This document shows, piece after piece, positions 1 through 64,000 of a stretch of 64,000 nt of DNA. Both the position numbers and the translations under genes were made by a program. The first letter of the stretch is position 1, and each line of letters begins with the position of its first letter. Source of the stretch: Candidatus Woesearchaeota archaeon. GTDB taxonomy: Archaea > Nanobdellota > Nanobdellia > Pacearchaeales > GW2011-AR1. The notes beneath the pieces were generated by a model. That model saw only the letters and a program-made list of their open reading frames with translations, searched no databases and had not been told where the DNA came from. Location: positions 30,206 to 94,205 of the forward strand of contig CAZNUV010000003.1 in the NCBI GenBank assembly GCA_964576755.1, in the 5' to 3' direction.

Positions 1-2227
1 GAATAAGTTTTCCAACACTTCCTTGTTCTAACCTTTCTTTGACTTCTGTTTCTCCATATGCAACCTTATCTGGCTCTTTTGCAAGCATTGTGAAAAACTC
101 ATCAAGAATTTGTTTTTGTTTTGTAATCTCTTGTTCTGCTAAGACATCTTCACTTGCTTGAACTAATGCCTTTAAACCAGCTAGTTCTGTATCACCAATG
201 TCACGAACAGCAATAACTTTTTCTTTTAATGCTGTTACTAACTGGCCTGTTTCTAAAAATTCATCTTTAGTAGGAATTGGCCCACCAACTAAAATCCCTT
301 TTAATTTTTTATTATCAAAAAAATGTTTTTTCATTGAATCTGCTACTCTCCTAAAAAATGCTTTTGCAAGTCCTTCTGTAATTCTGTGAAATCTTTGAGA
401 TGAATTATGCACTACAATCCCGTTTGCAAGAAAATTGTGATTTTTAGTTTCAATGTCTATTGTTTGACTTTTGCCAATAGATTCTATTTTTGAGATTTTA
501 ACTGCAATTAAATTTGAATTATAGAACATTTCTAGTCTTCTTTTTAGTTCTAGATTCTTTATTTTTCCTAGAATTTTTTCTTTGAACATTTCCTTGCTCA
601 TTTGTCTTTTATTACAAAAAAAATAAGGTTGATTAAAATCTCTTGTATTTAATCCAGAATTTCTAATTATTTTTGCTACTTCTTTTCCATTTACAATTAG
701 TTGTCTAATCTTATTTTTCTTACTTCTGTTTCTTATTAGACTTTCTAGTTTTTCTCTTTTTTTTGAAAAACTAAAATTAATAAGAGATTTAAATTTTTTT
801 AAAGACTCTAAATCATCTATTGCTAAAGTATATCTTGTTTTATTTGAATAAGGGTTTTTCTTGTTATCATACTCTGAAATTGAAGAGATTATTCCCAACC
901 TAAGTAATACAAACTGCATCTGTTTAGATAATATCTGGTTATTTATTCCAAATGCGACCCTATTGGAGGAAACATACCCCTCTGCATCAAAAAACCCTTT
1001 AATAAACGAAGCTAAGACATTATCTGGAGACCTTAAAACAATTAAAGGAATTCCTTGACTTAGTGTTTTGTTTTTTTCTTTAAAAAAAGAATCAATAAAT
1101 TGAGATAATACTCTGCTATGAAATCTTAATTGCCAGTAACCTTTGTTTTCCCTAAATCTTAAGCTCCCCCTTAATCTGAAATAATTAGATATTAATTGAT
1201 TATATTTATCTACTACTTCTTTTGATTGCTCAGAAAAAGATATTCTATCTATCTCATGACTCCCATCTCCTAAATAATATCCTAAAATTTTCACTAATTC
1301 AGAATCTAGTATTTTTGGAATAAATATCTTTTTGGTGTTAAATGCTTGTTTTATAATTGGTTTGAAAATTATTTTTTGAGGATTAAGTGTTAGATTAATT
1401 TTTTCTGGCATGACTAAATAGTCTCCTTGTTTTATTTCTGATAGTGGTTTTTCTTTTATACCCTCACTAGTTCTTACAAAAAAGGTATGGTCTTTTGAAG
1501 CTTTAATTTCAAACCTAGGATAACAAGTAGTAACTTTTAGCAACTCTTTATTATTTTTCCATTTTGCAATTAAAGGGGTTTGTTCTGTCTTTTCTGTATT
1601 AAAATTTTCAGATAAGACTAATAAAGGATTATGAGATTCTTTAATTTTTAATATTTCTCCATCATCTTTCATTATAAGTGTATCTGGAGATAAACACTGT
1701 CCACCTGCTCTAACTTTGCCAGGTACACCAGAAGTCATGTGTTGCAAGACACGAATAGATTTTCCTTCTAAAATTCCTATTGTTGCCTCTTTTCTTTCTA
1801 TTACAAGAATAGCATAAACCTCGTCTGTTTCAAGCATTTCTTTTAAAGGGTCAAGAACAAAAGTCTGGTCACACCTATACATTCTTACTTTCAAAGGTTT
1901 TGGAGGTTCTATTGTCCAGAGTTGTAAATCTTCTTTTCCTTCAACATCAGAAACATTGCCTGCAAAAAGAACAAGCCCATTTTTAGGTGTTTTTTCAATA
2001 AGTTTTAACTGTCTTCCAATTTTATCCAGAGCATTTACAACATTCTTACGAGTAGAAGTTGATTTAATGTTTGTTGCTGTTCCTTTTTCATCTTCAATCT
2101 GTTTTCCAACTTGAGTAAGAGTATATCCTGCAGGCACATAAACAGTGATTAATTCTGTGTGCCTTCCACGATAGCCTTCAAGCTCTTCTACTGTTGCCTC
2201 GAGCTCGTATTTTTGTGCATCATCCAT
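1..2227 (-). CDS. prf1: Peptide chain release factor aRF1 (eRF1 family). It is 3'-partial (runs off the window start) and interrupted by an in-frame intein.
   Basis: Not in the ORF track because there is no stop in the window. Manual translation from ATG at 2227 gives MDDAQKYELEATVEELEGYRGRHTELITVYVP...TATNIKSTSTRKN...MTSGVPGKVRAGGQ, then the intein, then SSQRFHRITEGLAKAFFRRVADS...LKGILVGGPIPTKDEF. The NIKS and GGQ motifs are diagnostic of aRF1/eRF1. Confidence 0.9.
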   Translation of the reverse strand, partial: MDDAQKYELEATVEELEGYRGRHTELITVYVPAGYTLTQVGKQIEDEKGTATNIKSTSTRKNVVNALDKIGRQLKLIEKTPKNGLVLFAGNVSDVEGKEDLQLWTIEPPKPLKVRMYRCDQTFVLDPLKEMLETDEVYAILVIERKEATIGILEGKSIRVLQHMTSGVPGKVRAGGQCLSPDTLIMKDDGEILKIKESHNPLLVLSENFNTEKTEQTPLIAKWKNNKELLKVTTCYPRFEIKASKDHTFFVRTSEGIKEKPLSEIKQGDYLVMPEKINLTLNPQKIIFKPIIKQAFNTKKIFIPKILDSELVKILGYYLGDGSHEIDRISFSEQSKEVVDKYNQLISNYFRLRGSLRFRENKGYWQLRFHSRVLSQFIDSFFKEKNKTLSQGIPLIVLRSPDNVLASFIKGFFDAEGYVSSNRVAFGINNQILSKQMQFVLLRLGIISSISEYDNKKNPYSNKTRYTLAIDDLESLKKFKSLINFSFSKKREKLESLIRNRSKKNKIRQLIVNGKEVAKIIRNSGLNTRDFNQPYFFCNKRQMSKEMFKEKILGKIKNLELKRRLEMFYNSNLIAVKISKIESIGKSQTIDIETKNHNFLANGIVVHNSSQRFHRITEGLAKAFFRRVADSMKKHFFDNKKLKGILVGGPIPTKDEFLETGQLVTALKEKVIAVRDIGDTELAGLKALVQASEDVLAEQEITKQKQILDEFFTMLAKEPDKVAYGETEVKERLEQGSVGKLI
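404..1696 (-). mobile_element. Intein (431 codons) with a double-motif LAGLIDADG homing endonuclease domain, inserted between GGQ and S of aRF1
   Basis: Cys codon TGT at 1696..1694 directly follows GGQ. N-terminal block is CLSPDTLIMKDDGEILKI. LAGLIDADG motifs are LVKILGYYLGDGS and LASFIKGFFDAEGYVS. C-terminal block is IDIETKNHNFLANGIVVHN, followed by Ser (TCA at 403..401). Length is 1293 nt, in frame. I translated all of it and saw no stop. Confidence 0.88.
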
Positions 2228-2279
2228 AAATAGGGTTATGTAGGGGGCTTTTTATATTTTCAGGTAGAATTTAGTTTGA

Positions 2280-2735
2280 TTATTCAGAAGACCTAATTAT
2301 TTTATCACACTTATCTAAAAGAGAAAAATCAAGAAAATTTTCTTTATCATAATATTGAAGCCTCTCAAAATAATCATCAACTATTGAACTTAGTTCTTTT
2401 AATTCTTTTCTAGAGTTAATTTTTTCATCATTTGTTTGCGGTTCTTTACCTTCAGCCATTATAAGTTCACACCTTCTTTTATTAACCCTGTATACAAACC
2501 TTGTATATGGTTTTACAACTTGATCAAAAATCTTTCTCGCAATTCCGTTGCCAAGTTTTTTATAGATTTTTTCTTCATCAATTCTATCATGATTATTTTT
2601 ATCAGGCCAGTATAGGTGGATAGCTTTTGTTGCTCGTTCAGTGGCTTCTTTAGAACTCATGCCTGTTTTTACAAGATTTTTTACTACCCTGTCTACAGTA
2701 GATTGGTAAGTTAGGTCTTTTTTTGGTGTTACCAT
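2280..2735 (-). CDS. Hypothetical protein (151 aa)
   Basis: Complete ORF. TTTAAAAA box starts 29 nt upstream of the ATG (leaderless-type promoter). No family recognised. Confidence 0.6.
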   Translation of the reverse strand: MVTPKKDLTYQSTVDRVVKNLVKTGMSSKEATERATKAIHLYWPDKNNHDRIDEEKIYKKLGNGIARKIFDQVVKPYTRFVYRVNKRRCELIMAEGKEPQTNDEKINSRKELKELSSIVDDYFERLQYYDKENFLDFSLLDKCDKIIRSSE

Positions 2736-2790
2736 GTTTTTTATAGGATTTTCTTTTTTTTAAAGAAATCTATACTTTAAAGTATATAAC

Positions 2791-3291
2791 CTATTTATCT
2801 AAATCTTTCGGCTTTTCAACAGTCCAGTATTTGAAATAAGGTTTATCCCACCAAGAATGAAATTTAAGTTCAATTCTCCCTTCAAAATCTATCTCCATTA
2901 AATGAGCATCCAATATAATTCTTAAGGTTGATTGTCTAGGTTTTGGTTTGTTAGGGTCATAAGGATCTATTCCCCCACTTAGCATGATTAGTCTTCCTTC
3001 AGAATCAATTCTTTCATAGGCTATTGAAAATCCTTTATGATAATCTTTTAAAGGAAAATGAAACACTTCATCAGAATCCACTAGCATGTGTAAACCCGAG
3101 TCATCTTTTTTAAAATAAAGAGTTCTATTTTCTAGTTTTTTTCTAACTTTTGTTTTTCCTGCCCAATCATATTTACCATTCTCTCTATAACCCCCACAAT
3201 CTCGGATATATATGTTGGTAGGAGGGTAATTCTCTAAACAAAATTCTAAAGTTTCAAAAATTAATTTATCTGGTGTCCAGTATTGTTCCAT
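2791..3291 (-). CDS. Hypothetical protein (166 aa)
   Basis: Complete ORF with no competing frame. No motif recognised. Confidence 0.55.
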   Translation of the reverse strand: MEQYWTPDKLIFETLEFCLENYPPTNIYIRDCGGYRENGKYDWAGKTKVRKKLENRTLYFKKDDSGLHMLVDSDEVFHFPLKDYHKGFSIAYERIDSEGRLIMLSGGIDPYDPNKPKPRQSTLRIILDAHLMEIDFEGRIELKFHSWWDKPYFKYWTVEKPKDLDK

Positions 3292-3373
3292 GCTAGAAGT
3301 TAGATAGTCAGGTTTTTATATTTTTAAAAATTCTTACCAACACCTTTTTATACTTAAAAAAATTAATAAAAAC

Positions 3374-3643
3374 ATGGTAAAAAAGGTGATAAAGAAATCA
3401 AAAAACAAGCCTGATATTGACATAAAAGTTAGAAATCTTGGCAAGGTGATTCGTGAAAACAAAGACAAAAAACACAAGACACGTTGTGGAGGCCATTGCA
3501 GTGGATTTTGGGTTTTTGGGTCTGCACTTGCAATGATTCTGTCTTATACCAGAAGCGAGAAGATTCTCTGGGCAATCTTGCACGGAATATTTAGCTGGTT
3601 TTATATTTTATTCAGAGCTATGCAGATTTGGGGCTGGTTTTAG
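3374..3643 (+). CDS. Small membrane protein (89 aa), basic N-terminus plus two hydrophobic helices
   Basis: Contains hydrophobic segments FWVFGSALAMILSY and ILHGIFSWFYILF. Preferred over the antisense ORF 3398..3583. Confidence 0.5.
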   Translation: MVKKVIKKSKNKPDIDIKVRNLGKVIRENKDKKHKTRCGGHCSGFWVFGSALAMILSYTRSEKILWAILHGIFSWFYILFRAMQIWGWF

Positions 3644-3709
3644 GTAGAAAATTCCCTATTAATTATTTTATTGTAATTTAATCTTAGCTGAGCTGAGCAA
3701 TAGATCTTT

Positions 3710-4075
3710 CTAAATTAGATGTTCTAATCCTGCTTCTTCTGCAGCTAATTTGATTCCAACTTGATTACAATACAATTTAGAATATTTATCTTTAAATCTT
3801 GGATCAATAGTTTTGTGTTGCTGAATATGTTCTTTAGTTTTTTTGTAGGTATTTAGGGTGTCTAGACCGTAGTTAGTCATAAAAAGAGAAAAAAAGCCCG
3901 CCTCAAATAAACCAACACTAGCTACTGGAAATTTTTTTGTAATACTATACTCAATAAATCCTAATAATGGAGATAAACCCATGGCAAGATGCCTTCCAAG
4001 AGTGAATCTGTTACCGACTGCACACTTTACATAGTCTTTTATTTTTTGTTTCATTGTACTTTCCATAGTAATCAT
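3710..4075 (-). CDS. Hypothetical protein (121 aa)
   Basis: Complete ORF. No motif recognised. Confidence 0.45.
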   Translation of the reverse strand: MITMESTMKQKIKDYVKCAVGNRFTLGRHLAMGLSPLLGFIEYSITKKFPVASVGLFEAGFFSLFMTNYGLDTLNTYKKTKEHIQQHKTIDPRFKDKYSKLYCNQVGIKLAAEEAGLEHLI

Positions 4076-4148
4076 AGTTGGATAATTATTTATAAACTTT
4101 TCTATTTGTAACTACTTTAGAATAACACAATATAGTAAAATTCTAGAT

Positions 4149-4628
4149 TTATTTCTTTCTTATTTCTTCAAGCCAGTTATTTAAAGAACTATAAAACTCT
4201 TTATCAGAAGTAAAATCATTTTCAACTTCATGATATATCTCAAGACTTGATTTTGGAGAGTATGTTGTTCCTTTAGGTTCAATACACAGGAGAGTATCAT
4301 TATGCCCATCCCACTCAATCAGTGGAAATTTAGGAGCAAGACCTCTATCTAGGCTAGCATCAATCTGTTTCCATTTTCCATTAATTTTAACTTCTAAATA
4401 AACATGAAAAATTTCATCCTCGTGAGGAAGATTTATAATTTTTGTAGGTAGATTTAAACTACTCCAATCAGAATCACACACCTTAGGCCTTACTTCTAAT
4501 CCAGCATTTTTTAAGAGTCTTTCAAGAATCTTGTGTTTTCCTAGACAGCAATAGTCTGGTTCTTCAGCATTAAGTGGGCAACGATACGGTATGTCCCGCA
4601 CCCAGTTAAAATACTCTATTCTGTTCAT
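4149..4628 (-). CDS. Transglutaminase-like cysteine protease fold protein (159 aa)
   Basis: Cys...His...Asp arrangement: YCCLGKHKILERLL, FHVYLEV, WKQIDAS. This is typical of the transglutaminase-core superfamily. Confidence 0.55.
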   Translation of the reverse strand: MNRIEYFNWVRDIPYRCPLNAEEPDYCCLGKHKILERLLKNAGLEVRPKVCDSDWSSLNLPTKIINLPHEDEIFHVYLEVKINGKWKQIDASLDRGLAPKFPLIEWDGHNDTLLCIEPKGTTYSPKSSLEIYHEVENDFTSDKEFYSSLNNWLEEIRKK

Positions 4629-4691
4629 AAAAATGAGGAATAATGCTGGTTTATAAGAATTATTGTAATCTAGCAGAACTCAATCTTAAAC

Positions 4692-5039
4692 TTATCTCTT
4701 AAATTTTTGAATTATCAAACCAACTAGGCTTCCAATTAAGAAGTAGGCTACAAAAGATATTAAGATTAGCAAATTAGTTCTTAGAAAGCCATTTTCAATA
4801 TTTTTAACAAAAATAAAAAAAGGCAAAAAACTAAAATAAACTAAAATAGGTACAGTCCAAGAGGCTATATTTTGTAAACTTACTGAAGAATACTCTAGTA
4901 AAGCAAGAATAAATATCATTGCAGTTGAAATAAAATCAATTACAAAAAAGACAATTCCTGTTTTTAGCCAGAGAGGAGATCTCTGCCACCTAGTCTGCTT
5001 TTTCTTTTTTGTTGTTTGCTTTTCCCTCTTTTTTACCAT
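4692..5039 (-). CDS. Membrane protein (115 aa)
   Basis: Basic N-terminus followed by 3 hydrophobic helices. Confidence 0.5.
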   Translation of the reverse strand: MVKKREKQTTKKKKQTRWQRSPLWLKTGIVFFVIDFISTAMIFILALLEYSSVSLQNIASWTVPILVYFSFLPFFIFVKNIENGFLRTNLLILISFVAYFLIGSLVGLIIQKFKR

Positions 5040-5047
5040 ATTATATA

Positions 5048-7435
5048 TTAGATAAACTCAATTTTAAACTTTCCTGTCTTAATCTCACGTGTAGAAGTAA
5101 CAGCTTTAAAATCATCTAACATTTCTTTAAGAGCTGTCTGTTGTGTTTTTTCTAGATTTAGTGTGATTTCTGCTTTCATTGACTTTTGCTGTTTTGTTTT
5201 TTCCTGTCTAATCTTTGCAAGTAGATCTAAGAATAAATCGAGCTCTTTTGTGTCCTTTGGTTTGCCCTTGTCTGTCTTGCTTGTAGATTCTGCTTCTGGC
5301 CAGCTTGTCAGGTGAATAGAATCAATCTTTTCATACTGTTTAAAATAAGAGCAATATATTTCCTCTGTTACAAACGGCATAATCGGAGCAACCATCTTGA
5401 GGATTGCAAGTAAACTTGTGTAAAGAGTGTACTGTGCAGATAATTTTTTATCGCCAGTTTGATTATAAATCCGATACTTAATAATTTCTAAATAATTATC
5501 ACAAAACATATTCCAGAAAAATCTTTCAACACTCTGTTTTACTTTACTATACCCATATTCTTCAAAACTTACTGTTGCTGCAGTGATTAAGATGTTAAGC
5601 CTGTCTAAAAATTGCTGGTCAATTTTTTCAAGCGTTTTTAGTTTTCCCTGCTTAATAGGATTGTAATCTTCAAGATTCATAAAAGTAAATTTAGAAGCAT
5701 TCCATAGCTTATTGATAAACTTTTTACCTGTAACCATATCTTGCTCTTGATAGTCTAGGTCTTCTCCAAGTTTAGAACCAGATGCCCAGAACCTTAGAGC
5801 GTCTGCACTATATTTTTCAATTACTTCTTGAGGTTTTACAGAATTGCCTTTTGATTTTGACATTTTTTCTTTTCCAAGTGTAACAAATCCAGAAACCATC
5901 ATGTTTTCCCAAGGAATCTGGTTTTCGTGATAAAGCGATTTAACAATGGTGTAAAAATCCCATGTCCTAATAATATCATGAGCATTGCACCTGATTGAAA
6001 ACGGAATTTTAACTTTGTTGTTTACTAAAGATGCGCAAATCTGAGGAGTAATTGAAGACGTAGCCCATGTGTCTAAAACTTTTTCTTCTGGTCTTGCTTT
6101 TGCACCACACTTAGGACATTTTTTAGTAGTTTGTATAGGGTCTATTGGTAGTTCTTTTTCATCGGGTAAAATAATCTGATTACACTTATCACAGTACCAA
6201 ATAGGAATTGGAATTCCAAAGTGTCTGTCTCGAGAAATAGACCAGTCCCATTCTAAACCTTCAACCCAGTTCTCGTATCTTTTGTACATAAATTTTGGTA
6301 ACCAACTAACTTTCTTACCTTGGTTAAGAAACTTTTTTTTATTATCTAGGATTTTAATAAACCACTGAGCTGTTGTTATAAATTCTATTTCTGTTCCACA
6401 TCTGTCGTGAACATTAACTGCGTGGGAAATCTGCTTTTTTTCTGTAATTAGTCCTGATTTTTCTAAATCTTCAAGAATTTGTTTTCTTGCTTGTTTTATT
6501 TTTAACCCTTTATATTTTTCTGCAAGCTTATTAAGTGTCCCGTTTTGATTTAAAATAATTCTTGGATTTAGCTTGTGTTTATTTATTGCTTCAACATCAA
6601 ACTTGTCTCCATAAGAACAAACCATTAACATTCCTGTGCCTTTTTCCATGTCTGCACTAGGGTCTTCAAGAATAGGAACCTCATAATTAAATAAAGGGAT
6701 TTTAGCTTTCTTACCTTTTAGATGTTTAAATCTTTCGTCTTTAGGATTGTAAAAAATAGCAACACACGCAGGTATTAGTTCTGGACGTGTTGTAGCAATT
6801 AATAAATCCTTTCCTTCACAAGAAAACTTTATTGTTGAAAACAAACTTGCAAGCTCTTTGTCTTCTAATTCTGCCTGAGCAATAGCTGTCTGACACTCAG
6901 GACACCAGATTGTTGGAAACTCTTTTGTATAAATTAGTTTTTTATTATAAAGCTCTAAAAATGATTTTTGAGACATTTTTCTAGAGTTATCATCAATAGT
7001 TGAATAGGCTAAACTATAATCAGAAGAAATCCCAATATTTTTCCAGTCTTGTATAAAATCTGGTGTAATTTCTTTTAGTGTTTTTAGACAGAGCTTGATA
7101 AATTCTGCACGAGTCATGTCCTTGCTCTTAACATTTTTTAGTCTCTCTATTAATCTCTCTGTAGGAAGACCGTTATCATCTGTTCCAAACGGGTAGAATA
7201 CACTCTGGCCAGACATTCTTTTAAATCTAGCTACAAAATCTTGCTGAGAGTACTGAAAAGCGTGACCAATATGCATCTGTCCAGAAACAGTTGGAGGAGG
7301 ATTGTCAATACTAAAAATTTGCGCCTTGTTTTTAGAATCAAATTTGTAAGTACCCTGCTTTTCCCAGTAATCTTTCCACTTTTTTTCTATTTCCAGGGCA
7401 TTATACTTACCTAGTTCTGGCTTATTATTAGTCAT
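5048..7435 (-). CDS. valS: Valyl-tRNA synthetase
   Basis: 795 aa. HIGH-type motif PPPTVSGQMHIGHAF, KMSKS motif, and Zn-knuckle CPECQ/CDKC. Confidence 0.93.
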   Translation of the reverse strand: MTNNKPELGKYNALEIEKKWKDYWEKQGTYKFDSKNKAQIFSIDNPPPTVSGQMHIGHAFQYSQQDFVARFKRMSGQSVFYPFGTDDNGLPTERLIERLKNVKSKDMTRAEFIKLCLKTLKEITPDFIQDWKNIGISSDYSLAYSTIDDNSRKMSQKSFLELYNKKLIYTKEFPTIWCPECQTAIAQAELEDKELASLFSTIKFSCEGKDLLIATTRPELIPACVAIFYNPKDERFKHLKGKKAKIPLFNYEVPILEDPSADMEKGTGMLMVCSYGDKFDVEAINKHKLNPRIILNQNGTLNKLAEKYKGLKIKQARKQILEDLEKSGLITEKKQISHAVNVHDRCGTEIEFITTAQWFIKILDNKKKFLNQGKKVSWLPKFMYKRYENWVEGLEWDWSISRDRHFGIPIPIWYCDKCNQIILPDEKELPIDPIQTTKKCPKCGAKARPEEKVLDTWATSSITPQICASLVNNKVKIPFSIRCNAHDIIRTWDFYTIVKSLYHENQIPWENMMVSGFVTLGKEKMSKSKGNSVKPQEVIEKYSADALRFWASGSKLGEDLDYQEQDMVTGKKFINKLWNASKFTFMNLEDYNPIKQGKLKTLEKIDQQFLDRLNILITAATVSFEEYGYSKVKQSVERFFWNMFCDNYLEIIKYRIYNQTGDKKLSAQYTLYTSLLAILKMVAPIMPFVTEEIYCSYFKQYEKIDSIHLTSWPEAESTSKTDKGKPKDTKELDLFLDLLAKIRQEKTKQQKSMKAEITLNLEKTQQTALKEMLDDFKAVTSTREIKTGKFKIEFI

Positions 7436-7453
7436 AATATGTTAAGACCCAAG

Positions 7454-7464
7454 AGATTTAAAAA
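7454..7464 (+). promoter_or_regulatory. TATA box (AGATTTAAAAA) 21 nt upstream of the ATG at 7486, within a 50-bp divergent intergenic region
   Basis: Same 11-mer class and same spacing as about 20 other genes in the window. Confidence 0.6.
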
Positions 7465-7485
7465 CTTGTTGGGTTTTATATCTGT

Positions 7486-8175
7486 ATGAAAACAAAGAAA
7501 AAACCAGTGAAAAAATCAACTAGAAAAATTACTAGCAAACCAACTTCAAAAAAGCAAGAAAAGCTTAAGATTCTTGCAATTGGAGATTTACACGGAGATT
7601 CAAACCTAGCTAAAAAATTAGCTCAAAAAGCAGATAAGAATAATGTGGATTTGGTTATGTTATTGGGAGATATTCACGGATTTGTTGAGTCACGAAATTT
7701 GGTAAAACCATTTCAAAAAGTAAATAAGAAGGTTGTATTTGTGCCAGGGAACTGGGATTCTAGTCTTGATGCAAAACAGCTTTCAGAAATTTATGGTGTG
7801 AAAAATCTTGATGGTTATTATGCGACTTATAAGGGGGTAGGGATTATTGGAGTTGGTAGTCCTGATTTTCAATTAGAACTTAACGAGAAAAAAACTTTTG
7901 AAAAATTAGAAAAAAACTTTGAAAAATTAAAAAAACTAGGAAAAACTAATCCAGAATTAAAAAAGAAAATTCTTATTTCTCATATTCATGCTGCAAAAAC
8001 AAAATCAGAATTTTCTGGTTTTCACGGAAGTTCTGCTTTAAGAAAAGCAATAGATAAGTTTCAGCCAGATTTTTTCCTTTCTGCACATATTCACGAGGCA
8101 GAAGGAATTGAAGAAAAAATTGGTAAGACCCACGTTATTAATGTCGGGAGACATGGTAAGATTTTTGAAGTGTAA
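7486..8175 (+). CDS. Calcineurin-like metallophosphoesterase with a Lys-rich N-terminal tail
   Basis: Motifs GDLHGD, GDIHG, GNWD and HIHAA...HIHE. Confidence 0.75.
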   Translation: MKTKKKPVKKSTRKITSKPTSKKQEKLKILAIGDLHGDSNLAKKLAQKADKNNVDLVMLLGDIHGFVESRNLVKPFQKVNKKVVFVPGNWDSSLDAKQLSEIYGVKNLDGYYATYKGVGIIGVGSPDFQLELNEKKTFEKLEKNFEKLKKLGKTNPELKKKILISHIHAAKTKSEFSGFHGSSALRKAIDKFQPDFFLSAHIHEAEGIEEKIGKTHVINVGRHGKIFEV

Positions 8176-8180
8176 AAGTT

Positions 8181-8684
8181 TTATATTCTTCTTTGATTAG
8201 ATTCATCATCCCATTTTAGAATCTTCATTTGTTTTCTATAATATTCCCCTGATTGAAATTTTCTTATAGTGTCTAGATTTTTATCTACATAAGGATTTCC
8301 TGCTTTTGCACCAGGTTTTTGATTATCTGGAATAGCATCTTCTGGATAAACTTTTTTGGTTATGTTAATCACTAGATTTTCTCGAAGTGTTTCTGTTAAA
8401 CATTCATCATAAAAATCTGCCCCTGCAGGACTTATACATCTATAATACTTAGTTAATTCTTGAAATTCCTTTTTACCCTTACTATAAACAATACATTCTA
8501 AAAGAGAGTCTAGAGAGTGTTCTATTCTTAGTTCATCATGAATTTTATTGTTTATTATTTCTTGAACTTCTTGTTTTGTTAGAATATACTTTTGATTTGT
8601 TAATTTAATTATCTCGTTTGCTAATAAGACCATTCTATTTATTAGATTATTTGAATCGCCTGGTTTATCTGAATCATCTACCAT
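8181..8684 (-). CDS. Hypothetical protein (167 aa)
   Basis: Complete ORF. No motif recognised. Confidence 0.5.
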   Translation of the reverse strand: MVDDSDKPGDSNNLINRMVLLANEIIKLTNQKYILTKQEVQEIINNKIHDELRIEHSLDSLLECIVYSKGKKEFQELTKYYRCISPAGADFYDECLTETLRENLVINITKKVYPEDAIPDNQKPGAKAGNPYVDKNLDTIRKFQSGEYYRKQMKILKWDDESNQRRI

Positions 8685-8772
8685 AAAAAACCTAATGGAG
8701 AGGTAATATAAAAATTTAATTACACTAGAGTTAATCCCAAAAAATTAAAAAGCCTCCTAAGTATCAAATAAC

Positions 8773-11091
8773 ATGCCTAAGAAAGTTTCTATAAAAAAGA
8801 GCAAGAAAAAAACAGTTTCTAAAACAAAGAAAACTGCTAAGAGCAAGAAGAAAGAATCTAGTTTTAAGATACCTAGTAAGAAAACTACTAAGGTTATTGG
8901 AAAAAATGCTGTTACTCTAATTATTACTGAGAAACCTCAGGCAGCTGAAAAAATAGCTGCAGCACTTAGCGACGGCACAGATAGAAAAGTTACAAACAAG
9001 TCTAAGGTATCTTATTACGAGTTTTCACGTGATGGTAAGAATTATGTTGTGGGGTGTGCAGTAGGACATTTATTTGGGATAGCACAGATAAAGAAAACCG
9101 GGCCTTTTCCAAACTTTGATGTAGAGTGGAGACCGAATTACGAAAATAAGAGGGCTGCATATACTAAAAAATATTTTGATGTTCTTAACAAATTATCTAA
9201 AAATGCTAACGAGTATATTGTGGCAACAGATTATGATGTAGAAGGAGAAGTAATTGGTCTCAATATTGTGAGATTTATTGCAGGGATGGATGATGCAAAG
9301 AGAATGAAATTTTCATCTCTAACAAAACCAGAACTAGAAAAAGCATTTACAAATTTATCACCTCACTTAGATTGGAATCAGGCAGTTGCAGGAGAAACTA
9401 GACACTATCTAGACTGGTATTACGGTATTAATCTCTCTCGTGGATTAATGAAGGCACTATCTTCTACAGGAAAGTTTCAGATTCTTTCAATTGGTCGTGT
9501 TCAAGGACCTGCACTATCTCTGGTTGTAGAAAAAGAACTAATTATACAAAAGTTTAAACCACAACCCTACTGGCAAGTATTTTTACAAATTCAAGATTTA
9601 AATAAGAATAAGGCAGAGGTACAGTATATTAAAGATTTAACAAAAAAATCAGAACTTTTAAAATTTAATCAACTAAAAGGGAAAAAAGCAATAGCTACTA
9701 CTGTAATTAAGGAGGAGATTGTTAATCCACCATTACCATTTGATTTAACAACACTTCAGACAGAATCTTATCGTTTTTGTAGCCTGACTCCGAGTCAGAC
9801 ACTTCAAACAGCCCAATCACTATATCTTGCAGGTCTTATTTCTTACCCTAGAACATCTTCTCAAGAATATCCAGAAGATATTGGTTATTATAAAATATTA
9901 AAACAACTAAAAAAACACACTAGTCTTGTGAAATATGCAGTAAATAAAAAACCTACAAAAGGTAAGAAAACAGATCCTGCACACCCGGCAATTTATCCAA
10001 CAGGAGAATTTAAAAAATTAAGTGGAAGTGAAAAAAAACTTTACGACTTAATTGTTCAGAGATTTATTTCATGTTTTGCAATTCCTGCAATTGTTGAAAG
10101 TAAAAAATTAACAGTAAAATTAGATGGATTAAATTTTGTTGCAAGAGGTTTAGTAATAAAAGAGAAAAATTGGATAAATGTTTATCCTGCAAAATTAAAA
10201 GAAGAAAAACTAGACACAATCAACGGAGAGGTAGATATTAGAGAATTAAGAATAGAAGAAAAAATGACAAAACACCCAAATAGGTATAGTCCTGCTTCCC
10301 TAGTTAGAGAGCTAGAAAAGAGAAACCTCGGGACAAAGGCAACCAGGGCCAATATAATTGAAACTCTTTATTCTAGAAACTATGTAAAAGAAAAATCAAT
10401 TCAGGCAACACCCCTTGGAATGAAGCTTGTATCTACACTAAAAAAACACTCTCCGATAATTCTTGATGAACAACTAACAAGAGAACTAGAAAATGAAGAA
10501 CTAGTAGAATTAAAAGCAGGAAAGTCAGAACTAGAAGAAAGAGAAAAAGAAATTTTAGATAAATCGAAAAAAGTTATAACTGAGATTGCTAAAAGTATGA
10601 TTAAACACCAAGAAAAAATAGGCAGAGAATTAGCAGAAGGAACAGTAGAACTTCGAGAAGAACAAAGAAAAGAAAACACCCTAATGAAATGTCCTAAGTG
10701 TAACAAAGGAGATTTAGTTATTTTGTACAATAGAAAGTCTAGAAGATATTTTGTAGCTTGTAATGCTTACCCAGAATGTAAAAATACTTACACTCTCCCC
10801 CCTTATGGATTAATGAAACCTGTACAAGATAAAGAAGGTCAACCAGAATTATGTCAAGAGTGTAAATTTCCTTTAGTAATGGCCTTGCAAAAAGGTAAAA
10901 GGCCATGGAAATTCTGTTTTAATCCAGAGTGTCCTAGTAGAAAAAGAGCAGAGGAAAATAAGGAGAAGAGAGAACAGGAGCAGGCAGAAGAAACTGATAA
11001 GAAAGGGAAAAAAGTAGCAGAAAAAGTCGCACTAAAAAATACAGAAGCTAGTGAAAAAGAAAAGAAGAAAAAAAGTAGAAAAAAATTATAA
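8773..11091 (+). CDS. topA: DNA topoisomerase, type IA (TopA/Topo III-like), with C-terminal zinc ribbons and Lys-rich tails
   Basis: Toprim start LIITEKPQAAEKIA and DYDVEGE. Active-site region SYPRTSS. C-terminal CPKC...C..YPEC and CQEC...CFNPEC. Confidence 0.9.
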   Translation: MPKKVSIKKSKKKTVSKTKKTAKSKKKESSFKIPSKKTTKVIGKNAVTLIITEKPQAAEKIAAALSDGTDRKVTNKSKVSYYEFSRDGKNYVVGCAVGHLFGIAQIKKTGPFPNFDVEWRPNYENKRAAYTKKYFDVLNKLSKNANEYIVATDYDVEGEVIGLNIVRFIAGMDDAKRMKFSSLTKPELEKAFTNLSPHLDWNQAVAGETRHYLDWYYGINLSRGLMKALSSTGKFQILSIGRVQGPALSLVVEKELIIQKFKPQPYWQVFLQIQDLNKNKAEVQYIKDLTKKSELLKFNQLKGKKAIATTVIKEEIVNPPLPFDLTTLQTESYRFCSLTPSQTLQTAQSLYLAGLISYPRTSSQEYPEDIGYYKILKQLKKHTSLVKYAVNKKPTKGKKTDPAHPAIYPTGEFKKLSGSEKKLYDLIVQRFISCFAIPAIVESKKLTVKLDGLNFVARGLVIKEKNWINVYPAKLKEEKLDTINGEVDIRELRIEEKMTKHPNRYSPASLVRELEKRNLGTKATRANIIETLYSRNYVKEKSIQATPLGMKLVSTLKKHSPIILDEQLTRELENEELVELKAGKSELEEREKEILDKSKKVITEIAKSMIKHQEKIGRELAEGTVELREEQRKENTLMKCPKCNKGDLVILYNRKSRRYFVACNAYPECKNTYTLPPYGLMKPVQDKEGQPELCQECKFPLVMALQKGKRPWKFCFNPECPSRKRAEENKEKREQEQAEETDKKGKKVAEKVALKNTEASEKEKKKKSRKKL

Positions 11092-11099
11092 ATATCTTT

Positions 11100-11855
11100 T
11101 TAAATCCAGCCCCGTTTTCTAATACCTTGATTAGTAATTTCAAAAGTCAGTTCTTTTTCAGGCATAGAACGATGTTTTTTAATAATCAATTTTCTTTTCC
11201 CCCGATTATTTTGAATCTCAATTAAACATTTAGACCAATATTTTAAAAGGTCTCCACCAACCATACTAACTCCTTTTTGGACTCCTTGCTTAATTTCTTC
11301 TGAGGATAGAAATTCTGCATAGACTTGATTAGTTACTATTATGGGTATCTCTTGTTTTCTTGCAATTTCATTTAATTGTTTCAATTGTTCAGATAATTTT
11401 CTATTAACTTCTCTTATTTGCTCATCTTCTTTAGATTTAATTGCATCTCCAAGTTCAAGTCTATAAAGCATTGCAATACTGTCTACGATAATTAGAGAGA
11501 CATCTCCCATCTTAACTTGTTTATTTAATTCTAAAAAAGCCTGCTCTTGTTCTTTAAATGTAGTTGGTTTTAACAACAAAATGTTTTCTAGAACTTTTTC
11601 TAATTCTTCTGACCCTTCTTTTCCAGAACCTAAAATTTGTTTTATTCTATCTGATGAAAAACCTCCTTCAGTATCGATGAATATGACTTTATTTCCTTTT
11701 TTGGCTTGACTAACTGTTACAATCATACAAAAATTAGATTTTCCACTTCCTCCAGGCCCATAAAAAGTGGTAATTATATCTTTTTCATAACCTCCAAAGA
11801 GAAATTTGTTAAGATCATAACTCCCTGCAGAGATTTTATTTCTATAGCTTTCCAT
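11100..11855 (-). CDS. radB: RadB-type RecA-family ATPase
   Basis: 251 aa. Walker A GPGGSGKSNF and Walker B LIIVDS. No N-terminal HhH domain, so RadB rather than RadA. Confidence 0.75.
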   Translation of the reverse strand: MESYRNKISAGSYDLNKFLFGGYEKDIITTFYGPGGSGKSNFCMIVTVSQAKKGNKVIFIDTEGGFSSDRIKQILGSGKEGSEELEKVLENILLLKPTTFKEQEQAFLELNKQVKMGDVSLIIVDSIAMLYRLELGDAIKSKEDEQIREVNRKLSEQLKQLNEIARKQEIPIIVTNQVYAEFLSSEEIKQGVQKGVSMVGGDLLKYWSKCLIEIQNNRGKRKLIIKKHRSMPEKELTFEITNQGIRKRGWI

Positions 11856-11935
11856 AATTAAAAATATTAAATTAAACTTTTAAGGATTATTGTGATAGAT
11901 AAAAGGTTTATAAACCATTTTTGCCAATTTATTTT

Positions 11936-12214
11936 ATGGTCAAGAAAAAGAGTGAAAGAAAAGAAGCTTGGATGAGGATTATTGTAGGAATAATCTCTGG
12001 GCTTTTACTTGGAATTTGGAGATCTCTGATTTGTATCTTAACAATAATCCATTGGTTTATTGTTGTATTTAGTGGTAAAAGGAACAAAAACATTGCAGAT
12101 TTTTGTGAGTATTGGAATACAGAATTCTATAAACTTACAAGATACATGACTTTCGAAACAAACAAAAGGCCTTTCCCTTTTAGTTCACTTCAAAGATTCA
12201 ACAAGTTTGAATAA
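11936..12214 (+). CDS. Small membrane protein, DUF4389-like
   Basis: Start moved from TTG at 11921 to ATG at 11936 because TTTATAAA begins exactly 29 nt upstream. Pattern VVFSGKRNKNIADF...YMTFETNKRPFPF resembles DUF4389. Confidence 0.5.
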   Translation: MVKKKSERKEAWMRIIVGIISGLLLGIWRSLICILTIIHWFIVVFSGKRNKNIADFCEYWNTEFYKLTRYMTFETNKRPFPFSSLQRFNKFE

Positions 12215-12313
12215 TAACTAAAAATTTAAAATTTTCTTCTTTTTTTATTACTTAATAAGAAATATACATTAAAATATCTATAATCTTAAAAATAAGACTT
12301 TTTTTATTCTTGA

Positions 12314-13441
12314 ATGGCTAAAAAACCAAATAAAATACTTAATCTTGAAAAATGGGTTAGTCGCCAGAATGTTAGAAGAGATACAAGTCTTTTAAGAGAA
12401 GAATTTAGTAAATTTGGTAATGATAATTGGTATATCCATAATATGCTTGTAAGATTTAATTTAGCAGGCAAATTAAATAATGCTCGCTGGCTAGGTAAAC
12501 AATTTACAGAATATGAAGATTCTAATATTCTGCGAGGTTTAGATAGGGAACAACCAGTTATGGAAGTTTTAAAAGATAAATTTACATTCCATAGATATTC
12601 TCCACAACGGAATATGTCCCATAAAAAAGTTTTTAGAGAATTAATTGTTTTAAGTGGAGATGAAGAAAAAGAAATAAGAGAATTATTTAAAAAAGCAGAT
12701 TTAGTTAATTCTGAAAAATGTTATGGTGGTGATTCATATTATATGGGTCCTGGAGGAGAGTGCAAATCATTCAGGGTAAACAGTTATTGGTTTTCACCAA
12801 TTATCGATGGTGGTAAGATGGATGAGATTATTATAAATCTTGAGAAAAATAACGATTTTGCAGCATTAACCCTGCATTGCCATGGTTTGAGATGCGCATA
12901 CAGGCCTAATTCTTGGAATCATTTTCTTGCATATGAATTTAAAAATAATCTCCATTGTATTGAAAAGCCACTTGACAGTAGAATTATTGCCTCAGATAGA
13001 AAAAAGAATAATATTAAGACAGTTATCGATAAGAAAGTTGTTCAGCCAGGAAATTTCCTTTTTGTTTACCAAGGACAAGATGGAAGTTACACCTTTCAAG
13101 GTTTGGGAATGTTTGATATGTTTGGAAAGTTGTCAGGCATGCATAAAAACATGATAGATCATACCCTTGCTAACTTAGATGAAAATCCAGAGTTTAAGTG
13201 TATAAGAATTTATGATGGTCTTGCCTGTGCTGTTACAATGCAGAAAAAAGATTTTTGGACAAAAGAGTTTAATAAAAAACCAAGAGAACAAGTTCTTAAA
13301 ACTCTTGATAGAAGATTAGGAGCTGTATGTGATATTTCAAAACTTCCAGTAGTCTCCTTACTTCCACATACTACAGACAAAATGTATTTACCCTATGAAA
13401 ATAAGCCCTTAGACTCTACAGATTTTTATTCATTATTATAA
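12314..13441 (+). CDS. Hypothetical protein (375 aa), Cys/His-rich, no recognised domain
   Basis: Long clean ORF with its own TATA-like box near -28. Confidence 0.6.
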   Translation: MAKKPNKILNLEKWVSRQNVRRDTSLLREEFSKFGNDNWYIHNMLVRFNLAGKLNNARWLGKQFTEYEDSNILRGLDREQPVMEVLKDKFTFHRYSPQRNMSHKKVFRELIVLSGDEEKEIRELFKKADLVNSEKCYGGDSYYMGPGGECKSFRVNSYWFSPIIDGGKMDEIIINLEKNNDFAALTLHCHGLRCAYRPNSWNHFLAYEFKNNLHCIEKPLDSRIIASDRKKNNIKTVIDKKVVQPGNFLFVYQGQDGSYTFQGLGMFDMFGKLSGMHKNMIDHTLANLDENPEFKCIRIYDGLACAVTMQKKDFWTKEFNKKPREQVLKTLDRRLGAVCDISKLPVVSLLPHTTDKMYLPYENKPLDSTDFYSLL

Positions 13442-13473
13442 GAATTCTAAGAAATACCTAAAATTAATAAAAA

Positions 13474-14049
13474 CTAGTTTCCACGTCTTCTATTAGCTCT
13501 TAGAGATGGTCTAACTTTTGGAGCTTTAATTGTACTGTTTCTAAGTCCACGAGCTTTTTTACCTGCACTTGTCTGAGCTCTAAAAGCTCTACCCCTTGAA
13601 GAAGGTTTTGTTATGAAATTTAACTGTCTATCCGATTTTATTTCTGGTTGTTCTCTATCAACTAAGATTATTTCATAGAAATAATTTATACCATCCTTAC
13701 CAATCCAATATGAATTAAGAACTTCCATATTTTTATATTTTCTAGAAGCTCTTTGTTCTGCAATTTCTTTATAGTTCATTTTAAGAACTTTTTTAGGAGT
13801 CATTCTTTTACTCCTTCTACCCTTATGTGGTCTAGTTCTTTTTCTACCACCTCGGCCAATTCTTACCCTAACTACTATGATTCCTTTTTTAGCTTTATAC
13901 CCCATAGCTCTAGCTCTGTCTAATCTTAATGGTTTTTCAACTTTTACAATAGTGTTTGATTTTCTCCATTCAATCATTCTTTTTTTCAATACTTCTCTGT
14001 CTGGTTTTTTCCAGGCTTCTCTTAAATAGTGAAATAATCCTTTTGTCAT
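13474..14049 (-). CDS. rpl15e: 50S ribosomal protein L15e
   Basis: MTKGLFHYLREAWKKPD...RPHKGRRSKRMT and a basic C-terminus are typical of L15e. Confidence 0.9.
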   Translation of the reverse strand: MTKGLFHYLREAWKKPDREVLKKRMIEWRKSNTIVKVEKPLRLDRARAMGYKAKKGIIVVRVRIGRGGRKRTRPHKGRRSKRMTPKKVLKMNYKEIAEQRASRKYKNMEVLNSYWIGKDGINYFYEIILVDREQPEIKSDRQLNFITKPSSRGRAFRAQTSAGKKARGLRNSTIKAPKVRPSLRANRRRGN

Positions 14050-14111
14050 GTTTATACTTGAAAAAATAGGTTTTTAAAGCTTTTTAGTTGAATTTATTTT
14101 TAAACACAAAA

Positions 14112-14186
14112 TGAGCCTGCGCGGATTTGAACCGCGGGCCTCTGCCTTATCAGAGCAGCGCTCTAGCCTGGCTGAGCTACAGGCTC
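14112..14186 (-). tRNA. tRNA-Ile (anticodon GAU), 75 nt, no intron, no encoded CCA
   Basis: Hand-folded: GAGCCTG TA GCTC AGCCAGGCTA GAGC G CTGCT CTGATAA GGCAG AGGCC CGCGG TTCAAAT CCGCG CAGGCTC A. All stems pair. Confidence 0.9.
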
Positions 14187-14264
14187 ATCTTATAGACTTG
14201 TTAGAAAATGGTTATTTATAAAGTTTAAGTTTTTTCTTTTTCAGAATATTTGAATTACTTAATA

Positions 14265-14522
14265 TTATACTGGAAAAATTCTTCCAGGAAATTTAAATCC
14301 AAGGAATGATTTTGATTTAAAATAAATTTCTTCTTGTTTAACTAAATCATCAATAACTTTTCGTATTTGAAATCTTGTTAAATTATCTTTATGAAAAGTT
14401 TTAGAATAACTCTCTATTAGTATCATTAGGCCAACACTAGTATATTTTCCAGGATTTTTTTCAACAACTGAAACAGCATATTCATAAAAATGTTTTAAAT
14501 TAACTTCATTTTCTAGATTCAT
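14265..14522 (-). CDS. Hypothetical protein (85 aa), possibly winged-helix
   Basis: Starts 8 nt after the upstream gene, so likely the same operon. Confidence 0.45.
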   Translation of the reverse strand: MNLENEVNLKHFYEYAVSVVEKNPGKYTSVGLMILIESYSKTFHKDNLTRFQIRKVIDDLVKQEEIYFKSKSFLGFKFPGRIFPV

Positions 14523-14530
14523 TTTAAAGT

Positions 14531-15220
14531 TTAATTTTTAAGTTCGAAAAATAGTCTGCCTTGATCTAAATAATACCTTAATATTTCTGCTTTTATTGGT
14601 AAGGATTTGAAAAAACAATTCAGTTTTGAATATGCTCTAATTTCTATTCCATCTTCTAATTTTGTAATAGTAATATCTTTTTTATCCTTGACTCCCGGAA
14701 CAGATATTTCATAAATAATTCTATCAGATAATCTTCTTACTATTGATTCTGCATCTTTCATTGGCAAAGTTCTTCTTCTTCGCATTTCTTTTTCAGATAT
14801 TTTTTCCTGTTTAATTGAGATTTCTTTTTCTTGTTTTGCATTAAAAGAATCCTTATTCTTTTGAGATTGGGATTGGTTGTTATTGTTCCTTAATTGTTCT
14901 ATCTTTGGAGGCTTTCCAGTTGAGATTTGAATCTTAAATCCCCTCATTCCTCCAGGATTATTTTGATTAGAACTTGGATTATTAAATTCATCTAATTCTG
15001 AAAATTGTTTCCCTAATTGTTTAATTAAGGAATCCATTATTTTATTCAGTCCAAAAGGCATCTTAACCTGGTTTTGCACTTCTCTGAATATATCATCTCT
15101 TCCAAGCATTCCGAAATCATCTTCTTCTCTTTGCCTTTTGAAAGAGGTTCCACAGTAAGGACAATAGTCAAATTTCTTACTTATTTTGTTGCTACATCGA
15201 GGGCATTTTTTTCTTAGCAT
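14531..15220 (-). CDS. Zinc-ribbon protein with a C-terminal alpha-crystallin (Hsp20-like) domain
   Basis: N-terminal CPRC...CPYC. C-terminal YEISVPGVKDKKDITITKLEDGIEIRAYS...LPIKAEI...GRLFFELK resembles an sHSP alpha-crystallin domain. Confidence 0.55.
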   Translation of the reverse strand: MLRKKCPRCSNKISKKFDYCPYCGTSFKRQREEDDFGMLGRDDIFREVQNQVKMPFGLNKIMDSLIKQLGKQFSELDEFNNPSSNQNNPGGMRGFKIQISTGKPPKIEQLRNNNNQSQSQKNKDSFNAKQEKEISIKQEKISEKEMRRRRTLPMKDAESIVRRLSDRIIYEISVPGVKDKKDITITKLEDGIEIRAYSKLNCFFKSLPIKAEILRYYLDQGRLFFELKN

Positions 15221-15332
15221 ATAAAATTAAATAATAACCATCTTTTAAATGTAATGTTAACATTGTTTAGATTGGTTCTAACAAAATAGAATCTATAGAA
15301 AGATTTAAATTTAATGAGATGTTATTTTTTAT

Positions 15333-15782
15333 ATGGGTTGGAAAGATTTAAGTGGTCTAGCAAAAGGCGGAATTATCGGAGCAATTATAGGATTTCTATT
15401 GGGTATTGTAGGAACAATTATCTCATATTCTTTTTCTACTTGTCCTGCTGGCATGGCTTGTGCTGTTAGTCCAATAACTAAACTTACCAGCATAATTATC
15501 GCCGGAGTGGTTTTAGCAGTATTAGGATTTATTATTGGAAATATAATTGGGCATATCATTGAAAAGAGAAAAACAGGAGAGATTTGGAAAAATACCTCTT
15601 ATTGGGTTAAAGGAGAAATAATCGGAGTTATTCTACTTATTTTAGATATATTAGTTTTATATTTAACTCCAATACCTAGCTTTATGGGAATTCTCTTAGG
15701 GTATTTAGTTTTTCCATTTAATCTAGTTATTTTAGGGATTATTATTGGGGTGATTATTGGAAAAATAAAACATAAAAGCTAG
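15333..15782 (+). CDS. Gly/Ile-rich membrane protein (149 aa)
   Basis: 4 hydrophobic helices. AGATTTAAATT box lies 21 nt upstream of the ATG. Confidence 0.6.
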   Translation: MGWKDLSGLAKGGIIGAIIGFLLGIVGTIISYSFSTCPAGMACAVSPITKLTSIIIAGVVLAVLGFIIGNIIGHIIEKRKTGEIWKNTSYWVKGEIIGVILLILDILVLYLTPIPSFMGILLGYLVFPFNLVILGIIIGVIIGKIKHKS

Positions 15783-15783
15783 T

Positions 15784-17226
15784 TTAAATATGATGTTCTA
15801 TTTTTTCAAATGCGTGTTCTACAGCATGGAGCTCTCTTCTAATCCCACTAGCTGGATTAAGTTCTCTAATAACTAAGGGAAGAGTTGCCTTTCTTACATA
15901 TCTCACTTCTTTTAAAGACTTAGAAAAAATAAAATAAACTACAAATCTTAAAATTCCTGAAACTAATATGATAAATAGGAGGGTATTCATAAATCCGATA
16001 TTAAGTAATGCTAAACCAGAGCCAATTAATGCTCCTAAGAATAAACCCATTCCTGTAAAGAAATTAAAATAAGTTAACCCATAGCTTCTTTTTTGGGAAT
16101 TAACAGAATCATAAATATAATTTGTACTAGCAATCATAAATCCTGCAAAACCAAATCCGCTAAAAATTTGGGGAACGATTAATAGATAAAATTTAAGAGA
16201 TAAATCTGTAAGAGGTAAATAAGCTGATAAAACCCATAAAAGAGGTGTAAGTGGCCAGATTAAACAGGAAATTCTAAGTAATTTTATATTCCCATATCTA
16301 TCTGAAAATTTTCCTACAATTGGATAGAAAAATAAAAGAAAAAGAGTTCCAGAAACTGTTATTGCCATAAACCAAAAATAAGAAAATCCTAAATCCCTTA
16401 ATAAATAAACTGCAAAAAAGGGAATAGCAATGTTCCTAGTAAGATTAATCATGGTTGCAAAAAATGTAAATCTTCCAAAGGGAGTATTCCTTCCCTTTTG
16501 TATAAAATCTTTCAGAGAAAAGTAATCTTTCTTTTTTATTTTTAATTTTGGTTCATACTGATTATGGAGCAAATGAAGAGTAAACACTCTTAGTAAAAAT
16601 GCAATAATAAAAATTACTCCAAAACCAATTAAGACAATTCCAAGTTTTTCAAACTGGTCTAGAATTATTGCACCAACTAACATACTGAACAATCCGAAAA
16701 ATCCAGCAATCCTATTCCTTTTTCCAAAATATTTTCCACGTAATTTTTTAGGGACAAGAGAACCCATCCAAGAAAACCATGGAGGATAAGCAACAGCACC
16801 AATAGCAAAGAATATTCCGGCTAATAAAATAAATATCCAAGGGAGATATTTTAAAAAAGAAGAATAAGGAAATTTTAATAATAAAAACAAGGATAACAAA
16901 ATTATAGGTATATAGATTAAATTTTGAAGTTTCACAAATTTTATTGTGAGCCTCTTTCTTGAAGATGTCTCAATTAATCTTGAAGATTTTAATTGGACAA
17001 TACTTGGTAACAAGTTAATTAGGGCGTTTAAAATACCAATTTCACTAGAAGTGGCATTTAGAGCAAGTGCATATGGTGTAAAATAGGAAGTTCCAAAACC
17101 CGCAGATGCAGAAGCATAAGTCCCCTCTTTAATACTTAATTTTAAACTCTCATCTATTTTCCTTTTAATTATTGGATGATTTTCACCAACTTTTTTTTCT
17201 GAACTCTGTTTAACACCCCTTTCCAT
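15784..17226 (-). CDS. MFS-type transporter
   Basis: 480 aa with about 12 hydrophobic helices and a central basic loop. Confidence 0.6.
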   Translation of the reverse strand: MERGVKQSSEKKVGENHPIIKRKIDESLKLSIKEGTYASASAGFGTSYFTPYALALNATSSEIGILNALINLLPSIVQLKSSRLIETSSRKRLTIKFVKLQNLIYIPIILLSLFLLLKFPYSSFLKYLPWIFILLAGIFFAIGAVAYPPWFSWMGSLVPKKLRGKYFGKRNRIAGFFGLFSMLVGAIILDQFEKLGIVLIGFGVIFIIAFLLRVFTLHLLHNQYEPKLKIKKKDYFSLKDFIQKGRNTPFGRFTFFATMINLTRNIAIPFFAVYLLRDLGFSYFWFMAITVSGTLFLLFFYPIVGKFSDRYGNIKLLRISCLIWPLTPLLWVLSAYLPLTDLSLKFYLLIVPQIFSGFGFAGFMIASTNYIYDSVNSQKRSYGLTYFNFFTGMGLFLGALIGSGLALLNIGFMNTLLFIILVSGILRFVVYFIFSKSLKEVRYVRKATLPLVIRELNPASGIRRELHAVEHAFEKIEHHI

Positions 17227-17333
17227 AATGTAGTGATAGTTTTTTGAGTTATAAATATTATGGATTTGGGTGTTTTCCCTATCAGTTCCTTAGTTGTAGT
17301 TAGTTTTTTATATGCTTTTGATTTGTATGCTCT

Positions 17334-18782
17334 ATGGTAAAAAAGAAATTTTATGTTACAACTCCGATATACTATGCAAACTCAGAACCGCATATAGGCA
17401 GTGTATACACCACTGTTGCAGCAGATATTTTAGCAAGATGGCATAAGTTATTAGGAGAAAATGTCTTTTTTCTAACTGGAACAGATGAGCATGGGCAAAA
17501 AATACAAGAAATAGCTCAGAAGAATAATCTTAAACCTAAAGAATATGTAGATAAAATTGCTAACAAGTTTCAGCAAGTTTTCAAATCATTAAATATCTCA
17601 AATGATTATTTCATCAGAACAACAAATAAAGAACATGAAAAACAAGTTAAAGAAATTCTTCAAGATTTATATGACAAAAAATTAATCTATAAGGGAACTT
17701 ATGAGTCTTATTATTGTGTTGGATGTGAACAATACTTAAATAAAAATGACTTAATTGATGGCAAGTGTGTGTTACATAAAAAAGAACCAGAAATAATTAA
17801 AGAAGGTTCTTATATGTTCAAACTTTCAAACTTTCAAGAAGAAATATTAAAATCTATTACTTCTGAAAAGTTCAATATTCTTCCTAAAAAAAGGAGAAAT
17901 GAGATGCTTTCTTTCATTAAACAAGGTATTAATGATATTCCTATTTCAAGACTTAAATCAAAAGTATCCTGGGGTATTGATTTGCCATTTGATAAAGAAC
18001 ATACTTGTTATGTATGGGTTGATGCTTTTTGGAATTATATTACTGGGCTAGTTATTAATAAAAAATTAAAAGAATTCTGGTCTCCAGATATTCAATTAAT
18101 GGCTAATGATATTTTAAGAGTTCATGCTACAATCTGGCCGGCCCTTCTTATTTCTCAGAAAAAAGAATTACCAAAAAATATGTTTATTCATGGTTATTTT
18201 ACTGTTAATGGGCAGAAAATGTCAAAATCTTTAGGAAATGTAGTAAATCCAGATTATCTTGTAGAAAAATATAGTACAGATACATTAAGGTATTTTTTAT
18301 TTAGAAATATTCCTTTTGGACATGATGGAGATTTTTCTGAAAAAGATTTAGCAGAAAGACACAACAATGAGCTTGCAAATAAACTTGGAAATCTGGTTTC
18401 AAGAACTACAACTCTTGCTGAAAAATATGGTATTAAAAAAGTAAAAGAGAATAAACTTTTAAAAAAGTTAAAATTAAAACAGATTCAAGAGCATTTTGAA
18501 AATTTTGAAATTGATAAATCTTTAACAGAAATTTTTGCATTTGTTGATTTATGTAATGAGTATATCCAATCAAAAAAGCCATGGGAAACTCATGATCGCG
18601 AGGTTCTATATGAGTTAATTGATTCAATAAAATCAATTGCTATTTTATTATGGCCCTATATTCCTAGTACAAGTGAAAAGATTTCAAAGAATCTTGGTTT
18701 TGACTTGAAATTTTCAGAAATACAAAAGCCTCTGAAAAATACAAAGATTAAAAAATCTGAGATTCTATTTAAAAAAATATAA
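17334..18782 (+). CDS. metG: Methionyl-tRNA synthetase, bacterial (Bacillus-like) type core without the C-terminal tRNA-binding domain
   Basis: TTPIYYANSEPHIGSVYTTVAADILARW, TGTDEHGQKIQ, KMSKSLGN, and one CxxC...C knuckle. Confidence 0.9.
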   Translation: MVKKKFYVTTPIYYANSEPHIGSVYTTVAADILARWHKLLGENVFFLTGTDEHGQKIQEIAQKNNLKPKEYVDKIANKFQQVFKSLNISNDYFIRTTNKEHEKQVKEILQDLYDKKLIYKGTYESYYCVGCEQYLNKNDLIDGKCVLHKKEPEIIKEGSYMFKLSNFQEEILKSITSEKFNILPKKRRNEMLSFIKQGINDIPISRLKSKVSWGIDLPFDKEHTCYVWVDAFWNYITGLVINKKLKEFWSPDIQLMANDILRVHATIWPALLISQKKELPKNMFIHGYFTVNGQKMSKSLGNVVNPDYLVEKYSTDTLRYFLFRNIPFGHDGDFSEKDLAERHNNELANKLGNLVSRTTTLAEKYGIKKVKENKLLKKLKLKQIQEHFENFEIDKSLTEIFAFVDLCNEYIQSKKPWETHDREVLYELIDSIKSIAILLWPYIPSTSEKISKNLGFDLKFSEIQKPLKNTKIKKSEILFKKI

Positions 18783-18783
18783 A

Positions 18784-19137
18784 ATGGTAAAAAAAGAACA
18801 ACCAGAAGGAATAATCGAATTCAAAGATTGGGAAAAACTAGATTTGAAAGTTGGAGAAATTCAAGAAGTTGAAAATATTGAAGGAGCTGATAAACTGTAT
18901 AAGTTGAAAATTGATATTGGCTCTGAACTTAAAACTGTCTGTGCAGGATTAAAAGAATATTACTCTAGAGACGATCTAAAAGGGAAAAAAATCATATTGT
19001 TCACAAATCTTGCCCCAAGGATGATGAGAGGAATAGAAAGCCAAGGAATGATTTTAGCAGCAGTTTCTTCAGATCACTCAATTGTTTCATTAATTCAACC
19101 TGATTCTGAAATAGAAGTTGGAAGTAGAGTTAGCTAG
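18784..19137 (+). CDS. Free-standing tRNA-binding OB-fold domain (Trbp111/EMAPII-like; the usual MetRS C-terminal domain)
   Basis: FKDWEKLDLKVGEIQEVENIEGADKLYKLKIDIG...VCAGLKEYY...LAPRMMRGIESQGMILAA. Start overlaps the metG stop context TAAAATG. Confidence 0.85.
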   Translation: MVKKEQPEGIIEFKDWEKLDLKVGEIQEVENIEGADKLYKLKIDIGSELKTVCAGLKEYYSRDDLKGKKIILFTNLAPRMMRGIESQGMILAAVSSDHSIVSLIQPDSEIEVGSRVS

Positions 19138-19154
19138 ATAAAATCTATTAATAT

Positions 19155-19388
19155 CTAGTCTTTGTAGGGCATATTTATTCTGTCATATTTAGTAGTAATA
19201 GTTGACCTTAGATTTCTGATTGCATCAAGAACAGTTTTATACTCTGGCAATTCTTTTACTTTTAGACTTGCGGGATTTCTTTTATCAATCTCATCCACTA
19301 CTTCCTCTAGGTTTAAGGCAACCCCCTCAATAGAATCAGAAATCTCTGTTCTTCTATATACCCTATTTTCTTCATCAATTATTGACAT
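19155..19388 (-). CDS. Hypothetical protein (77 aa)
   Basis: Lies downstream of minD on the same strand. Confidence 0.4.
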   Translation of the reverse strand: MSIIDEENRVYRRTEISDSIEGVALNLEEVVDEIDKRNPASLKVKELPEYKTVLDAIRNLRSTITTKYDRINMPYKD

Positions 19389-19452
19389 ACTTTTTACAAC
19401 AAAATCCTCTTTATAAAAATTTATATCCTTTGAAATAGATAATTAATGCAAT

Positions 19453-20208
19453 CTAATATTCTCTTTTAAAAAGTCTAGAAAACCAATTACCTTCATCCAC
19501 AATATCTCCAGCAATCTTTCTTGCGATTTCTAAATACTTTCTCGCAACTTTACTTCTAGGATGAGTATGCATTATGGCATCACGTTTAGAAAGAGCTTCT
19601 TTAACTTTATCATCTTCTGGAATAATTCCTATAATAGGAGTTTCTAACATAGACTTGATTGAGGATAAAGACATCTCATAACTTTTACCCTTATGTCTTG
19701 TGACTATAACTCCTTTAACTTCCTTACCCATTTCACGAGCAACTTTAACTGTTTTTAATGCATCTGTAACAGCAGGCATTTCTGGATTTGTTACAACAAT
19801 TATTTCTTCACTTACTCCTAGCGTGTCCATAACTTCTGGTCCAAAACCTGCAGCACTATCAAAAATAACAAACTCAGTTAGATGATGTAATCTTTTAACA
19901 ACATCTGAAAGATTTTTAGTGTTAAATTTTGTTAATTCTTTTATAGAAAGAGAAGAAGGTACAATTTTAGTACCAGAATAATGTTCATATATTGCTTCTT
20001 CAATATCTGCCTTACCGTTTAAAACATGATTTAAACTAATTGGTACAATTGGGGCTCCTAAATGGATTCCAAGATTTGGAGTGTTTAGATTTGCGTCCAC
20101 AACAATTACATTCTTATTAAGCTTATTTAATGCAGCAGCTAGATTTATAGCACTAGTAGTCTTTCCAGCCCCACCTTTTCCAGAAACAATTGTGATTATT
20201 CTCGCCAT
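19453..20208 (-). CDS. minD: MinD/ParA-family P-loop ATPase
   Basis: Deviant Walker A SGKGGAGKTT, followed by VVDAN and FDSAAG. Confidence 0.85.
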   Translation of the reverse strand: MARIITIVSGKGGAGKTTSAINLAAALNKLNKNVIVVDANLNTPNLGIHLGAPIVPISLNHVLNGKADIEEAIYEHYSGTKIVPSSLSIKELTKFNTKNLSDVVKRLHHLTEFVIFDSAAGFGPEVMDTLGVSEEIIVVTNPEMPAVTDALKTVKVAREMGKEVKGVIVTRHKGKSYEMSLSSIKSMLETPIIGIIPEDDKVKEALSKRDAIMHTHPRSKVARKYLEIARKIAGDIVDEGNWFSRLFKREY

Positions 20209-20227
20209 TTCTTGTTAATTTTAATTT

Positions 20228-20677
20228 TTACTTAGAAAGAATATGTTTGACTTCACTTATAAAGTTTTCGAGAATTTCAGAATACTCTTTTAATTTTTCC
20301 ATATTTATTTCTATTGTTTTAGTTGGCTCAATTATTTTTAAACAAACATTTTTTCTAAATTCCCCTTCTTTTTTTATTTTTAATTCAGGAATTCTTTTGA
20401 AAAAGATGTATAAAGGTATAGATTCTTGAATTTTTTCATTTTTTTTAAAATATTTCTTCATAAACTCTATCTTTTCTTTAGGATTCTTAGACATGTAGGG
20501 TATTTTTTTGTTTTTTAACGCATGTTCAAGTAATCCTTCAAAGCCCATTTCCATCATAGATTTCCATCTTGCAATAAGATTTAATATAACATCGCAGGTT
20601 TTTGTATACTTCAAGCTAACATAAAGCAGGTGATCTGCACTAGTTTTCTCTTTGAGTAAATCGGATATTTCTTCCAT
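20228..20677 (-). CDS. Hypothetical helical protein (149 aa), paralog of 20752..21267
   Basis: Shares ADH..YV.L, GLL...KNP and C-terminal EF...I...EK..E...L blocks with its neighbour. Confidence 0.55.
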   Translation of the reverse strand: MEEISDLLKEKTSADHLLYVSLKYTKTCDVILNLIARWKSMMEMGFEGLLEHALKNKKIPYMSKNPKEKIEFMKKYFKKNEKIQESIPLYIFFKRIPELKIKKEGEFRKNVCLKIIEPTKTIEINMEKLKEYSEILENFISEVKHILSK

Positions 20678-20751
20678 GATTGTATTCTAACCTCTCTAAT
20701 TCAAAATATAGGACGCAATTAATAGAAATGCTTAGAGTTTTTATATCTTTC

Positions 20752-21267
20752 TCAATTTTCAATCATTTTATCTTTTGTACTAATTATGGCCCTTTTTAAT
20801 ACCCCTAAAAATTCTCTTATTTTTTCAACAGTGAGGACAATATACTGGTCTCCCAGAAGTATAACAAATTTGTCTCTCCTTACAAATTCTACAGGAGATT
20901 CTTTGTGTTTTTTTTGTATTTCCAATATTGCCAGCATTATTTTTAACTCAGATTCGTTAAAATATCTTGGAGATATTTTGTTCTTAAAGGTTTTTAAATT
21001 GAGTTCAGGATTCTTGTATAACGGGACTCTTTTAAGGGCATATTCATATTGTAGCAGACCCTTCATTAGACATGTTGCACAAGAATAGAGTTCTTCTAAT
21101 ATCTTGATAATCATTCTATTTTCTTTTAGAATTGTTAGTGTAACATAGGCCATATGGTCTGCTATTTTAAGATGCTTTTCAGCTTCTTCTATGTTCTCAA
21201 CCCATTTTTCTTGATTTTTAGTTGAATTAGAAAAATGATTATTAGGAAATATCTTTCCAGCTTGCAT
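20752..21267 (-). CDS. Hypothetical helical protein (171 aa), paralog of 20228..20677
   Basis: See 20228..20677. Confidence 0.55.
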   Translation of the reverse strand: MQAGKIFPNNHFSNSTKNQEKWVENIEEAEKHLKIADHMAYVTLTILKENRMIIKILEELYSCATCLMKGLLQYEYALKRVPLYKNPELNLKTFKNKISPRYFNESELKIMLAILEIQKKHKESPVEFVRRDKFVILLGDQYIVLTVEKIREFLGVLKRAIISTKDKMIEN

Positions 21268-21336
21268 AAAATTAGAATATAAAATAGGTTTTTATGGTTT
21301 ATTGTTGTAGAGTTTATAGGGGTGGTTTTTATTTAA

Positions 21337-21366
21337 TAGTGATGACAAAAAGAAAAGATTTATAAA
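21337..21366 (+). promoter_or_regulatory. Extended promoter: TAGTGATGACAA...AGAAAAGATTTATAAA, ending 21 nt before the ATG at 21388
   Basis: Near-identical element at 27003..27028 and 39011..39038. Confidence 0.55.
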
Positions 21367-21387
21367 TAATTTTATTTAAGTTAACTT

Positions 21388-22053
21388 ATGAGACTCAAGT
21401 TTGATGCACAAAGTTTATTAAGAAAAATACAAAATCCAGAAATCACTCTAGAACCTAGCCAAAGAGTAAACTTTGAAGCTTCAATCGAACAGGTAAATTC
21501 TCTAAAAAGAATGAATTCTGTAGTGCCCTTAGAACTTGAAAAGAAGTTATCTTTTAATAATCTATTTTCAAGATATTCAATTGATGTTGGCGCAACTTCT
21601 CTTCCATTGCCTTTTGATTATATTCTTTCAAAGATTAATTTAGATAATGGTTATTGGAGTTTTTTTAATTTTATTAGATTGGAAGATATTTATCAAGATG
21701 AATTTGATAGGTTTGTATCCAATATTAAAGAAACACGAAAGGACTGGATTGAATTTGGACCTCTTTTGAAGGGATGTTTTACAAAAGATGGAAAACCTTA
21801 CTTAGAGGTTAGTACTGATTTCTTGATGAATGGTAATTATTTAAGTATTGCTTTTAAGAATAAGAAGAATAAAATAAAAAATTTAGATTCTACTCAAGGA
21901 GAGATTAATGCAGTGTTACACCAGGCAGAATTTTATGAGGACATTAATTACATAGGGCAGATTTTATCAGACATAATTAATAAGGGTTTAGAAATATTAA
22001 ATCCGACTGGTTTTGAAAAGACTAAAGATTTAGAATTGACAGTTAGATTATAA
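21388..22053 (+). CDS. Hypothetical protein (221 aa)
   Basis: Complete ORF with a leaderless-type promoter. Confidence 0.55.
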   Translation: MRLKFDAQSLLRKIQNPEITLEPSQRVNFEASIEQVNSLKRMNSVVPLELEKKLSFNNLFSRYSIDVGATSLPLPFDYILSKINLDNGYWSFFNFIRLEDIYQDEFDRFVSNIKETRKDWIEFGPLLKGCFTKDGKPYLEVSTDFLMNGNYLSIAFKNKKNKIKNLDSTQGEINAVLHQAEFYEDINYIGQILSDIINKGLEILNPTGFEKTKDLELTVRL

Positions 22054-22061
22054 TTTTCCCT

Positions 22062-22418
22062 CTATTTCTTTAATTCTATAATTGCAGAAGCAATATCTCC
22101 ATTGTGTTTATCAAGAATTTCACGTGCCTTTTCCTTGCTTACATTAGTTTGAGCAACAACCATTTCTACATCTTCTTCTGTTATCTCTTCACTAGATTCT
22201 TCGTCTTCAGAGCTATCTTGTGATTCTTCTCTTTCCATACCAGTAATTTGATAAGTTGTTTGGCCTTGCATTGTAACTTTAGTTATAGAAGGCTCATCAA
22301 TAATTGTTCTTGAATCTTCTTTTTCAATTATAACTCTTTTTGCATCTACAGGAATCTGTGAGATTCCCATTCTTTTCATCACGCCTTCAATTTGTTTTGG
22401 GTTTATATTTCCGAACAT
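22062..22418 (-). CDS. nac: Nascent polypeptide-associated complex protein (NAC) with C-terminal UBA
   Basis: NPKQIEGVMKRMGI...TYQITG, an acidic linker, and UBA-like EEDVEMVVAQTNVSKEKAREILDKHNGDIASAI. Confidence 0.85.
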   Translation of the reverse strand: MFGNINPKQIEGVMKRMGISQIPVDAKRVIIEKEDSRTIIDEPSITKVTMQGQTTYQITGMEREESQDSSEDEESSEEITEEDVEMVVAQTNVSKEKAREILDKHNGDIASAIIELKK

Positions 22419-22462
22419 TTTTTATTTATTACTTGTTTATTTTATATTTGATTATAAATTTA

Positions 22463-22612
22463 TTAAAAGAATATTCTTAATGCAAGAATACTTGCAATTG
22501 CTAAAATAATAAGAATGATTACTTGTGTTGGACTTATCTTTATCTTAGAATCATATTCTTCCTTATATCTCATTAACCCGCCAAAACCAGCAGGCATGTT
22601 CATCTCTGCCAT
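22463..22612 (-). CDS. secG: Preprotein translocase subunit Sec61-beta/SecG (49 aa). It falls below the ORF-track cutoff.
   Basis: Manual translation gives MAEMNMPAGFGGLMRYKEEYDSKIKISPTQVIILIILAIASILALRIFF. The AG(L)(M)RY motif plus a single C-terminal TM helix fits Sec61-beta. Confidence 0.7.
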   Translation of the reverse strand: MAEMNMPAGFGGLMRYKEEYDSKIKISPTQVIILIILAIASILALRIFF

Positions 22613-22667
22613 AATTATTAAAATTTCAACTTGTTTATAAGGGTTTTGGTGAGAAGACTAAAGATTA

Positions 22668-22886
22668 CTAACACCAAATTCTAAATGTGTTAAAAAAGTT
22701 ATAAGCTAAATCTTGTGAAAAAACATAAAAATTACCCCAGTCTGCTTTTAATCTTTCATCTAAATTAAATCCTAAATTATTTCCAGAAGGATCATTAAAC
22801 TCAGTAATTATCGGAGTGGTTGATTCAATCCCGGCCCCATTACTTAAAAATGTTCTTGAATCTAGGTCTTCATTAGGGAACTCCAT
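22668..22886 (-). CDS. Hypothetical protein (72 aa), translationally coupled to serS
   Basis: GGAGGTAAAAAATAAAATG: the SD sits inside the serS 3' end and the stop/start are 1 nt apart. Confidence 0.4.
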   Translation of the reverse strand: MEFPNEDLDSRTFLSNGAGIESTTPIITEFNDPSGNNLGFNLDERLKADWGNFYVFSQDLAYNFFNTFRIWC

Positions 22887-22887
22887 T

Positions 22888-24177
22888 TTATTTTTTACCT
22901 CCGATTTTCTTTTTATTATAAATATATGGTTGAAGTGCTTTTGGAATATTAATTGTTCCGTCTTTATTCTGATTGTTTTCCATTATTGCAACTAGTGCAC
23001 GAGATGTAGCAATCACAGTGTTATTTAATGTATGTGGAAAATAATTTTGTCCAGAAGGATTCTCAATTCTTATTCCTAATCTTCGAGATTGGGCTTCTTC
23101 CATATTTGTTAGAGAGGTAACCTCAAAATATTTCTTTTGTCTTGGAGACCATGCTTCTAGATCACATGATTTTGCCTTTAAATCTGCTAAATCTCCAGAA
23201 CAACATTCTAAAACTCTAAATGGAATCTCTAATGCCTTAAATATTTCAATAGAAGCATTTAACATTTTATCATACCATTTATAACTTTCTTCAGGTTCAC
23301 AAATTACAATCATCTCTTGTTTGTTGAATTGATGAGTTCTATATATTCCTTTTTCATCAATACCATGACTTCCAATTTCTTTTCTAAAACACATACTATA
23401 TCCTGTTTGAAGTATAGGAAGCTCTTTTTTTTGCATAGTTCTTCCGATAAATTGTCCGATTAAAGGGTGCTCTGATGTTGCAATAAGATATAGGTCTTCA
23501 CCTTGGATTTTATATGCCATCTGTTCAATTTCTTTAGTTGAATAAACACCGTCTAAAACTTCTTTTCGAATCATTAATGGGGGTTCTACATATTCAAAAC
23601 CATATTTAATCATAAAATCTCTTGCAAAATTTATTAGGGCCATGTTTAATTCTGCTAGTTCTCCTTTCATAAAGTAAAACCCTTTTCCAGATGTTTTTGC
23701 AGAAATATCAAAGTCAAGTATACCTAATTCTTCTCCAAGTTCAACATGACTCTTTACAGGAAAATTAAATTCCTTAGGTTTTCCAAACTTTTTAATCTCA
23801 ACATTTTCTTTATCATTTTTTCCAATAGGAACAGAATCATGAATTATATTGGGAATTTTCATCATTATCTCTTTAATTTCTAATGAAAGTTTTTGCATTT
23901 TTTCTTCAATCTTTTGTATTTTAGAAGGAATATCTTTAGCTTCTTTAATCAATTTTTCTGCACCTTTTTTGTTTTTAGACTTCATCAAACTGCTTATCTC
24001 TTGAGAAATCTTATTCCTTTCAGAACGAAGATTATCTGATTTTTGCTTTTCTTTTCTCCAATTTTCATCTAATTTTTTTACCTTATCAACGAGCTCAATC
24101 TTTTCTTCTTGAAATTTCTTTTTAAGGTTATTTTTTACTAATTCTGGATTTTCCCTGATTAATTTGATATCTATCAT
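22888..24177 (-). CDS. serS: Seryl-tRNA synthetase
   Basis: N-terminal coiled-coil arm. Class II motifs FRKEIGSHG, RTHQFNKQE and TLNNTVIATSRALVAIMEN. Confidence 0.92.
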   Translation of the reverse strand: MIDIKLIRENPELVKNNLKKKFQEEKIELVDKVKKLDENWRKEKQKSDNLRSERNKISQEISSLMKSKNKKGAEKLIKEAKDIPSKIQKIEEKMQKLSLEIKEIMMKIPNIIHDSVPIGKNDKENVEIKKFGKPKEFNFPVKSHVELGEELGILDFDISAKTSGKGFYFMKGELAELNMALINFARDFMIKYGFEYVEPPLMIRKEVLDGVYSTKEIEQMAYKIQGEDLYLIATSEHPLIGQFIGRTMQKKELPILQTGYSMCFRKEIGSHGIDEKGIYRTHQFNKQEMIVICEPEESYKWYDKMLNASIEIFKALEIPFRVLECCSGDLADLKAKSCDLEAWSPRQKKYFEVTSLTNMEEAQSRRLGIRIENPSGQNYFPHTLNNTVIATSRALVAIMENNQNKDGTINIPKALQPYIYNKKKIGGKK

Positions 24178-24219
24178 GGTTTAAAGAAGAAGGATTGTTA
24201 TTTAAATTTTCTTATTACC

Positions 24220-24456
24220 CTATTGGACTACCTTCTCGAGATTATTAGTGTTATTGGGCATTTTTATTAAGCTTGCAGAAATATTTGCTTGATGAGTTGT
24301 TTTTGGTTCATTAATACACCTAGCATTATAATCAATATAATCAGGTATTGTGGTTCTCATTCCCTGAAAAAATGTTTTAGGATTAAGACAAATATACATG
24401 ACCATAGCAACACATATAGATGTAGTATAAAAAACACCTAGTTTAATATATTCCAT
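24220..24456 (-). CDS. Hypothetical small protein (78 aa)
   Basis: ORF only. Weak TATA-like sequence upstream. Confidence 0.3.
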   Translation of the reverse strand: MEYIKLGVFYTTSICVAMVMYICLNPKTFFQGMRTTIPDYIDYNARCINEPKTTHQANISASLIKMPNNTNNLEKVVQ

Positions 24457-24574
24457 GAATAAGTAATTTAATTAAGGGTTATATTTTTTATTTAATAAAT
24501 TATTAGTTTAATATCTTTAAAAATGGATTACACAAACTTTATTAATCTTGTATTCAAATAATTAAAATTAGAAC

Positions 24575-25300
24575 ATGGAAGATGAAAAAGAGTTGATTAG
24601 AAAAATTAGAAATTCTAGGGAAATTGGGATGTCTCCAGTGCAGATTACAAGAAAACTTCAACAAAGAGGTTTAAAACTAGAATATATAGATCTTTTATTA
24701 AGAAAAGCTTATCCAAACAAAGCAATCTTTGCTATTTCAATCCTTATATTTATTGTTTTAATTCTATCTAGTATTTTGGTTTATATTTTGTTCTTCCAAA
24801 CAAATATAAAAATAGAACTACAAAATCCTCTAGCAGATCTTAAGATTTCTAACCAACTGATTCAAGATTCTAATATTCAAGAAACAGAAAATAATCTTCA
24901 AGAGATTCCTCAACAGAATCAATATATTGAAATTGAACCAGAATTTTTATCATTTATTTTAAACGAGATAGGAGTTTATGATTTGCACAAAAATCCATTT
25001 ACACTAGAAAAACCAGTAATAGCATTTGATATTGAAGGCCAGGATTTTTATTCTGTTGTTACAAAAGGAGAGATCCATACTTATGAAGGCCAAACACCAA
25101 AAACAATAGCAGATAATCCTGATTTAATCTTTACATCAACAGGACAAGAAGTCACTAATGCTATTCTAAGTGAAGATACTGGAGAGTATATTGCTCAATC
25201 TATTGCTAACAAAAACACAGAGATAGAACAGATAGCAAGTCAGCAAGAACTTTTTGCAAAAGGCTATTTAAACATTTACAACCCCTTAATGTCAACCTAA
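24575..25300 (+). CDS. Single-pass membrane protein (241 aa)
   Basis: Cytosolic N-terminus, one TM helix (AIFAISILIFIVLILSSILVYILFF), and a Q/E-rich external domain. Confidence 0.5.
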   Translation: MEDEKELIRKIRNSREIGMSPVQITRKLQQRGLKLEYIDLLLRKAYPNKAIFAISILIFIVLILSSILVYILFFQTNIKIELQNPLADLKISNQLIQDSNIQETENNLQEIPQQNQYIEIEPEFLSFILNEIGVYDLHKNPFTLEKPVIAFDIEGQDFYSVVTKGEIHTYEGQTPKTIADNPDLIFTSTGQEVTNAILSEDTGEYIAQSIANKNTEIEQIASQQELFAKGYLNIYNPLMST

Positions 25301-25414
25301 AAAATCAGTATAAATTTGTATCTACTGTTTATGGACGAATTTCTTGAGAAAGCTTTATAAGGACTTTCTAACTCGGATATATAGATTAAAATATATATAT
25401 TAAAATAAGGTAAA

Positions 25415-25681
25415 ATGGGAGACAACTTTGATTTATTTTTCAGGAGAAAGCCAGCTTTAATGTTAATTGCTTTAAAAAAAGTATCAAAAGCTAAGTATGG
25501 TTCTGTTCTAGCAAAAGAAGTTGATTGTACATATTCTCACGCAGTTAAAATTCTTCAGATTTTAGAAGAGCTCGGATTAGTTGTTTTTGAGAAAAAAGGT
25601 AGAATCAAGATAATTCAGCTTACAAAAAAAGGCCGTGAAGTTGCTGACCGTATTGAAGAAATTAAAAGGATATTAGCTTAA
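25415..25681 (+). CDS. Winged-helix transcriptional regulator (88 aa)
   Basis: SVLAKEVDCTYSHAVKILQILEELGLVVFEKKGRIKIIQLTKKG follows an HTH-plus-wing pattern. Confidence 0.6.
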   Translation: MGDNFDLFFRRKPALMLIALKKVSKAKYGSVLAKEVDCTYSHAVKILQILEELGLVVFEKKGRIKIIQLTKKGREVADRIEEIKRILA

Positions 25682-25682
25682 A

Positions 25683-25946
25683 ATGCCTTATAATCATATT
25701 TACCAACAAGGGTTAGAATTACCTAAGAATGGAGTGGTTGCTCAAGAATATGATACAATTATTACTGGCCATCGGCGCTTTCTTTTTTATGGTGAAGAAT
25801 ACAGCATACCTAAGGGGTATCAAGGAAGTGAGGATCAGAAAAGACTAAGTTCTAGGAAAGATGGGAAGATAATATCCCTTTTTATTAACCTTAAAACCGG
25901 TGAAGTTCATAGACTTCCCTATAGTAGAAGAACTCTAGGAAAATGA
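25683..25946 (+). CDS. Hypothetical protein (87 aa), coupled (TAAAATG) to the regulator
   Basis: 1-nt gap to the upstream stop. Confidence 0.4.
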   Translation: MPYNHIYQQGLELPKNGVVAQEYDTIITGHRRFLFYGEEYSIPKGYQGSEDQKRLSSRKDGKIISLFINLKTGEVHRLPYSRRTLGK

Positions 25947-25971
25947 TATTCAAGGGCCTAGATAAATAGTC

Positions 25972-26643
25972 TTATCTACTTTTAATAACACCAACTTGTT
26001 TACATAACTTTGAAACAGGACATATTGAACATTTTGGACTAATTGGTACACATATTGTCTGGCCAAATTGTACAAATAAACTATTAAATTCTGGCCAGTA
26101 TTTTTTTGCCAGAATTTTTGCAACCTCGAGCTCTGTTTGTTCTGGATTTTTTGTTTTTATCAGGCCAAGCCTGTTTGGAATTCTATGACAATGAGTATCA
26201 ATTGGAAGAACAGGTTTGTCAAATGCAAATCCAAGCACAATATTAGCAGTTTTTCTTCCTATGCCCTTTATTGATAAAAGTTCTTCTTCTGTATCAGGAA
26301 CTTTTCCCTTGAAACGCTTAATTAATTCAGATGAAACATGTTTTAGGATTCTGGATTTCTTTTTATAATGTCCAGAACTATAAATCAGTTTTTCAAGTTT
26401 TTTTATTGGCATTTTTACAACCTCTTGGGGGGTTGATGCAATTGCAAATAATTGGCTTGATGCTTTTTCTGTATTTTTATCTTGTGTTCTTAGAGAAAGC
26501 AGGCAAGAAATAAGGATTTTGAAGGGATCTCTTTTTTTCTCGTGTCGCATGTTATTCAGAGTTGTTTTTGTTGAAGGATAATCTTTAAGTAGAATCTTCA
26601 TCACTTTCTCAAATCTTTTTGTTTTTTGTTTTTGATTTTCCAT
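25972..26643 (-). CDS. nth: Endonuclease III (HhH-GPD DNA glycosylase with a 4Fe-4S cluster)
   Basis: HhH LLSIKGIGRKTANIVL, catalytic-region PIDTHCHR, and C-terminal CVPISPKCSICPVSKLC. Confidence 0.88.
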   Translation of the reverse strand: MENQKQKTKRFEKVMKILLKDYPSTKTTLNNMRHEKKRDPFKILISCLLSLRTQDKNTEKASSQLFAIASTPQEVVKMPIKKLEKLIYSSGHYKKKSRILKHVSSELIKRFKGKVPDTEEELLSIKGIGRKTANIVLGFAFDKPVLPIDTHCHRIPNRLGLIKTKNPEQTELEVAKILAKKYWPEFNSLFVQFGQTICVPISPKCSICPVSKLCKQVGVIKSR

Positions 26644-26662
26644 TTTTAGAATTAAAACAAAA

Positions 26663-26755
26663 TGGCCCTGGAGGTCCTAAAAATTTCTTTGAAATTTTTG
26701 GAACTTAAATTCTTACAAATTTAAGTGATTTGAACCCTCTTGTTCAAATCCCAAA
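26663..26755 (-). other. tRNA-Lys trailer carrying an inverted and a direct partial copy of the tRNA T-arm/acceptor 3' strand. The direct copy is split by a 52-nt double-hairpin insert.
   Basis: Minus strand reads TTTGGGATTTGAACAA GAGGGTTCAAATC [ACTTAAATTTGTAAGAATTTAAGT TCCAAAAATTTCAAAGAAATTTTTAGGA] CCTCCAGGGCCA TTTTGTTTT. The 12 nt CCTCCAGGGCCA and GGTTCAAATC are identical to the tRNA 3' end. Confidence 0.6.
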
Positions 26756-26908
26756 TGGCCCTGGAGGGATTTGAACCCCCGACACCTAGGTGACTCTTAT
26801 GTGTTATCTTAAACTATTACAGTTTCTTTGATTCCAGGAACCTTTCTTTTCTAAAGAAAGGGAGCCTATTAAGAGCCTAGTGCTCTAACCAAACTGAGCT
26901 ACAGAGCC
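26756..26908 (-). tRNA. tRNA-Lys (anticodon CUU) with a 78-nt intron at the canonical 37/38 position (intron 26792..26869)
   Basis: Hand-folded: GGCTCTG TA GCTC AGTTTGGTTA GAGC A CTAGG CTCTTA | intron | A CCTAG GTGTC GGGGG TTCAAAT CCCTC CAGGGCC A. BHB-like junction: central helix CTCT/AGAG flanked by 3-nt bulges TAA and TCA. Confidence 0.85.
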
Positions 26909-27002
26909 TTGGTAATTAATAATAGAACCAGTTTAAAAGTTTATCTTATCAAGATACTTATTCGAACCTTTAATATTTCTGTAGAGTTATATGATTACTC
27001 TT

Positions 27003-27028
27003 TAGTAACAAAAAGAAAGATTTATAAA
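27003..27028 (+). promoter_or_regulatory. Extended promoter TAGTAACAAAAAGAAAGATTTATAAA, ending 20 nt before the ATG at 27049
   Basis: Shared with 21337..21366 and 39011..39038. Confidence 0.55.
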
Positions 27029-27048
27029 TCTTTAAATTAAAAAGTTTT

Positions 27049-27483
27049 ATGGACAAGCTTACTCAATTCAATCCTTTATTACATATAAATGTTTTCTCAA
27101 AATATGGGGGGTTTACCCTTCTTAAATATCTTGAAAAGTATGATTTAAATGTTAATGATTTAGCAAGAGAACATCACATTTTGTTCCGTTCTTTAGGTTG
27201 TTCTGAATCCCAGACTAGGGGCCCTTTTGCAGAGAGCTTAGATAAGGCATTATGTTATTATGATGAAAGAGAGGAAAATAAAAGGAGTCTTAGCATGTTT
27301 TTTATTTTAAGGACAAAAGAGGACATAGAATTTCATCAATCAGGTAATGGGATTATGCTTGATCAAAATTATCCTTTAAACTGTTTAAGTCTTGAAGTTT
27401 GTAAAGATAAACAAGATGAAAGAGATTATTTATTAGAAGAGTTAGGTTTTTATGATTATAACTTTTATGATTTTTTAAATTAG
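27049..27483 (+). CDS. Hypothetical protein (144 aa)
   Basis: Complete ORF with a leaderless-type promoter. Confidence 0.5.
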   Translation: MDKLTQFNPLLHINVFSKYGGFTLLKYLEKYDLNVNDLAREHHILFRSLGCSESQTRGPFAESLDKALCYYDEREENKRSLSMFFILRTKEDIEFHQSGNGIMLDQNYPLNCLSLEVCKDKQDERDYLLEELGFYDYNFYDFLN

Positions 27484-27488
27484 AAAAA

Positions 27489-27797
27489 TTAACGATACTC
27501 TCGCCAAGTGTTTCTGCATTTTTTACATCTAAAAAACTTTGTTTCTGCTTCATCACCAGAACGTGTTTGAGATGTCCAGAAATGTGCCTTATCATGTTCA
27601 CATTTAGGGCACGTTGCATCAACTGTAGGCAAGGTGTCAACATCTTTGTCTTTAATCACACGAATTTCTTGTTTTTCACCAAGTTTTTCACTTACTTGGA
27701 GCTTTATTTTTTCTGTTGTAGAATAACTACATCTAGGACATCCATAATTTTTTCTTTTTTGAACTAGAATTGAACCACACTTAGGACAAAATTGCAT
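27489..27797 (-). CDS. tfs: Transcription factor S (TFS; RNA polymerase subunit M family)
   Basis: Start set at MQFCPKCGS (ATG at 27797) because TTTATATA begins 29 nt upstream. Two zinc ribbons (CPKC..CPRC and CPKC..CKKC) and the acidic loop TRSGDEAET. Confidence 0.88.
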   Translation of the reverse strand: MQFCPKCGSILVQKRKNYGCPRCSYSTTEKIKLQVSEKLGEKQEIRVIKDKDVDTLPTVDATCPKCEHDKAHFWTSQTRSGDEAETKFFRCKKCRNTWREYR

Positions 27798-27884
27798 TGT
27801 TAATAACAAGAACAAGCATATATAAAGTTTTTGATTAATCAAAAACTTAGAATTATTTATTAATCCACAATTTATAATTTCTTT

Positions 27885-28511
27885 TTAATTACACAGGCCT
27901 TTTTCTTCTGGAGAACGAGAAAATTCAAAAAAAATAAGTTTTAACCAACCAATATAAGGGATTCTAAAGACTGCTTTTCCTATCAGTCTTTCTTTATTTA
28001 TATCTTGTTCAATTGATAACTGTCCGATATTATGATCTCCTTTTGTACTAATCTTAGTATTTGTCTCTGCAATAATTCTATGGATTATGGGATGAGCAAC
28101 ACCTCCATTAAATATAACTACATTGCCAATTTCTGCATTTTTAGGGTTAATAACAAAGATAATATCTCCTTTATTCATACCATTTTTAAAACTCCAATCT
28201 TCTGCATCATTTAATGTAACTCCATTGCTTGCATAAATAGGATTTTGTAAAACTTCTTCTAATCCATCAGAATGATACATTGAACAGCTTTCAACAATAA
28301 CTAAAGGCAAGGCAGTACCTGTTGCAATAGATAATAGTGGGAAAAATATGAATTTAATTATTAAAAATGCAAGTATAAAATCCACAACTAATGAAAGAAA
28401 AGAATCTTTTCTTAAAAATCCCCAGATATTTTTCCAAACACTTAAAGATTTTTGAAAAATATTTTTTTCTTCTCTAGGAATTGTAATTTTAAATTTTTCT
28501 TTTCCAGCCAT
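27885..28511 (-). CDS. Signal peptidase I, archaeal/Sec11 type
   Basis: N-terminal TM helix, catalytic-Ser region IVESCSMYHS, then GDIIFV and HRII boxes. Confidence 0.7.
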   Translation of the reverse strand: MAGKEKFKITIPREEKNIFQKSLSVWKNIWGFLRKDSFLSLVVDFILAFLIIKFIFFPLLSIATGTALPLVIVESCSMYHSDGLEEVLQNPIYASNGVTLNDAEDWSFKNGMNKGDIIFVINPKNAEIGNVVIFNGGVAHPIIHRIIAETNTKISTKGDHNIGQLSIEQDINKERLIGKAVFRIPYIGWLKLIFFEFSRSPEEKGLCN

Positions 28512-28589
28512 ATATCTACTTAGAATAAAGGGTTTTTAAGTTTATTTTATAATCATAAAATTTTAATAGGTTGTTTTCTATAGAACATT

Positions 28590-28931
28590 ATGAAAAAGAG
28601 AATAGCAAGTAAAAAAGGAGAGATTCTTGGTCTTAGTAATACTCCTGAAGTTTTATGGTACAAATTTAGACCAGAAGATCTAACACTGGAACTATTAGAT
28701 GACATTTTTGATATTTATGATAAGCTTTATTGCGAGGATATAGACAAGACACATTCTTATAAATTTCATACTAGTCCTGGAGATATTTATTTCCCTCAAG
28801 AAAGAAAAAAATATCGAGCTTATTTTATATTCACAAAAACAACTGCTCATTTAATCCTAACAAAAACCTTGGCTTGGAAGAAGTTTGATAAGGAGATTGA
28901 AAAGAAATTTGAATTTGTGAAGATTAAATAG
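28590..28931 (+). CDS. Hypothetical protein (113 aa)
   Basis: TTTTAATA box at -29. No motif recognised. Confidence 0.5.
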   Translation: MKKRIASKKGEILGLSNTPEVLWYKFRPEDLTLELLDDIFDIYDKLYCEDIDKTHSYKFHTSPGDIYFPQERKKYRAYFIFTKTTAHLILTKTLAWKKFDKEIEKKFEFVKIK

Positions 28932-28941
28932 AATCCTTGGT

Positions 28942-29187
28942 TTATTCTAAACTTTTAACAGGCCCATCTTTTGGATTAAAGAGTTTTACACTGTTAAAAT
29001 TTCCACGTTCATCAAAAAGATAATTAAACTTTGCACCTTCAAACCAAACATTATCTCCGTGTTCTGTTAATAATTTTTCTCCAAGTTGTGTATAAAAAAT
29101 TCTGTTTCCTTCTCGAGTCTCAACATATGCAAGTTTGGTCTCATTGTCAATTTTCCTTACAATAAGAAAATAATCCTCCTCTGTCAT
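28942..29187 (-). CDS. Hypothetical protein (81 aa)
   Basis: ORF only. Confidence 0.4.
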   Translation of the reverse strand: MTEEDYFLIVRKIDNETKLAYVETREGNRIFYTQLGEKLLTEHGDNVWFEGAKFNYLFDERGNFNSVKLFNPKDGPVKSLE

Positions 29188-29283
29188 TTTTATAAGGGGT
29201 ATCTTGATTTTATAGGCTTTTATGTTTTGAAGTATGTACTAAATCACCAAAACATTTAAATAGTATACACTTGAAGTATATAC

Positions 29284-29619
29284 ATGACAGATATATTTGA
29301 TAACACTATTTTATGCAAGGACTGTAATAAACCAATGCAAAAAGCAGTAGTTGAAAAAAATGGATTTCATATTCGTGTCCTACTCTGCGATAAGTGTGGT
29401 AATAAAATCCTGCATCCGGCAGATTTAAAAGAATATGAAGATTTCCAAAGTCTCAAGAAAAAACAATTTAGAGTTAAGCTAAGGTATGTTGGAAACAGCT
29501 ACGCTGTTTCAATACCAAAAGAAATTATAGAATTTATGCAAGAACAAGAAAAGAAAATGAAAGAAATGGTTGGATTATGTTTTGAAGAAATGGGAAGGAT
29601 TTCATTAAACTTTGAATAA
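29284..29619 (+). CDS. Zinc-ribbon plus AbrB/SpoVT-like DNA-binding domain protein
   Basis: CKDC...CDKC ribbon, then VGNSYAVSIPKEIIEFM (swapped-hairpin barrel signature). TTTAAATA box at -29. Confidence 0.6.
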   Translation: MTDIFDNTILCKDCNKPMQKAVVEKNGFHIRVLLCDKCGNKILHPADLKEYEDFQSLKKKQFRVKLRYVGNSYAVSIPKEIIEFMQEQEKKMKEMVGLCFEEMGRISLNFE

Positions 29620-29644
29620 AAAATAAAAATAAAACAAAATAAAA

Positions 29645-31957
29645 ATGGCAGAAAAAGAAAAATCACAAAAAATAAAGCTTCGTGTTCTAGAAGCATTACA
29701 AGACGATGCATATAAAGGCATTGCTAGAATTGACCCAGAATTAATGTCAAAACTAGATTTATCTCGTGGAGATATTATAACTATTAATGGTTCAAGAGAA
29801 ACAGTTGCAATTGTAGATAAATCTTATCCTGCAGATAGAGGAGAAAAAATTTTACGTATTGATGGTATAACTAGGAAAAATGCAAAAACTGGAATTGGAG
29901 AATATGTAGAAATAACAAAGGCAAATGCAAAAGAGGCTAAAAAAATAACAATTGCACCAGCACAACAAGGAGTAATAGTTCAAGGTTCTGGAGATAATCT
30001 AAAAAATGGTCTTCTTGGTAGGGCAATTGTTAAGGGAGATTTAGTTGTTCTTGGTGGTGTTCAGAGAAGAAGAGATATTATGGGTGGAGAGTTTGGAGAT
30101 TTATTTGGAGATATTGAAAACATATTTAATCAAATGTCTGGGGGAGGGGTCCCTGGAGGAATATCTCAGTTAAGATTTTCAATTGTATCTGCTGCACCAA
30201 ATCAGCCAGTAGTTATAACAGAAAACACCCATATTGTTTTAAATTCAAAAGCAGTTGAAATATCAGAAGAGACAATTCCGCAAGTTACTTATGAAGATAT
30301 TGGTGGATTAAGAGAAGAAGTAAAAAAAATTAGAGAAATGGTAGAGTTACCATTAAAACATCCAGAGATTTTTTCACGTTTAGGAATAGAACCTCCTAAA
30401 GGAGTTTTATTACACGGACCTCCTGGAACAGGTAAAACACTACTTGCTAAGGCAGTTGCAAATGAGAGTGAAGCACACTTCATATTATTAAATGGGCCTG
30501 AGATTATGTCTAAGTTTTATGGAGAATCTGAAAAAAAAATTAGAGAAATATTTGATGAAGCAGAAAAAAATGCCCCATCAATTATTTTTATTGATGAGAT
30601 AGATGCCATTGCACCTAAAAGAGAAGATACTGCAGGAGAGGTCGAAAGACGTGTTGTAAGCCAACTATTAACAATGATGGATGGTCTAAAATCTCGTGGT
30701 CGTGTTGTAGTTATTGGAGCAACAAACAGGGTTAATTCAATTGATCCTGCATTAAGAAGACCTGGAAGATTTGATAGAGAGTTATCTATTTCAGTACCAG
30801 ATAAAGATGGAAGATTAAGTATTTTTAAAATTCATACAAGAGGAATGCCCTTGACAAAAGATGTAGATTTAACAGAGCTTGCTGCAAAAACTCACGGGTT
30901 TGTTGGAGCTGATATTTCTGCACTTGCAAAAGAAGCTGCAATGTCTGTTTTAAGAAGAAATCTTCACAAATTTAAATTAGATGAAGAAGAAGAAATTCCA
31001 AGAGGATTATTAGAAGAATTAAAAGTTACAAAAACTGATTTTTTAGAAGCCCTTAAAGTTGTGCGTCCTAGTGCAATGAGAGAGGTTTTGGTTGAAACTC
31101 CTAATGTACAATGGGGAGATGTTGGCGGAATAGAAGATCCTAAAACAGAATTAAAAGAAGCAGTTGAATGGCCACTTAAATTTCCACAGTCTTTTGAAAG
31201 AATGGGGATTAGACCCCCTAAAGGAGTCTTACTTTACGGACCTCCTGGAACAGGTAAGACTCTTTTAGCAAAAGCAGTTGCAACAGAAAGTGAAGCAAAT
31301 TTTATCCAAGTTAAAGGCCCTAGTTTACTAAGTATGTGGGTTGGAAAATCAGAAGAAGGTATAAGAAAAACTTTTGAAAGGGCAAGACAAGTTGCACCGT
31401 GTATAATCTTTTTTGATGAAATAGATGCTCTTGCAGGTAAAAGAACTGGACAAGGATCTGGCGGAAGCAGAGTTACTGAAAGTGTTTTAAATCAAATGCT
31501 AGCTGAAATGGATGGTATTGAAGATTTAAGTAATGTTATTGTTATTGGAGCTACAAACCGGCCAGATATGCTAGATACAGCATTACTTAGACCTGGAAGG
31601 TTTGACAGAATTGTATATGTAAATGTCCCAGACAAAACAGGAAGAGAAGCAATCCTAAAGATTCATACAAAAAAGATGCCTATTGATAATAAAGAAGCTT
31701 TAATTAAAGATCTTGCAGATAAAACAGATGGATATACTGGGGCAGATATAGAATCTTTAGCAAGAGAAGCAGCAATGCTTGCTTTGCGTAAAAATATTGA
31801 TGTTAAAAAGGTTACAAAAGAAGATTTTGAACATGCCATGGATAAAGTCAGGCCTTCTGTAACAAAGTCTGATATTGAAAGTTATAAAAAAATTGAGCAA
31901 CAGTATTTAAGAAGTGCTAAAGCAGCTTTGTCAGAAAAAATTAGATATGCTGGTTAA
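29645..31957 (+). CDS. cdc48: Cdc48/VCP-type AAA+ ATPase (two AAA domains)
   Basis: N-domain LRVLEA...GIARID. Two copies of [15 protein letters not shown] plus DEIDA, with second-region-of-homology motifs. Confidence 0.93.
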
Positions 31958-31972
31958 AAATATTTAGAATTT

Positions 31973-32278
31973 TTATTCTTGAAATTTTGGAGGTTTGGTT
32001 AATGATTGATTATAAAAATTATTAATTATTTTAAGTGCATTAAACTCTTCTTCTGGAAATGGTTTAAGGTCCTCTTTTAAATCAGGAATTTGATTTGCAT
32101 TAAATATCACGACTTCTATATTTTCACTATCTTTTATTTCTTTTAATCTAGATGCTAGTTTAACAATTAGTCCCCCATATCCTTTTCCAGAGATAATTTC
32201 ATTTCCATTTCCAATAGATTCCAGAGTATAACATTTATCTGGTCCAATGTAAGAGATATATTTTTTTGCTTTTGCCAT
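31973..32278 (-). CDS. Hypothetical protein (101 aa)
   Basis: ORF only. Confidence 0.4.
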   Translation of the reverse strand: MAKAKKYISYIGPDKCYTLESIGNGNEIISGKGYGGLIVKLASRLKEIKDSENIEVVIFNANQIPDLKEDLKPFPEEEFNALKIINNFYNQSLTKPPKFQE

Positions 32279-32393
32279 TTTTAAAATTAAAATTTTTTAT
32301 TTATAAAAAGTATATTTTCCAGAAGCTTATAAACCTTTTGCTCAGTGTTATTTTAAAGTGGTTACAATACAGATAATCTTAAGACATCAGATC

Positions 32394-33311
32394 CTAATTA
32401 GTAATCACAATTTTCTCATCAAAAATCAATAGGGTTCTTTCTGCTTGAGAAACTGGTTTTTTTGTCTTTTCAATTAGTACAGGAAAGTTATGTAAGATTC
32501 CTTGGCCTGACATTTGTCTTAATGCAAAATTAATTTTTTTAAAACCTAATTTCTGTGCAGCCTTTTCAATCCAACGCTTACAGAAGGGTCTTGTTTGATA
32601 TTTTTCTTTAATATATTGGAGTAACTTTCTCGCATCAGAATCTCTTACTTGTTGTGTTTCATTTTGTAACATATAAATCTCTCCTGTTTGACCTTCGTAA
32701 ATTAAACCACTGCCTGTTGTTAAAAAAGGTTCAATTGCAATTGCCTTTCCAAATAACAGGGTTTTATTCTCATTTTTATAATTTGAAATTGTTAGTCCTG
32801 CATGAATCATATTTTTTTCAAGAGTATGGCCTGAAAGATTTTTGATTATTGTAAACTTTCCCCTTTTCCCAGTATTTTCTAAATTTTTTTCTATATTCTT
32901 TCCAACGTCTGATACAGTTGAGTTTAATGTTAATTCACTTAGAGTTGATTCTAAAATTTTCTCATTTGTTTCAATCATTTCTTTAAAATCTCCTTTTTCA
33001 GTTAAATCAATAGAAAAAGCTCTGTCAGAGATAAAACCATTAATACAAACCCCTAAATCAATCTTTAACAACCCATTAGCAATAGTTGTATCCTCGCTTG
33101 AAGGAGTATAATGTGCAGCTACTTCATTTAAGGATAAATTTACAGGAAAAGCAGGTTCTGCACCAAGTTCAGCAATCTTTGCATCAATCTTATTGGCAAT
33201 ATCAATAAGTAACATGCCTGGTTTAATCTCTTTTCTAATATAGGATTCAACCTGTTTAGAGACTTCTCCTGCCTTCACATAAGATTCTATTTGCTTTTCT
33301 GTTAGTGTCAT
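32394..33311 (-). CDS. map: Methionine aminopeptidase, type 2 (archaeal/eukaryotic)
   Basis: 305 aa. AAHYTP, IDLGVCINGFISDRAF, SGHTL, AIEPF, and the C-terminal helical insert typical of type 2. Confidence 0.88.
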   Translation of the reverse strand: MTLTEKQIESYVKAGEVSKQVESYIRKEIKPGMLLIDIANKIDAKIAELGAEPAFPVNLSLNEVAAHYTPSSEDTTIANGLLKIDLGVCINGFISDRAFSIDLTEKGDFKEMIETNEKILESTLSELTLNSTVSDVGKNIEKNLENTGKRGKFTIIKNLSGHTLEKNMIHAGLTISNYKNENKTLLFGKAIAIEPFLTTGSGLIYEGQTGEIYMLQNETQQVRDSDARKLLQYIKEKYQTRPFCKRWIEKAAQKLGFKKINFALRQMSGQGILHNFPVLIEKTKKPVSQAERTLLIFDEKIVITN

Positions 33312-33313
33312 TT

Positions 33314-33811
33314 CTAATTCTTCCTTCTTCTTTCTTTAGGTAAATAGTTATAAATAACTTTCTTGTCTTGAGATATTTTCCCTGTTCCGATTATATCTTG
33401 TTTAAACATAACTGCAACAAAGCCACTAGTCTTGTTTTTTTCTGCTTGTTTTTGCTCTTCTTTAGAAAGTTCTAAATCTTTTCCTGCTAACCAGTTTTCT
33501 TTTTGTTCTTCAGAAAGCTTCACCATATTATGGGTAATTTGTTTTTGTAAAACATGCATAGCATCAATACTAAGTCTGACCTCTTCTTGTCCTGGTTTGC
33601 CAACTTCTTTTCCAAAATATAATCCAATTGTTTCAATAGGAAGAATTTTTCTTAGTTCATTAATCTCTTCATTACTTAAAATTCCAGAAAACATTCTTAT
33701 CTTTTCCTTACCTGTAGTTAATAATAAGAAGGGAATTTTTTCTATTCCTAAGTATGAAATCTTTTCTATAATTTTTTTCTTTTTTGTTTTGTCAAGTATT
33801 TGAAATTTCAT
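33314..33811 (-). CDS. NIP7-like pre-PUA/PUA RNA-binding protein
   Basis: C-terminal GFVAVMFKQDIIGTGKISQDKKVIYNYLPKERR resembles the NIP7 PUA domain. Operon with an RNA m5C methyltransferase. Confidence 0.45.
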   Translation of the reverse strand: MKFQILDKTKKKKIIEKISYLGIEKIPFLLLTTGKEKIRMFSGILSNEEINELRKILPIETIGLYFGKEVGKPGQEEVRLSIDAMHVLQKQITHNMVKLSEEQKENWLAGKDLELSKEEQKQAEKNKTSGFVAVMFKQDIIGTGKISQDKKVIYNYLPKERRRKN

Positions 33812-33828
33812 TTTCTCCTTTCTCCTAT
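33808..33828 (-). repeat. 21-nt gene-junction repeat ATAGGAGAAAGGAGAAAATGA (copy 2)
   Basis: Identical to 34938..34958. Encodes ..IGERRK*, an SD, and an ATGA stop/start overlap. Confidence 0.9.
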
Positions 33829-34941
33829 TTGTTTTTCTTTTTCAAGTTCTAACAATCCTGATTTATTAATCATATAAACTGGATTTAAACCCATATTTTT
33901 GAGGTATGTCTTTTCTTTATTTATATTATCTTCTTTTAATCTTGAATATTGCATAAGTATTATCTTATAATTGTAATCTTCTTCTAATTCTTCTTTTGAA
34001 TATAGATTTTCATACATTTTTTTATATTTTTCAGCTTTCTCTAGATTGTCCTTAATATAATATAAACTAAATATCTCTCTTAGAGCCATTTTTTTTGTTT
34101 CAATCATATGGAATTTATTGTAAACTTTGAAAAAATATTCAGAACTTTTTCCAAGCTCTCCAACTTCTTTGTAAAATCTTGCTTTTAATTCATCATCATC
34201 CCAAGGAATATGCTTGCCTCTTCTTGCTTCAATACTTTCTTCTCCACAATCAGCCCAAGTTAAATCAATATGAGTCAAAAAAATATTTTTATCTGTTACA
34301 GCTAAAATTGCATTCCAAGCATGAGTAGGATAATCTCCTCCAAGAGAACCATCTAAAACATAGAGATTATTAATATTTTTATTATATTTTTTTAATTGAT
34401 TGAATATTGCACTTAATCCTCCTGAATACTTATCACAATCCCCTTTTCCAATATATAAATAATCTTCAATAGGTAAAGAAGAACCATATTTTTTTATAAA
34501 ATCTTCATCATTATCAACATAAGCAAAATCTAAACTATTCGTAATAATCTTAAAACATAAATTTAATGCTTGGCTTGGAGCTAATTCTTCTAAATCCTTT
34601 TTATTATATCCAAGTTTAAAAGCTTCTGTAATCAAGATGTTCTCTAATTTGCTTTCATCATCGACATGATAATACTTCTTAAAAATAAGTGATTTTTCTC
34701 CTAGCTCATTATTTTTTTCAATATTGGTTCTAGGAAGTAAATCAAAATGCATATTCTTAAAATCTTTGTAGATTATCTCTTTATCTTTAATAGAAAAAGG
34801 CAATTCTTGAAAATAAGAAGATAAAGTCCTTATTTCTCTAGCACTAGCTTGTTTTGTCTCATTTGTTTCTGCTTTTGAGAAAAGACACATTCCAGCAAAC
34901 AATAAACTTGTCCCAAATTTTGAAATTGTCCCAAATCTCAT
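33808..34941 (-). CDS. Secreted/exported transglutaminase-like protein (377 aa)
   Basis: N-terminal hydrophobic signal. Core GKGDCDKYSGG (Cys), PTHAWNAI (His), HIDLTW (Asp). Confidence 0.55.
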   Translation of the reverse strand: MRFGTISKFGTSLLFAGMCLFSKAETNETKQASAREIRTLSSYFQELPFSIKDKEIIYKDFKNMHFDLLPRTNIEKNNELGEKSLIFKKYYHVDDESKLENILITEAFKLGYNKKDLEELAPSQALNLCFKIITNSLDFAYVDNDEDFIKKYGSSLPIEDYLYIGKGDCDKYSGGLSAIFNQLKKYNKNINNLYVLDGSLGGDYPTHAWNAILAVTDKNIFLTHIDLTWADCGEESIEARRGKHIPWDDDELKARFYKEVGELGKSSEYFFKVYNKFHMIETKKMALREIFSLYYIKDNLEKAEKYKKMYENLYSKEELEEDYNYKIILMQYSRLKEDNINKEKTYLKNMGLNPVYMINKSGLLELEKEKQIGERRK

Positions 34942-34958
34942 TTTCTCCTTTCTCCTAT
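34938..34958 (-). repeat. 21-nt gene-junction repeat ATAGGAGAAAGGAGAAAATGA (copy 1)
   Basis: Identical to 33808..33828. Confidence 0.9.
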
Positions 34959-35975
34959 CTCTTTTTCCTTATCAGACAATTTTTTTATTTTAGCAAGAAA
35001 AAATCCATCAGTATTATTATCTTGAGGATAGATACGGCAAGAATTCTTTATCTGTTGATTTAATTTTTTACCATCCCATTCACATACACCGCAATGTCGT
35101 TTTAATGGAAGGTTTATTTCTTCTATCTGGATATCAAATCTTTCTAAAAGATAATTAATAACTTCTTCATCTTCTTCAGGAGTTAAGGTACAGGTTGAAT
35201 AAATCATCTCACCACCGACTTTTAAGAGTCTTAATGCACTAGATGCAAGTCTTTTTTGTATTGAGCCTAACTTGTGAACCATGTTAAGATTCCACATTAG
35301 ATAGGTTTTTGGACTTTTTCTTAGAGTTCCTTCTCCAGAGCAAGGAGCATCTACAAGAATCTTATCAAATTTTAAGTTTGATCGCTTAAGCAAATTATTA
35401 CAAAGTTTAACTCCATCACTTCGAGTAACAATTGCATTCATAACCCCACATTTTTCTAAATTAGAATTCAAAATTCTTATCCTTCCAAGATTATTATCAT
35501 TTGCAATTATTAATCCTGTATTTTCCATATATGCACTCGCCTGGGTTGTTTTACTTCCAGGACTTGCGCAAAGGTCTAGAAATATTTCATTTGGTTTTGG
35601 TTGAAGCACAAATAAGGGTAACATTGATGAAATCTCTTGGACATAATAATATCCTAGTAGGTGTTCTTGTGTTTTACCAAGCTCTCCTGGAGCTAACTTT
35701 CTTCCTCCCCCATTGTTTGTTTCATCAATAATCATTATTTCCTTGTTGTTTTCAAATGGTTGAACAATTTTCCAACCATACTGTTCAAGCCTCTGTTTTA
35801 ATTCTTCTGGGGAAATTTTAAGAGTATTACATCTAATTGAGTCTGGTGTCTCTGTCTTACATATTTCAAAAAACTTCTCTGCTTCTTGCTTACTTCCAAG
35901 AAGTTTTTCCATTCTCTCTACAAATTCTGGTTTTGGCTTATATATTTCTCTATGTCTTTGTTTTGCTTTTCCCAT
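34938..35975 (-). CDS. NOL1/NOP2/Sun-family RNA (cytosine-C5)-methyltransferase
   Basis: DLCASPGSKTTQ (SAM motif I), DAPCSGEG (motif IV Cys), YSTCT (motif VI Cys). Confidence 0.88.
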   Translation of the reverse strand: MGKAKQRHREIYKPKPEFVERMEKLLGSKQEAEKFFEICKTETPDSIRCNTLKISPEELKQRLEQYGWKIVQPFENNKEIMIIDETNNGGGRKLAPGELGKTQEHLLGYYYVQEISSMLPLFVLQPKPNEIFLDLCASPGSKTTQASAYMENTGLIIANDNNLGRIRILNSNLEKCGVMNAIVTRSDGVKLCNNLLKRSNLKFDKILVDAPCSGEGTLRKSPKTYLMWNLNMVHKLGSIQKRLASSALRLLKVGGEMIYSTCTLTPEEDEEVINYLLERFDIQIEEINLPLKRHCGVCEWDGKKLNQQIKNSCRIYPQDNNTDGFFLAKIKKLSDKEKEIGERRK

Positions 35976-36173
35976 GTTCTTAGAAAGAGATTTGGGTTTT
36001 TAGAGGTTTTGGATTTGCAGGAATTGATTAAAAAGAATGAATAATTTAAATAAAAAATCTAGACAAAACCCTTCAGATGGCTAAGAATTTATTCGAAGTT
36101 ATAAGAAGATTTAAAAACACCCTTAAATGATATTCTTCTAATCAAATTTTTTGAAGCAAAAATTGAGGTAAAA

Positions 36174-36485
36174 ATGTTATCAATAAAAGACTATATAAAA
36201 TTGAATTATAAGGATAGGAATATTGTAGAACTAGAATCTCTGAGAAAAAAGGCAAGAGTTCTTGTTTCCTCAAATGATCTCTGCCAAGTTTTTTACGATA
36301 CTTTTAAACAAGGAGAAGTAACCCTAACTATTCCTAGTATAATGTTCAAGGGAAATATGCCTGAATACAATTGTATAACCGAAATGTATTACCAAAACAA
36401 AAAGGTATTTCCTTTAATTCAAAAACCATGGGCAGATGATCTTGGAGATGTTTTAGAAACCTTTTTTAAAAAATTATGGGTTTGA
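36174..36485 (+). CDS. Hypothetical protein (103 aa)
   Basis: SD GAGGT 5 nt upstream of the ATG. Confidence 0.45.
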   Translation: MLSIKDYIKLNYKDRNIVELESLRKKARVLVSSNDLCQVFYDTFKQGEVTLTIPSIMFKGNMPEYNCITEMYYQNKKVFPLIQKPWADDLGDVLETFFKKLWV

Positions 36486-36487
36486 TT

Positions 36488-38947
36488 TTAGAAATCACCT
36501 AACCCTTTTTGTCTGTGGTCTTTTATAAATTCTTTTTCAACATCAATATCAAAAACTTCAAGAATATTCCCTACTGCAGGTAAAATTTGATTATTGAGAT
36601 AATAATCAATATCATACTCTCCGGATTCATCTGGAAGCTTAACCTTATCCCGGACTAGCTTGCTTTTACTTGATTTGTTTTCAGCTAAATAATACTCAAT
36701 CAACATTCCTTGTGATACTGCAAGACCAGCGTCTTCCATCTTTTGAGCAGCAATAACATGTGGGCCTTTAGAAACATATTCATTAATTGGTTTTTTTAAT
36801 TGAGTTCTTATCATAAGTTGATTTTTATCAATTTGTCTTGCTTTAATTTCTTTTATTGTCTCTTTTATTAGTTCTAATGCAGATTTTTCATTCCCTTTTT
36901 TAAGAATATTTTGTAAAACTTTATTCTGGAGTTCACGAGAAAGTTTACACCAGTCTCTTCTAACTGTTTCAAATCCCCGGATTTTCATCTTATCTTTTTC
37001 ATCGATTAGTGCATATTTTTTCTTTGCACCACTATCTTCTCTGGTTTTACCTTTTTCAATAGATCTTTTAGAAACAAATAGGCCACGCTTGTAAAAATCT
37101 TCTAGTTCAAGTTCCATAATCCCTGGTAATTTTAAATTAATCTCTTTTAGCATCTCTAAAACTGTTTTTTTAGTATTTTTTCCTAAGAGAAATGCAATAC
37201 TATCAGTATCTGAATATATTATCTCATACCCTTTTTTCTTAATTTTATCTATTGCAGTTAGTATATTCTCTTTAGCATAACTAGCGGTTGCAGCAGCCGC
37301 TTCTACACAATAATACCTTGCACCAAAAAAACCTTGATAACCATAAGCAGCATTTGCAAGTAACTTGTATGCATTACTTCTTGCTTTTGTTACAGGATTT
37401 TTATTTTTATTATATTCTTGTTTGTATTTTTTCCTTTTTTCAATTATTTCTTCAAGCATTTTTGGAAAAAAACCTTTTTGTTTTGAGAAAACTGGTTTTT
37501 TTTCTTTTATGCTTTCAAAAGTAGATAAAGAGAGATTATATGAAACAATAACCGAAGCATACATAGAAGTAAAATCAAAAAAACATAAATTTTCATAGAG
37601 TCCGGGTTTTGGTTGAAATACAAAAGCACCCACATACTTGGGTCTTTCCCTTCTTTTTCCTATTTCCTCATGCAATGGTCTTTTTTCAGCGATTTCATCA
37701 AACCCACTTAAATTCTGTAAAATATAATCCTCAACATGACTTGACATTGAGTTTCTACTAACATTAAATAATGGCTGTTTCATTATCTTAGTAAATTCCA
37801 ATATATCTGGCCAAAGTTTTTCAGCAAGTTTATAAGTTATTACAGAATCTTGTAGATTGTAGGCAAAAAAATCTTTCCAATCTTGTTCTTTCATATTTTT
37901 TAATTTTAAAAAATCAAAATCATCTTTTTTCTCTCCAAGTAGTTCTGAAGCAATGTCATTTAATCCAAGGGTTTCTGACTGTAAATATTGGAAATAAACA
38001 GAAGAAATAAATCTATACAAATCAAGATGGACTATGCCAGATATTTTTCCAGAAACTAATCTTCCTCTTGAAAAAACTGGTTGACTTCCATCAATTCCTA
38101 GTGCGAGCTTAACTTTATTTTGATGTGCATTTGCTCTTAAATATGGAAGGTCAAAACCATCTGAAAAATAACCAGTAAGAATATCTGGTTGGTATTCTTT
38201 TACAGATTTAACAAATGCTTCAATCATTTCTTCTTCATCTTTAAAGCATTCTACAAAATCTTGTTTTTTATTACATTTTTTCCAGGTTAAAACTTTTTTA
38301 AAATTTTTACCATATAGAGAGATCATTAAAATTTCTCCTTTTCCAAGTTCAATATCGCTTACTTCAATATCATATGCAAGAATTTTAGGTTTAAACTCTG
38401 GCTGTTCCTTACTTTTTTCTTTTCCTTCTATTTTCAAACAAAAATCTACATCTAATGCCTTACCAATTCCTCCAAAATCATCAGAATTATCAATATTTTC
38501 TCCATTAATTCTATACCAACATAATGGTTCTATTCCTCCTTGCATAACATATTTTGAAATTAAAGAGATATCATACTCTCTTCTTTTGTAGATTTCTTTC
38601 ATTCCTAATTGGTCTGCAATACCATGCATATCTTTGTGATTTGTAACAGAAATTTTAATTGCTCTTACACTCTTGCCTAAAAATTTTTTATTACAGAGTT
38701 CTGTTTTTAATACACTAGAAGTTCTACTAGGGTTTTTCACTTTAATTTTACTGATTTTTTCAATTATTTCTTGAATTTTCTTTTCTTTTACTTTTGGTTG
38801 TAGAATAGCCCAAAAACTAGCTTCATAATCATCTATTACACATACTCTTTTGCCAGAAAGAGTTCTACCTATGATTTTTACATAGTTTTTCCCTTGCCAA
38901 TCAAAATCAGAATAATCTATTGGCATAAAATCTATTTCCATAATCAA
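36488..38947 (-). CDS. polB: Family B DNA polymerase
   Basis: Exo I AYDIEV, Exo II GYFSDGFDLPYL, Exo III YNLQDS. Pol A DFTSMYAS, Pol B KLLANAAYGY, Pol C YSDTDS. C-terminal QKGLGDF (PIP-like). Confidence 0.93.
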   Translation of the reverse strand: MIMEIDFMPIDYSDFDWQGKNYVKIIGRTLSGKRVCVIDDYEASFWAILQPKVKEKKIQEIIEKISKIKVKNPSRTSSVLKTELCNKKFLGKSVRAIKISVTNHKDMHGIADQLGMKEIYKRREYDISLISKYVMQGGIEPLCWYRINGENIDNSDDFGGIGKALDVDFCLKIEGKEKSKEQPEFKPKILAYDIEVSDIELGKGEILMISLYGKNFKKVLTWKKCNKKQDFVECFKDEEEMIEAFVKSVKEYQPDILTGYFSDGFDLPYLRANAHQNKVKLALGIDGSQPVFSRGRLVSGKISGIVHLDLYRFISSVYFQYLQSETLGLNDIASELLGEKKDDFDFLKLKNMKEQDWKDFFAYNLQDSVITYKLAEKLWPDILEFTKIMKQPLFNVSRNSMSSHVEDYILQNLSGFDEIAEKRPLHEEIGKRRERPKYVGAFVFQPKPGLYENLCFFDFTSMYASVIVSYNLSLSTFESIKEKKPVFSKQKGFFPKMLEEIIEKRKKYKQEYNKNKNPVTKARSNAYKLLANAAYGYQGFFGARYYCVEAAAATASYAKENILTAIDKIKKKGYEIIYSDTDSIAFLLGKNTKKTVLEMLKEINLKLPGIMELELEDFYKRGLFVSKRSIEKGKTREDSGAKKKYALIDEKDKMKIRGFETVRRDWCKLSRELQNKVLQNILKKGNEKSALELIKETIKEIKARQIDKNQLMIRTQLKKPINEYVSKGPHVIAAQKMEDAGLAVSQGMLIEYYLAENKSSKSKLVRDKVKLPDESGEYDIDYYLNNQILPAVGNILEVFDIDVEKEFIKDHRQKGLGDF

Positions 38948-39010
38948 AGATAGCCAAGTGTTTATTTAAAGTTTCTCAATTATTCTCTTTTAGTATTCAT
39001 CCTTACTACA

Positions 39011-39038
39011 TAGTGACAACATTAGAAAGATTTATAAA
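39011..39038 (+). promoter_or_regulatory. Extended promoter TAGTGACAACATTAGAAAGATTTATAAA, ending 21 nt before the ATG at 39060
   Basis: Shared with 21337..21366 and 27003..27028. Confidence 0.55.
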
Positions 39039-39059
39039 GAGCATTTTTTTTATGTTTAT

Positions 39060-39299
39060 ATGGCTGTAGGAAAAACTTATTCACCTCAAGAAATTTTAAA
39101 TGGTTTAGAAAGAGCTAAATCTATACAATGTCCTATTGATTATGCTCTTTGGTTAAATTGTGCTTATAATTCTCTGGATCATTCAGTATTTGATAGTTTA
39201 ACCTTTGAGGATATTGATTTTAATCTTTGTGCTCAAGGAGAAGAAGGACTATTTAGATTGGTTGAATCAATTAAGAGGGGAAAACATGAGTTTGAATGA
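39060..39299 (+). CDS. Hypothetical protein (79 aa)
   Basis: Leaderless-type promoter. Confidence 0.45.
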   Translation: MAVGKTYSPQEILNGLERAKSIQCPIDYALWLNCAYNSLDHSVFDSLTFEDIDFNLCAQGEEGLFRLVESIKRGKHEFE

Positions 39300-39624
39300 T
39301 AATCTTGGCCCTTATGAAATTCCTGGAGATAATTCTCCAAAAAGTGATATGGATAGGGCAAACAAATCTCTTACAGAGATAAAAAGATTAGAACTTATCC
39401 TTGATGAGGCATTAAAACATCCTTCTGCTAATCGAACTTCTATCGCGAGAAAATTAGTTCTAATAAAAAGATATAATCCAAAACAAGGAGAAAAAATAAG
39501 AGAAGACTCAAGAGGATACTTTGGAAAGGATAGTTTAATTCTTCTTAATGAACTTTTAAATGGTTATATTCAATCTGCAAAAAATACTCTTGAAGAAAAA
39601 AGACAAAAGTATAATGCTAGGTGA
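39286..39624 (+). CDS. Hypothetical protein (112 aa). Start moved to the internal ATG.
   Basis: ATG at 39286 is preceded by AGAGGGG and overlaps the upstream stop by 14 nt. The track start at 39205 would overlap the upstream gene by 95 nt. Confidence 0.45.
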   Translation: MSLNDNLGPYEIPGDNSPKSDMDRANKSLTEIKRLELILDEALKHPSANRTSIARKLVLIKRYNPKQGEKIREDSRGYFGKDSLILLNELLNGYIQSAKNTLEEKRQKYNAR

Positions 39625-39679
39625 AAAATAGGAATAAAGCAAAATTTATTAATTTAATTTACTTCTTAAAAACATTAAA

Positions 39680-40711
39680 ATGGGCGTAAATATCTCTGAA
39701 ATAATACCTAGGAAGTATGTCTTATTAAAAGACTTGAAAGGAAAAGTTATAGCTGTAGATGCATTAAACACTCTTTATCAATTTTTAACAACAATAAGGC
39801 AATTTGACGGAACCCCTTTAATGGACAAAGATAAGAAGATCACAAGCCATCTTTCTGGATTATTTTATAGGAATATTAATCTTCTTATTGAAGGTTTAAA
39901 ACCAATTTATGTTTTTGATGGAAAACCTCCTGAATTAAAACAGATGGAGCTTTCTAAGAGAAGTGAATCTAAAAAAGAAGCAGAAGAAAATTATCTTAGA
40001 GCAAAAGAAAAACAAGACATAGAAGGTATGAAAAAATATTCTCAACAATTTGTCAAGATTACAGATGAAATAATCCAAGACAGTAAGGATTTGCTAGAAG
40101 CAATGGGCATTCCAATCATTCAAGCCTTAGGAGAAGGGGAGGCAGAAGCAGCCCATTTATCTAGGATAAGTAAAGCGTGGGCTTCTGCATCACAAGATTA
40201 TGATTCTCTGCTTTACGGAGCAACAAAACTAGTAAGAAACTTGACTCTTTCTCGTAGAAGAAAAACAAGTTCAGGAGCTTATGTGGATGTTAATTTAGAA
40301 TTAATTGAATTTGAATCCTTACTTAACCATTTACAAATTAATAGAGATCAATTAATCTGTTTGGGTATTTTAGTTGGGACAGATTATAATCCTGGGGGCA
40401 TAAAAGGTATTGGACAGAAAACAGCATTAGATATAGTAAAGAAATTTCAATACCCTGTAAGAATCTTTGAATATATTGAACAAAATGAAAAATATCGCAT
40501 AGATTTTAATTGGCAAGAGATTTATGCTCAATTCCAAGAACCAGAATGTTGTTCTATTGAAGATATTGAATTTAAAAAACCAGATGAAGATAAAATTAGA
40601 AAAATCCTTCTTGCTAGAGATTTTTCAGAACAGAGGATTGAGTCTGGTCTAAATAGATTAAGAGAAGCAGCTGAAAAAGCAAAGCAAAAAGGGCTTGGTG
40701 AATTTTTTTAA
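39680..40711 (+). CDS. fen: Flap endonuclease 1
   Basis: MGVNISEII...VDALNTLYQFL, VFDGKPPELK, GEGEAEAA, GTDYNPGG. C-terminal PIP box QKGLGEFF. Confidence 0.92.
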   Translation: MGVNISEIIPRKYVLLKDLKGKVIAVDALNTLYQFLTTIRQFDGTPLMDKDKKITSHLSGLFYRNINLLIEGLKPIYVFDGKPPELKQMELSKRSESKKEAEENYLRAKEKQDIEGMKKYSQQFVKITDEIIQDSKDLLEAMGIPIIQALGEGEAEAAHLSRISKAWASASQDYDSLLYGATKLVRNLTLSRRRKTSSGAYVDVNLELIEFESLLNHLQINRDQLICLGILVGTDYNPGGIKGIGQKTALDIVKKFQYPVRIFEYIEQNEKYRIDFNWQEIYAQFQEPECCSIEDIEFKKPDEDKIRKILLARDFSEQRIESGLNRLREAAEKAKQKGLGEFF

Positions 40712-41220
40712 CGTCTTTTTATGACTATTTCCTCACTCTTACTACTCATATTGTAAATTGCATAAACAATAATTGCAACACCAATTATAAGGGATAACCA
40801 TCCTATGAATGGGTTTTCTAACCAATCAGGCAAGAGGTATATAGAAAAGATATCTGGTAAGAATTTAACCAGGATAAATAATCCCCCTACACCAAATAAA
40901 GTTAAAGGTAATTCTGTTTTTGACCGTTTTACACCAATATAAATAAGAAAAATAATAACCCCCAGAGCAACAAGGAAAAAAATCAAACTTGAAGAAGTTT
41001 CTAACCCATAAATAAAATCTTGAAAAGAATACATTACATTAGTATAATTTGTTAGGCCCCAAACAGCAAGAAGAGATATACATGCTGCAATAACTACAGA
41101 GATGTTTCTATTGTTTCTAAATACTCCTCGATTTAATCCAAGAAAACTTACAGCAAATATAATTAGAAAACTTGCTACATAAGGCACAGCATCAGAGTAA
41201 AGTAATTGTTCAATCCCCAT
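40708..41220 (-). CDS. Polytopic membrane protein (170 aa)
   Basis: 5 hydrophobic helices. First gene downstream of the membrane-protein block. Confidence 0.55.
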   Translation of the reverse strand: MGIEQLLYSDAVPYVASFLIIFAVSFLGLNRGVFRNNRNISVVIAACISLLAVWGLTNYTNVMYSFQDFIYGLETSSSLIFFLVALGVIIFLIYIGVKRSKTELPLTLFGVGGLFILVKFLPDIFSIYLLPDWLENPFIGWLSLIIGVAIIVYAIYNMSSKSEEIVIKRR

Positions 41221-41264
41221 TTTTGTTTATGTTTATCTTAAGTTTAATTGGTTTTTATTTGTTG

Positions 41265-41936
41265 TTATTTTTCAAATGCCTCTTTAAATGTATCTGCAAT
41301 TTCTGCCCCGGATTCAAGTCTTTGTCTATTGTATTCATCTTTCATTTCTCTTTTCTTTTTTTTAAAATATCTTCCTAGAACAGCACTAATACTGATTAAG
41401 ATTCCAAGGACAACAACAATAATTAACTTTATCCACCATTTTGATGTAAAATCTATGATATGTCCAGAGAGCTTTACGGTTGTCTTAGTTACCATAACTA
41501 TAATAAAGAGTCCAACCCCGATTAGTCTTGAAATATTTTCAGAAAAAGGAGCTACATCAGGTAAAACAAAAACCAACCCCCATAAAAAAAACAGCATAAA
41601 AACAATGTTCAAAGCAAATAACCAAGAGATTTCTGGTTTCATCCCAAAAACCCAGGATAACCAACTAGCATTTTCCTCCAACCAAAGATTTATTGTATCA
41701 ATTCTCTGTTCTGCTTTTGATTTATATCCTTGGAATTTCTCTTCATCAAGTTTTCCTTCCTCGGTTAATGGAATTTGGTCAGTGAGATTTAGTATTCTAT
41801 CAACATCTTGTTGTCCTGTACCTTCATCTCCTAAAGATGTTTGATTATTGGTATTATTATCTTCTGCATAAATAATACCTAAATTAAACATTGATATGAT
41901 TAGCAAGAATAAAATCAGTACACCTATTTTTTTCAT
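41265..41936 (-). CDS. Signal-peptide membrane protein (223 aa), paralog of 41987..42583
   Basis: Shared block VAPFSE(N/T)...IG(V/I)GL.II....KTTV. TTTAAAAA box at -29. Confidence 0.6.
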   Translation of the reverse strand: MKKIGVLILFLLIISMFNLGIIYAEDNNTNNQTSLGDEGTGQQDVDRILNLTDQIPLTEEGKLDEEKFQGYKSKAEQRIDTINLWLEENASWLSWVFGMKPEISWLFALNIVFMLFFLWGLVFVLPDVAPFSENISRLIGVGLFIIVMVTKTTVKLSGHIIDFTSKWWIKLIIVVVLGILISISAVLGRYFKKKKREMKDEYNRQRLESGAEIADTFKEAFEK

Positions 41937-41986
41937 AGATAATAGAGAAGAAACAAGTTTTTAAATTTTGAGTTTAGAAATTACTA

Positions 41987-42583
41987 TTAATCCTGAAGAG
42001 CTTCGTTAGACAATCTTCTTAATGCTTTTATATCTTCAGCACTATTCAATGCTTTTTTTGTTAACTCAAGACCTCTCCTTCTAGTTCTTACACCAATTAA
42101 CCAAGCCTGTAATTTTTGTCCCCCAAAGAAAATAACTATTAGTGCAGCTATTGCTAAGACAATCGTAAGTCCTCCTGCAGCAGCACCCGCCCATCCAAAT
42201 ACTTGAGAACCTATTAAAAATATTCCAGAAGCAATTGCAACAGTTGTCTTCATTAAAATCATAATAATTACTAATCCAATACCAATAATCCAATTAACAG
42301 TTTCACTAAATGGGGCAACAAGCATTACAAGGTCTAACATTATTGCTCCAACAATTATTAAGGAAATAAATCCAATAATCCATGCAATAGAAGTTCCATA
42401 ATTTGTTTCAATTTTTTCTACAACAAAATAATCCTTAGCAGAAGTAAAGGTAGTAATTGAAGTTGTTATTTCTCCAACTTTATCTGTAAAGGCATTAGCA
42501 CTAACAACACTAGCACAAAAACTAAATAAAAATAATCCGAGAATTATGAATGTAAACGTCCTTGCGATGTGCTCTTTTTTCAT
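41987..42583 (-). CDS. Signal-peptide membrane protein (198 aa), paralog of 41265..41936
   Basis: Start moved to the second ATG (MKKEHIA) because TTTATAAA then sits at exactly -29. Confidence 0.6.
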   Translation of the reverse strand: MKKEHIARTFTFIILGLFLFSFCASVVSANAFTDKVGEITTSITTFTSAKDYFVVEKIETNYGTSIAWIIGFISLIIVGAIMLDLVMLVAPFSETVNWIIGIGLVIIMILMKTTVAIASGIFLIGSQVFGWAGAAAGGLTIVLAIAALIVIFFGGQKLQAWLIGVRTRRRGLELTKKALNSAEDIKALRRLSNEALQD

Positions 42584-42649
42584 AAGCATTTTAAGTTTTG
42601 ATTGTTTATAAATATTTTCTATTTTGTTTATTTATTTTGAGTAGTTATT

Positions 42650-42868
42650 TTATCTTCGGGCTTGAATCCTTGCCCTAACACCTACACTCCAAATAAGCAG
42701 AACACCAAGTACAATTAGTGCTACTTGATATACAAGCTCTCCAGGCGTTAACATTTCTAAAAATTTGTAACTTGCAAAAAAACTACCAACTTGTTCAATT
42801 TTTAATAGAAACGGCCAAACTCCCAGTGCGATTATAATAATTCCAACAAGTTTTTCTTTTAATCTCAT
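42650..42868 (-). CDS. Two-helix small membrane protein (72 aa), related to 42975..43160
   Basis: SD AAGAGGTAA upstream. Shares K..E.LVG(hydrophobic)n ... LG.L(L/F)L with the divergent neighbour. Confidence 0.5.
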   Translation of the reverse strand: MRLKEKLVGIIIIALGVWPFLLKIEQVGSFFASYKFLEMLTPGELVYQVALIVLGVLLIWSVGVRARIQARR

Positions 42869-42974
42869 CTCTTTAATTACCTCTTATTCTTTTATGATTT
42901 TGATATTTATAAAACTTGCCAAATTGTAAAATCATCACAACAAACTTTATAAATCTAAATTAAGATATAAACTT

Positions 42975-43160
42975 ATGAATAAATGGATGGAAATTTTAGT
43001 AGGATTGGTTCTTTTAATAGTTCCAATCTATGCATGGATTGTAAACTTTGCAGGAACAGGAGTAGCTGCTTTAGAATTTTTTAAAGGTGGCTTAGTATGG
43101 TTCTTAATCCTTCTTGGAGCATTATTCCTTCTTTTAGGAATTAGTGACTTAAAAGATTAA
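42975..43160 (+). CDS. Two-helix small membrane protein (61 aa)
   Basis: AACTTTATAAA box lies 21 nt upstream of the ATG. Confidence 0.5.
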   Translation: MNKWMEILVGLVLLIVPIYAWIVNFAGTGVAALEFFKGGLVWFLILLGALFLLLGISDLKD

Positions 43161-43272
43161 GATAACTGATATGACTCTTTATAGATTAGTGTAAAGATTA
43201 CTCAATTTAATGCAATAATAAATTTAAACTCTTACTTCTTTTTTTCTTAATAAAACAAGAAGAGGGTTATAA

Positions 43273-44502
43273 ATGGAAAATATTTGTATTAGATGCAAAG
43301 GTCGTGGTCTATGTGGACAACCGTGTAGAATTCTTGCTAAATTTAAAGAGTCAGTTCCAAGAATAAAAACACACTTTTCAGGTTCGACTCCTCCAGAAGT
43401 TTTTGTAGGTCGGATTAATTATCCTAATGTTTTTTCAGGAATACTTTCCCCAGTTCAACATTCTGATACTACTATTTATTCATCACCAGAACAATGGGTT
43501 TCTCAAAATTTATCTATAGAACAGATTTTAGAATTACGTGGACAGATGATTTATGGTAGAAGTCAGAGCCATATAAAATCTTCAGAATTTAATAAAGATT
43601 CAGGAAAATTTAAACAAGTAACACAAGAATTAGCATTATCGAGTAAACCTGTTTCAACAGAATTTTTTTTAAAACATAAACCAGAGTTTAAATTCACAGC
43701 ATCTCGATTTTTTCAAATAATTGCAAATCCTGCACCAATTCAAAAGATTTTACTTGAAGAGAATCCTAAGGTTGAAAAAAAGGTTGACTATCTTACTAAT
43801 GATTATGATGTTAAATCTATTCAAGCAATAAAAGAACTCTACAAAGCAAAGATTCTTACATCTCATCTACAAAAATTACTTTCAGTAGGGTTGCTAGGTG
43901 TTAAATCATCTAGAAAAATGGTCCCTACAAGATGGTCTATAACTGCCATAGATGACACTTTAGGAAAAACTCTTTTAGAAAATATTCGTTACTATCAAGA
44001 ATTAAATGAAATTCAGGTTTTTTCTCAAGATTACAATGGAAATCATTTTGATGTCTTATTTCTTCCAGGAGCATTTTCTTTTGAAGTAATAGAAACTTCT
44101 ATGCCTGGAAGTGTTTGGTCAGAACAACAACCAGTAGATAAATCATATTCTATGCAAGATTATGAAGGTTTTTTTGGAAGAAAAACTTATGCTACTAATG
44201 TGGTTGGTGCATATTATACAGATAGACTTGCTGTTTGCGAATATCTAAATAAAATAAAAAGACAAGCAACAGTTCTTCTTTTACATGAAGAAAGACCAGA
44301 ATATTATGCTCCTCTTGGAGTAGGAATAATTCGTGAAAGTCTAAGAAAAGCATTTACAAAAAAACCACAAATTTATGAAACAATAGAAGATGCTCTAAGA
44401 AACATAAAAAATAGAACCCTAGTTCCAACTGATAAAATAAAAGAAATGTCCTGGGTATTAAAGAATTATGGAAAACAGAAATCTCTAAAACAATGGTTTT
44501 AG
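43273..44502 (+). CDS. nreA: Archaeal NreA-family DNA repair protein (Nre_N/Nre_C, formerly DUF650/DUF651)
   Basis: N-terminal CIRCKGRGLCGQPC...PPEVFVGRINYPNV is typical of the family. Extreme C-terminal PIP box QKSLKQWF. Confidence 0.7.
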   Translation: MENICIRCKGRGLCGQPCRILAKFKESVPRIKTHFSGSTPPEVFVGRINYPNVFSGILSPVQHSDTTIYSSPEQWVSQNLSIEQILELRGQMIYGRSQSHIKSSEFNKDSGKFKQVTQELALSSKPVSTEFFLKHKPEFKFTASRFFQIIANPAPIQKILLEENPKVEKKVDYLTNDYDVKSIQAIKELYKAKILTSHLQKLLSVGLLGVKSSRKMVPTRWSITAIDDTLGKTLLENIRYYQELNEIQVFSQDYNGNHFDVLFLPGAFSFEVIETSMPGSVWSEQQPVDKSYSMQDYEGFFGRKTYATNVVGAYYTDRLAVCEYLNKIKRQATVLLLHEERPEYYAPLGVGIIRESLRKAFTKKPQIYETIEDALRNIKNRTLVPTDKIKEMSWVLKNYGKQKSLKQWF

Positions 44503-44511
44503 TATTTTTTA

Positions 44512-45117
44512 TTAGCTTGAAAAAGCAATTAATAATCCTTCAATAATTGCTGCAATAACAAGTAAAGGGATAACAATAAAGACAAAAGCAATTACTGCTT
44601 TAAAAAAATTCTGTTTAAATTTATTCCTTTCTTTAAAAATTCCAACACCTAATTTTAATCCTAACCCTATTGAAATAAAAATTGCTGGTAACTCAAAAAT
44701 ACCATGGGGCAATAATCTCCATAATACTAAAAAACCCTCTTGAAATACACTTTCCCTAGCTACAAAACCTACTAAATATCCATTCACAACAGTAGCTCCT
44801 AATGGAAATAAACCAAATCCCATACCCAATAGGAAAATCAGAAATGCTGATTTTAGATTATTCCAAAAGATAAATAATATTAATTGATAAGGTCCCATCC
44901 CCTCTATCTCATTAACAACATTTTGAATAAATTCTAAAATTCTATTACTAATCTCTTCTGGGGCAGGAATAAAAAAACCTAAAATCAAAAACAACACGAA
45001 AATCCCAAGACCTATATAAATATAATTTTTACACTGTTTTAAAAATTCCCAAGAAACCCTATAATTTTCTTTAAAGAAACTTTTATTACTTTTTTCCTTC
45101 GCCATTTTATCAACCAT
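44512..45117 (-). CDS. SpoIIM-like (DUF95) membrane protein
   Basis: LLPHGIFELPAIFISIGLGLKLG signature and 5-6 TM helices. Confidence 0.6.
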   Translation of the reverse strand: MVDKMAKEKSNKSFFKENYRVSWEFLKQCKNYIYIGLGIFVLFLILGFFIPAPEEISNRILEFIQNVVNEIEGMGPYQLILFIFWNNLKSAFLIFLLGMGFGLFPLGATVVNGYLVGFVARESVFQEGFLVLWRLLPHGIFELPAIFISIGLGLKLGVGIFKERNKFKQNFFKAVIAFVFIVIPLLVIAAIIEGLLIAFSS

Positions 45118-45195
45118 CTTTTTAATTTTAAACTAAATATTTATTATTATGATTATATAACATAAATCTGAGATTATTTAAACTATTCTTTAGGT

Positions 45196-45840
45196 TTATC
45201 TTGAAAAATACTTTGCAATCATTTTAGTTTTTCTAGGATATTTTATCTTTAGATAAAACCCATATGCAAGACCTATTAATAGACCTCCAAGATGAGCAAC
45301 ATTTCCAATTGGAACTCCTAATCCAAGAGAAATAATCCATAATATTCCAAGTAATGCAATCATTGCTAACCACATAGGCATAGGTATTACAAAAAACACT
45401 AAAACTGGAAGACGTGGGGTCAATACTGCAAGTAGTCCTCCAAGACCAAATATTGCACCAGATGCACCAACTGCATAGACATTTAAATCAATACCAGTTA
45501 ATGCTGCAAGCAATACAAATAAAACTCCTGCGAATAAACCAGCAGAAAAATATACTATTAAAAATCTTCTTTTACCAATTAGCCTTTCAACAAAGCTTCC
45601 AATAAACATTAAGGAGATCATGTTTGCAGCCAAATGCCAAAGACCTGCATGCATAAACATGCTTGTAATAAATGTCCATAGGCTTTGGCCTGCAATAATT
45701 GAATCAGGTTTTAATGCAACAAGATTAAGGATAACAGTTTGATCAAAACTATTAAGTAAGATTAAAAAAATTATAAATGCAACAACATTAATTAGAATTA
45801 TCCAACCAGTATAACTATCTAAAAGTTTTTTATTATACAT
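45196..45840 (-). CDS. Rhomboid-family intramembrane serine protease
   Basis: HAGLWHLAANM, GASGAIFGL (catalytic Ser) and AHLGGLL (catalytic His). Confidence 0.85.
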   Translation of the reverse strand: MYNKKLLDSYTGWIILINVVAFIIFLILLNSFDQTVILNLVALKPDSIIAGQSLWTFITSMFMHAGLWHLAANMISLMFIGSFVERLIGKRRFLIVYFSAGLFAGVLFVLLAALTGIDLNVYAVGASGAIFGLGGLLAVLTPRLPVLVFFVIPMPMWLAMIALLGILWIISLGLGVPIGNVAHLGGLLIGLAYGFYLKIKYPRKTKMIAKYFSR

Positions 45841-45842
45841 TT

Positions 45843-46655
45843 TTATTTTTTCTTAGAACTTTTTTTGCTAACTTTTTTCTTTACTAACTTTTTTTGCTTT
45901 TTTGCTTTTTTGCTTTTTTTACCTTTCTTTACTATTTTCAAAAGTTTATTAATCTTTTTTTGTTTTATTGTTGTTTTAGGATTTTTCTTAAATTTCTTAC
46001 CTTTGTCTCTTTCTATTTTTTTATCTTCTTTTATTTTATCTTTGATTCTCTTATCACGTTTTGCTTTTCTTTCTGCCTTTTTTTCTTTTACCTCTTTTAC
46101 CTCTCTTTTTACTTTTGCCTTTGCTTCTTTTTGATTTATTTTACTTAGTTCTTCTTTAATAATATCCATTTCTCTATTAACATGAGAAATTTTTGTTTTT
46201 ATTTCTCTTTTTGGCTTTTCATTATCTACAAGGTTATAAACATCTGCACATTCTTCACATGAAAAATCGTGTTCTAGGGCAGTTTCTTCTTTTACCTCAA
46301 TACTACAATTTTTACATACATAGAATCTTTTATTTTCCCTACTTGCAAGCTGCTCATTTAAACTTTTTATTTTCTTTTGCAGAGTTTCTTCCAATTTTAA
46401 CAAACATTTTTTTGTGTTTAGTGTCCAATAATAGATATACCATCCCTTTCTTTTGTCTTTCTTTCTTATATGTGAGACAAGGCCGTCTGCAGATAATTTG
46501 TAAAGGATATTTCTAACCTGGTTTATAGTTAAATCCATCTTTTTTGCAATTAAGAACTCATTTACATCCTTCTTACTAAAAAGTATATCTACTATCTTTT
46601 CATAATCAGGGCCGACTAACTCTTCTGCTAGTGTCTTAAGAAGTTTTAATTGCAT
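45843..46655 (-). CDS. tfe: Transcription factor E (TFE-alpha/TFIIE-alpha homolog) with a ~95-aa Lys-rich C-terminal tail
   Basis: Winged helix (FLIAKKMDLTINQVRNILYKLSADGLV...WYIYYWTL) and zinc ribbon CKNC...CEEC, followed by a K-rich low-complexity tail. Confidence 0.8.
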   Translation of the reverse strand: MQLKLLKTLAEELVGPDYEKIVDILFSKKDVNEFLIAKKMDLTINQVRNILYKLSADGLVSHIRKKDKRKGWYIYYWTLNTKKCLLKLEETLQKKIKSLNEQLASRENKRFYVCKNCSIEVKEETALEHDFSCEECADVYNLVDNEKPKREIKTKISHVNREMDIIKEELSKINQKEAKAKVKREVKEVKEKKAERKAKRDKRIKDKIKEDKKIERDKGKKFKKNPKTTIKQKKINKLLKIVKKGKKSKKAKKQKKLVKKKVSKKSSKKK

Positions 46656-46757
46656 CTATGTGAAAAATATCTCGTTATTAAATACTTTTCGTTTTTAGAC
46701 TGTTGTAACTATAAAATTAATATAAACCTATAAAAAACAAATTTGACAAATAGTACT

Positions 46758-47384
46758 ATGGGATTTTTTAAGAAAAAAGAAGAGGTTCCAGAATTACCTC
46801 AATTACCAGACTATCCTCCAGTTTATGAGGACTCATCTAAACCATCTAAGTCTAGAAAATCACTTCCAGAATTGCCTAAAAGTGATTTTGGAGAAGGTCT
46901 TAGTCAAGAAATGGTGAAATCTGAGATAAATAACACACATACTAATCAGAATGTAGAACAACTTCCAAGGAATTTTAAGTTAAATTCTCCAGAATATCCT
47001 GGGCATTCTAAAGAAGAGGGAGATTTAATACCTTCTCTTCCAAAAAATAAAAAACAAACCCCACTAACTAGAGAGATTCCAATGGAGATGAGTCCAGAGT
47101 TGCCAGAGATACACCGAAGATCTTTAGAACTTCCTTCAAATGCAGAAATAAGACCTCTTACAAAAGATACAGACCCAATATTTGTAAGAATAGATAAATT
47201 CCAAGATGCTCAGAAGAAGTTTAATGAAATAAAAAAAGCAGTTAAAGAGATTGGAGAAACTCAAAAAAAGATTAGAGATGCAAAAGTAAAAGAAGATATA
47301 GAAATTGATGCTTGGGTTCAAGAAATAGATAAGGTAAAGGCAAGATTAGGTGAAATAGACAAAGATATTTTTGATAAATTATGA
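46758..47384 (+). CDS. Pro-rich/coiled-coil protein (208 aa)
   Basis: Start moved from TTG at 46743 to ATG at 46758 (TATAAAAA at -29). N-terminus MGFFKKK, then PELP repeats and a C-terminal coiled coil. Confidence 0.5.
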   Translation: MGFFKKKEEVPELPQLPDYPPVYEDSSKPSKSRKSLPELPKSDFGEGLSQEMVKSEINNTHTNQNVEQLPRNFKLNSPEYPGHSKEEGDLIPSLPKNKKQTPLTREIPMEMSPELPEIHRRSLELPSNAEIRPLTKDTDPIFVRIDKFQDAQKKFNEIKKAVKEIGETQKKIRDAKVKEDIEIDAWVQEIDKVKARLGEIDKDIFDKL

Positions 47385-47407
47385 TTCTTATAAAATAAAA
47401 AAATAAA

Positions 47408-47779
47408 ATGGCAGATCAAAAAGTTTATGTTTCAATAGATTATATGGGTTATAAAATGAATAAACAAGATATTCTTTATTGTCAAGCAGATCTATTAAAA
47501 TCACTACAACATCTTCAAGAATTAAGAAAGATAAGAAAAGAAAAGAATAATCTAAAATTAAAATTAGCAAGGCAACTTGCCGAGTTATTAAAAACATTAG
47601 AAGAGATTAAAGAATTATTTCCTACTCCGGTAATTCCAAAAGGAATGGGTATGCATGATAAGGAAGAACTAGAATTTAAAGAAGATAAAAAAGAATTAGA
47701 TAAGCATAATAAACAGTCTAGAACTATTGAACAAGAATTAAGAGAAATTCAGGAAAAAATTAAAGGTCTGAATAAATAA
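47408..47779 (+). CDS. Coiled-coil protein (123 aa)
   Basis: Heptad-like K/E/L-rich sequence. Lies 23 nt after the upstream stop. Confidence 0.45.
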   Translation: MADQKVYVSIDYMGYKMNKQDILYCQADLLKSLQHLQELRKIRKEKNNLKLKLARQLAELLKTLEEIKELFPTPVIPKGMGMHDKEELEFKEDKKELDKHNKQSRTIEQELREIQEKIKGLNK

Positions 47780-47841
47780 CTAGTAAATTGAATATATAAA
47801 CTAAGAATTATTTCTATATACTAATAAATATAGAATAAAAT

Positions 47842-48429
47842 ATGAAAAAAAATAACCATAAAATACATAAAAAAGTACCTTTCCTTAAATTTAAATATCC
47901 TAAACTCTTATTATTACTAATTTGTATAATCTCTGCATATTTCTTATTTTCAAACCCTCTTATTCAAGGTTCGATAAATGCTTTACAAGAATTTAGGTAT
48001 CTTGGTTTATTTATTGCAGGAATGCTTTTTGCCTTTGGTTTTTCTGCTCCTTTTGCAGTAGGATTTTTTATTACTTTTAGCCCACAAAATATTATTCTCG
48101 CAGGATTAATTGCAGGAATGGGTGCATTATTTTCAGATATACTTATATTCAGATTCATTAAAATTTCTTTTATGGATGAATTTGAAGAATTGAAAAAAAC
48201 AAAAATTATTTCAACTACACAGAAAGCAATGCAAAAAGGTTTAGGGCTTAGGATTAGTAATTATCTTTTGTATGCTTTTGCAGGAATATTAATTGCCTCT
48301 CCACTACCTGATGAGGCCGGAGTTACCATGCTTGCAGGACTCACAAAGATAAAAGTTTCTGTTCTTGCAATAATCAGTTTTATTCTTAATACTCTTGGGA
48401 TAATTGTTATTCTTCTTCTTAGTGCATAA
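47842..48429 (+). CDS. Membrane protein (195 aa)
   Basis: 5 hydrophobic helices. Confidence 0.5.
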   Translation: MKKNNHKIHKKVPFLKFKYPKLLLLLICIISAYFLFSNPLIQGSINALQEFRYLGLFIAGMLFAFGFSAPFAVGFFITFSPQNIILAGLIAGMGALFSDILIFRFIKISFMDEFEELKKTKIISTTQKAMQKGLGLRISNYLLYAFAGILIASPLPDEAGVTMLAGLTKIKVSVLAIISFILNTLGIIVILLLSA

Positions 48430-48470
48430 TCTTTAAGAAAATTTAAAAGTCTTGATTAATTAATATATAC

Positions 48471-50204
48471 ATGCCTAAAATGAAGATAAACAGAAAAGAG
48501 CTGATTAAAAAATACATAGAATTTTTTAAATCAAAAAATCATAAAGAAATAAAAAATTCTAGTCTTATTCCGGAGAACGATCCTACAGTGCTGTTTACAA
48601 CAGCAGGAATGCATCCTCTTGTGCCATTTTTACTAGGAGAAAAACATCCTCAAGGTAAAAGACTTGTAAATGTGCAAAAATGTATTCGTACACAAGACAT
48701 TGATGAAGTTGGAGATAGTTTTCATCATACTTTTTTTGAAATGCTTGGTAATTGGTCTTTAGGAGATTATTGGAAACAAGAAGCAATAGAAATGAGTTTT
48801 AATTTTCTTACAAAAGAACTTAAGATTCCTAGGGAAGAGATTTTTATAACTTGTTTTAAAGGAGACAAATCTATCAATGTTGATAAAGATACAATCTCTG
48901 CAGAGATTTGGGAAAAACTTGGAATAAAAAAGAACAACATTAAGTTTCTAGAAAAAAAAGATAATTGGTGGGGTCCTGCAGGAGAAACAGGTCCTTGCGG
49001 ACCTGATACAGAAATGTTTGTTAAGGGTATTGAAATCTGGAATGATGTTTTTATGCAGTATGAAAAATCAAAGAACAAAAAATTTATCCCTGCAACACAA
49101 AAAAATGTTGATACTGGAATGGGTGTAGAAAGAACAGTTACAATTCTTTCTGGTTTAAATGATAATTATCTTGCAGATATGTGGTTACCTTTAATAAAAC
49201 AAATTGAAAAAATATCTAAAAAAAAGTATGGTTCTAAAGATAAAGAAACAACAAAAGCAATGAGGATTATTGCAGACCATATTAAAGCTGCAGTTTTTAT
49301 TATTGCAGAAGGCATTGTCCCAAGTAATACTGAACAAGGTTATGTCTTGAGAAGATTAATTAGGAGAGCTATACGATATGGGAAAAAGTTAGGAATTCCT
49401 TTAGATAAAGATTTAACAACACCGATTGTAGAAGAAACTCTAAAAATTTACAAGGATTATGAGATATTAAATAACAATAAACAAAAAATAATTGATGAAT
49501 TAAATAAAGAAGAAGACAAATTTGAAAAAACCCTCGAAGAAGGATTAAGAAAATTAAAAAAGATGGCTGGAAATAAAAAGATTTCTGGAAAGGATGCATT
49601 TCTACTCTATCAATCTTATGGATTTCCAATTGAAATGACTCAAGAGATTGCAACAGAAGAATGGAGTGCTTCTGTTGATTTTGCAGGCTTCCAAAAAGAA
49701 CTTGCAAGACATCAGGAACTCAGTAGGACAGCTTCTGCAGGCCGTTTTAAAAGTGGTCTTGCAGATCATTCAGAACAAACAACTAAATTACATACTGCAG
49801 CACATTTAATGTTAGCAGGATTAAGAAAATTAATTAATCCAGATATTGAACAAAGGGGTTCTAATATTAATGCAGAAAGATTAAGATTTGATTTTACTTT
49901 TGATAGAAAATTAGAAGAAAAAGAAATTAAAAAAATTGAAGATTTTGTAAATTCTGCAATATCTCAAAAGATTGATGTTGAAAAAAAAGAGATGTCTCTT
50001 GATGAAGCAAAAAAATCAGGAGCACTTGGAATATTTGAAGATAAGTATGGGGATAAAGTTTCTGTATATAAGGTTGGGCAAATAAGTAATGAAATCTGTG
50101 CAGGTCCACATGTTTCAAATACTAAAGAACTTGGAAAATTTAAAATTACAAAACAAGATTCTTCAGGTGCAGGTGTTAGAAGGATTAAAGCTGTGTTGGA
50201 ATAA
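48471..50204 (+). CDS. alaS: Alanyl-tRNA synthetase, bacterial-type, minimal form (577 aa, no C-Ala domain)
   Basis: DPTVLFTTAGMHP, HHTFFEMLGNWSLGDYWK, GPCGPDTEMF, VDTGMGVER. Editing-site HTAAHLM and CAGPHV. Ends right after GVRRIKAV. Confidence 0.9.
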   Translation: MPKMKINRKELIKKYIEFFKSKNHKEIKNSSLIPENDPTVLFTTAGMHPLVPFLLGEKHPQGKRLVNVQKCIRTQDIDEVGDSFHHTFFEMLGNWSLGDYWKQEAIEMSFNFLTKELKIPREEIFITCFKGDKSINVDKDTISAEIWEKLGIKKNNIKFLEKKDNWWGPAGETGPCGPDTEMFVKGIEIWNDVFMQYEKSKNKKFIPATQKNVDTGMGVERTVTILSGLNDNYLADMWLPLIKQIEKISKKKYGSKDKETTKAMRIIADHIKAAVFIIAEGIVPSNTEQGYVLRRLIRRAIRYGKKLGIPLDKDLTTPIVEETLKIYKDYEILNNNKQKIIDELNKEEDKFEKTLEEGLRKLKKMAGNKKISGKDAFLLYQSYGFPIEMTQEIATEEWSASVDFAGFQKELARHQELSRTASAGRFKSGLADHSEQTTKLHTAAHLMLAGLRKLINPDIEQRGSNINAERLRFDFTFDRKLEEKEIKKIEDFVNSAISQKIDVEKKEMSLDEAKKSGALGIFEDKYGDKVSVYKVGQISNEICAGPHVSNTKELGKFKITKQDSSGAGVRRIKAVLE

Positions 50205-50223
50205 ATCTATAAAACCATTAAAA

Positions 50224-50610
50224 TCACTTTTTCTTATTCATTTTTCTTTCAATTCTTGAAAGCATTGTTTTAACTTCTTCAATTTCTCTTGCAGCTCTTC
50301 TGTTAACCTGATAATCATATTCCATTTTGAGCCTGTCTTTCTGAGCCTGTCTATTTTGGCTCATTAAAATTATAGGCGCTTGTAATGCCGCAAGACAAGA
50401 TAAACACAAATTAAGAATAATAAATGGCCAAGGATCCCATTGTTGAACATAAGCAGTAACATTAAGATAAATCCATATTGCAATAAGTATTAGCAGAATA
50501 ATAATAAAAGTCCAGCTACCTGCAATTTTTGTAAGGCCGTCTGCAGCTTTCTGTCCAAATGTTCTTTCTGTCTTTAAAACTTTTTTAACAACACCTTCTT
50601 TTTTTATCAT
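50224..50610 (-). CDS. DUF1003-family membrane protein
   Basis: GSWTFII...WDPWPFILNL..S..AA.QAPIILMSQNRQAQKDR...DYQVN pattern. Confidence 0.6.
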   Translation of the reverse strand: MIKKEGVVKKVLKTERTFGQKAADGLTKIAGSWTFIIILLILIAIWIYLNVTAYVQQWDPWPFIILNLCLSCLAALQAPIILMSQNRQAQKDRLKMEYDYQVNRRAAREIEEVKTMLSRIERKMNKKK

Positions 50611-50665
50611 TTTTATTTCTTATAATTATTAATATAATTTTTAGTTTAAATAGTTAACCCTATTT

Positions 50666-51181
50666 TTATTTTTTATTAGGGATTTCTTCAAGCATTCTTA
50701 AATCAATTAAATCTTTTTCTTTATCTCTTGTTTTCAATTGATATTTTTTAAAATCTATCAAATATCTTTTACTCAGGACACGACACTTTATGTCATTTAA
50801 TTCCTTTTCATCTTCTTCAAAATCTTCTTCAACAATCCCAAACTCTTTAACATAGGGTCCAATATCTACTTGAACTCCTTGTTTATTTTCATATATAAAA
50901 TTAGTAAGATTTTCTGTTAGTCTCGGTTTTCTTTCAGAAATCTTTTCAAATCCAAGACTTTTTAAAATTTTTAGAAATTCTTCTTGATCTTTAGGTGTTT
51001 TAACAATTAAATCTAAATCATTATGTTCTCTATAAACTCTCCCTATATGAAAAGCATGTGCAAGTCCTCCAAGTAACCAAAATTTAATCCCTTTTTTATT
51101 AGCAGCTGTTTTTATATCACTAAGAGCTTTAAGACAAAGTTCTGTTTTCCTAAATTCTTGGTTATTTTTATTATAATCCAT
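50666..51181 (-). CDS. Nucleotidyltransferase (ANT(2'')/Lnu-like minimal NTase fold)
   Basis: LLGGLAHAFHIGRVYREHNDLDLIV (G-x-A...D-x-D). Confidence 0.6.
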   Translation of the reverse strand: MDYNKNNQEFRKTELCLKALSDIKTAANKKGIKFWLLGGLAHAFHIGRVYREHNDLDLIVKTPKDQEEFLKILKSLGFEKISERKPRLTENLTNFIYENKQGVQVDIGPYVKEFGIVEEDFEEDEKELNDIKCRVLSKRYLIDFKKYQLKTRDKEKDLIDLRMLEEIPNKK

Positions 51182-51497
51182 CTTCTTTTTTACTAGACAT
51201 AACTAATTCATAAAGAGTTCCATTTCTCATCCAAGGTTCGTAAACTTCTGCGAATCTTTTAGCATGCCCATTAATTGTCCAAAGTAGGTTTGCTTGATTC
51301 CATCCAATATCTTTTCTTTGTCTCTGACTTTCTTCATATTTGAATCTTTCAATACATTTAATCTGTTCTAACATACGATCATCAACTCTTGATTCTCTTA
51401 AGACAATCTCTTTTAGTATACAATATTTACCTTTACATGGACAAATATCCTCAATAACCTCCCTATGTGTTCTATTGTTAGAAGTCTCTTCTCCCAT
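51171..51497 (-). CDS. Hypothetical Cys-containing protein (108 aa)
   Basis: Overlaps the NTase start by 11 nt and lies 11 nt downstream of leuS. Confidence 0.45.
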   Translation of the reverse strand: MGEETSNNRTHREVIEDICPCKGKYCILKEIVLRESRVDDRMLEQIKCIERFKYEESQRQRKDIGWNQANLLWTINGHAKRFAEVYEPWMRNGTLYELVMSSKKEDGL

Positions 51498-51508
51498 CTC
51501 TTTTTAAA

Positions 51509-54010
51509 TTATTTTAAATAAATTGCAGGTTTTCCTGGTTTTGCTTTTTTTGCCTTACCTTCAGGATCATGCTTGGTTTTTTCATTTACTCCATAAATAT
51601 TTATTTTTAATTGGATAGCCTTTTCTAAGTTTTTTATTTCTTTTAAATAAGATTCTTTTTCTGAAGGGATTACATAGATAAATGCCTTTGTTAATTTTTT
51701 ATTTTCTCTCTTTTCTAGAATCTCTTTAATATGGATTATCTCTTTAGTTAAATTTTCTAATATCTGTCTTGGTTTTTTTGAATTCTTATTTATCTCCTCT
51801 TTTTTATATTCTGGCCATTTTTCTAAACTAATAAATTTATTTCCAGATTTATTATTTCCAATCTGGGCCCATAACTCTTCTGCAATATGTGGGCAGAATG
51901 GCGAGAGAAGCTTAATTGCAGATTCTAAATCTTTTTTTGCAGTTTGTTTTTCTTCAATTATTTGATCAAATAATTGCTTAATTTTAATTGTTGCAATCCT
52001 ATATCTAAATTCTTCAATATCTTCTCCAACCTGCTTGATTGTTTTATTTAATAATTCAGAAAGTTTTGTAGAAGTTTTTGTTAGGTTAATTTTAGGGATA
52101 TTGAGAATTAACTTTTTAGTAAATCTTAAACTTCCTTGAATTCCTTTTTCAGACCACTCTCTTGGTTTGTCTGGTTCTGCAAGAGAAAGTAAGAAATACC
52201 GTGCAGTATCAATTCCATATTTTTCAGAAACAGCGTCAGGGTTAACAACATTTCCCTTAGATTTAGACATTTTATTTCCACCCTCTCCGTGTAGCATTCC
52301 TTGGTGAAATAATTTCTTTGCAGGCTCTCTAAAATTAATTAATCCTAAATCTGCTAGGAATTTAGTATAAAACCTAAAATAAATCAAGTGCATACACGCG
52401 TGTTCTGCACCACCAATATACTGATCAATAGGGCACCATGCCTCAACTTTATCTTTATCAAAGATTTTTTTATCATTATTAGGATCACAATATCTTAGAA
52501 AATACCATGAAGAATTTACAAAAGTATCCATTGTGTCTGTTTCTCTTTTTCCTTCTCCACCACACTTAGGACATTTTACATTAACCCACTCCTTATTAGT
52601 TTCAAGAGGATTCCCTTTTCCAAATTTTACCTGTTTAGGAAGTTCTACAGGTAGGTCTTTTTCAGGAACAGGAACAGCACCACATTCTTTACAGTGTATA
52701 ATTGGAATCGGAGTCCCCCAGTATCTCTGTCTAGAAATTCCCCAGTCTTTTAATCTAAAATTAATTATTTTTTTACCAAAACCCTTTTTTTCAATATAAT
52801 CTGCCATTTTAGGTAGTGCTTTTCTATTATCCATTCCAGAAAATTCTCCAGAATTAAACAATATTCCATCATCTGTGAATGCATCATCAAAATCTTTTGG
52901 ATCTATCTTTTTCCCATCCTTACTTATCACAAACTTTAATGGAATTTTGTATTTTCTTGCAAATCTAAAGTCTCTCTTATCATGAGCATCACACATTACA
53001 ACTCCAGAGCCATACATCAAAACAAAATTGGAAATATAAATTGGAATTTTTTCATTGTTAAGAGGATTTATTGCATATTTTCCTGTGAATACCCCTTGTT
53101 TTTCCTTTTCCTGATTTGCTCTATCAATAAGTGTTTGTTTTTTTACTTTTTCTATAAAGTCTTTTGCAGGTTTTTCATACTCTGTGCCTGCGACAAGTTC
53201 TGGTATAAGTGGGCTTTCTGGTGCAACTGCTAAAAATGTTACACTATATGTTGTGTCACACCTTGTTGTAAATGTAGGTAAGACCTTATCTGAATTTTCT
53301 AGTTTAAAATAAATATCCACACCATGAGATTTTCCAATCCAATTCTTCTGCATTGCCTTTGTTTTTTCAGGCCACCCATCTAATTTGTCTATAGAGGTGT
53401 ATAACTCGTCTGCATAATCTGTTATTTTGAAATACCACTGTTTAAGATTTTTAATTTCTACTTCTGTGTCTTCATGTCTCCAACATTTTCCATTCTGAAC
53501 TTGTTCATTTGCTAAGACAGTATCGCATTTAGGGCACCAATTAACATCAGACTCTTTTTGATGTGCAAGATTCTTCTCAAGCATTTTTAAGAATATCCAC
53601 TGATCCCATTTATAATAATTAGGGTCTGCAGTATTTACCATCCTTGACCAATCATAACTAATTCCTAGTTCTTTTTGTTGTTTTATATAATTCTTAATTG
53701 CATTATTTGTGTACTCTTGGGGACGTGTTCCTGCTTTTATTGCTGCATTTTCAGCAGGAAGGCCTAGGGCATCATAACCCATGGGATGGAGAACATTAAA
53801 TCCTTGCATTTTCTTATACCTTGCAAGGATATCTCCGATAACATAATTTAAAGCATGGCCCATGTGAAGCCCATTGCCAGAAGGATAAGGAAACATTACA
53901 AGAACATAATACTTTTCTTCCTTAGAATTTTTTTTAACTTCAAATATTTTCTTTAATTCCCAAGCTTTTTGCCACTTACTCTCAATTTTTTTAAAATTTA
54001 CTTCTTCCAT
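51509..54010 (-). CDS. leuS: Leucyl-tRNA synthetase, bacterial type
   Basis: FPYPSGNGLHMGHALNY, PMGYDALGLPAENAA, NWCPKCDTVLANEQV, KMSKSKGN. Confidence 0.93.
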   Translation of the reverse strand: MEEVNFKKIESKWQKAWELKKIFEVKKNSKEEKYYVLVMFPYPSGNGLHMGHALNYVIGDILARYKKMQGFNVLHPMGYDALGLPAENAAIKAGTRPQEYTNNAIKNYIKQQKELGISYDWSRMVNTADPNYYKWDQWIFLKMLEKNLAHQKESDVNWCPKCDTVLANEQVQNGKCWRHEDTEVEIKNLKQWYFKITDYADELYTSIDKLDGWPEKTKAMQKNWIGKSHGVDIYFKLENSDKVLPTFTTRCDTTYSVTFLAVAPESPLIPELVAGTEYEKPAKDFIEKVKKQTLIDRANQEKEKQGVFTGKYAINPLNNEKIPIYISNFVLMYGSGVVMCDAHDKRDFRFARKYKIPLKFVISKDGKKIDPKDFDDAFTDDGILFNSGEFSGMDNRKALPKMADYIEKKGFGKKIINFRLKDWGISRQRYWGTPIPIIHCKECGAVPVPEKDLPVELPKQVKFGKGNPLETNKEWVNVKCPKCGGEGKRETDTMDTFVNSSWYFLRYCDPNNDKKIFDKDKVEAWCPIDQYIGGAEHACMHLIYFRFYTKFLADLGLINFREPAKKLFHQGMLHGEGGNKMSKSKGNVVNPDAVSEKYGIDTARYFLLSLAEPDKPREWSEKGIQGSLRFTKKLILNIPKINLTKTSTKLSELLNKTIKQVGEDIEEFRYRIATIKIKQLFDQIIEEKQTAKKDLESAIKLLSPFCPHIAEELWAQIGNNKSGNKFISLEKWPEYKKEEINKNSKKPRQILENLTKEIIHIKEILEKRENKKLTKAFIYVIPSEKESYLKEIKNLEKAIQLKINIYGVNEKTKHDPEGKAKKAKPGKPAIYLK

Positions 54011-54046
54011 ACTTATTAATTGGTATCTAGTGTTTAAAAATTTTTA

Positions 54047-54319
54047 TTAAGTAGTTTTTCTATGTGTTTTCTTATACCTTATTTCTGCTTCTTGTCTTTG
54101 TAACTCAAACTCTTTGAAATCTTCTTTAACCTCTGGAGAAATAATTAATATCCCTTCTATTGAATTAGGATTTAAACTTTGAACACTTTTTACAAAAGTC
54201 CAAATACCTTTTATATTCTTAATTTTTGGACGATAATTTCCATTCCATATTTGATATTCATTACTAAGAATATTGCCTGTACTTGGTTCGCATCTTTGTA
54301 TTTTATATTCTTTTGCCAT
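54047..54319 (-). CDS. Hypothetical protein (90 aa)
   Basis: ORF only. Confidence 0.4.
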   Translation of the reverse strand: MAKEYKIQRCEPSTGNILSNEYQIWNGNYRPKIKNIKGIWTFVKSVQSLNPNSIEGILIISPEVKEDFKEFELQRQEAEIRYKKTHRKTT

Positions 54320-54506
54320 CGTATTGTAAATTAATTTAGATGGCCTTATAGTAAAGCCACGACTAACACTAAGATTAGAACTAGTAAGTTTTGTGTTAAT
54401 CTTTTCATATAATACTTATAATATTAGAGTTTAAATAATTTTGTAAACCAGACTAGGAGATTCTCATAAACGAAAATTTTAAATATCTTTAAGATATTAA
54501 TAAATT

Positions 54507-54761
54507 ATGGCAGAAAAAGAACTAATAGGAGAAGTTTCAAACTACTTTGAACATGTTGGTGTTGCTGCAATAAAACTTTCATCTCCATTGAAAGTTGGAG
54601 ATAAGGTCCAAATTACTGGAGGAGAGAAAACTGATTTTGAGCAGACCATTAGCAGTATGCAAGTGCATCGTGATAAAGTAGAAAAATCAAAACCTGGAGA
54701 TGAAGTGGGGATAAAAGTAGATCAAAAGGTTAGAAAAGGTTACAGAATTTTCAAAGTCTAA
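54507..54761 (+). CDS. EF-Tu domain-2-like beta-barrel protein (84 aa)
   Basis: VGVAAIKLSSPLKVGDKVQI...KPGDEVGIKV...KGYRIFKV. TTTAAATA box at -29. Confidence 0.5.
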   Translation: MAEKELIGEVSNYFEHVGVAAIKLSSPLKVGDKVQITGGEKTDFEQTISSMQVHRDKVEKSKPGDEVGIKVDQKVRKGYRIFKV

Positions 54762-54860
54762 CCTTCCCTTCTTTTAAATAGGGACTATTGAATTTCTAAA
54801 AATTAGATAATTATATTTTAAATAAAAATAAAAAAGGTATTGGATGGCAATCAAGAATTT

Positions 54861-54941
54861 TTAATCTTCGTTTTCGTCACTGTCATCGTTCCCTTCATCT
54901 TGATTTTCATCATCATCCATATCGTATGAGTCTTCTTCCAT
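54861..54941 (-). CDS. Candidate micro-ORF: 26-aa poly-acidic peptide MEEDSYDMDDDENQDEGNDDSDENED
   Basis: Perfect SD CGGAGGTAAAAAATG. Falls below the ORF-track cutoff. Confidence 0.3.
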   Translation of the reverse strand: MEEDSYDMDDDENQDEGNDDSDENED

Positions 54942-55103
54942 TTTTTACCTCCGATTTAAATCCTCATCTTTTGCTTTTGGTGTTTTTAAACGTTTCTTTT
55001 CAAGTGTATTCACTCAAAAATAACTTTTTTTTCTGTTTGGAATAAATTTAAATAGTTTAATGATTTAACTTAATCTATAGATTACCTTGGAGGTGAGGGT
55101 AAC

Positions 55104-55148
55104 ATGGCAGCAAAAAAGAAAGCAAAAAAGAAAGCAAAAAAGAAATAA
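55104..55148 (+). CDS. Candidate micro-ORF: 14-aa poly-basic peptide MAAKKKAKKKAKKK
   Basis: Perfect SD GGAGGTGAGGGTAACATG with a TATA-like AAATTTAAATAG about 50 nt upstream. Contains a 12-nt unit GCAAAAAAGAAA repeated 3 times. Confidence 0.3.
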   Translation: MAAKKKAKKKAKKK

Positions 55149-55255
55149 ACTTAACCTTATCACAAGGTATTTTTTCTTTTTATTTAATTTTATTTAATTC
55201 TGATTTATATGAAGTTTTTTAAATAGTACTTCTTAAATATATTATATTATGATTT

Positions 55256-55429
55256 GCTCTCATAGTCTAGTGGCCAAGGATACTGCCCTCTCAAGTAGAG
55301 AGTTTGCGTCGATGAGACAATAAACTCAGTCCTCTTAGGACAACTACAATCTCTGAGAAAATTTCAAGAATTTTCTTCGAGGTGATGCAGGGAACGGCAG
55401 AGACCCGGGTTCAAATCCCGGTGAGAGCA
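55256..55429 (+). tRNA. tRNA-Glu (anticodon CUC) with a 101-nt intron at 37/38 (intron 55294..55394)
   Basis: GCTCTCA TA GTCTAGTGGCCAAGGAT A CTGCC CTCTCA | intron | C GGCAG AGAC CCGGG TTCAAAT CCCGG TGAGAGC A. BHB: helix CTCT/AGGG flanked by bulges CAA and AAC. Confidence 0.85.
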
Positions 55430-55431
55430 TT

Positions 55432-55785
55432 TTATCTCTTATAAACTTTCAGAGGTATTTGTTCAGGATTTTTTTCAAAATATTCTTTATTATTTTGGGC
55501 TGCAATATCTTCAAGATCAGCTTCTCCACCTGTTAATGGAATTATTCCTTTAAAATGAGCAACCTTAAAATCAAATTCTGCAGGTTCTTCACGTTCTATT
55601 CTAGCTTTTGAACCAACATAAACAATATAAGGACAAAATTTTACAATATTTTCAGATATATCAATCTCTTGAAGACATCCAATTATAGTACTATGATCTA
55701 CTGGAAAATGTCCAAACCTTCCTTTCCATCTATCATAGGTTGGATGCTTTTTTTCTTCATTATCATTAAGATTAAATCCTACCAT
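55432..55785 (-). CDS. Hypothetical protein (117 aa)
   Basis: Start moved from GTG at 55830 to ATG at 55785. AGATTTATAAA at 55807..55817 lies exactly 21 nt upstream. Confidence 0.5.
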   Translation of the reverse strand: MVGFNLNDNEEKKHPTYDRWKGRFGHFPVDHSTIIGCLQEIDISENIVKFCPYIVYVGSKARIEREEPAEFDFKVAHFKGIIPLTGGEADLEDIAAQNNKEYFEKNPEQIPLKVYKR

Positions 55786-55806
55786 AATTAAACTAAAAAA
55801 TAGGAC

Positions 55807-55817
55807 TTTATAAATCT
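55807..55817 (-). promoter_or_regulatory. TATA box AGATTTATAAA for the 55785 gene
   Basis: Same 11-mer and same 21-nt spacing as 21356, 27018 and 39028. Confidence 0.6.
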
Positions 55818-55919
55818 TACTATTTGTCACTACTATAGAATAGGTTCTTTTTAGTAATCTTAATTATATCTAGTCTGGTGTATAAGAATATTTAAGTATA
55901 AGAATATCTAAAAAAAGAT

Positions 55920-56732
55920 ATGGAAGACTTTTGGGAAGAATCATTTAAAGGTAGTCCTTTTGAAGATTTATTTGGGAAATCTAATAAACCGGGCAGACCT
56001 AAGGAAGATTCTGATTCTGAAAGAACAAAATTATTTAGAACTTTTACAGTAGAAGTTAAAAATAGAAATAGAGAGTATTTAGAATATGCAGTAATTAAAC
56101 ATCAATCAATAGTTTTTGAAAGAAAATCAGATATGTCATTACTACAAGCATATGCTCTAGCTTCATTATTTATTAGGAATATACCTCTTGCATATGAATC
56201 TCTAGAATTAATAGAAAATCCAAATTCTAGACAAAAACAAGCAATGGGAATAATTGCCTATGAACTAGGAAGCTCTTTTGAAACCATAGAACATTTAGGT
56301 AAAATTAAAGACCGGGTTGCACCTGCCAGGATAGTTTATTCCCTAGCATTATATAATTTTTTCCAGGAAAATCCTAATATCCATCAGGAGATTTTACAAC
56401 CACTTCTAGAAAAATCTAGCTTAGCAAATACTATTCTTGGAACTCTTTACTTTAACTCTGAAAATATGAAAGATGCAGAAGTATTTTTTGAGAAAGCGGT
56501 AGAATTAGCACCTAATTCAGAAAGAAACCAATTGAACCTAATGAGAACTAAACTAGCCAATAATAATCTGAGTGATGAAATCTTCTCACACATGAATGAG
56601 TTTTATATTCAAACAGGGTCTACTCTATCTGCTGATGAAATCCAGAAAGAATTAGAAAAAAGAAAGTTGGAGATTCCAAAATTCAAAATAAAAAACTTAT
56701 TTTCTATAGTTTCTAATTTGATAACAGAGTAG
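55920..56732 (+). CDS. TPR-like repeat protein (270 aa)
   Basis: LGTLYFNSENMKDAEVFFEKAVELAPNSERNQLNL is TPR-like. TTTAAGTA box at -29. Confidence 0.5.
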   Translation: MEDFWEESFKGSPFEDLFGKSNKPGRPKEDSDSERTKLFRTFTVEVKNRNREYLEYAVIKHQSIVFERKSDMSLLQAYALASLFIRNIPLAYESLELIENPNSRQKQAMGIIAYELGSSFETIEHLGKIKDRVAPARIVYSLALYNFFQENPNIHQEILQPLLEKSSLANTILGTLYFNSENMKDAEVFFEKAVELAPNSERNQLNLMRTKLANNNLSDEIFSHMNEFYIQTGSTLSADEIQKELEKRKLEIPKFKIKNLFSIVSNLITE

Positions 56733-56746
56733 TTTTCTTAACAATC

Positions 56747-58531
56747 TTATTTAATATAACCGCCTTTCTGAAGATTCCATAATCTCTTATACTGTCCTTG
56801 CTGGTTTATCAATTGTCTATGTGTTCCTTTCTGGACAATCTTTCCCTTCTGCATTACAACAATTATATCTGCCTTCATAATTGTTGAAAGTCTGTGTGCT
56901 ATGATTATTGAAGTTCTACCCTTCATCAGCTTTTCTAAGTCTCGTTGAATCTCGAACTCTGTCTCAGAATCAAGAGAAGATGTAGCTTCATCTAAAACTA
57001 ATACCTTTTTATTAGCAAGAATAGCTCTAGCTATTGAAACTCTTTGTTTTTCTCCACCAGATAGACGGACACCACGCTCTCCTACAATAGTCCTTTCTTT
57101 ATCTGGGAAGTTTTCAATTATTTTATCAAGTTGTGCAAACTTAATTGCTTTTAGAACTTCATCTCTACTTGCTCTTGGATTTGAAAATGCAACATTATTA
57201 TAAATAGAATCGTCAAATAAAACACACTCTTGTGGAACAATAGACATCTCATTTCTCAGAGACTCTTGCTTAAAATCTTTAATATTTATTCCATCAATTA
57301 AAATTTCTCCTTCCTGAACATCATAAAATCTGTATAACAATTTAATAAGACTTGTTTTTCCACATCCAGAATGTCCAACTAAAGCTATTTTCTTGTTTTC
57401 AGGAACCTTTAAACTAAAATTTTCAAATAGTTTTCTCTTTCCATAATTAAAATTAATATTTTTTAGTTCTATTTCTCCTTTTTTAATCTTCAATGTTTTA
57501 GCATCAGACTTATCTTTTATTTCATTTTCTATTTTTGCATACTGGAATAACACTTCAAAATCAGCCATAGACCTATAAAAGTTTCTAATTCCGTGTACAA
57601 ATCCCCACAACGGGCCCATTAAAGTCACAAATACTGTATAGATAAATACAATTGTACCAAGAGTCATTTCTCCAGCTAAAAATGATTTAAGTGGAAAATA
57701 AATCAATAAAAATATTCCAATAGCAATAATCAAACTCTGAACAGAATCAAGCCATCTAAAATAATCCCAATGTCTAATCATTGCATTTTTTGATGTTTCA
57801 CTCAATTTCTTAAATCTTGATTTTATTGATTTTTCTTTTCCAAAATATTTAATTGAATCAATATTTGTAAAAAAATCAGAAACATTTCCCTTTTCTCTAT
57901 CTTCTGCATTAATTGCTTCAATATTTGCCTTTTCTTGGGATTTTTGTACAATAAAACTATAAGAAATAAAAGTGATTATTGTAACAAAAGTTACAAGTGC
58001 AGGTATCCAACTAAAATAAAGTAAAGATACAGATACAACAACTAATTGAAATATTAAAGGAGCAAAATTAAAAATAATCACATCAGTCATTCTTTCTATA
58101 GCTCCCCCGCTTCTTACTAATCTTGAAATTAAACTTCCGGTTTTATTTGTAGTATGGAAATTATGGTCTAAAGATACTAAATGATTGAAAAATTTTCTTT
58201 TTACATCTGCAATCATTCCTGCATCAAGCTTATTTACAAGGTGTATATGGAAAAATTTTAAAATACTTCTTAGGATTATGGCACTTAGATATATGATTGC
58301 GACAACTATTAAGATACTAATAAGAGCTTCAGCTAAAATACTTCCTGCAGCAAATTCTGTTCCTTTATCAACAATTACCTTAAACAAGAATTTATCAAGA
58401 ACATAGCTTGCTTCTACAATTAATATTAAAACTAGCAGGATAAATACTAGGCCCTTATAATTTTTTAAAAATTTAAAGTACAAACTAAGATTATACTTAA
58501 AATCTATTTGTTCTCTTGGTTTTCTTTCCAT
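56747..58531 (-). CDS. ABC exporter, fused permease/ATPase (ABCB/MsbA-like)
   Basis: 6-TM domain, then Walker A GHSGCGKTS, signature LSGGEKQR, Walker B VLVLDEATS, and H-loop IIAHR. Confidence 0.9.
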   Translation of the reverse strand: MERKPREQIDFKYNLSLYFKFLKNYKGLVFILLVLILIVEASYVLDKFLFKVIVDKGTEFAAGSILAEALISILIVVAIIYLSAIILRSILKFFHIHLVNKLDAGMIADVKRKFFNHLVSLDHNFHTTNKTGSLISRLVRSGGAIERMTDVIIFNFAPLIFQLVVVSVSLLYFSWIPALVTFVTIITFISYSFIVQKSQEKANIEAINAEDREKGNVSDFFTNIDSIKYFGKEKSIKSRFKKLSETSKNAMIRHWDYFRWLDSVQSLIIAIGIFLLIYFPLKSFLAGEMTLGTIVFIYTVFVTLMGPLWGFVHGIRNFYRSMADFEVLFQYAKIENEIKDKSDAKTLKIKKGEIELKNINFNYGKRKLFENFSLKVPENKKIALVGHSGCGKTSLIKLLYRFYDVQEGEILIDGINIKDFKQESLRNEMSIVPQECVLFDDSIYNNVAFSNPRASRDEVLKAIKFAQLDKIIENFPDKERTIVGERGVRLSGGEKQRVSIARAILANKKVLVLDEATSSLDSETEFEIQRDLEKLMKGRTSIIIAHRLSTIMKADIIVVMQKGKIVQKGTHRQLINQQGQYKRLWNLQKGGYIK

Positions 58532-58643
58532 TTTTTTTGTTTTTACGTGTTTTAGTGTGTTTTTCCACTGTTTTCTTTTATTTTATGGTTAGGTTTACTC
58601 TGTTTCCATAGTTTTATATATAATATATTCCTCTCAGGAATAG

Positions 58644-58736
58644 ATGGTTAATTTAGATATTAAAGAATCTAATCAGTTTCCAAAAGAAGAACAGCCTGAA
58701 ATAAGTCAGGGGGAGGATCTGGAAAGTGAGGGCTAA
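58644..58736 (+). CDS. Candidate leaderless micro-ORF, 30-aa acidic peptide
   Basis: MVNLDIKESNQFPKEEQPEISQGEDLESEG. TATATATA box at about -29. Confidence 0.2.
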   Translation: MVNLDIKESNQFPKEEQPEISQGEDLESEG

Positions 58737-58787
58737 TTCTAGATAATATTAATAATTAGAAATGTTGGTTTATAAATTTTTGCGTTT

Positions 58788-60827
58788 TTACTCTTTTTTC
58801 TCAGAATTTTGGTTCTTTTGACCATTAATATCGTGTTTTTTATCATGGATTTTTTCAATATCCATTCTATGGAGCAGGTCAGCAAGTCTTTCTTTATTTG
58901 CTTCTTGGTCTTTAACTTGGATTATCTCAAAGAATTTAGTAGCATCACTAGAAGGAATTTCTTTTACATCTATAGCTCTTAATAGTTTTTTTCTTACATT
59001 ATCTGAAACAAGAATTTTTGATTTATTAGAGTCAGATAATTTTTTTGCAAGACTTATAGTTTTACCAAGACCAGTATACTTTAATTTTCCATTTTCAATA
59101 TTTGCTACAAGGTCTCCAGAGTTTATTCCAATATTAAACTCAATCTTATCCATGAATTTTTTGTTATGTTCTAAAAGACTCTTATACAAATTAAATCCTA
59201 CTCTTGTTGCAATAATCTCATTTTTAAAAGTTCTAGTTACAACTGGAGAGAAAATTATTAGGATATAGTGTCCCTTAAAATCTACAACCCCTTTCTTTTC
59301 TTTAATTGTTCCTAATAATTTTAATAGTTCTTGTTTTGCATTATTTTTCAAGGTTTCTGAATTTAATACTTTAAGAGAAATAACTGCTGAATTTTCTTTT
59401 TCTCCTTTTAAAACAATACTGGATTCTGCATTACCTTTTCCAATAATAGGACTACTTCCTAAAACAGGAGTTTTGTCTTCTTTTAATTCTACTCCTTTAA
59501 ATTTATCTTTTAACTTAACTGTCCTTCTTCTAAATCTTATTAATAACCAGGTTCCAACCAATGCAAGTAAAATAATTATAAACACCCATATAAACATTAA
59601 ATTCTTAAAAGGGTTCAAGGTTCTTAATTCGTTAATTGATATTGCATTTCCAGTTAATAGGACTGACTTTTCTGCAATATTTGAACCATCACTTGCTACA
59701 ATGCTATATTCTCCTTGAGGGGCCTTTAATTTAAACCTCTTTTCTTCTCCAATTTTTAAATCTAATTCTACTGTTTCAACTTGGTCCCCGATGGTTATTT
59801 CAATTAATTGATTGTACCTTGAATTTCCAACATTTCTTATAACTAATATGGAATCAATAAATTCAAAATCTATTTTTTGTATTTCTTGTAATCTAAAAGT
59901 TTTAGATTCAGATATATCCTTATATTCTGCATTAATTATCCACTCCCCTGCAGTATCTGTAGTTTCAAAATTAACATGAGTTATTTCTCCTGATTTAACT
60001 GAGATTTCTTTTTTAACATTTTTTGGAGAAGTTACTGTTGCATAAATAGTGTCATAAATTTTTTCTTTTGATTGATCAAATAAATCTAAACCAACTGCAA
60101 GCTCTTCTTCAGGGCTTAATTCTAAACTAGAAAGACTGATATCAATAGATGTAGGTATTTGATTAACTTTGTAGGTGGTATTTATTGTTCCTTGATTTCT
60201 AATCTTATTATTTTCTCCCCTATCATAAACAGCAATGATTAAAACATTCGTACCTGCTTTTCTTGTTGCTGAAATTTGGAACTCTATATTGGCAATTCCT
60301 TTTTCAATTGCTTGAGTTAAATCATCTGATCCTGAAATTTCTATAAAACCATCTAATAACTGTCCGTTTGCCTTTGTTGCCTCCACAGTTAAAATTGCCT
60401 TATCTCCAGGGTTATAATTCTCTTTATTGAGTTTTGTTTTAATTAAAATTTCATCAGTGATAGTAAATGTTTTTGTATCAGCTTCTTCATCTCCAAGTGA
60501 TGCAGATACATAGCAATTTCCAGACATTTCACCAATAGTATCTTTTAAAATTGGGATATAATTTGAATAAGAGTGTTTTTCATTTGCAGGAAAACCTTCT
60601 TCATTTGCAGGAATTTTATAAATATTAATTTTTTCAGGTCCGCAAATTAAATCTACTTCAAAAAATCCATAAACAGAACTTGGAAGAATAGTAACAACAA
60701 AATTTAATTTGTCTCCAAAATTATAAACGTCTTTTGGTTCAGAAATTTCTATTTTTGCAAAAACCATCGGACATATTAATAAGAATATTCCGAACAGAAA
60801 AAATAAGGACAATAGACGTGTTTTCAT
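58788..60827 (-). CDS. Receptor-like membrane protein: signal peptide, ~400-aa beta-rich ectodomain, one TM helix, and a cytosolic degenerate class III cyclase-homology domain
   Basis: C-terminal IGINSGDLVANIENGKLKYTGLGKTISLAKKLSDSNKSKILVSDNVRKKL aligns by eye with the IGxHxGxVxxGxxG...YxxxGDxVNxAxRxES...IxVS core. The metal-binding Asp positions are not conserved. Confidence 0.55.
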   Translation of the reverse strand: MKTRLLSLFFLFGIFLLICPMVFAKIEISEPKDVYNFGDKLNFVVTILPSSVYGFFEVDLICGPEKINIYKIPANEEGFPANEKHSYSNYIPILKDTIGEMSGNCYVSASLGDEEADTKTFTITDEILIKTKLNKENYNPGDKAILTVEATKANGQLLDGFIEISGSDDLTQAIEKGIANIEFQISATRKAGTNVLIIAVYDRGENNKIRNQGTINTTYKVNQIPTSIDISLSSLELSPEEELAVGLDLFDQSKEKIYDTIYATVTSPKNVKKEISVKSGEITHVNFETTDTAGEWIINAEYKDISESKTFRLQEIQKIDFEFIDSILVIRNVGNSRYNQLIEITIGDQVETVELDLKIGEEKRFKLKAPQGEYSIVASDGSNIAEKSVLLTGNAISINELRTLNPFKNLMFIWVFIIILLALVGTWLLIRFRRRTVKLKDKFKGVELKEDKTPVLGSSPIIGKGNAESSIVLKGEKENSAVISLKVLNSETLKNNAKQELLKLLGTIKEKKGVVDFKGHYILIIFSPVVTRTFKNEIIATRVGFNLYKSLLEHNKKFMDKIEFNIGINSGDLVANIENGKLKYTGLGKTISLAKKLSDSNKSKILVSDNVRKKLLRAIDVKEIPSSDATKFFEIIQVKDQEANKERLADLLHRMDIEKIHDKKHDINGQKNQNSEKKE

Positions 60828-60944
60828 ATTGTTTATACACTTTTTTAGTATTTAAACATTATTATAAAAACAGGAAAAATTACCTCCCAATTACTCTGAG
60901 ATAAACATCAACAGTTTTATAAATATTCTAAGCCTGGATAATTT

Positions 60945-62081
60945 ATGAAAAATAAGAAAAAAACTGGTGACATGAAAGTGACTCCTTGGGAAGTTTCTGG
61001 AGATATAAATTATGATAAGATTATTAAGAAATTTGGAGTTCAGGAGATAGATGATAAACTTTTAACAAGAATTCAAAAACATACAAAAGACCTGCATTTT
61101 ATGCTTAAAAGAAAGGTATTTTTTGCACATAGAGACTTAAATTGGCTGTTAGATGAATATGAAAAAGGAAATAAGTTTTTCCTTTATACTGGTTGTGGGC
61201 CTTCAGGACCTATTCATTTAGGGCATTTAACTACTTGGATTTTTACAAAATGGTTACAAGATACTTTTGGAGTAGAATTATGGTTTCAATTTACAGATGA
61301 TGAAAAGTTTTTATTTAAAAATCAGTCTTATGAAGAAATCCAAAAATGGATGTATGAAAATATGTTAGATATTATTGCACTTGGTTTTGACCCTAAAAAA
61401 ACACATTTTATAATTGATACAAAACATGCTAACTTAATTTACCCAGAAGCAATCAAAGTTGCTAAAAAAATAAGTTATTCAATGGTACGTGCTGCTTTTG
61501 GATTAAAAGAAGACACAAATATTGGTAGTATTTTTTATACATCAATGCAGGCTGTGCCTGCATTTTTGCCTAGCATTCTAAAGAAAAAGAATATTCCTTG
61601 TTTAATTCCACATGCAATTGATCAGGATCCACACTTTAGACTTACTAGAGATATTTTACCAAAATTAGGATATTATAAACCTGCCTCAATACAAGATTCA
61701 TTTTTACCTCCATTAACTGGTGTTAAAGGAAAAATGTCTTCAACAGAATCCCACATTGCTATTCTAACTACAGACACTCCAAAAGAGGTTGAACATAAAA
61801 TTAAAAAATATGCTTTTTCAGGTGGCAAAGATACGCTAGAGGAGCATAGAAAACATGGAGGAAACCCAGATATTGATGTTTCATTTCAATATTTGAGAAT
61901 GTTATTTGAACCAGATGATTTAAAACTTGCAAAAATTGAACAAGACTATCGCTCTGGAGAACTTTTATCAGGACAATTAAAAGAAATTTTAATAAAAAAG
62001 ATTAATGCTTTTTTAGCACATCATCAAAAAGAAAGACAAAAAGCTAAAAAAACGATTGATAAGTTTATTTTAAAGATTTAA
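60945..62081 (+). CDS. trpS: Tryptophanyl-tRNA synthetase, archaeal/eukaryotic type
   Basis: VTPWEVSG..INYDKIIKKFG, YTGCGPSGPIHLGHL, KMSSTE. AGTTTTATAAA box lies 21 nt upstream. Confidence 0.88.
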   Translation: MKNKKKTGDMKVTPWEVSGDINYDKIIKKFGVQEIDDKLLTRIQKHTKDLHFMLKRKVFFAHRDLNWLLDEYEKGNKFFLYTGCGPSGPIHLGHLTTWIFTKWLQDTFGVELWFQFTDDEKFLFKNQSYEEIQKWMYENMLDIIALGFDPKKTHFIIDTKHANLIYPEAIKVAKKISYSMVRAAFGLKEDTNIGSIFYTSMQAVPAFLPSILKKKNIPCLIPHAIDQDPHFRLTRDILPKLGYYKPASIQDSFLPPLTGVKGKMSSTESHIAILTTDTPKEVEHKIKKYAFSGGKDTLEEHRKHGGNPDIDVSFQYLRMLFEPDDLKLAKIEQDYRSGELLSGQLKEILIKKINAFLAHHQKERQKAKKTIDKFILKI

Positions 62082-62109
62082 AATTAGTAAGATAATCATT
62101 TTAAGAAAA

Positions 62110-62706
62110 CTAAACTGTGAGATATTTTTTTCTAGAAATTTTTGATTTTTCCCAGATTTCTAGGGCCTTAAAATGGTAAGGAATCTTAAAAATTTTTCTG
62201 TAGTCTAAACTTAATTGGTTTAAATTAATTTTATGAAATCCAGCAAGATCTGCAAAAATTTCTTTATCACTATCTTCATCTCCAGTTCTAATATCTTCTG
62301 GCCTAATTAAACGATTACTTCTATCTTTTATGTCTAGTATTAATAAATCTGAGTTATTAGTATACTGAATAAGATGACCTATTTCATGTCCAAGAATAAA
62401 ATTGTTTAGATTAACATTTTTTTGATTTTCTTGAGAAATGTGGATGTGAGTTTCTCCGAAAAAAGGATTTTTATAACTACAGATCGCTCCTAAAGATATT
62501 TTAGATTTTAAAATGGCTGGACTAAGATATTTTGAAGATTGATCAGCATTTTTTATATTTAAGGTCCCATAACGGGCCCTTAACTTTATTAAATGTACAA
62601 ATAAGTTATCCACATCTTGATGATAGTAAATACTAACATCTTCTGAAACAGGAATCTTTAAACCTTCCATACCTTTTAATGTAATTAATTTTTTTCTCAC
62701 CTTCAT
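62110..62706 (-). CDS. HExxH protein (putative Zn-metallopeptidase, family unassigned), paralog of 63402..>64000
   Basis: GHEIGHLIQY. Shares IP....V..(Y/H)Y, R.NRL.R, E..AD..G.H and FK..IW.KSKI blocks with its paralog. Lies 3 nt after the lysozyme stop. Confidence 0.5.
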   Translation of the reverse strand: MKVRKKLITLKGMEGLKIPVSEDVSIYYHQDVDNLFVHLIKLRARYGTLNIKNADQSSKYLSPAILKSKISLGAICSYKNPFFGETHIHISQENQKNVNLNNFILGHEIGHLIQYTNNSDLLILDIKDRSNRLIRPEDIRTGDEDSDKEIFADLAGFHKINLNQLSLDYRKIFKIPYHFKALEIWEKSKISRKKYLTV

Positions 62707-62709
62707 TTT

Positions 62710-63405
62710 CTAATTCTTAACTCTGTATTTTATATCTTTAGAGAGATTTTTAACCCAAGGTCTAAGTTCTAATCCAGCATTATTAATACTACCAATTTTT
62801 TCTACAAGTCTTTCAGCCCTGTTATGGTGTGGCCCTCTATAAAAATCAGAGTCTTCTATTTCAACAGCCGCCCAGTCATAATCTTCATCTATAAGGGCTT
62901 GTTTATATTTTTTAAAACTCTTAAGGCCCTTGTAACCCATGCAAAAAGACATATTGACAAGAACTTCTTGTGCACGAGAGTCTAATTCTTCATAATCTTT
63001 TTTACTTACAAATTTTTGTGCATCTCTAATTGCATTATAAATATTTTGATCAAGAGTATATGCAATTTGATTTTCTGTTAGATTTGTCTCACCATTATAG
63101 ATTTTTTTAAAATCTGCTCCTGATTCTTCTATTAATTTTCTTGCAAGTGGATTTCCTTGAAGATTAAGTCCAACTCCAATAGTTCTATTTCCTATTGCTC
63201 TATCTCCAGGATAAAGTCTTTTTCCTGTTGCATCATCATAAACCCAATCTCTTTTTCCTTCATCGATTGTAAGTGTTTTTACAAGATTATTATGAACTTG
63301 CTGGGAATTTAATTTTTGTCTTTCAGGCATTTCACATTTAAAGAGTGCTGCTGCACTTATTCCTGCAATTGCCAATGCTGTTAAAATTTTTTTTCCTGGT
63401 TTCAT
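62710..63405 (-). CDS. T4-type lysozyme (GH24 muramidase) with an N-terminal signal/anchor sequence
   Basis: Start set at ATG 63405 (ATGA overlap with the upstream stop, SD AGGGAGAG). MKPGKKILTALAIAGISAAALF, then LTIDEGKRDWVYDDATGK..RTIGVGLNL and LDSRAQEVLVNMSFCMG...YDWAAVEI...NRAERLV, colinear with T4 lysozyme including the E11/D20/T26 equivalents. Confidence 0.8.
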   Translation of the reverse strand: MKPGKKILTALAIAGISAAALFKCEMPERQKLNSQQVHNNLVKTLTIDEGKRDWVYDDATGKRLYPGDRAIGNRTIGVGLNLQGNPLARKLIEESGADFKKIYNGETNLTENQIAYTLDQNIYNAIRDAQKFVSKKDYEELDSRAQEVLVNMSFCMGYKGLKSFKKYKQALIDEDYDWAAVEIEDSDFYRGPHHNRAERLVEKIGSINNAGLELRPWVKNLSKDIKYRVKN

Positions 63406-64000
63406 TGTCTTACTCTCCCTAACCAATCATTTATTTTCCCAACTCCAATTCCTACATAATTTTCTCTCTTAGGAATTTTTGATTTTTTCCAAATTTTAAA
63501 GGCCAGAGGATAACTCAGTGATCTAAATAATTCTGGATGATAAATATTTCCCTTATGGAGACTTAATCCATGAATCCCCCCAATATCTGCCCTAACTTCT
63601 TCATCTTCTATCTCACTGAATCTAGTTAAACGATTATTTCTATCTAAAATATCTTGAGCTAGTATTTCCATAGGTTCTAGTTGATGACAAGATAAATTTA
63701 AAACATAATCTAAAAAATGTGTCTCTTCATGTGCTAAATTAAGGGTATCTTCATCAAAATATTTTGATTTTTTTAAAAATATATGGTTATTTATTTTTTT
63801 ATTAATAGAAAATGTATGGAGCCTACCACAAACAAAAGGGTCTGATTTAAATCTTTCAATAATTCTTTCCTCTTGTTTCATTTTTTCAGGAGTTAAATTA
63901 TTATAATCTGCAATTAATCTTAAACTATGTTCTGAGATATCCTCAACAAATCCATCATAGTGAAGATTCACATTCTTAGGTATAGGAATCTGTAAATCTT
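63402..64000 (-). CDS. HExxH protein, paralog of 62110..62706, 5'-partial (continues past the window end)
   Basis: The frame stays open upstream of the track's GTG (..DLQIPIPKNVNLHYDG) and aligns with GLKIPVSEDVSIYYHQ of the paralog. HEETH motif. Confidence 0.5.
   Translation of the reverse strand, partial: DLQIPIPKNVNLHYDGFVEDISEHSLRLIADYNNLTPEKMKQEERIIERFKSDPFVCGRLHTFSINKKINNHIFLKKSKYFDEDTLNLAHEETHFLDYVLNLSCHQLEPMEILAQDILDRNNRLTRFSEIEDEEVRADIGGIHGLSLHKGNIYHPELFRSLSYPLAFKIWKKSKIPKRENYVGIGVGKINDWLGRVRQ

Follow-up and report, generated by a model that had tools for sequence, protein, structure and literature searches.

An intein within the gene for archaeal release factor aRF1

The window, by which we mean the whole 64,000-nucleotide stretch of a Candidatus Woesearchaeota contig analysed here, begins inside a minus-strand gene whose frame is open from an ATG at position 2227 to the window edge (742 translated codons, no stop). 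The frame is missing from the program-made list of open reading frames because it runs off the window. It encodes aRF1 of a small-genome, DPANN-type archaeon, and the reduced-genome host supposed in a preliminary description of this DNA is borne out. The locus consists of the following parts:

2249..2260, minus strand: A+T-rich TATA-like box AAAATATAAAAA, read from the sequence, its centre ~27 nt upstream of the ATG
1697..2227, minus strand: aRF1 N-extein, 177 aa (translation; Pfam eRF1_1 and eRF1_2; TIGR03676 with the exteins joined)
404..1696, minus strand: class-1 intein with LAGLIDADG homing endonuclease, 431 aa, Cys1...His430-Asn431 (Pfam, TIGRFAM, AF2, Foldseek)
2..403, minus strand: aRF1 C-extein, 134 aa visible (translation; Pfam; TIGR03676; alignment to 4af1)

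The N-extein spans domain 1, where TATNIKS and YRCDQTF are found, and the beginning of domain 2; its last residues are SGVPGKVRAGGQ (2227..1697), with the C-terminal end ...VRAGGQ. The C-extein starts with Ser+1 and SQRFHRITEG, completes domain 2 and enters domain 3, the GTPase partner-binding eRF1_3, of which only the first 41 residues fall inside the window (Pfam); ~90-100 aa of the aRF1 C-terminus lie outside it. Joined to each other, the exteins score 374.1 bits against the TIGR03676 aRF1 model (cutoff 234.7, E=7e-112) in one contiguous match to positions 1-309, and 66 bits, under the cutoff, against the Pelota model. They also align with the solved aRF1 structure 4af1 without a gap through GGQS. 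The class-I release factor motifs read in the translation are TATNIKS, MYRCDQTF and RAGGQ-S (here and below, a hyphen within such a motif marks the extein-intein junction or the rejoined site), following the definitions of NIKS, YxCxxxF and GGQ for aRF1/eRF1 (PMC2613156). The TATA-like box could be an archaeal promoter, from which aRF1 would be transcribed as a leaderless mRNA.

Neither a second aRF1 nor a further intein was found within the 64-kb window by tblastn or by Pfam searches of its ten largest ORFs, and the cell, of whose genome 64 kb is visible, probably has no second aRF1. The limited view of the genome, together with the truncation of the gene at the window edge, lends some support to the idea that the interrupted gene is non-functional or a product of misassembly, with another, intact aRF1 doing the work. 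This is nevertheless highly improbable: the 742 codons are free of stops and frameshifts in an A+T-rich genome, extein conservation is high (up to 78% identity to relatives), a TATA-like box lies upstream, the same architecture occurs in ~75 independent assemblies (see below), and each of the two reference assemblies with the intein is represented only once in the retained set of 80 loci.

Splicing blocks and junctions

The insert of 1293 nt (431 codons, zero stops) lies in frame between Gln177 of the catalytic GGQ (position -1) and the next, invariant Ser (+1). PF14890 Intein_splicing matches it with 64.3 bits (cutoff 35.8, E=1.5e-17), and the N-terminal and C-terminal splicing models are likewise above their cutoffs, at 25.4 bits for TIGR01445 (cutoff 24.5) and 26.3 bits for TIGR01443 (cutoff 15.6). 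The splicing blocks are located as follows:

1658..1696, minus strand: block A CLSPDTLIMKDDG with the Cys1 nucleophile (translation; codon TGT at 1696..1694)
1475..1498, minus strand: block B SKDHTFFV, Ser67-x-x-His70, a TxxH variant; His is kept in the family-alignment consensus
404..463, minus strand: blocks F and G, TIDIETKNHNFLANG-IVVHN, with Asp414, His430 and Asn431 (TIGR01443)

In block B, Ser replaces the usual Thr (S67-K-D-H70) and His is present. The intein closes on NGIVVHN, its Asn codon occupying 406..404, and aRF1 restarts at 403. The full set of splicing residues is found: C1, H70, D414, H430, N431 and S+1. The junctions are conserved among homologues. The N-junction GG(Q/M)-C is kept in all 47 sequences that span it (47/47), with GGQ in 46 of them; Cys1 is present in 47/47 homologues covering this junction, and VHN-S in 38/38 covering the C-junction.

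The preliminary description had read, on the minus strand from 2227, an aRF1 N-half missed by the ORF track, followed at 404-1696 by 431 uninterrupted codons that open with Cys, carry two LAGLIDADG motifs and close on NGIVVHN before SSQRFHRITEG continues, the whole forming an intein placed exactly in GGQ. These readings hold throughout: the frame is open, the two motifs stand as quoted, the intein identity agrees with Hint and LAGLIDADG matches above cutoff (Pfam and TIGRFAM), and the position between Gln and Ser follows from the joined-extein match and the 4af1 alignment. We put at about 0.8 the probability that the insert is a canonical class-1 intein with a two-motif LAGLIDADG homing endonuclease, in frame in aRF1 and apparently active; its actual splicing and DNA cleavage are predictions.

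Endonuclease domain and predicted structure

Between the splicing blocks lie the two endonuclease motifs and a helical region:

1259..1297, minus strand: LAGLIDADG motif 1 LVKILGYYLGDGS, intein residues 134-146, catalytic Asp144
968..1015, minus strand: LAGLIDADG motif 2 LASFIKGFFDAEGYVS, intein residues 228-243, catalytic Glu239
512..766, minus strand: helical region C-terminal to the endonuclease core, intein residues ~311-395 (AF2 helices 311-392)

Both motifs end in an acidic residue and Gly (ILGYYLGD144G and IKGFFDAE239G). Across 29 sequences, G139, Y140 and G145 of motif 1 and F236, D237 and G240 of motif 2 are invariant, and G143 and D144, like A238 and E239, are present in at least 90%. 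PF14528 LAGLIDADG_3 matches the insert in two stretches (64.6 bits, E=1e-17). The AF2 model of the intein is confident (pLDDT 92.8, pTM 0.92), with beta-rich N and C lobes that resemble solved inteins, and its Foldseek matches are inteins associated with homing endonucleases (7qss, 1dq3, 2cw7 and 1vde). Residues 132-306 adopt the alpha-beta-beta-alpha-beta-beta-alpha pseudo-dimeric pattern and superpose on I-DmoI and I-Tsp061I with a target-normalised TM of ~0.7. The helical region at 512..766 is probably the accessory (putatively stirrup-like) domain of archaeal LAGLIDADG inteins; the model matches the TliVMA intein and PI-PfuI over the whole chain. The dN/dS of the endonuclease domain, ~0.09-0.13, is close to that of the exteins, values that are qualitative only because dS is saturated (1.1 to >3, with one value undefined). 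The first impression of an intact endonuclease thus agrees with the conserved D144 and E239 and with the predicted fold.

A family of inteins at the same site

A related intein occupies the identical GG(Q/M)-C...HN-S site in approximately 75 protein clusters of public databases, derived from metagenomes of Nanoarchaeota, Pacearchaeota and Woesearchaeota; examples are those in P0001, P0011, P0029, L077 (JAYEHV010000028) and L079 (JAHIWS010000019). Not one of these clusters is named as an aRF1 intein, the deposited names being 'LAGLIDADG family homing endonuclease, partial', 'hypothetical protein' or 'Dom34'. Mis-naming of this kind, or splitting by gene callers, affects about 75 public proteins, and in DPANN bins aRF1, commonly used as a single-copy marker, can in consequence seem missing, broken up or too long. 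The closest group is 57-71% identical to the window intein, which is thus a new sequence (best identity 71%) inside an undescribed aRF1 intein family.

Besides full-length inteins, the family includes mini-inteins (~135 aa), inteins with partial deletions and others that carry an additional HTH domain. Together with the empty sites described below, these forms represent every stage of the homing cycle, from intact and HTH-augmented through partly deleted and mini inteins to vacant sites, and provide natural material on how the intein life cycle runs in archaea that have not been cultivated. The ~135-aa mini-inteins, with predicted splicing at a Gly-Gly-Gln / Ser junction, might serve protein engineering.

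Three candidate interpretations of individual family members were rejected. Hosts without GGQ are not Pelota, scoring 290-478 bits on the aRF1 model and under the Pelota cutoff. L082, where the intein lies in three frames on a 760 kb contig, is not treated as a decayed allele; the frames are read as long-read error because the adjacent tRNA synthetase is also frameshifted. The apparent loss of the N-extein in L083 reflects a 100-N scaffold gap. A search of IMG/VR contigs, made with a viral route in mind, yielded no closely related intein.

Empty sites and probable mobility of the intein

The distribution of the intein is patchy. Among the aRF1 loci of related reference species, 77 of 80 are intein-free, and these 77 orthologous loci align with a zero-nucleotide gap at the very point of insertion, with Ser at +1 in 77/77 alleles. 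The empty site of L001 or L003 reads GTTAGGGCAGGAGGACAG directly followed by TCTTCTCAAAGATTTCAC, and that of L001 is identical to the rejoined flanks of the window at 55 of 60 nt. In the N-extein tree, all 15 nearest relatives of the window aRF1 are intein-free and at least 18 gains or losses of the intein are required, compared with ~35 when labels are shuffled; this count is rough because the tree is based on 177 aa and the sequences with and without the intein were collected in different ways. Intein identity exceeds extein identity in 60 of 175 pairs, including the window and P0001 (intein 71%, extein 62%). That inteins are often more alike than their hosts argues for mobility. L077 is the one reference genome in which the intein is full-length, and its comparison with the window gives the opposite relation (intein 64%, extein 73%), as vertical descent would.

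The latter figures, the partial clustering of intein presence on the extein tree (18 changes against ~35) and the degenerate and mini forms, which indicate that endonuclease loss is common in the family, speak for an intein that splices but is immobile. Here the endonuclease would no longer cut, and the element would have been inherited vertically since long ago with many precise losses, being retained only since imprecise loss would destroy an essential gene. We regard this as unlikely, though the most serious of the alternatives, in view of the conservation of both catalytic acids and of the whole endonuclease domain, the dN/dS of ~0.1 (qualitative, dS being saturated), the confidently predicted fold (AF2, Foldseek), the isolation of the window allele among its 15 intein-free nearest neighbours, and the presence of the closest intein (71%) in a more distant host (62%). 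An actively homing intein in the window is a reasonable reading of the same data.

Proposed splicing and homing mechanism

By the standard class-1 route, translation would yield a precursor of ~840 aa in which the 431-aa module interrupts the tip of domain 2, and which would therefore be unable to place GGQ in the peptidyl-transferase centre. Cys1 would carry out an N-S acyl shift at the Gln-Cys bond, the thioester would be attacked by Ser+1 to give a branched ester, and cyclisation of Asn431, aided by His430, would release the intein; an O-N shift would then yield the native Gln-Ser peptide bond and restore GGQS. Mtq2-type methylation of the GGQ glutamine, if any, would follow splicing. It is reasonable to suppose, as did the preliminary description, that translation termination in this archaeon depends on protein splicing. 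The freed intein or the precursor, with metal ions bound by Asp144 and Glu239, would act as a site-specific endonuclease on intein-free aRF1 alleles, with a target of ~20-40 bp encoding ...AGGQ-SSQRF.... In homing, the break would be repaired with the occupied allele as template and the intein thereby copied.

Inteins whose splicing depends on conditions are known, and with this one placed at the catalytic tripeptide, splicing would turn activity fully on or off. The intein could accordingly be imagined as a conditional element, with a splicing rate that responds to redox, temperature or another signal and gates the supply of active release factor. Retention of the family across many DPANN lineages would suit such a role, for which the window intein itself offers nothing specific beyond the general precedent. 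With 77 of 80 related species lacking the intein, no regulatory feature identified in it, and a patchy, mobile-element-like distribution and decay series that fit a selfish element, we consider conditional splicing improbable. The same slight likelihood attaches to a broader version, in which the GGQ-S intein is a DPANN-wide maturation checkpoint for termination, splicing slowly or in a condition-dependent manner before Mtq2 methylation. If this were true, splicing would set the supply of active aRF1 and hence stop-codon readthrough or growth rate in host-dependent archaea, and the HTH-bearing variants, with an XRE-type module for DNA binding, would represent an intein architecture of a new kind. 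The homing intein described above remains the preferred reading.

Novelty and comparison with known inteins

The intein is of an ordinary type, and its insertion site is undescribed in the literature searched. This literature, which included the main text of a 2016 intein survey, yielded no description of a natural intein in aRF1/eRF1 or at GGQ. The main text of that survey does not mention release factors and reports that core translation components hold few inteins (PMC4760082). The only paper in which both terms occur, on Bodo saltans virus, was rejected as precedent, since it mentions intein and release factor separately. An NCBIfam search of the insert returned no dedicated model for an intein-containing aRF1. 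The preliminary suggestion of an uncatalogued site therefore stands as far as the literature searched is concerned, but the allele is not unique, given the ~75 unannotated public examples. A class-I release factor and the universal GGQ tripeptide are added to the list of intein homes, and the rule that inteins occupy the most conserved catalytic sites is extended to translation termination.

In Foldseek comparisons, the TliVMA intein of Thermococcus litoralis (7qss) and PI-PfuI, the ribonucleotide reductase intein of Pyrococcus furiosus (1dq3), reach TM values of 0.78 and 0.69 to the window intein. Both share with it a Hint domain split by a two-motif LAGLIDADG endonuclease and a helical accessory region, with sequence E-values of ~1e-11 to 1e-13 at an identity of only ~20%. 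Their insertion sites differ from GGQ-S of aRF1, and they reside in the V-ATPase A subunit and the ribonucleotide reductase of Thermococcales rather than in a DPANN release factor. PI-SceI, the yeast VMA1 intein, is the archetypal homing intein and the model for the homing mechanism inferred here. Like the window intein, it combines splicing with a LAGLIDADG endonuclease, has Cys1...His-Asn and is inserted into the catalytic region of an essential protein; unlike it, PI-SceI is eukaryotic and has Cys+1 in place of Ser+1, and the structural match is more distant (Foldseek E ~1e-14, TM only ~0.5, 12-13% identity).

The best partial NCBIfam match of the insert is to the intein part of the intein-containing IF-2 model (72.8 bits). 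The aIF2/IF-2 intein also sits in an archaeal core translation factor, aIF2 being among the archaeal intein hosts in the main text of the 2016 survey (PMC4760082), although that host is an initiation GTPase with another insertion site, whereas the window intein resides in a termination factor. The public DPANN aRF1 inteins share with the window intein both the host gene and the identical GGQ-S site.

An intein at the catalytic GGQ motif of aRF1

On the minus strand, read over positions 2600 to 1, an aRF1 frame opens at ATG 2227 and continues for 742 stop-free codons to the window start, the 3' part of the gene being cut off at that edge. Because the frame runs off the window, the gene is missing from the ORF list, as the preliminary description had assumed. 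The visible gene is divided as follows:

1697..2227 (-), aRF1 N-extein, residues 1-177, ending ...SGVPGKVRAGGQ
404..1696 (-), insert of exactly 431 codons, from the Cys codon TGT (1696..1694), directly after the N-extein and at the start of CLSPDTLIMKDDG, to the Asn codon (406..404) that closes ...NGIVVHN; LAGLIDADG motifs at intein residues 134-146 and 228-243
2..403 (-), aRF1 C-extein, resuming with SSQRFHRITEG, cut by the window edge

The coordinates and sequences first reported for the insert were all correct, as was its placement directly after GGQ, with aRF1 resuming at Ser: the joined exteins (311 visible residues) gave a single contiguous match of 374 bits to the aRF1 model TIGR03676 (cutoff 234.7) and gave a gap-free alignment with the Halobacterium aRF1 structure 4af1 over VPGK.R.GGQS.QRF. 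Both stop-codon motifs, NIKS (TATNIKS) and YxCxxxF (YRCDQTF), were found in the host; peptide release depends on the GGQ motif, which is described as conserved universally (PMC2613156). The interpretation of the locus as an intein in aRF1 is supported; the view here spans 64 kb, and a second aRF1 copy may exist elsewhere in the genome. The G+C content of the intein (404-1696) is 0.23-0.30 versus 0.31-0.36 for the flanking exteins (1-403 and 1697-2227), a difference in mild agreement with a foreign origin or a weaker constraint.

Profile searches confirmed the Hint/intein and LAGLIDADG assignments, with 64.3 bits for Pfam Intein_splicing (E 1.5e-17, residues 9-431), 64.6 bits for LAGLIDADG_3 over two stretches, scores above cutoff for both the N- and C-terminal NCBIfam splicing-region models, and partial matches to the models of intein-containing IF-2, DnaB, RFC, RNA polymerase A'', V-ATPase A, RtcB and GyrA, in each case over the intein region. 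The class-1 splicing residues are complete: Cys1, His70 in block B (S-K-D-H), Asp414 in block F, His430-Asn431 and Ser+1. Each LAGLIDADG motif closes with an acidic residue and Gly (D144-G and E239-G), at positions that are at least 90% conserved, next to invariant neighbours, in a 29-sequence family alignment. The AlphaFold2 model built on this alignment was very confident (pLDDT 92.8, pTM 0.92), and its Foldseek matches were homing-endonuclease-associated archaeal inteins, including the TliVMA intein (7qss, TM 0.78), PI-PfuI (1dq3, TM 0.69) and PI-TkoII, together with PI-SceI; the best PDB matches by sequence were the same proteins. The endonuclease had been described as intact-looking, and this view is upheld by the retention of both acidic residues and by the superposition of I-DmoI on the predicted endonuclease core. 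The insert is a real element and apparently an intact intein with a LAGLIDADG domain.

Proposed splicing and homing

From the established chemistry of class-1 inteins and LAGLIDADG endonucleases, we infer that the precursor would be non-functional because a 50 kDa module interrupts the GGQ loop. Splicing would proceed through an N-S acyl shift at Cys1, transesterification by Ser+1, cyclisation of Asn431 assisted by His430, and an O-N acyl shift rebuilding Gln-Ser. In Haloferax aRF1 the GGQ glutamine is methylated by Mtq2 (PMC6144793); since this glutamine is the -1 residue of the intein, the methyl group would presumably be added after splicing. Empty alleles would be cleaved by the endonuclease at the sequence coding for GGQS, and the break would be repaired by copying in the intein. 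Ser+1 is present in 77 of 77 empty alleles, so that every aRF1 would offer the nucleophile that the intein needs.

A family of GGQ|S inteins in DPANN archaea

With the intein alone as query, a search of 5.8 billion proteins gave 79 matches, about 75 of which also carry eRF1 domains, so the insertion is not unique to the window genome; only three matches had other hosts (RadA, MCM and one unknown, 23-27% identity). A separate search of viral contigs found no close relative. The N-junction is GG(Q/M)|C in all 47 sequences that span it, 46 of them with GGQ, and the C-junction is VHN|S..R(F/Y) in 38 of 38. The window intein belongs to an unrecognised, fairly widespread DPANN family, whose members are publicly named 'LAGLIDADG family homing endonuclease, partial', 'hypothetical protein' or 'Dom34', none of the matches bearing an aRF1-intein label.

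Architecture and presumed chemistry are those of a standard LAGLIDADG intein; the host and the site are new. A literature search, which did not cover InBase or the supplement of a 2016 survey, turned up no publication that connects aRF1, eRF1 or GGQ with a natural intein, and in the NCBIfam scan 'exception' models made for intein-containing proteins came up for RtcB, GyrA and a radical-SAM protein and not for aRF1, consistent with the initial impression of an uncatalogued site. The main text of that genomic survey lists aIF2 and no release factor, and describes few inteins in core translation components (PMC4760082). What the GGQ|S intein adds is an insertion site not described before, which matters in practice for annotation; the biology itself is of a known kind.

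Length classes of GGQ|S inteins (matches with both junctions present)
LAGLIDADG: 409-432 aa
LAGLIDADG with XRE-type HTH_3 inserted before motif 1: 497-505 aa
Internal deletion: 363 and 392 aa
Mini-intein: 133-137 aa

The HTH_3 domain (XRE-type helix-turn-helix, Pfam) follows the N-terminal Hint lobe and precedes LAGLIDADG motif 1 in the database proteins P0018, P0025, P0030, P0033, P0043, P0046, P0047, P0048, P0054 and P0058, and may be an added DNA-binding module; the inteins of P0030 and P0033, with both junctions present, measure about 500 aa. Mini-inteins (133-137 aa) occur in P0074, P0075, P0076 and P0078 and at locus L079 (4511-4921). Four have N- and C-terminal blocks almost the same as the full-length form, which suggests an origin by endonuclease deletion; that of L079 is much more divergent (30% identical). 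Real decay or assembly error may account for P0013 (363 aa, LAGLIDADG motif 1 absent), P0015 (392 aa, part of the N-terminal Hint lobe, block B included, missing) and P0022 (partly deleted, with a further deletion near the C-terminus).

Seven DPANN aRF1-family proteins lack the 'universal' GGQ (loci L062, L066, L067 and L071, with the junction at about 4529-4534; loci L073 and L080; and P0064), carrying GGF (four), GGW (two) or, in the intein-bearing P0064, GGM. All continue with SQ (GG[FWM]SQ), keep NIKS-like motifs and fall in at least three separate places on the extein tree. Assignment to Pelota was rejected, as they score below the Pelota cutoff while exceeding that of the aRF1 model (290-478 bits).

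Signs of mobility

The site is empty in 77 of 80 aRF1 loci from one-per-species reference genomes, a sample biased because contiguous matches rank higher; these loci also include L077, with a 431-aa intein 64% identical to that of the window, and the 137-aa mini-intein of L079. Empty sites resemble the rejoined window flanks closely: that of L001 agrees with them in 55 of 60 nt, and in 22 of 24 next to the junction. Intein identity exceeded extein identity in 60 of 175 pairs drawn from 21 alleles whose intein is complete, including the window versus P0001 (71% vs 62%) and P0002 (66% vs 54%); a passenger in a protein that ranks among the most conserved would not be expected to show this. On a rough neighbour-joining tree of 115 N-exteins, intein presence required no fewer than 18 changes (mean 35 and minimum 27 with shuffled labels), and the 15 nearest neighbours of the window were all intein-free. 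Endonuclease-domain dN/dS against two relatives was about 0.09-0.13, comparable to the exteins, a rough estimate given saturated dS. Taken together, the patchy presence, intein and extein identities, tree and dN/dS lead us to favour an element that is still moving or has recently moved, with some vertical inheritance; this falls short of proof that the window copy itself is active.

Two fragmented alleles on long contigs were uninformative, one owing to a scaffold gap (L083). The other lies on L082, a 760 kb ENA contig (1650-6376, 8419-8768), where frameshifts, probably errors of long-read assembly, break both the aRF1-plus-intein gene and the neighbouring class-I tRNA synthetase into several gene calls each; about 2 kb downstream is a reverse-transcriptase (RVT_1) gene. 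On the 3.5 kb contig L027 the N-extein finds its best match (2840-3370) downstream of where the C-extein matches (589-990), both on one strand, which points to duplication or circular permutation in the assembly. In two Woesearchaeota MAGs with an intein-free aRF1, a gene about 2 kb further downstream carries a LAGLIDADG intein of its own, distinct from the GGQ|S one (about 24% identical; L034:6379-7776 and L036:4352-5371).

Host and genomic neighbourhood

The window (G+C about 30%, one tRNA) also encodes a family-B DNA polymerase, topoisomerase IA, CDC48 and class-I/II aminoacyl-tRNA synthetases, all intein-free. Among one-per-species reference genomes, the closest aRF1 genes come from Pacearchaeota, Woesearchaeota and Nanoarchaeota MAGs (at most 78% identity), and gene content and these matches are consistent with a DPANN archaeon. 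A class-I aminoacyl-tRNA synthetase gene, 5048-7435 (-), lies upstream of aRF1, separated from it by five small ORFs; in two relatives that also bear the intein (L081:591-2945 and L082:1650-3999) it is the gene immediately upstream, an arrangement of partial synteny. Contig JBNMFJ010000007.1 (L025), labelled 'Patescibacteria group bacterium', encodes an archaeal aRF1 69% identical to that of the window and is probably a mis-binned DPANN contig.

Follow-up and report, generated by a model that had tools for sequence, protein, structure and literature searches.

The 93-nt trailer located behind a tRNA-Lys(CUU) gene (26663-26755 of the window, by which we mean the whole 64,000-nt stretch of DNA analysed here) probably represents a minimal copy of a family of gene-free, target-duplicating mobile cassettes that reside behind the tRNA genes of Nanoarchaeia, a term that covers Woesearchaeota- and Pacearchaeota-type DPANN archaea. 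The trailer is an insertion and not a local accident, and our search for a published description of this cassette family returned none.

An intron-bearing tRNA-Lys(CUU) gene and its trailer

The tRNA gene itself is complete and carries a 78-nt intron, as an earlier note on this DNA had proposed from the letters alone. Rfam recognized 26756..26908 on the minus strand as a tRNA (53.7 bits, E = 1.2e-10) and placed an 80-nt insertion in the anticodon loop; ARAGORN called tRNA-Lys(CTT) with the 78-nt intron when introns were allowed, and missed the gene when they were not. By an explicit rule, the bulge-helix-bulge of this intron is perfect (central helix 4/4, outer 3/3, inner 2/3). Both programs thus find one contiguous, complete gene rather than a split or permuted tRNA. 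In an Rfam search of the region down to E = 10, tRNA was the sole match, with no family for the cassette. The features are as follows.

26756..26908, minus strand: tRNA-Lys(CUU), intact (Rfam tRNA and ARAGORN -i)
26870-26908, minus strand: tRNA-Lys(CUU) 5' exon (ARAGORN -i)
26792-26869, minus strand: canonical intron of tRNA-Lys(CUU), 78 nt (ARAGORN -i; bulge-helix-bulge rule)
26756-26791, minus strand: tRNA-Lys(CUU) 3' exon (ARAGORN -i)
26756..26767, minus strand: Y1, tRNA nt 62-73 (CCTCCAGGGCCA), comprising the 3' strands of T-stem and acceptor plus the discriminator (sequence; shuffles)
26753..26755, minus strand: TTT directly 3' of the tRNA (sequence)
26742..26752, minus strand: rc(X), GGGATTTGAAC, tRNA nt 53-63 in reverse complement (sequence; shuffles)
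26727..26739, minus strand: X2, GAGGGTTCAAATC, of which the final 11 nt repeat tRNA nt 51-61 in direct orientation (sequence)
26675..26726, minus strand: Z, the conserved 52-nt core with two hairpins (fold, covariance model, covariation)
26703-26726, minus strand: hairpin 1 of Z (fold)
26675-26702, minus strand: hairpin 2 of Z, with a conserved asymmetric internal loop (fold)
26663..26674, minus strand: Y2, tRNA nt 62-73 repeated exactly (repeat search)
26654..26662, minus strand: T-run TTTTGTTTT (sequence only)

Read on the minus strand, the trailer runs TTT / GGGATTTGAAC / AA / GAGGGTTCAAATC / 52 nt / CCTCCAGGGCCA / TTTTGTTTT. The order given in the earlier note (TTT, inverted T-loop, direct copy, 52-nt insert, tRNA-end copy, T-run) is confirmed, as are the two hairpins of the insert, which abut one another and fold with -13.7 kcal/mol. 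The whole 254-nt stretch has a folding z of -4.7, and in its minimum-free-energy fold the 5' acceptor strand has the distal copy of the tRNA end as its partner. Across the 64-kb window, CCTCCAGGGCCA occurs exactly twice (26663-26674 and 26756-26767), where shuffles expect 0.00; TTT also follows the distal copy, so that the direct repeat is extended on the right by 3 nt to a length of 15 nt. GTTCAAATC has five copies in the window against 1.2 expected per whole window in shuffles, and three of the five fall inside 26727-26776, one of them inverted. Together, rc(X) and X2 form a 9-bp palindrome; in this genome, an inverted copy of this kind was found for tRNA-Lys(CUU) and tRNA-Lys(UUU) and for no other tRNA. 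Positions 26663-26736, which comprise 10 nt of X2 together with Z and Y2, match the covariance model of the family with 89.8 bits. The T-run ends 10 nt ahead of the nth ATG at 26643 and, judged by its sequence, probably terminates transcription of the tRNA unit.

Two further claims held in part. A second copy of the T-stem/loop is indeed present, but the true match spans 11 nt (GGGTTCAAATC) and the preceding 'GA' lies outside the duplication. Removal of Z does restore a T-arm in the window copy; however, the perfect T-stem GAGGG/CCCTC is a coincidence of that copy and not a family trait, because tRNA nt ~51-52 is the usual starting point of the copy in the family.

A cassette family with flanks copied from each tRNA

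Across the family, four parts make up the unit: the T-loop in inverted orientation, a repeat of tRNA nt ~51-61, the core Z and a second copy of tRNA nt 61/62-73. The core, a pair of hairpins 47-62 nt in length, interrupts the duplicated end of the tRNA at nt 60/61 or 61/62. In 19 of 28 copies, the X2 arm measures 10-11 nt. The right flank comprises the tRNA-end copy plus 0-3 nt (sometimes up to 15 nt) of trailer; direct repeats span 12 to 27 nt in other copies. Between the arms of the inverted repeat, the spacer ranges from 1 to 6 nt. By eye, a GAAC end was seen on many of the inverted copies.

With covariance model R1, the cassette was detected in 17 of 61 related genomes, with up to 15 copies per genome and two in the source genome. 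In relatives, it was first seen behind tRNA-Thr, tRNA-Lys and tRNA-Arg, and later behind many more tRNAs. A pattern scan across species gave 52 matches, spread over 48 loci; 44 of the matches lie in ~25 Woesearchaeota, Pacearchaeota or Nanoarchaeia MAGs, and the eight others come from bacteria and appear to be chance hits, with neither a hairpin 2 nor a tRNA. Within 450 nt upstream, a tRNA on the same strand accompanies at least 35 of the 44 archaeal copies; these tRNAs represent at least 12 amino-acid identities, and the cassette nearly always shares the orientation of its tRNA. Some core copies were observed outside tRNA contexts. Both flanks are in every case templated on the tRNA immediately upstream, which is itself intact: the bases 3' of Z agree with the tail of that tRNA, and even odd T-loops are reproduced in X2 (GGTCTGAATC vs GGTCCGAATC in the tRNA). 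The core sequence, by contrast, is specific to the genome and not to the tRNA, which points to spread within genomes. One genome (G034) contains longer bodies of 120-190 nt between the tRNA and the core. The host genomes are 0.4-1.4 Mb in size, that of the source organism being ~0.7 Mb.

Comparison with cassette-free loci documents the insertion. In most family members, the tRNA-Lys(CUU) gene leads straight to a T-rich trailer; in G036 and G017, where this gene is cassette-free, nth still lies downstream in the same orientation. The second Z of the source genome (on contig C11) is a clean 53-nt insertion in the leader of tRNA-Gln(UUG) relative to the leader of the paralogous tRNA-Gln(CUG), and the A/T-rich 3' arm of its hairpin 2 occupies -29..-19 of tRNA-Gln(UUG), the position of the TATA-like box in the paralogous leader. 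Tandem arrays are found at L026 (three units), L013 (2 x 196 nt), L098 (2 x 90 nt) and L055 (3 x 115 nt, with an inverted core). Decayed copies occur at L044, L059 and L082, and distal copies at L078, L082, L083 and L044 carry uncompensated changes in the acceptor strand.

Within the population sampled, the cassette is stable: all five retrieved contigs encoding an identical Nth protein, from five samples, carry an identical cassette. Three of the five break inside the tRNA 3' exon, likely because this sequence is common to tRNA-Lys(CUU) and tRNA-Lys(UUU); the breaks are therefore not evidence of polymorphism. A metagenome scan for the intron-exon junction, aimed at a strain-level empty site, gave no match, and neither free or circular cassette forms nor an empty/filled polymorphism within one species was seen.

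Covariation of both hairpins, computed over 67 distinct copies with shuffles and slid controls, is strong. Paired cells amount to 94.8% vs 80.4% in shuffles, 16 of 18 pairs are altered on both sides, and compensatory cells number 166 vs 42, with far lower values in the slid controls. RNA-specific selection on the hairpins was considered and rejected on the basis of strand symmetry: the folding energies of the two strands differ by +0.67 kcal/mol (sense minus antisense; p = 0.16), and the G.U counts are 22 vs 29. Without strand bias, the palindromes are equally good as DNA or as RNA.

A model of insertion and its rivals

To account for this anatomy, we propose a core that is mobile at the level of DNA and homes to the T-loop/T-stem boundary of tRNA DNA. 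Insertion would be coupled to duplication of ~23-26 bp of target, with a fold-back (palindromic) left junction; the 5' side would yield a restored tRNA gene, with the core left behind in the displaced, non-functional copy. The responsible enzyme would not be encoded by the cassette. Duplication-coupled insertion is a model that fits the anatomy rather than an observed reaction. Since nothing but TTT lies between tRNA and cassette and a long T-run comes after it, the transcript of the cassette probably forms the 3' trailer of the tRNA, to be removed by tRNase Z; an RNA role is possible, and the data are explained without one. More tentatively, the cassette may be a new type of selfish DNA, namely a gene-free, T-loop-homing, two-hairpin element. 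Here, each new tRNA would serve as template for two short arms (nt ~51-61 and 62-73), together with the inverted T-loop copy, and ~25 bp of the tRNA gene would be duplicated, so that the gene survives. Movement might proceed through a folded single strand or a fold-back replication intermediate, catalysed by a host enzyme or one as yet unrecognised, and copies landing in whole tRNA genes (as in G061) could yield T-arm introns.

Among the 61 genomes, none of three transposase or integrase families (PF01797, PF00589 and PF04986) tracks the cassette. For Y1 transposases (PF01797), genes were detected in 16 of the 61, namely in 8/17 of the cassette-positive and 8/44 of the cassette-negative genomes, and are absent from the source genome and from the cassette-rich G008, G034 and G037. 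A Y1 gene lies ~1 kb from a cassette in G052, but two small uncharacterised ORFs separate them and the cassette is not an end of this insertion sequence. IS91-type Y2 transposases (PF04986) exceed the family cut-off in two of the 61 genomes; an IS91-like GAAC/GTTC target was likewise rejected, with only 6 of 18 in the exact-match tally and the transposase nearly absent. Tyrosine recombinases (PF00589) are nearly universal, although the cassette-rich G008 and G055 gave no match. The source genome has two full-length Xer-like recombinase genes and a 208-codon partial match, located on contigs C1, C7 and C15, with none on the cassette contig. A casposon- or CRISPR-like fixed target duplication would suit the 15-nt repeat, but not the varying repeat length elsewhere or the absence of terminal inverted repeats. 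As for a viral carrier, a pattern scan of IMG/VR yielded one match, within coding DNA and attributable to chance, and no viral contig with the core.

The covariation fits a selected RNA equally well, and a functional trailer maintained by selection, whether a small structured RNA or a DNA signal combining the tRNA terminator with the nth promoter, is a reading that we regard as unlikely. The conserved asymmetric internal loop of hairpin 2, the shared orientation with the tRNA and the placement of the C11 hairpin arm at a TATA-like box position would all suit it. So would the short TTT before the cassette and the long T-run after it; in E. coli, transcripts of three tRNA-linked repeats undergo processing and bind both Hfq and CsrA in vitro (PMC8144298). 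On the other hand, folding shows no strand bias, no Rfam family matches, and the tRNA-Lys(CUU) genes of most relatives manage without a cassette. Given the patchy distribution (17/61 genomes), copy-number swings, arrays and decay, a selfish element fits better than a selected trailer. The att-site scar suggested in the earlier note is the nearest of its three alternatives, although we consider it quite improbable that the trailer is an ordinary tyrosine-integrase scar at the tRNA 3' end (attB), its cargo deleted and attL and attR left 93 nt apart as a CIME-like remnant. The insertion is indeed bracketed by a duplicated tRNA 3' end (12 nt plus TTT, exact; chance 0.00), as attL and attR would be, Xer-like recombinases are present in the genome, and the longer bodies in G034 lie between tRNA and core. 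Yet it is the distal repeat, and not the stretch between the repeats, that holds the conserved core, the inverted T-loop copy adjoins this core, and the 1- to 6-nt spacer of the inverted repeat is unlike a recombinase core site. Moreover, an integrase normally keeps one attB, whereas the core of a single genome is found behind many unrelated tRNAs with re-templated flanks; no recombinase gene lies on the cassette contig, and G008 and G055 have cassettes with no PF00589 match.

The idea that the distal copy serves as a working alternative 3' exon, with Z as a non-canonical T-arm intron and the proximal end plus inverted copy as a second intron, so that the pre-tRNA could mature by two routes, was not supported and appears very improbable. 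It draws on the T-arm and acceptor strand restored by removal of Z from the window copy, on the minimum-free-energy fold, and on one MAG, G061, where Z sits at 61/62 of a tRNA-like gene that has no intact upstream copy and that ARAGORN reads as tRNA-Arg(CCU) after in-silico removal of Z; some DPANN archaea also possess broad-specificity splicing endonucleases (PMC3239211). However, none of 22 copies has a 4-bp central helix with at least two outer pairs (means 2.4/4, 1.2/3 and 0.4/3; window copy 3/4, 1/3 and 0/3), whereas seven canonical introns of the source genome, used as positive controls, score 3-4/4 and 3/3. The ends of Z are conserved and the exons variable, distal copies decay with uncompensated acceptor-strand changes, and the full T-stem 5' strand is usually missing from X2. 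In addition, either route would give an identical mature tRNA, a complete tRNA-Lys(CUU) precedes a distal piece that lacks a 5' half, G061 has a normal second tRNA-Arg(CCU), and none of 104 core matches falls inside a predicted tRNA span. Finally, a one-off neutral local duplication or replication slip without a family, absent in relatives, had been named as a possible outcome; apart from its local appearance nothing favours it, and the recurrence of core and architecture at dozens of loci, in 17 of 61 genomes and ~25 MAGs and behind at least 12 amino-acid identities, leaves its probability close to nil.

Significance and comparison with known systems

Genes for tRNAs are classic landing sites for mobile DNA, among it integrative elements with tyrosine integrases (Williams, 2002). 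To our knowledge, the known mechanisms require an integrase and a fixed target. Here, a gene-free hairpin core of ~50 nt is found behind many tRNA identities, with flanks that are re-copied and an essential tRNA gene that is spared. If target-duplicating insertion is correct, it would be a new mode of DNA movement, could amount to natural short-arm, programmable insertion, and may offer a route to non-canonical T-arm introns. The cassettes are also an annotation hazard, as they produce tRNA fragments, and shared tRNA ends break assemblies.

Integrative elements that target tRNA genes and duplicate attL/attR (Islander, PMC4383910), together with the tRNA gene fragments they are associated with (PMC9897764), resemble the cassette in that the tRNA is preserved, its 3' part recurs, displaced, downstream of the insert, as in cargo-less remnants, and repeated events generate arrays of tRNA-end copies. 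Unlike these elements, the cassette has neither integrase nor cargo, and its conserved part lies inside the displaced copy. It is not tied to one target (at least 12 amino-acid identities), and its flanks (10-11 and 12-13 nt) are regular in length and re-copied per target.

REP/REPIN sequences, IS200/IS605-derived palindromes, Rickettsia palindromic elements and other hairpin MITEs are similarly tiny, gene-free and hairpin-shaped, and share with the cassette its multiple copies, patchy occurrence, compensatory changes and some copies outside tRNA contexts. In contrast to these families, the cassette is not correlated with Y1 (RAYT/TnpA) or Y2 genes, lacks terminal inverted repeats and has a ~23-26-bp duplication of a specific tRNA segment with an inverted junction. 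The non-canonical tRNA introns of archaea, for which transposition has been proposed (Fujishima et al., 2010, as covered in the review PMC4090602), are likewise short structured inserts at a T-arm position, with related inserts in different tRNAs. The cassette differs in having no bulge-helix-bulge and in sitting in a redundant partial copy rather than in a working gene.

The closest known system, by analogy, appears to be the unexplained tRNA-linked repeats of E. coli (Egan and Landy, 1978; Rudd, 1999; summarised in PMC8144298), exemplified by the repeats after tyrT-tyrV (rtT). In that summary, they are short non-coding units, single or tandem, directly 3' of a tRNA or rRNA gene, with a 3' end that equals the 3' end of the upstream gene (18-19 bp in E. 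coli); their origin and function are described as obscure, and some are transcribed and processed. The cassette shows no sequence or Rfam (rtT) relationship to them down to E = 10, a conserved two-hairpin core interrupts its duplicated tRNA end (nt 60/61 or 61/62), an inverted T-loop copy precedes that end, its hosts are archaea, and its core is common to many tRNA identities. It nonetheless lies directly 3' of a tRNA and ends in a copy of the tRNA end (12-15 bp), and may thus provide an archaeal counterpart to repeats that have been unexplained since 1978.

The tRNA-Lys(CUU) gene and its trailer

The duplication of the tRNA end behind tRNA-Lys(CUU) is real and goes beyond chance. On the minus strand, the trailer reads TTT, GGGATTTGAAC, AA, GAGGGTTCAAATC, 52 nt, CCTCCAGGGCCA and TTTTGTTTT; the ATG of nth (endonuclease III; Pfam HhH-GPD) lies 10 bases beyond. 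The 12-mer copying the tRNA 3' end is present twice in the window (0.00 expected), and of five window copies of GTTCAAATC, three fall within 50 bases here (26727-26776), one of them inverted. This layout, which an earlier note had read as TTT, inverted copy, direct copy, insert, tRNA end and T-run, matched the sequence exactly, and folding bore out the two hairpins proposed for the 52-nt insert, which are predicted to abut. The second T-stem/loop copy does exist as a direct copy, but its genuine match to the tRNA spans 11 nt. The perfect GAGGG/CCCTC T-stem expected on removal of the insert proved to be an accident of the window copy when the anatomy of 28 copies was compared.

tRNA genes with introns
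26756..26908, minus strand: complete tRNA-Lys(CUU); Rfam tRNA model 53.7 bits, E = 1.2e-10
55255-55430, plus strand: tRNA-Glu(CUC) with a 101-nt intron (ARAGORN, introns allowed)
C2:84198-84389 (another contig of the same genome): tRNA-Thr(GGU) intron locus, intron 119 nt

The earlier reading of a complete tRNA-Lys(CUU) with a 78-nt intron was confirmed by the Rfam score and by ARAGORN with introns allowed; the program misses the gene without introns, and the Rfam alignment shows the anticodon loop expanded by a long insert. By an explicit rule, this intron scores as a textbook case of the bulge-helix-bulge, with 4/4 in the central helix, 3/3 in the anticodon stem and 2/3 in the inner helix. 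Long introns occur in two of the three tRNA genes of the window, Glu(CUC) and Lys(CUU), neither of which was detected under ARAGORN default settings. An intron-allowing search gave only 34 tRNAs across the genome, none of them tRNA-Ala. The introns of tRNA-Lys(CUU) (26792-26869, minus) and tRNA-Thr(GGU) have a 49-nt segment in common (46/49 identical, TTAGAAAAGAAAGGTTCCTGGAATCAAAGAAACTGTAATAGTTTAAGA), parts of which also match loci in the related genomes G037, G026 and G013; the segment has the look of an intron module that is shared or mobile.

Distribution, anatomy and structure of the cassette

The window trailer is a minimal, fixed member of a tRNA-linked hairpin cassette family of Nanoarchaeia, one that is apparently undescribed. 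When 60 related genomes were searched at the DNA level, stretches spanning the T-arm, inverted copy, insert and second tRNA end turned up behind other tRNAs, which rules out a local accident. The same architecture was read behind tRNA-Thr(UGU) in G037, G042 and G034 and behind tRNA-Lys(CUU) in G018, and at these loci the bases following the insert are those of the locus's own tRNA 3' end, not lysine's. A covariance model (R1) of the core, the conserved two-hairpin insert, with 10 and 13 flanking columns matched 17 of 61 genomes, with at most 15 copies per genome and two in the window's genome. Scanning one genome per prokaryotic species with a pattern for the T-loop/hairpin-1 junction yielded 52 matches, spread over 48 loci, of which 44 belong to about 25 MAGs with a Woesearchaeota, Pacearchaeota, Nanoarchaeota or Nanoarchaeia label. 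The eight from bacteria, all of which are without second hairpin and tRNA, look like chance. Of the 44 archaeal copies, at least 35 lie no more than 450 nt downstream of a tRNA on the same strand; the tRNAs concerned are Lys, Thr, Ile, Asp, Arg, Ser, Gln, Leu, Val, Phe, Glu and Trp, with many anticodons.

The anatomy of the unit was derived from 28 distinct hairpin-1-type copies having an upstream tRNA. The first arm, ahead of the core, copies tRNA nt ~51 to 60/61 and measures 10-11 nt in 19 of the 28. In 18 of the 28, the T-loop region recurs in inverted form before this arm; in short copies, the two form a palindrome with a spacer of 1-6 nt. The arm 3' of the core copies tRNA nt 61/62 to 73. 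The repeat usually extends 0-3 nt into the trailer, sometimes 5-19 nt or, in tandem arrays, a whole further unit; extensions of 8-15 nt were read by hand at three loci (L005, L031, L042). The first arm tracks tRNA-specific T-loop variants (TTCGATT, TTCGAAT, TTCAATT and an odd TCCGAAT) and is therefore copied from the target rather than carried by the element. Cores are alike across different tRNAs within one genome and unlike between genomes, a pattern that points to within-genome spread in which the flanks would be re-templated at each event.

For 67 distinct copies aligned to the model, a fitted alignment that leans the numbers towards structure, 94.8% of cells are paired versus 80.4% in shuffles, 16 of 18 pairs have both-side changes, and compensatory cells number 166 versus 42 in shuffles; sliding the partner by one column lowers pairing to 51-63%. 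Copies read by hand have the same covariation pattern. Hairpin 2 carries a conserved asymmetric internal loop, one base versus two, above a covarying 3-bp closing stem. An RNA-specific structure was rejected, as folding energies and G.U counts are equal on both strands and fit a DNA or RNA role alike. Separately, three loci (L034, L045 and L047, in G055 and G024) have core-like double hairpins immediately 5' of GGAGGT, 8-9 nt and ATG, and therefore in protein-gene 5' leaders, with no tRNA nearby.

Insertion, turnover and alternative readings

Comparison among relatives identifies the cassette as an insertion. In the same family, most tRNA-Lys(CUU) genes pass directly from the discriminator to a T-rich trailer, and cassette-free loci in G036 and G017 still have nth downstream in the same orientation. 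Other relatives hold remnants, namely the inverted copy alone in some and a mostly deleted core at L011. The cassette is fixed in the present population: five contigs encoding an identical Nth were retrieved, from five samples, and every one has it unchanged. Independent assemblies from three other samples (L152-L154) all break inside the tRNA-Lys(CUU) 3' exon, likely because the two Lys tRNAs share 3' exon sequence; shared tRNA ends thus fragment assemblies.

Related loci in the window's genome
C5:41485-41575: tRNA-Lys(UUU) with an inverted T-loop copy and neither core nor second tRNA end
C11:10529-10581, minus strand: second core copy, in the leader of tRNA-Gln(UUG), without tRNA-derived flanks

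tRNA-Lys(UUU) shares its 3' half with tRNA-Lys(CUU), and the lone inverted copy in its trailer (TTTAATTTGAAC), found at no other tRNA of this genome, is perhaps a relic or else the product of a first step. Compared with the leader of the paralogous tRNA-Gln(CUG), the C11 copy stands out as a clean insertion of 53 nt. Its A/T-rich 3' arm of hairpin 2 lies at -29..-19 of tRNA-Gln(UUG), the position of the paralogue's TATA-like box, so an outward promoter effect of the cassette on nth is conceivable. Directly 5' of tRNA-Gln(CUG) itself stand three tandem 46-nt repeats (C5:30611-30760, minus), each with GGGAAAGTTCATAAGAAAACC. Arrays of two or three units behind a single tRNA are common, and several distal copies have accumulated 1-4 uncompensated differences from their own tRNA. 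Behind tRNA-Lys(CUU) in G034, an array of 3 x 115 nt (L055, G034:C18:17559-17863) has the core inverted and adjoining tRNA nt 53-73 copied without interruption, so that the same parts are arranged in a second way. At L035 (G025:C7), a partial copy of the 5' end of tRNA-Thr(UGU) (GCCTGTGTAGCTCAATGGCA) precedes that gene, and a single hairpin and two further 3'-end copies lie downstream.

The earlier note had also entertained an alternative 3' exon or non-canonical intron. A bulge-helix-bulge was found in 0 of 22 copies, whereas the genome's canonical introns form one, and none of 104 core matches lies within a predicted tRNA span; these results speak against both variants. Moreover, core ends are conserved while the putative exons vary, the full T-stem strand is usually missing from the first arm, and decayed acceptor copies are uncompensated. 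A single point favours an intron: the Woesearchaeota MAG G061 has the core at nt 61/62 of a tRNA-like gene with no intact copy upstream. Here (L096 and L116, CAZOEF010000001.1), three ~250-nt units, paralogous and conserved in their flanks, contain one such gene apiece, with a 9-12-bp extended acceptor-like stem, and one unit is called tRNA-Arg(CCU) by ARAGORN after in silico removal of the core. A normal tRNA-Arg(CCU) is also present in this genome, and splicing is therefore not required. The att scar of an ordinary integrase, likewise proposed earlier, was rejected: the displaced copy contains the conserved part, the targets are many different tRNAs, and the window's contig has no recombinase gene; nor was a tyrosine recombinase found in two cassette-rich genomes. 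Derivation from IS200/IS605, REP or IS91 was dismissed as well, as the occurrence of Y1 and Y2 transposase genes does not follow that of the cassette.

Proposed mechanism and known counterparts

Insertion with fixed anatomy, regular target-derived arms, an inverted junction, an intact 5' tRNA, arrays with decay and genome-specific cores are the facts beneath our model. In its simplest form, an element acting at the DNA level would recognise the boundary between T-loop and T-stem within tRNA DNA. Insertion of the element would go together with duplication of ~23-26 bp (tRNA nt ~51-73) and a fold-back on the left side, such that the essential tRNA gene is regenerated and the core ends up in the displaced copy. 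Repeated events, or unequal recombination between duplicated tRNA ends, could then yield arrays and solo remnants; host replication or repair activity on folded single strands would be as likely an agent as a dedicated transposase. With TTT alone after the tRNA and TTTTGTTTT after the cassette, the latter probably forms a transcribed trailer that tRNase Z removes.

No description of the cassette was found in the literature on DPANN integrative elements and attachment sites, on tRNA-linked repeats, or on Woesearchaeota/Nanoarchaeota tRNA introns and T-loops, or in a recent survey of complete Nanobdellota genomes. The closest described counterpart is the tRNA-linked repeats of E. coli, units that immediately follow a tRNA or rRNA gene and repeat that gene's 3' end in their final 18-19 bp, some of them transcribed and processed (PMC8144298). 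The cassette falls within their operational definition, although the two have no sequence or Rfam relationship. It adds features not so described for the E. coli repeats: a core that interrupts the copied tRNA end at a constant position and is common to many tRNA identities, and an inverted T-loop copy. We rate it as kin in kind to tRNA-linked repeats, or to tRNA-end duplication by insertions.

What the first reader, a model, noticed from the sequence alone, without database searches (positions are those of the whole stretch)
62110..64000. Operon of a secreted T4-type lysozyme flanked by two paralogous HExxH proteins in an archaeon
Seen in the sequence: there are three tightly coupled minus-strand genes, joined by an ATGA overlap at 63402-63405 and a 3-nt gap at 62707-62709. 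The middle protein has a signal/anchor sequence (MKPGKKILTALAIAGISAAALF). It is colinear with phage T4 lysozyme, including the catalytic Glu (IDEG), Asp (YDD) and Thr (TIGVG) equivalents. Both flanking proteins are paralogs of each other, with HEIGH and HEETH motifs and a shared C-terminal FK..IW.KSKI block, and neither has an obvious signal peptide. Established knowledge: GH24 enzymes cleave bacterial murein, and archaea of this type have no murein. Inference: the locus may be an anti-bacterial or host-attacking toolkit, or a captured phage lysis module. The HExxH paralogs could be peptide-stem peptidases, maturation factors or regulators. I do not recognise this three-gene architecture as a described system.
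Basis: partly seen in the sequence, partly recalled or inferred. Interest (0 to 1): 0.75.

Follow-up and report, generated by a model that had tools for sequence, protein, structure and literature searches.

The report
DPANN archaeal lysozyme with zincin-like partners
A tiny symbiotic-type archaeon carries a membrane-anchored T4-type lysozyme, probably aimed at bacterial cell walls, co-transcribed with two copies of an unannotated metalloprotease-like family that turns up next to cell-wall-degrading enzymes in several related archaea.

Summary
Three translationally coupled minus-strand genes lie at 62110-64000, and the window is firmly archaeal (Woesearchaeota-type DPANN).

The middle gene is a T4-lysozyme homologue: E=1e-8 to T4L, with Glu/Asp/Thr conserved. 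It has an N-terminal Gly/Ala-rich anchor. It belongs to a monophyletic clade of DPANN lysozymes, and in relatives it sits next to the same convergent trpS gene. It is therefore a resident chromosomal gene, not a freshly captured phage module. Archaeal, and specifically DPANN, murein hydrolases are already described in the literature.

The flanking paralogs (29% identical) belong to an unannotated family found, as far as named, in Woese-/Pacearchaeota, with about 80 representatives. The family has an invariant HExxH and a conserved downstream Glu, and no signal peptide. A confident AF2 model gives only weak zincin / ImmA-IrrE-like similarity.

Most lysozyme relatives lack these neighbours, and five of nine family members examined stand alone. 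In four lineages, however, a family member shares an operon with a membrane-anchored murein hydrolase. The hydrolases are of two unrelated folds (GH24 here; SleB-type Hydrolase_2 elsewhere).

The operon also extends beyond the window, with a fourth, membrane-protein gene upstream.

The verdict is a known kind of system (an archaeal anti-murein enzyme) with a new, recurrent accessory family of unknown mechanism. Interest is moderate.

The parts
62710..63405 (-). 231-aa T4-type (GH24-like) lysozyme with an N-terminal Gly/Ala-rich signal/anchor (residues 7-22 = 63340-63387). Catalytic equivalents: Glu49 (63259-63261), Asp58 (63232-63234), Thr75 (63181-63183).
   Evidence: phmmer against PDB gives E=1.2e-8 to T4 lysozyme over residues 40-202. 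PHROG lysozyme families hit at 6e-9 and 1e-7. Closest homologues at 36-47% identity carry PF00959. The triad is invariant. Pfam PF00959 itself gives no hit.
62110..62706 (-). 198-aa downstream paralog of the DPANN 'HEETH' zincin-like family. HEIGH lies at 62374-62388 and the conserved Glu149 within 62248-62262. This is the divergent copy: it departs from the family's near-invariant Gly30, Glu109 and Gly155.
   Evidence: Family HMM gives 132 bits. The AF2 model has pLDDT 89.9. Weak similarity to IrrE, CapP and other zincins. No hydrophobic N-terminus.
63402..64000 (-). Upstream paralog of the same family, with the canonical HEETH at 63717-63731. It is cut by the window end. The full protein is 212 aa (start about 40 nt beyond the window), and its stop overlaps the lysozyme start (ATGA at 63402-63405).
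   Evidence: The full gene is seen on the same contig outside the window (L001 3223-3861). Family HMM gives 162 bits. A positional orthologue (39% identity) precedes a 64%-identical lysozyme with the same overlap in another metagenome.
60945..62081 (+). Tryptophanyl-tRNA synthetase, convergent with the operon. It is not part of the system but serves as the synteny anchor showing that the locus is chromosomal and ancestral.
   Evidence: PF00579. The same lysozyme -> <- trpS junction occurs in L020 (Ca. Woesearchaeota) and L022. HEETH operon -> <- trpS occurs in L026. TrpRS identities are 71-72%.

Best explanation
This is a chromosomal operon of a Woesearchaeota-type DPANN archaeon. Its core is a membrane-anchored, outward-facing T4-type muramidase. 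Because the producer has no murein, the enzyme acts on the peptidoglycan of bacteria: a host, prey, or wall debris.

Shown:
- Homology to T4 lysozyme with the catalytic Glu/Asp/Thr intact.
- An N-terminal hydrophobic segment in every member of the DPANN clade.
- Monophyly of that clade, and conserved synteny with trpS.

Inferred: export, the target substrate and the ecological role.

In this lineage the muramidase is translationally coupled to two paralogs of an unannotated family of about 170-210-aa proteins. The named members of this family are from Woese-/Pacearchaeota.

Shown for the family:
- An invariant HExxH and a near-invariant Glu about 35-40 residues downstream.
- No signal peptide.
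- A confident compact alpha/beta model with only weak zincin (ImmA/IrrE/SprT-like) resemblance.
- Members share operons with anchored murein hydrolases of two unrelated folds (GH24; SleB/CwlJ-type Hydrolase_2) in four of nine lineages examined.

Inferred for the family: they are zinc metallopeptidases that serve the murein-degrading function. My preferred mechanism, held weakly, is cleavage of the peptide part of murein fragments. This would most likely happen in the cytoplasm after uptake (scavenging of muropeptides by an auxotrophic cell). Alternatively it could happen outside the cell after non-classical release. The two paralogs would have different bond specificities or would work as a pair.

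The 181-aa membrane protein encoded just upstream, outside the window, is part of the same transcription unit. Its role is unknown.
For: Lysozyme identity.

Archaeal, chromosomal, vertically kept locus.

Anchor segment in all DPANN homologues.

HEETH family definition and conservation.

Model and weak zincin hits:
- AF2 model.
- BFVD 'IrrE protein', probability 0.98, E=0.016, followed by PolyVal, SprT and other peptidases.
- PDB profile hits to IrrE and snapalysin at E about 1.
- PADLOC CapP, E=0.002.

Operon linkage with murein hydrolases:
- Window and the same organism.
- L007/L008 (GH24).
- L026 (222-aa signal-peptide protein aligning to a PF07486 domain).
- L030 (281-aa anchored protein with a PF07486 hit on record).

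No other accessory family is shared among these operons, so the hydrolase and the HEETH protein are the recurrent pair.

Published precedent that archaea secrete bactericidal murein hydrolases, and that Woese-/Pacearchaeota carry murein-degrading genes: PMC12352652, PMC9723730, PMC8204110.
Against: - No enzymatic evidence exists for any of the three proteins.
- Pfam PF00959 does not detect the lysozyme. The window/L007 subclade has changed the T4L W138/Q141-equivalent positions (FYRG instead of WYxQ), so its specificity may differ.
- HEETH proteins have no signal peptide and no match to any known murein peptidase family. Zincins are uncommon among murein peptidases (own knowledge).
- Five of nine family members examined are solitary among housekeeping genes. 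Five lineages with related lysozymes lack HEETH neighbours. The family's core role may therefore have nothing to do with murein.
- The four linked cases fall into only two subclades. Two of them lie at the same trpS-adjacent locus, so the independent events may number as few as two.
- No muropeptide transporter was identified in the operon.
Confidence: 0.5

Rival explanations
1. Regulatory or processing protease model. The HEETH paralogs are ImmA/IrrE/CapP-like site-specific cytoplasmic proteases. They would cleave a protein partner, such as a repressor, the 181-aa membrane protein, or the lysozyme precursor's cytoplasmic tail. In this way they would switch the murein-attack operon on or control the amount of hydrolase. 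The lysozyme part is as in the main explanation.
For: The only family-level signals all point to the ImmA/IrrE group: PDB IrrE at E=0.84; BFVD 'IrrE protein' at probability 0.98; PADLOC CapP at E=0.002. The proteins have no signal peptide. Solitary copies elsewhere fit a general regulatory protease.
Against: No Pfam M78 hit in any of 41 members. No HTH or repressor gene lies in or next to any of the operons. The matches cover only the beta-strand plus HExxH helix that all zincins share. The cytoplasmic part of the lysozyme is only about 6 residues.
Confidence: 0.2
2. Coincidental co-transcription. The HEETH family has a housekeeping role unrelated to murein. Duplicated copies simply landed in a variable gene island upstream of trpS that also collects secreted hydrolases.
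For: Most members examined are solitary among translation and replication genes. The window and L026 loci are syntenic, so part of the recurrence may be shared ancestry. Lysozyme relatives mostly lack the HEETH genes.
Against: The 4-nt overlap between HEETH and lysozyme is conserved across 36-61% protein divergence. L030 shows HEETH with a Hydrolase_2 enzyme in a differently ordered operon on a contig without trpS. Two unrelated hydrolase folds are involved. Murein hydrolases are rare genes in archaea: modular ones occur in about 5% of genomes (PMC12352652).
Confidence: 0.17
3. Phage-derived lysis cassette or provirus remnant. The 181-aa membrane protein would act as a holin or pinholin. The lysozyme would be a signal-arrest-release endolysin. 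The HExxH proteins would be phage accessory peptidases.
For: The lysozyme has a Gly/Ala-rich, weakly hydrophobic N-terminal segment like SAR endolysins. A small membrane protein with a charged C-terminal half lies upstream in the same operon. The family as a whole is phage-rich: 810 phage records match.
Against: Lysing a murein-free archaeal cell needs no lysozyme. No viral structural or replication genes are nearby. GC content equals that of the genome. The locus is syntenic across DPANN genomes. No close relative (>34% identity) was found in IMG/VR, and none of the 38 IMG/VR contigs that carry a lysozyme relative encodes a HEETH homologue.
Confidence: 0.06
4. Bacterial or phage contamination, or a chimeric assembly, places a bacterial lysozyme on an archaeal contig.
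For: The operon lies 2.7-5.2 kb from the end of the 95-kb contig.
Against: The same gene order was assembled independently in at least 6 datasets from ENA, JGI and Logan. Archaeal genes flank it on both sides. Relatives show the same trpS junction.
Confidence: 0.02

Closest known systems
Phage T4 lysozyme / GH24 muramidases (Pfam PF00959), including signal-anchored (SAR-type) endolysins
   Same: Colinear catalytic domain with the Glu-8aa-Asp...Thr triad. An N-terminal weakly hydrophobic anchor like SAR endolysins. The closest homologues are PF00959-positive.
   Different: About 29% identity to T4L and at most 42% to any phage protein found. A 13-residue insert between the Asp and the Thr, plus a DPANN-clade insert after the Thr. 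Encoded on an archaeal chromosome with conserved synteny, not in a virus. Not detected by the Pfam model.
Archaeal peptidoglycan hydrolases used against bacteria: Aciduliprofundum GH25 muramidase; Halogranum Woldo/Danwoldo (PMC12352652); GH23 lytic-transglycosylase proteins of Woese-/Pacearchaeota (PMC9723730, PMC8204110)
   Same: A murein-cleaving enzyme with an export signal in a murein-free archaeon. Patchy distribution. A DPANN host lineage already suspected of attacking bacteria.
   Different: A different catalytic family (GH24). Single-domain, with no cell-wall-binding module, so it falls outside the published modular survey. Membrane-anchored rather than freely secreted. Embedded in an operon with a new accessory family.
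ImmA/IrrE/CapP (MEROPS M78) minimal zincins
   Same: Small size. A beta-strand followed by the HExxH helix and a downstream Glu. No signal peptide. The best, though weak, sequence and fold matches.
   Different: No significant Pfam or PDB match. No adjacent HTH substrate gene. An extra conserved N-terminal beta-rich module with a YHDDGFV motif. Named members come only from DPANN archaea.
Bacterial peptidoglycan-recycling peptidases (e.g. MpaA, LdcA) and two-activity endolysins (glycosidase plus peptidase)
   Same: The logic of pairing a glycan-cleaving enzyme with a peptidase. Cytoplasmic location fits recycling enzymes.
   Different: No sequence or fold relationship was detected. No transporter was identified. 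The function is purely inferred from gene linkage.

Membership tests
GH24 / T4-lysozyme family | Significant sequence homology to characterised members across the catalytic domain | tested here: met
   phmmer against PDB: 569 chains matched, best E=1.2e-8, residues 40-202 against T4L 2-157. PHROG lysozyme families hit at 6e-9 and 1e-7. tblastn matched 810 phage records annotated as lysozyme or endolysin.
GH24 / T4-lysozyme family | Catalytic Glu11, Asp20, Thr26 equivalents | tested here: met
   Glu49, Asp58 and Thr75 are invariant in alignments A2 and A4 and in the 12-sequence alignment.
GH24 / T4-lysozyme family | Passes the curated Pfam PF00959 model | tested here: inconclusive
   No PF00959 hit at E<=1 for the window protein. 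Homologues at 36-47% identity carry PF00959 hits on record, some of them weak. This is a diagnostic, not a defining property.
GH24 / T4-lysozyme family | T4L two-lobe fold and muramidase activity | not tested
ImmA/IrrE (M78) metallopeptidases | HExxH plus a downstream Glu as third zinc ligand | tested here: met
   H107, E108 and H111 are invariant and E149 is near-invariant in 41 sequences. The metal-site geometry in the model could not be inspected.
ImmA/IrrE (M78) metallopeptidases | Significant match to family profiles or structures | tested here: not met
   No Pfam hit in any of 41 members. PDB profile E=0.84. Foldseek PDB gave nothing below E=0.5. BFVD best E=0.016. PADLOC CapP E=0.002 over 40 residues.
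ImmA/IrrE (M78) metallopeptidases | Cognate HTH repressor or substrate gene adjacent | tested here: not met
   No HTH-type protein is in the operons of L001, L007, L026 or L030/31.
Phage holin-SAR endolysin lysis cassette | Endolysin with a weakly hydrophobic N-terminal SAR-like domain | tested here: inconclusive
   The Gly/Ala/Ser-rich segment at residues 7-22 has hydropathy 1.67. This cannot be told apart from an ordinary signal peptide or anchor with these tools.
Phage holin-SAR endolysin lysis cassette | Resides in a viral or proviral genome next to a holin | tested here: not met
   The flanks are housekeeping genes, synteny is conserved, GC is uniform and there are no viral genes. The 181-aa membrane protein has no PHROG or Pfam match.
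Archaeal anti-bacterial peptidoglycan hydrolases (as defined in PMC12352652) | Catalytic murein-hydrolase domain plus a cell-wall-binding domain, with a secretion signal | tested here: not met
   There is a catalytic domain and an N-terminal anchor, but no binding domain was detected. It fits the concept but not that survey's modular definition.

The most novel reading that the evidence does not exclude
The 'HEETH' proteins are a new class of zincin-like metallopeptidase, so far seen only in DPANN archaea, dedicated to the peptide moiety of bacterial murein. They may work as a heterodimer of the two paralogs. Together with a membrane-anchored glycan-cleaving enzyme (GH24 or SleB-type, interchangeable) they would form a modular 'cell-wall breaching or scavenging' operon. 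This would mean that these Woesearchaeota live on bacteria rather than on archaea.
Probability: 0.2. Interest if true: 0.7.

Novelty: new variant of a known kind. Interest (0 to 1): 0.45.

Why it matters
What DPANN archaea live on is a long-standing open question, and murein-degrading genes are the main genomic hint that some of them exploit bacteria.

This locus adds three things.
1. There is a DPANN-wide clade of anchored T4-type lysozymes that curated domain models miss, so current censuses under-count such enzymes.
2. Conserved synteny indicates that the enzyme is a long-kept chromosomal gene, not phage debris.
3. A concrete, testable partner family, an unannotated zincin-like protein, is linked to two unrelated murein hydrolase types.

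All three proteins are small and could be expressed and assayed directly.

If the partner proves to be a murein peptidase or a regulator of the hydrolase, it would define a new accessory component of archaeal anti-bacterial weaponry.

Tried and rejected
- Pfam, NCBIfam and PHROGs on the two HExxH proteins gave nothing significant.
- The first AF2 model, from a 3-sequence alignment, was poor (pLDDT 58) and its Foldseek hits (macro domains, GTPases) were meaningless. I discarded it.
- The second model (pLDDT 89.9) still gave no PDB match below E=0.5, so I do not assign a family.
- A scan of GTDB species genomes for the HExxH subfamily found nothing. The viral scan also found nothing. The metagenome scan found only the contig already known.
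- tblastn of the HExxH protein against 50,697 phage genomes gave no match.
- I checked whether neighbours of related lysozymes (L009-L014, L020-L022) hide HExxH relatives. A family HMM over all six-frame ORFs found none.
- I compared all accessory proteins of the four linked operons for shared families and found none.
- The 116-aa membrane protein of the window contig gave only a marginal 20-residue match to the 91-aa one of L007. I did not pursue this.
- My by-eye identification of the L026 222-aa protein as SleB-like failed in Pfam, PHROGs and PDB. It was rescued only partly, through a Rhizobium PF07486 protein, so I rate it moderate.
- An attempt to read the organism name from cluster members failed, because the NCBI record carries no names.
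- I could not obtain the sequence of the 'dimer-completed zincin' UPI00355F993C reported in PMC13607799 to test whether it is the same family.
- The contamination and provirus readings were considered and rejected, as set out under the rival explanations.
Full report
**1. What is in the sequence**

The minus strand of 62110-64000 carries three ORFs:
- 62110-62706, 198 aa.
- 62710-63405, 231 aa from the ATG.
- 63402 to beyond the window.

ATGA lies at 63402-63405. A 3-nt AAA spacer follows the TAG stop at 62710-62712.

An exact-match look-up found the 198-aa protein on eight contigs from ENA, JGI, Logan and NCBI assemblies. One of these (L001, a 95-kb contig) is the same sequence continuing past the window. 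From it:
- The upstream gene is 212 aa in full.
- It is preceded by a 181-aa gene whose stop overlaps its start.
- That 181-aa gene has a TTTATAAA box about 25 nt before its ATG.

The unit therefore has at least four genes: 181 (membrane protein) - 212 - 231 - 198. It ends 28 nt before the stop of the convergent trpS.

**2. The organism**

The window encodes archaeal Nre, family-B DNA polymerase, Cdc48, TFIIE-alpha, FEN1 and RadA. It also has a tRNA with a long intron. GC content is a uniform 28-32%, and the operon genes are at 27.5-32%.

Its TrpRS is 71% identical to that of a MAG titled Candidatus Woesearchaeota archaeon, and 72% identical to that of a syntenic metagenome contig. I take it to be a Woesearchaeota-type DPANN archaeon. 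The exact taxon could not be read from the databases.

**3. The middle gene**

phmmer against all PDB sequences matches T4 lysozyme at E=1.2e-8, over residues 40-202 against T4L 2-157. Two PHROG families annotated as virion or tail lysozyme match at 6e-9 and 1e-7. The T4L catalytic Glu11/Asp20/Thr26 correspond to Glu49/Asp58/Thr75, which are invariant in all alignments.

Pfam's PF00959 does not report the protein even at E<=1. The nearest homologues, at 36-47% identity, do have PF00959 on record.

The N-terminus (MKPGKK + ILTALAIAGISAAALF) is a moderately hydrophobic, Gly/Ala-rich segment. Most DPANN relatives have an equivalent segment, in several followed by a linker. Whether it is cleaved cannot be decided here.

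**4. Where the lysozyme comes from**

A search of 5.8 billion proteins found few relatives:
- One in another DPANN-like contig, between EF-1alpha and a proteasome subunit (P0005).
- One with unrelated neighbours (P0004).
- One in a P22-like phage contig (P0006).
- The truncated gene on L007 (64% identical).

A scan of GTDB species genomes with the subfamily alignment found it in MAGs titled Ca. Woesearchaeota, Ca. Pacearchaeota and Ca. Parvarchaeota, at 41-46% identity. Bacterial hits were only at 25-31%.

In a 12-sequence neighbour-joining tree, which is crude, the seven DPANN sequences form one clade apart from the phage and bacterial ones. Isolated-phage genomes match at no more than 32% identity and IMG/VR contigs at no more than 34%.

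In the Woesearchaeota and 'Parvarchaeota' MAGs the lysozyme is immediately followed by the convergent trpS, exactly as in the window apart from the inserted 198-aa gene.

The lysozyme is thus an old resident of this chromosomal position in DPANN archaea, not a recently captured phage module.

**5. The flanking genes**

The two proteins are paralogs (29% identity, E=8e-23). Word-indexed searching found only one other close relative (P0002). An exhaustive HMM search of 1.84 billion representatives then found 78 proteins at E<=1e-3.

In an alignment of 41 of them, HExxH (consensus HEETH) and one Gly are invariant. A Glu about 38 residues after the motif, an N-terminal YHDDGFV-like motif, and an ..A.IGG.. 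motif are near-invariant.

Sources name the members 'hypothetical protein' of Woesearchaeota, Pacearchaeota or 'archaeon'. One is labelled 'bacterium'. No member has a significant Pfam or NCBIfam hit. None has a hydrophobic N-terminus, because the conserved fold starts at residue ~5.

With the 41-sequence alignment, AlphaFold2 gives a confident model (pLDDT 89.9, pTM 0.85). Foldseek finds nothing in the PDB below E=0.5.

The only family-level pointers are weak:
- In BFVD the best match is a phage 'IrrE protein' (E=0.016, probability 0.98, TM 0.50 on the target). It is followed by PolyVal, SprT-like and other putative metallopeptidases.
- A PDB profile search gives IrrE and snapalysin at E about 1.
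- PADLOC gives the IrrE-type CapP at E=0.002.

All of these cover the beta-strand plus HExxH helix that zincins share.

I conclude that the family is a previously unannotated minimal zincin-like family. It probably consists of zinc metallopeptidases and is not demonstrably a member of M78 or any other named family.

The downstream copy (HEIGH) departs from three near-invariant family positions but keeps the four putative catalytic and metal residues. It scores lower against the family HMM, 132 against 162 bits. It is the diverged duplicate.

**6. Is the three-gene arrangement conserved?**

Mostly it is not. The contigs or MAGs that carry a related lysozyme but not this operon (P0005, P0004, L020, L021, L022) have no HEETH gene within the sequence available. 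Five HEETH members examined (L016, L017, L018, L027, L028) are solitary genes among housekeeping genes.

The pair does recur elsewhere:
- On L007/L008, from a different metagenome, a 207-aa member precedes a 64%-identical lysozyme with the same overlap. It is 39% identical to the 212-aa copy and shares its C-terminal tail.
- On L026, the locus is syntenic with the window (trpS and the 679-aa gene downstream). Here a 202-aa member closes an operon that opens with a 222-aa signal-peptide protein. That protein aligns over 126 residues to the PF07486 (SleB/CwlJ 'cell wall hydrolase') domain of a Rhizobium protein. The database E-value is 9e-3 and the pairwise E-value is 6e-11, and the Rhizobium segment scores 2.6e-19 on PF07486.
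- On L030, a 203-aa member of the same subclade lies two genes upstream of a 281-aa membrane-anchored protein with a PF07486 hit on record.

So in four of nine lineages examined, a HEETH gene shares an operon with an anchored or secreted murein hydrolase, and the hydrolases are of two unrelated folds. No other protein family is shared among these operons.

There are caveats:
- The four cases fall into two HEETH subclades.
- Two of them share a locus.
- Nine contexts is a small sample.

**7. Mechanism**

The well-supported part is an exported, membrane-tethered muramidase in a murein-free cell. By established knowledge of GH24, it can only act on bacterial peptidoglycan. This fits published work:
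- Archaeal secreted murein hydrolases kill bacteria, and such genes are prominent in Nanoarchaeota sensu GTDB (PMC12352652).
- Woese-/Pacearchaeota carry GH23 lytic transglycosylase proteins, read as signs of attachment to or predation on bacteria (PMC9723730, PMC8204110).

The role of the HEETH paralogs is inference. Three facts bear on it: recurrent linkage to two hydrolase folds, a metallopeptidase-like active site, and the absence of export signals. I weakly favour peptidases acting on the peptide part of murein fragments, most simply in the cytoplasm after uptake, which would suit an auxotrophic scavenger. Action outside the cell after non-classical release is the alternative.

The main rivals are an ImmA/IrrE-like regulatory or processing protease and mere co-transcription. 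I give the composite best explanation 0.5, the regulatory model 0.2, and coincidence 0.17. The provirus and contamination readings are unlikely.

**8. Comparison with what is known, and novelty**

The lysozyme is a new, divergent member of a known family in a host group where murein hydrolases are already discussed. It is single-domain and Pfam-negative, so it escapes published domain-based surveys.

Two things appear to be new. One is the HEETH family itself, which has no Pfam, NCBIfam or PHROG annotation and no significant structural neighbour. The other is its repeated operon linkage with murein hydrolases.

A 2026 paper reports an archaeal 'dark' zincin-like HEXXH domain whose metal site is completed across a homodimer (PMC13607799). 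I could not check whether it is the same family. If it is, two paralogs flanking the lysozyme would suggest a heterodimer.

Overall this is a new variant of a known kind, and interest is moderate (0.45).

Noticed in passing
window 26756-26908 (-): A tRNA gene spanning 153 nt, implying a long intron (Rfam RF00005, 53.7 bits). ARAGORN in its bacterial setting missed it. It is a further archaeal hallmark.
   Followed up: no
window 58788-60827 (-): A 679-aa protein with an N-terminal signal-like segment. It has sub-threshold alpha-2-macroglobulin bait-region similarity, a mid-protein transmembrane segment and a sub-threshold C-terminal adenylate/guanylate-cyclase-like domain. A 31%-identical homologue occupies the same position after trpS in L026. 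It may be a surface sensor or adhesin, and it is conserved beside the hydrolase locus.
   Followed up: partly
window 51509-54010 (-): The leucyl-tRNA synthetase carries the bacterial-type editing domain PF13603 (E=9e-60) in an otherwise archaeal genome.
   Followed up: no
L001 2681-3226 (+), just beyond window coordinate 64000: A 181-aa protein with at least one transmembrane segment (residues 12-30) and a charged C-terminal half. Its stop overlaps the start of the 212-aa HEETH gene, and a TATA-like box lies about 25 nt upstream. It is therefore the probable first gene of the operon. It has no hit in Pfam, PHROGs or PADLOC.
   Followed up: partly
L026 1897-4609 (+) and L030 469-2556 (+): Related DPANN contigs where a HEETH-family gene shares an operon with a SleB/CwlJ-type (PF07486) cell-wall hydrolase instead of a GH24 lysozyme. 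The L026 hydrolase is missed by Pfam and was recognised only through a Rhizobium homologue.
   Followed up: yes
L026 2562-2975 (+): A 137-aa protein with an N-terminal transmembrane segment and its own HELYH motif. It is unrelated to the HEETH family and sits in the same hydrolase operon. It has a faint hit to a 'putative phage metallopeptidase' (E=0.08).
   Followed up: no
L020 694-2753; L022 3114-4910; window 60945-63405: The junction of lysozyme and convergent trpS is conserved across DPANN genomes whose TrpRS are only 46-71% identical. This is an unusually stable position for a gene usually regarded as mobile.
   Followed up: yes
L001 1498-2211 (+), upstream of the operon: A single-domain KaiC/RadA-like ATPase (PF06745, E=2e-49) and two small unannotated proteins (150 aa; 116 aa with a transmembrane segment) lie between the contig end and the operon. 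It is unclear whether they belong to the same functional unit.
   Followed up: no
literature (PMC13607799): A 2026 structural census of archaeal proteomes describes an unclassified zincin-like HEXXH domain (UPI00355F993C) whose third acidic ligand is supplied by the partner subunit of a dimer. It may be the same family as the flanking genes here.
   Followed up: partly
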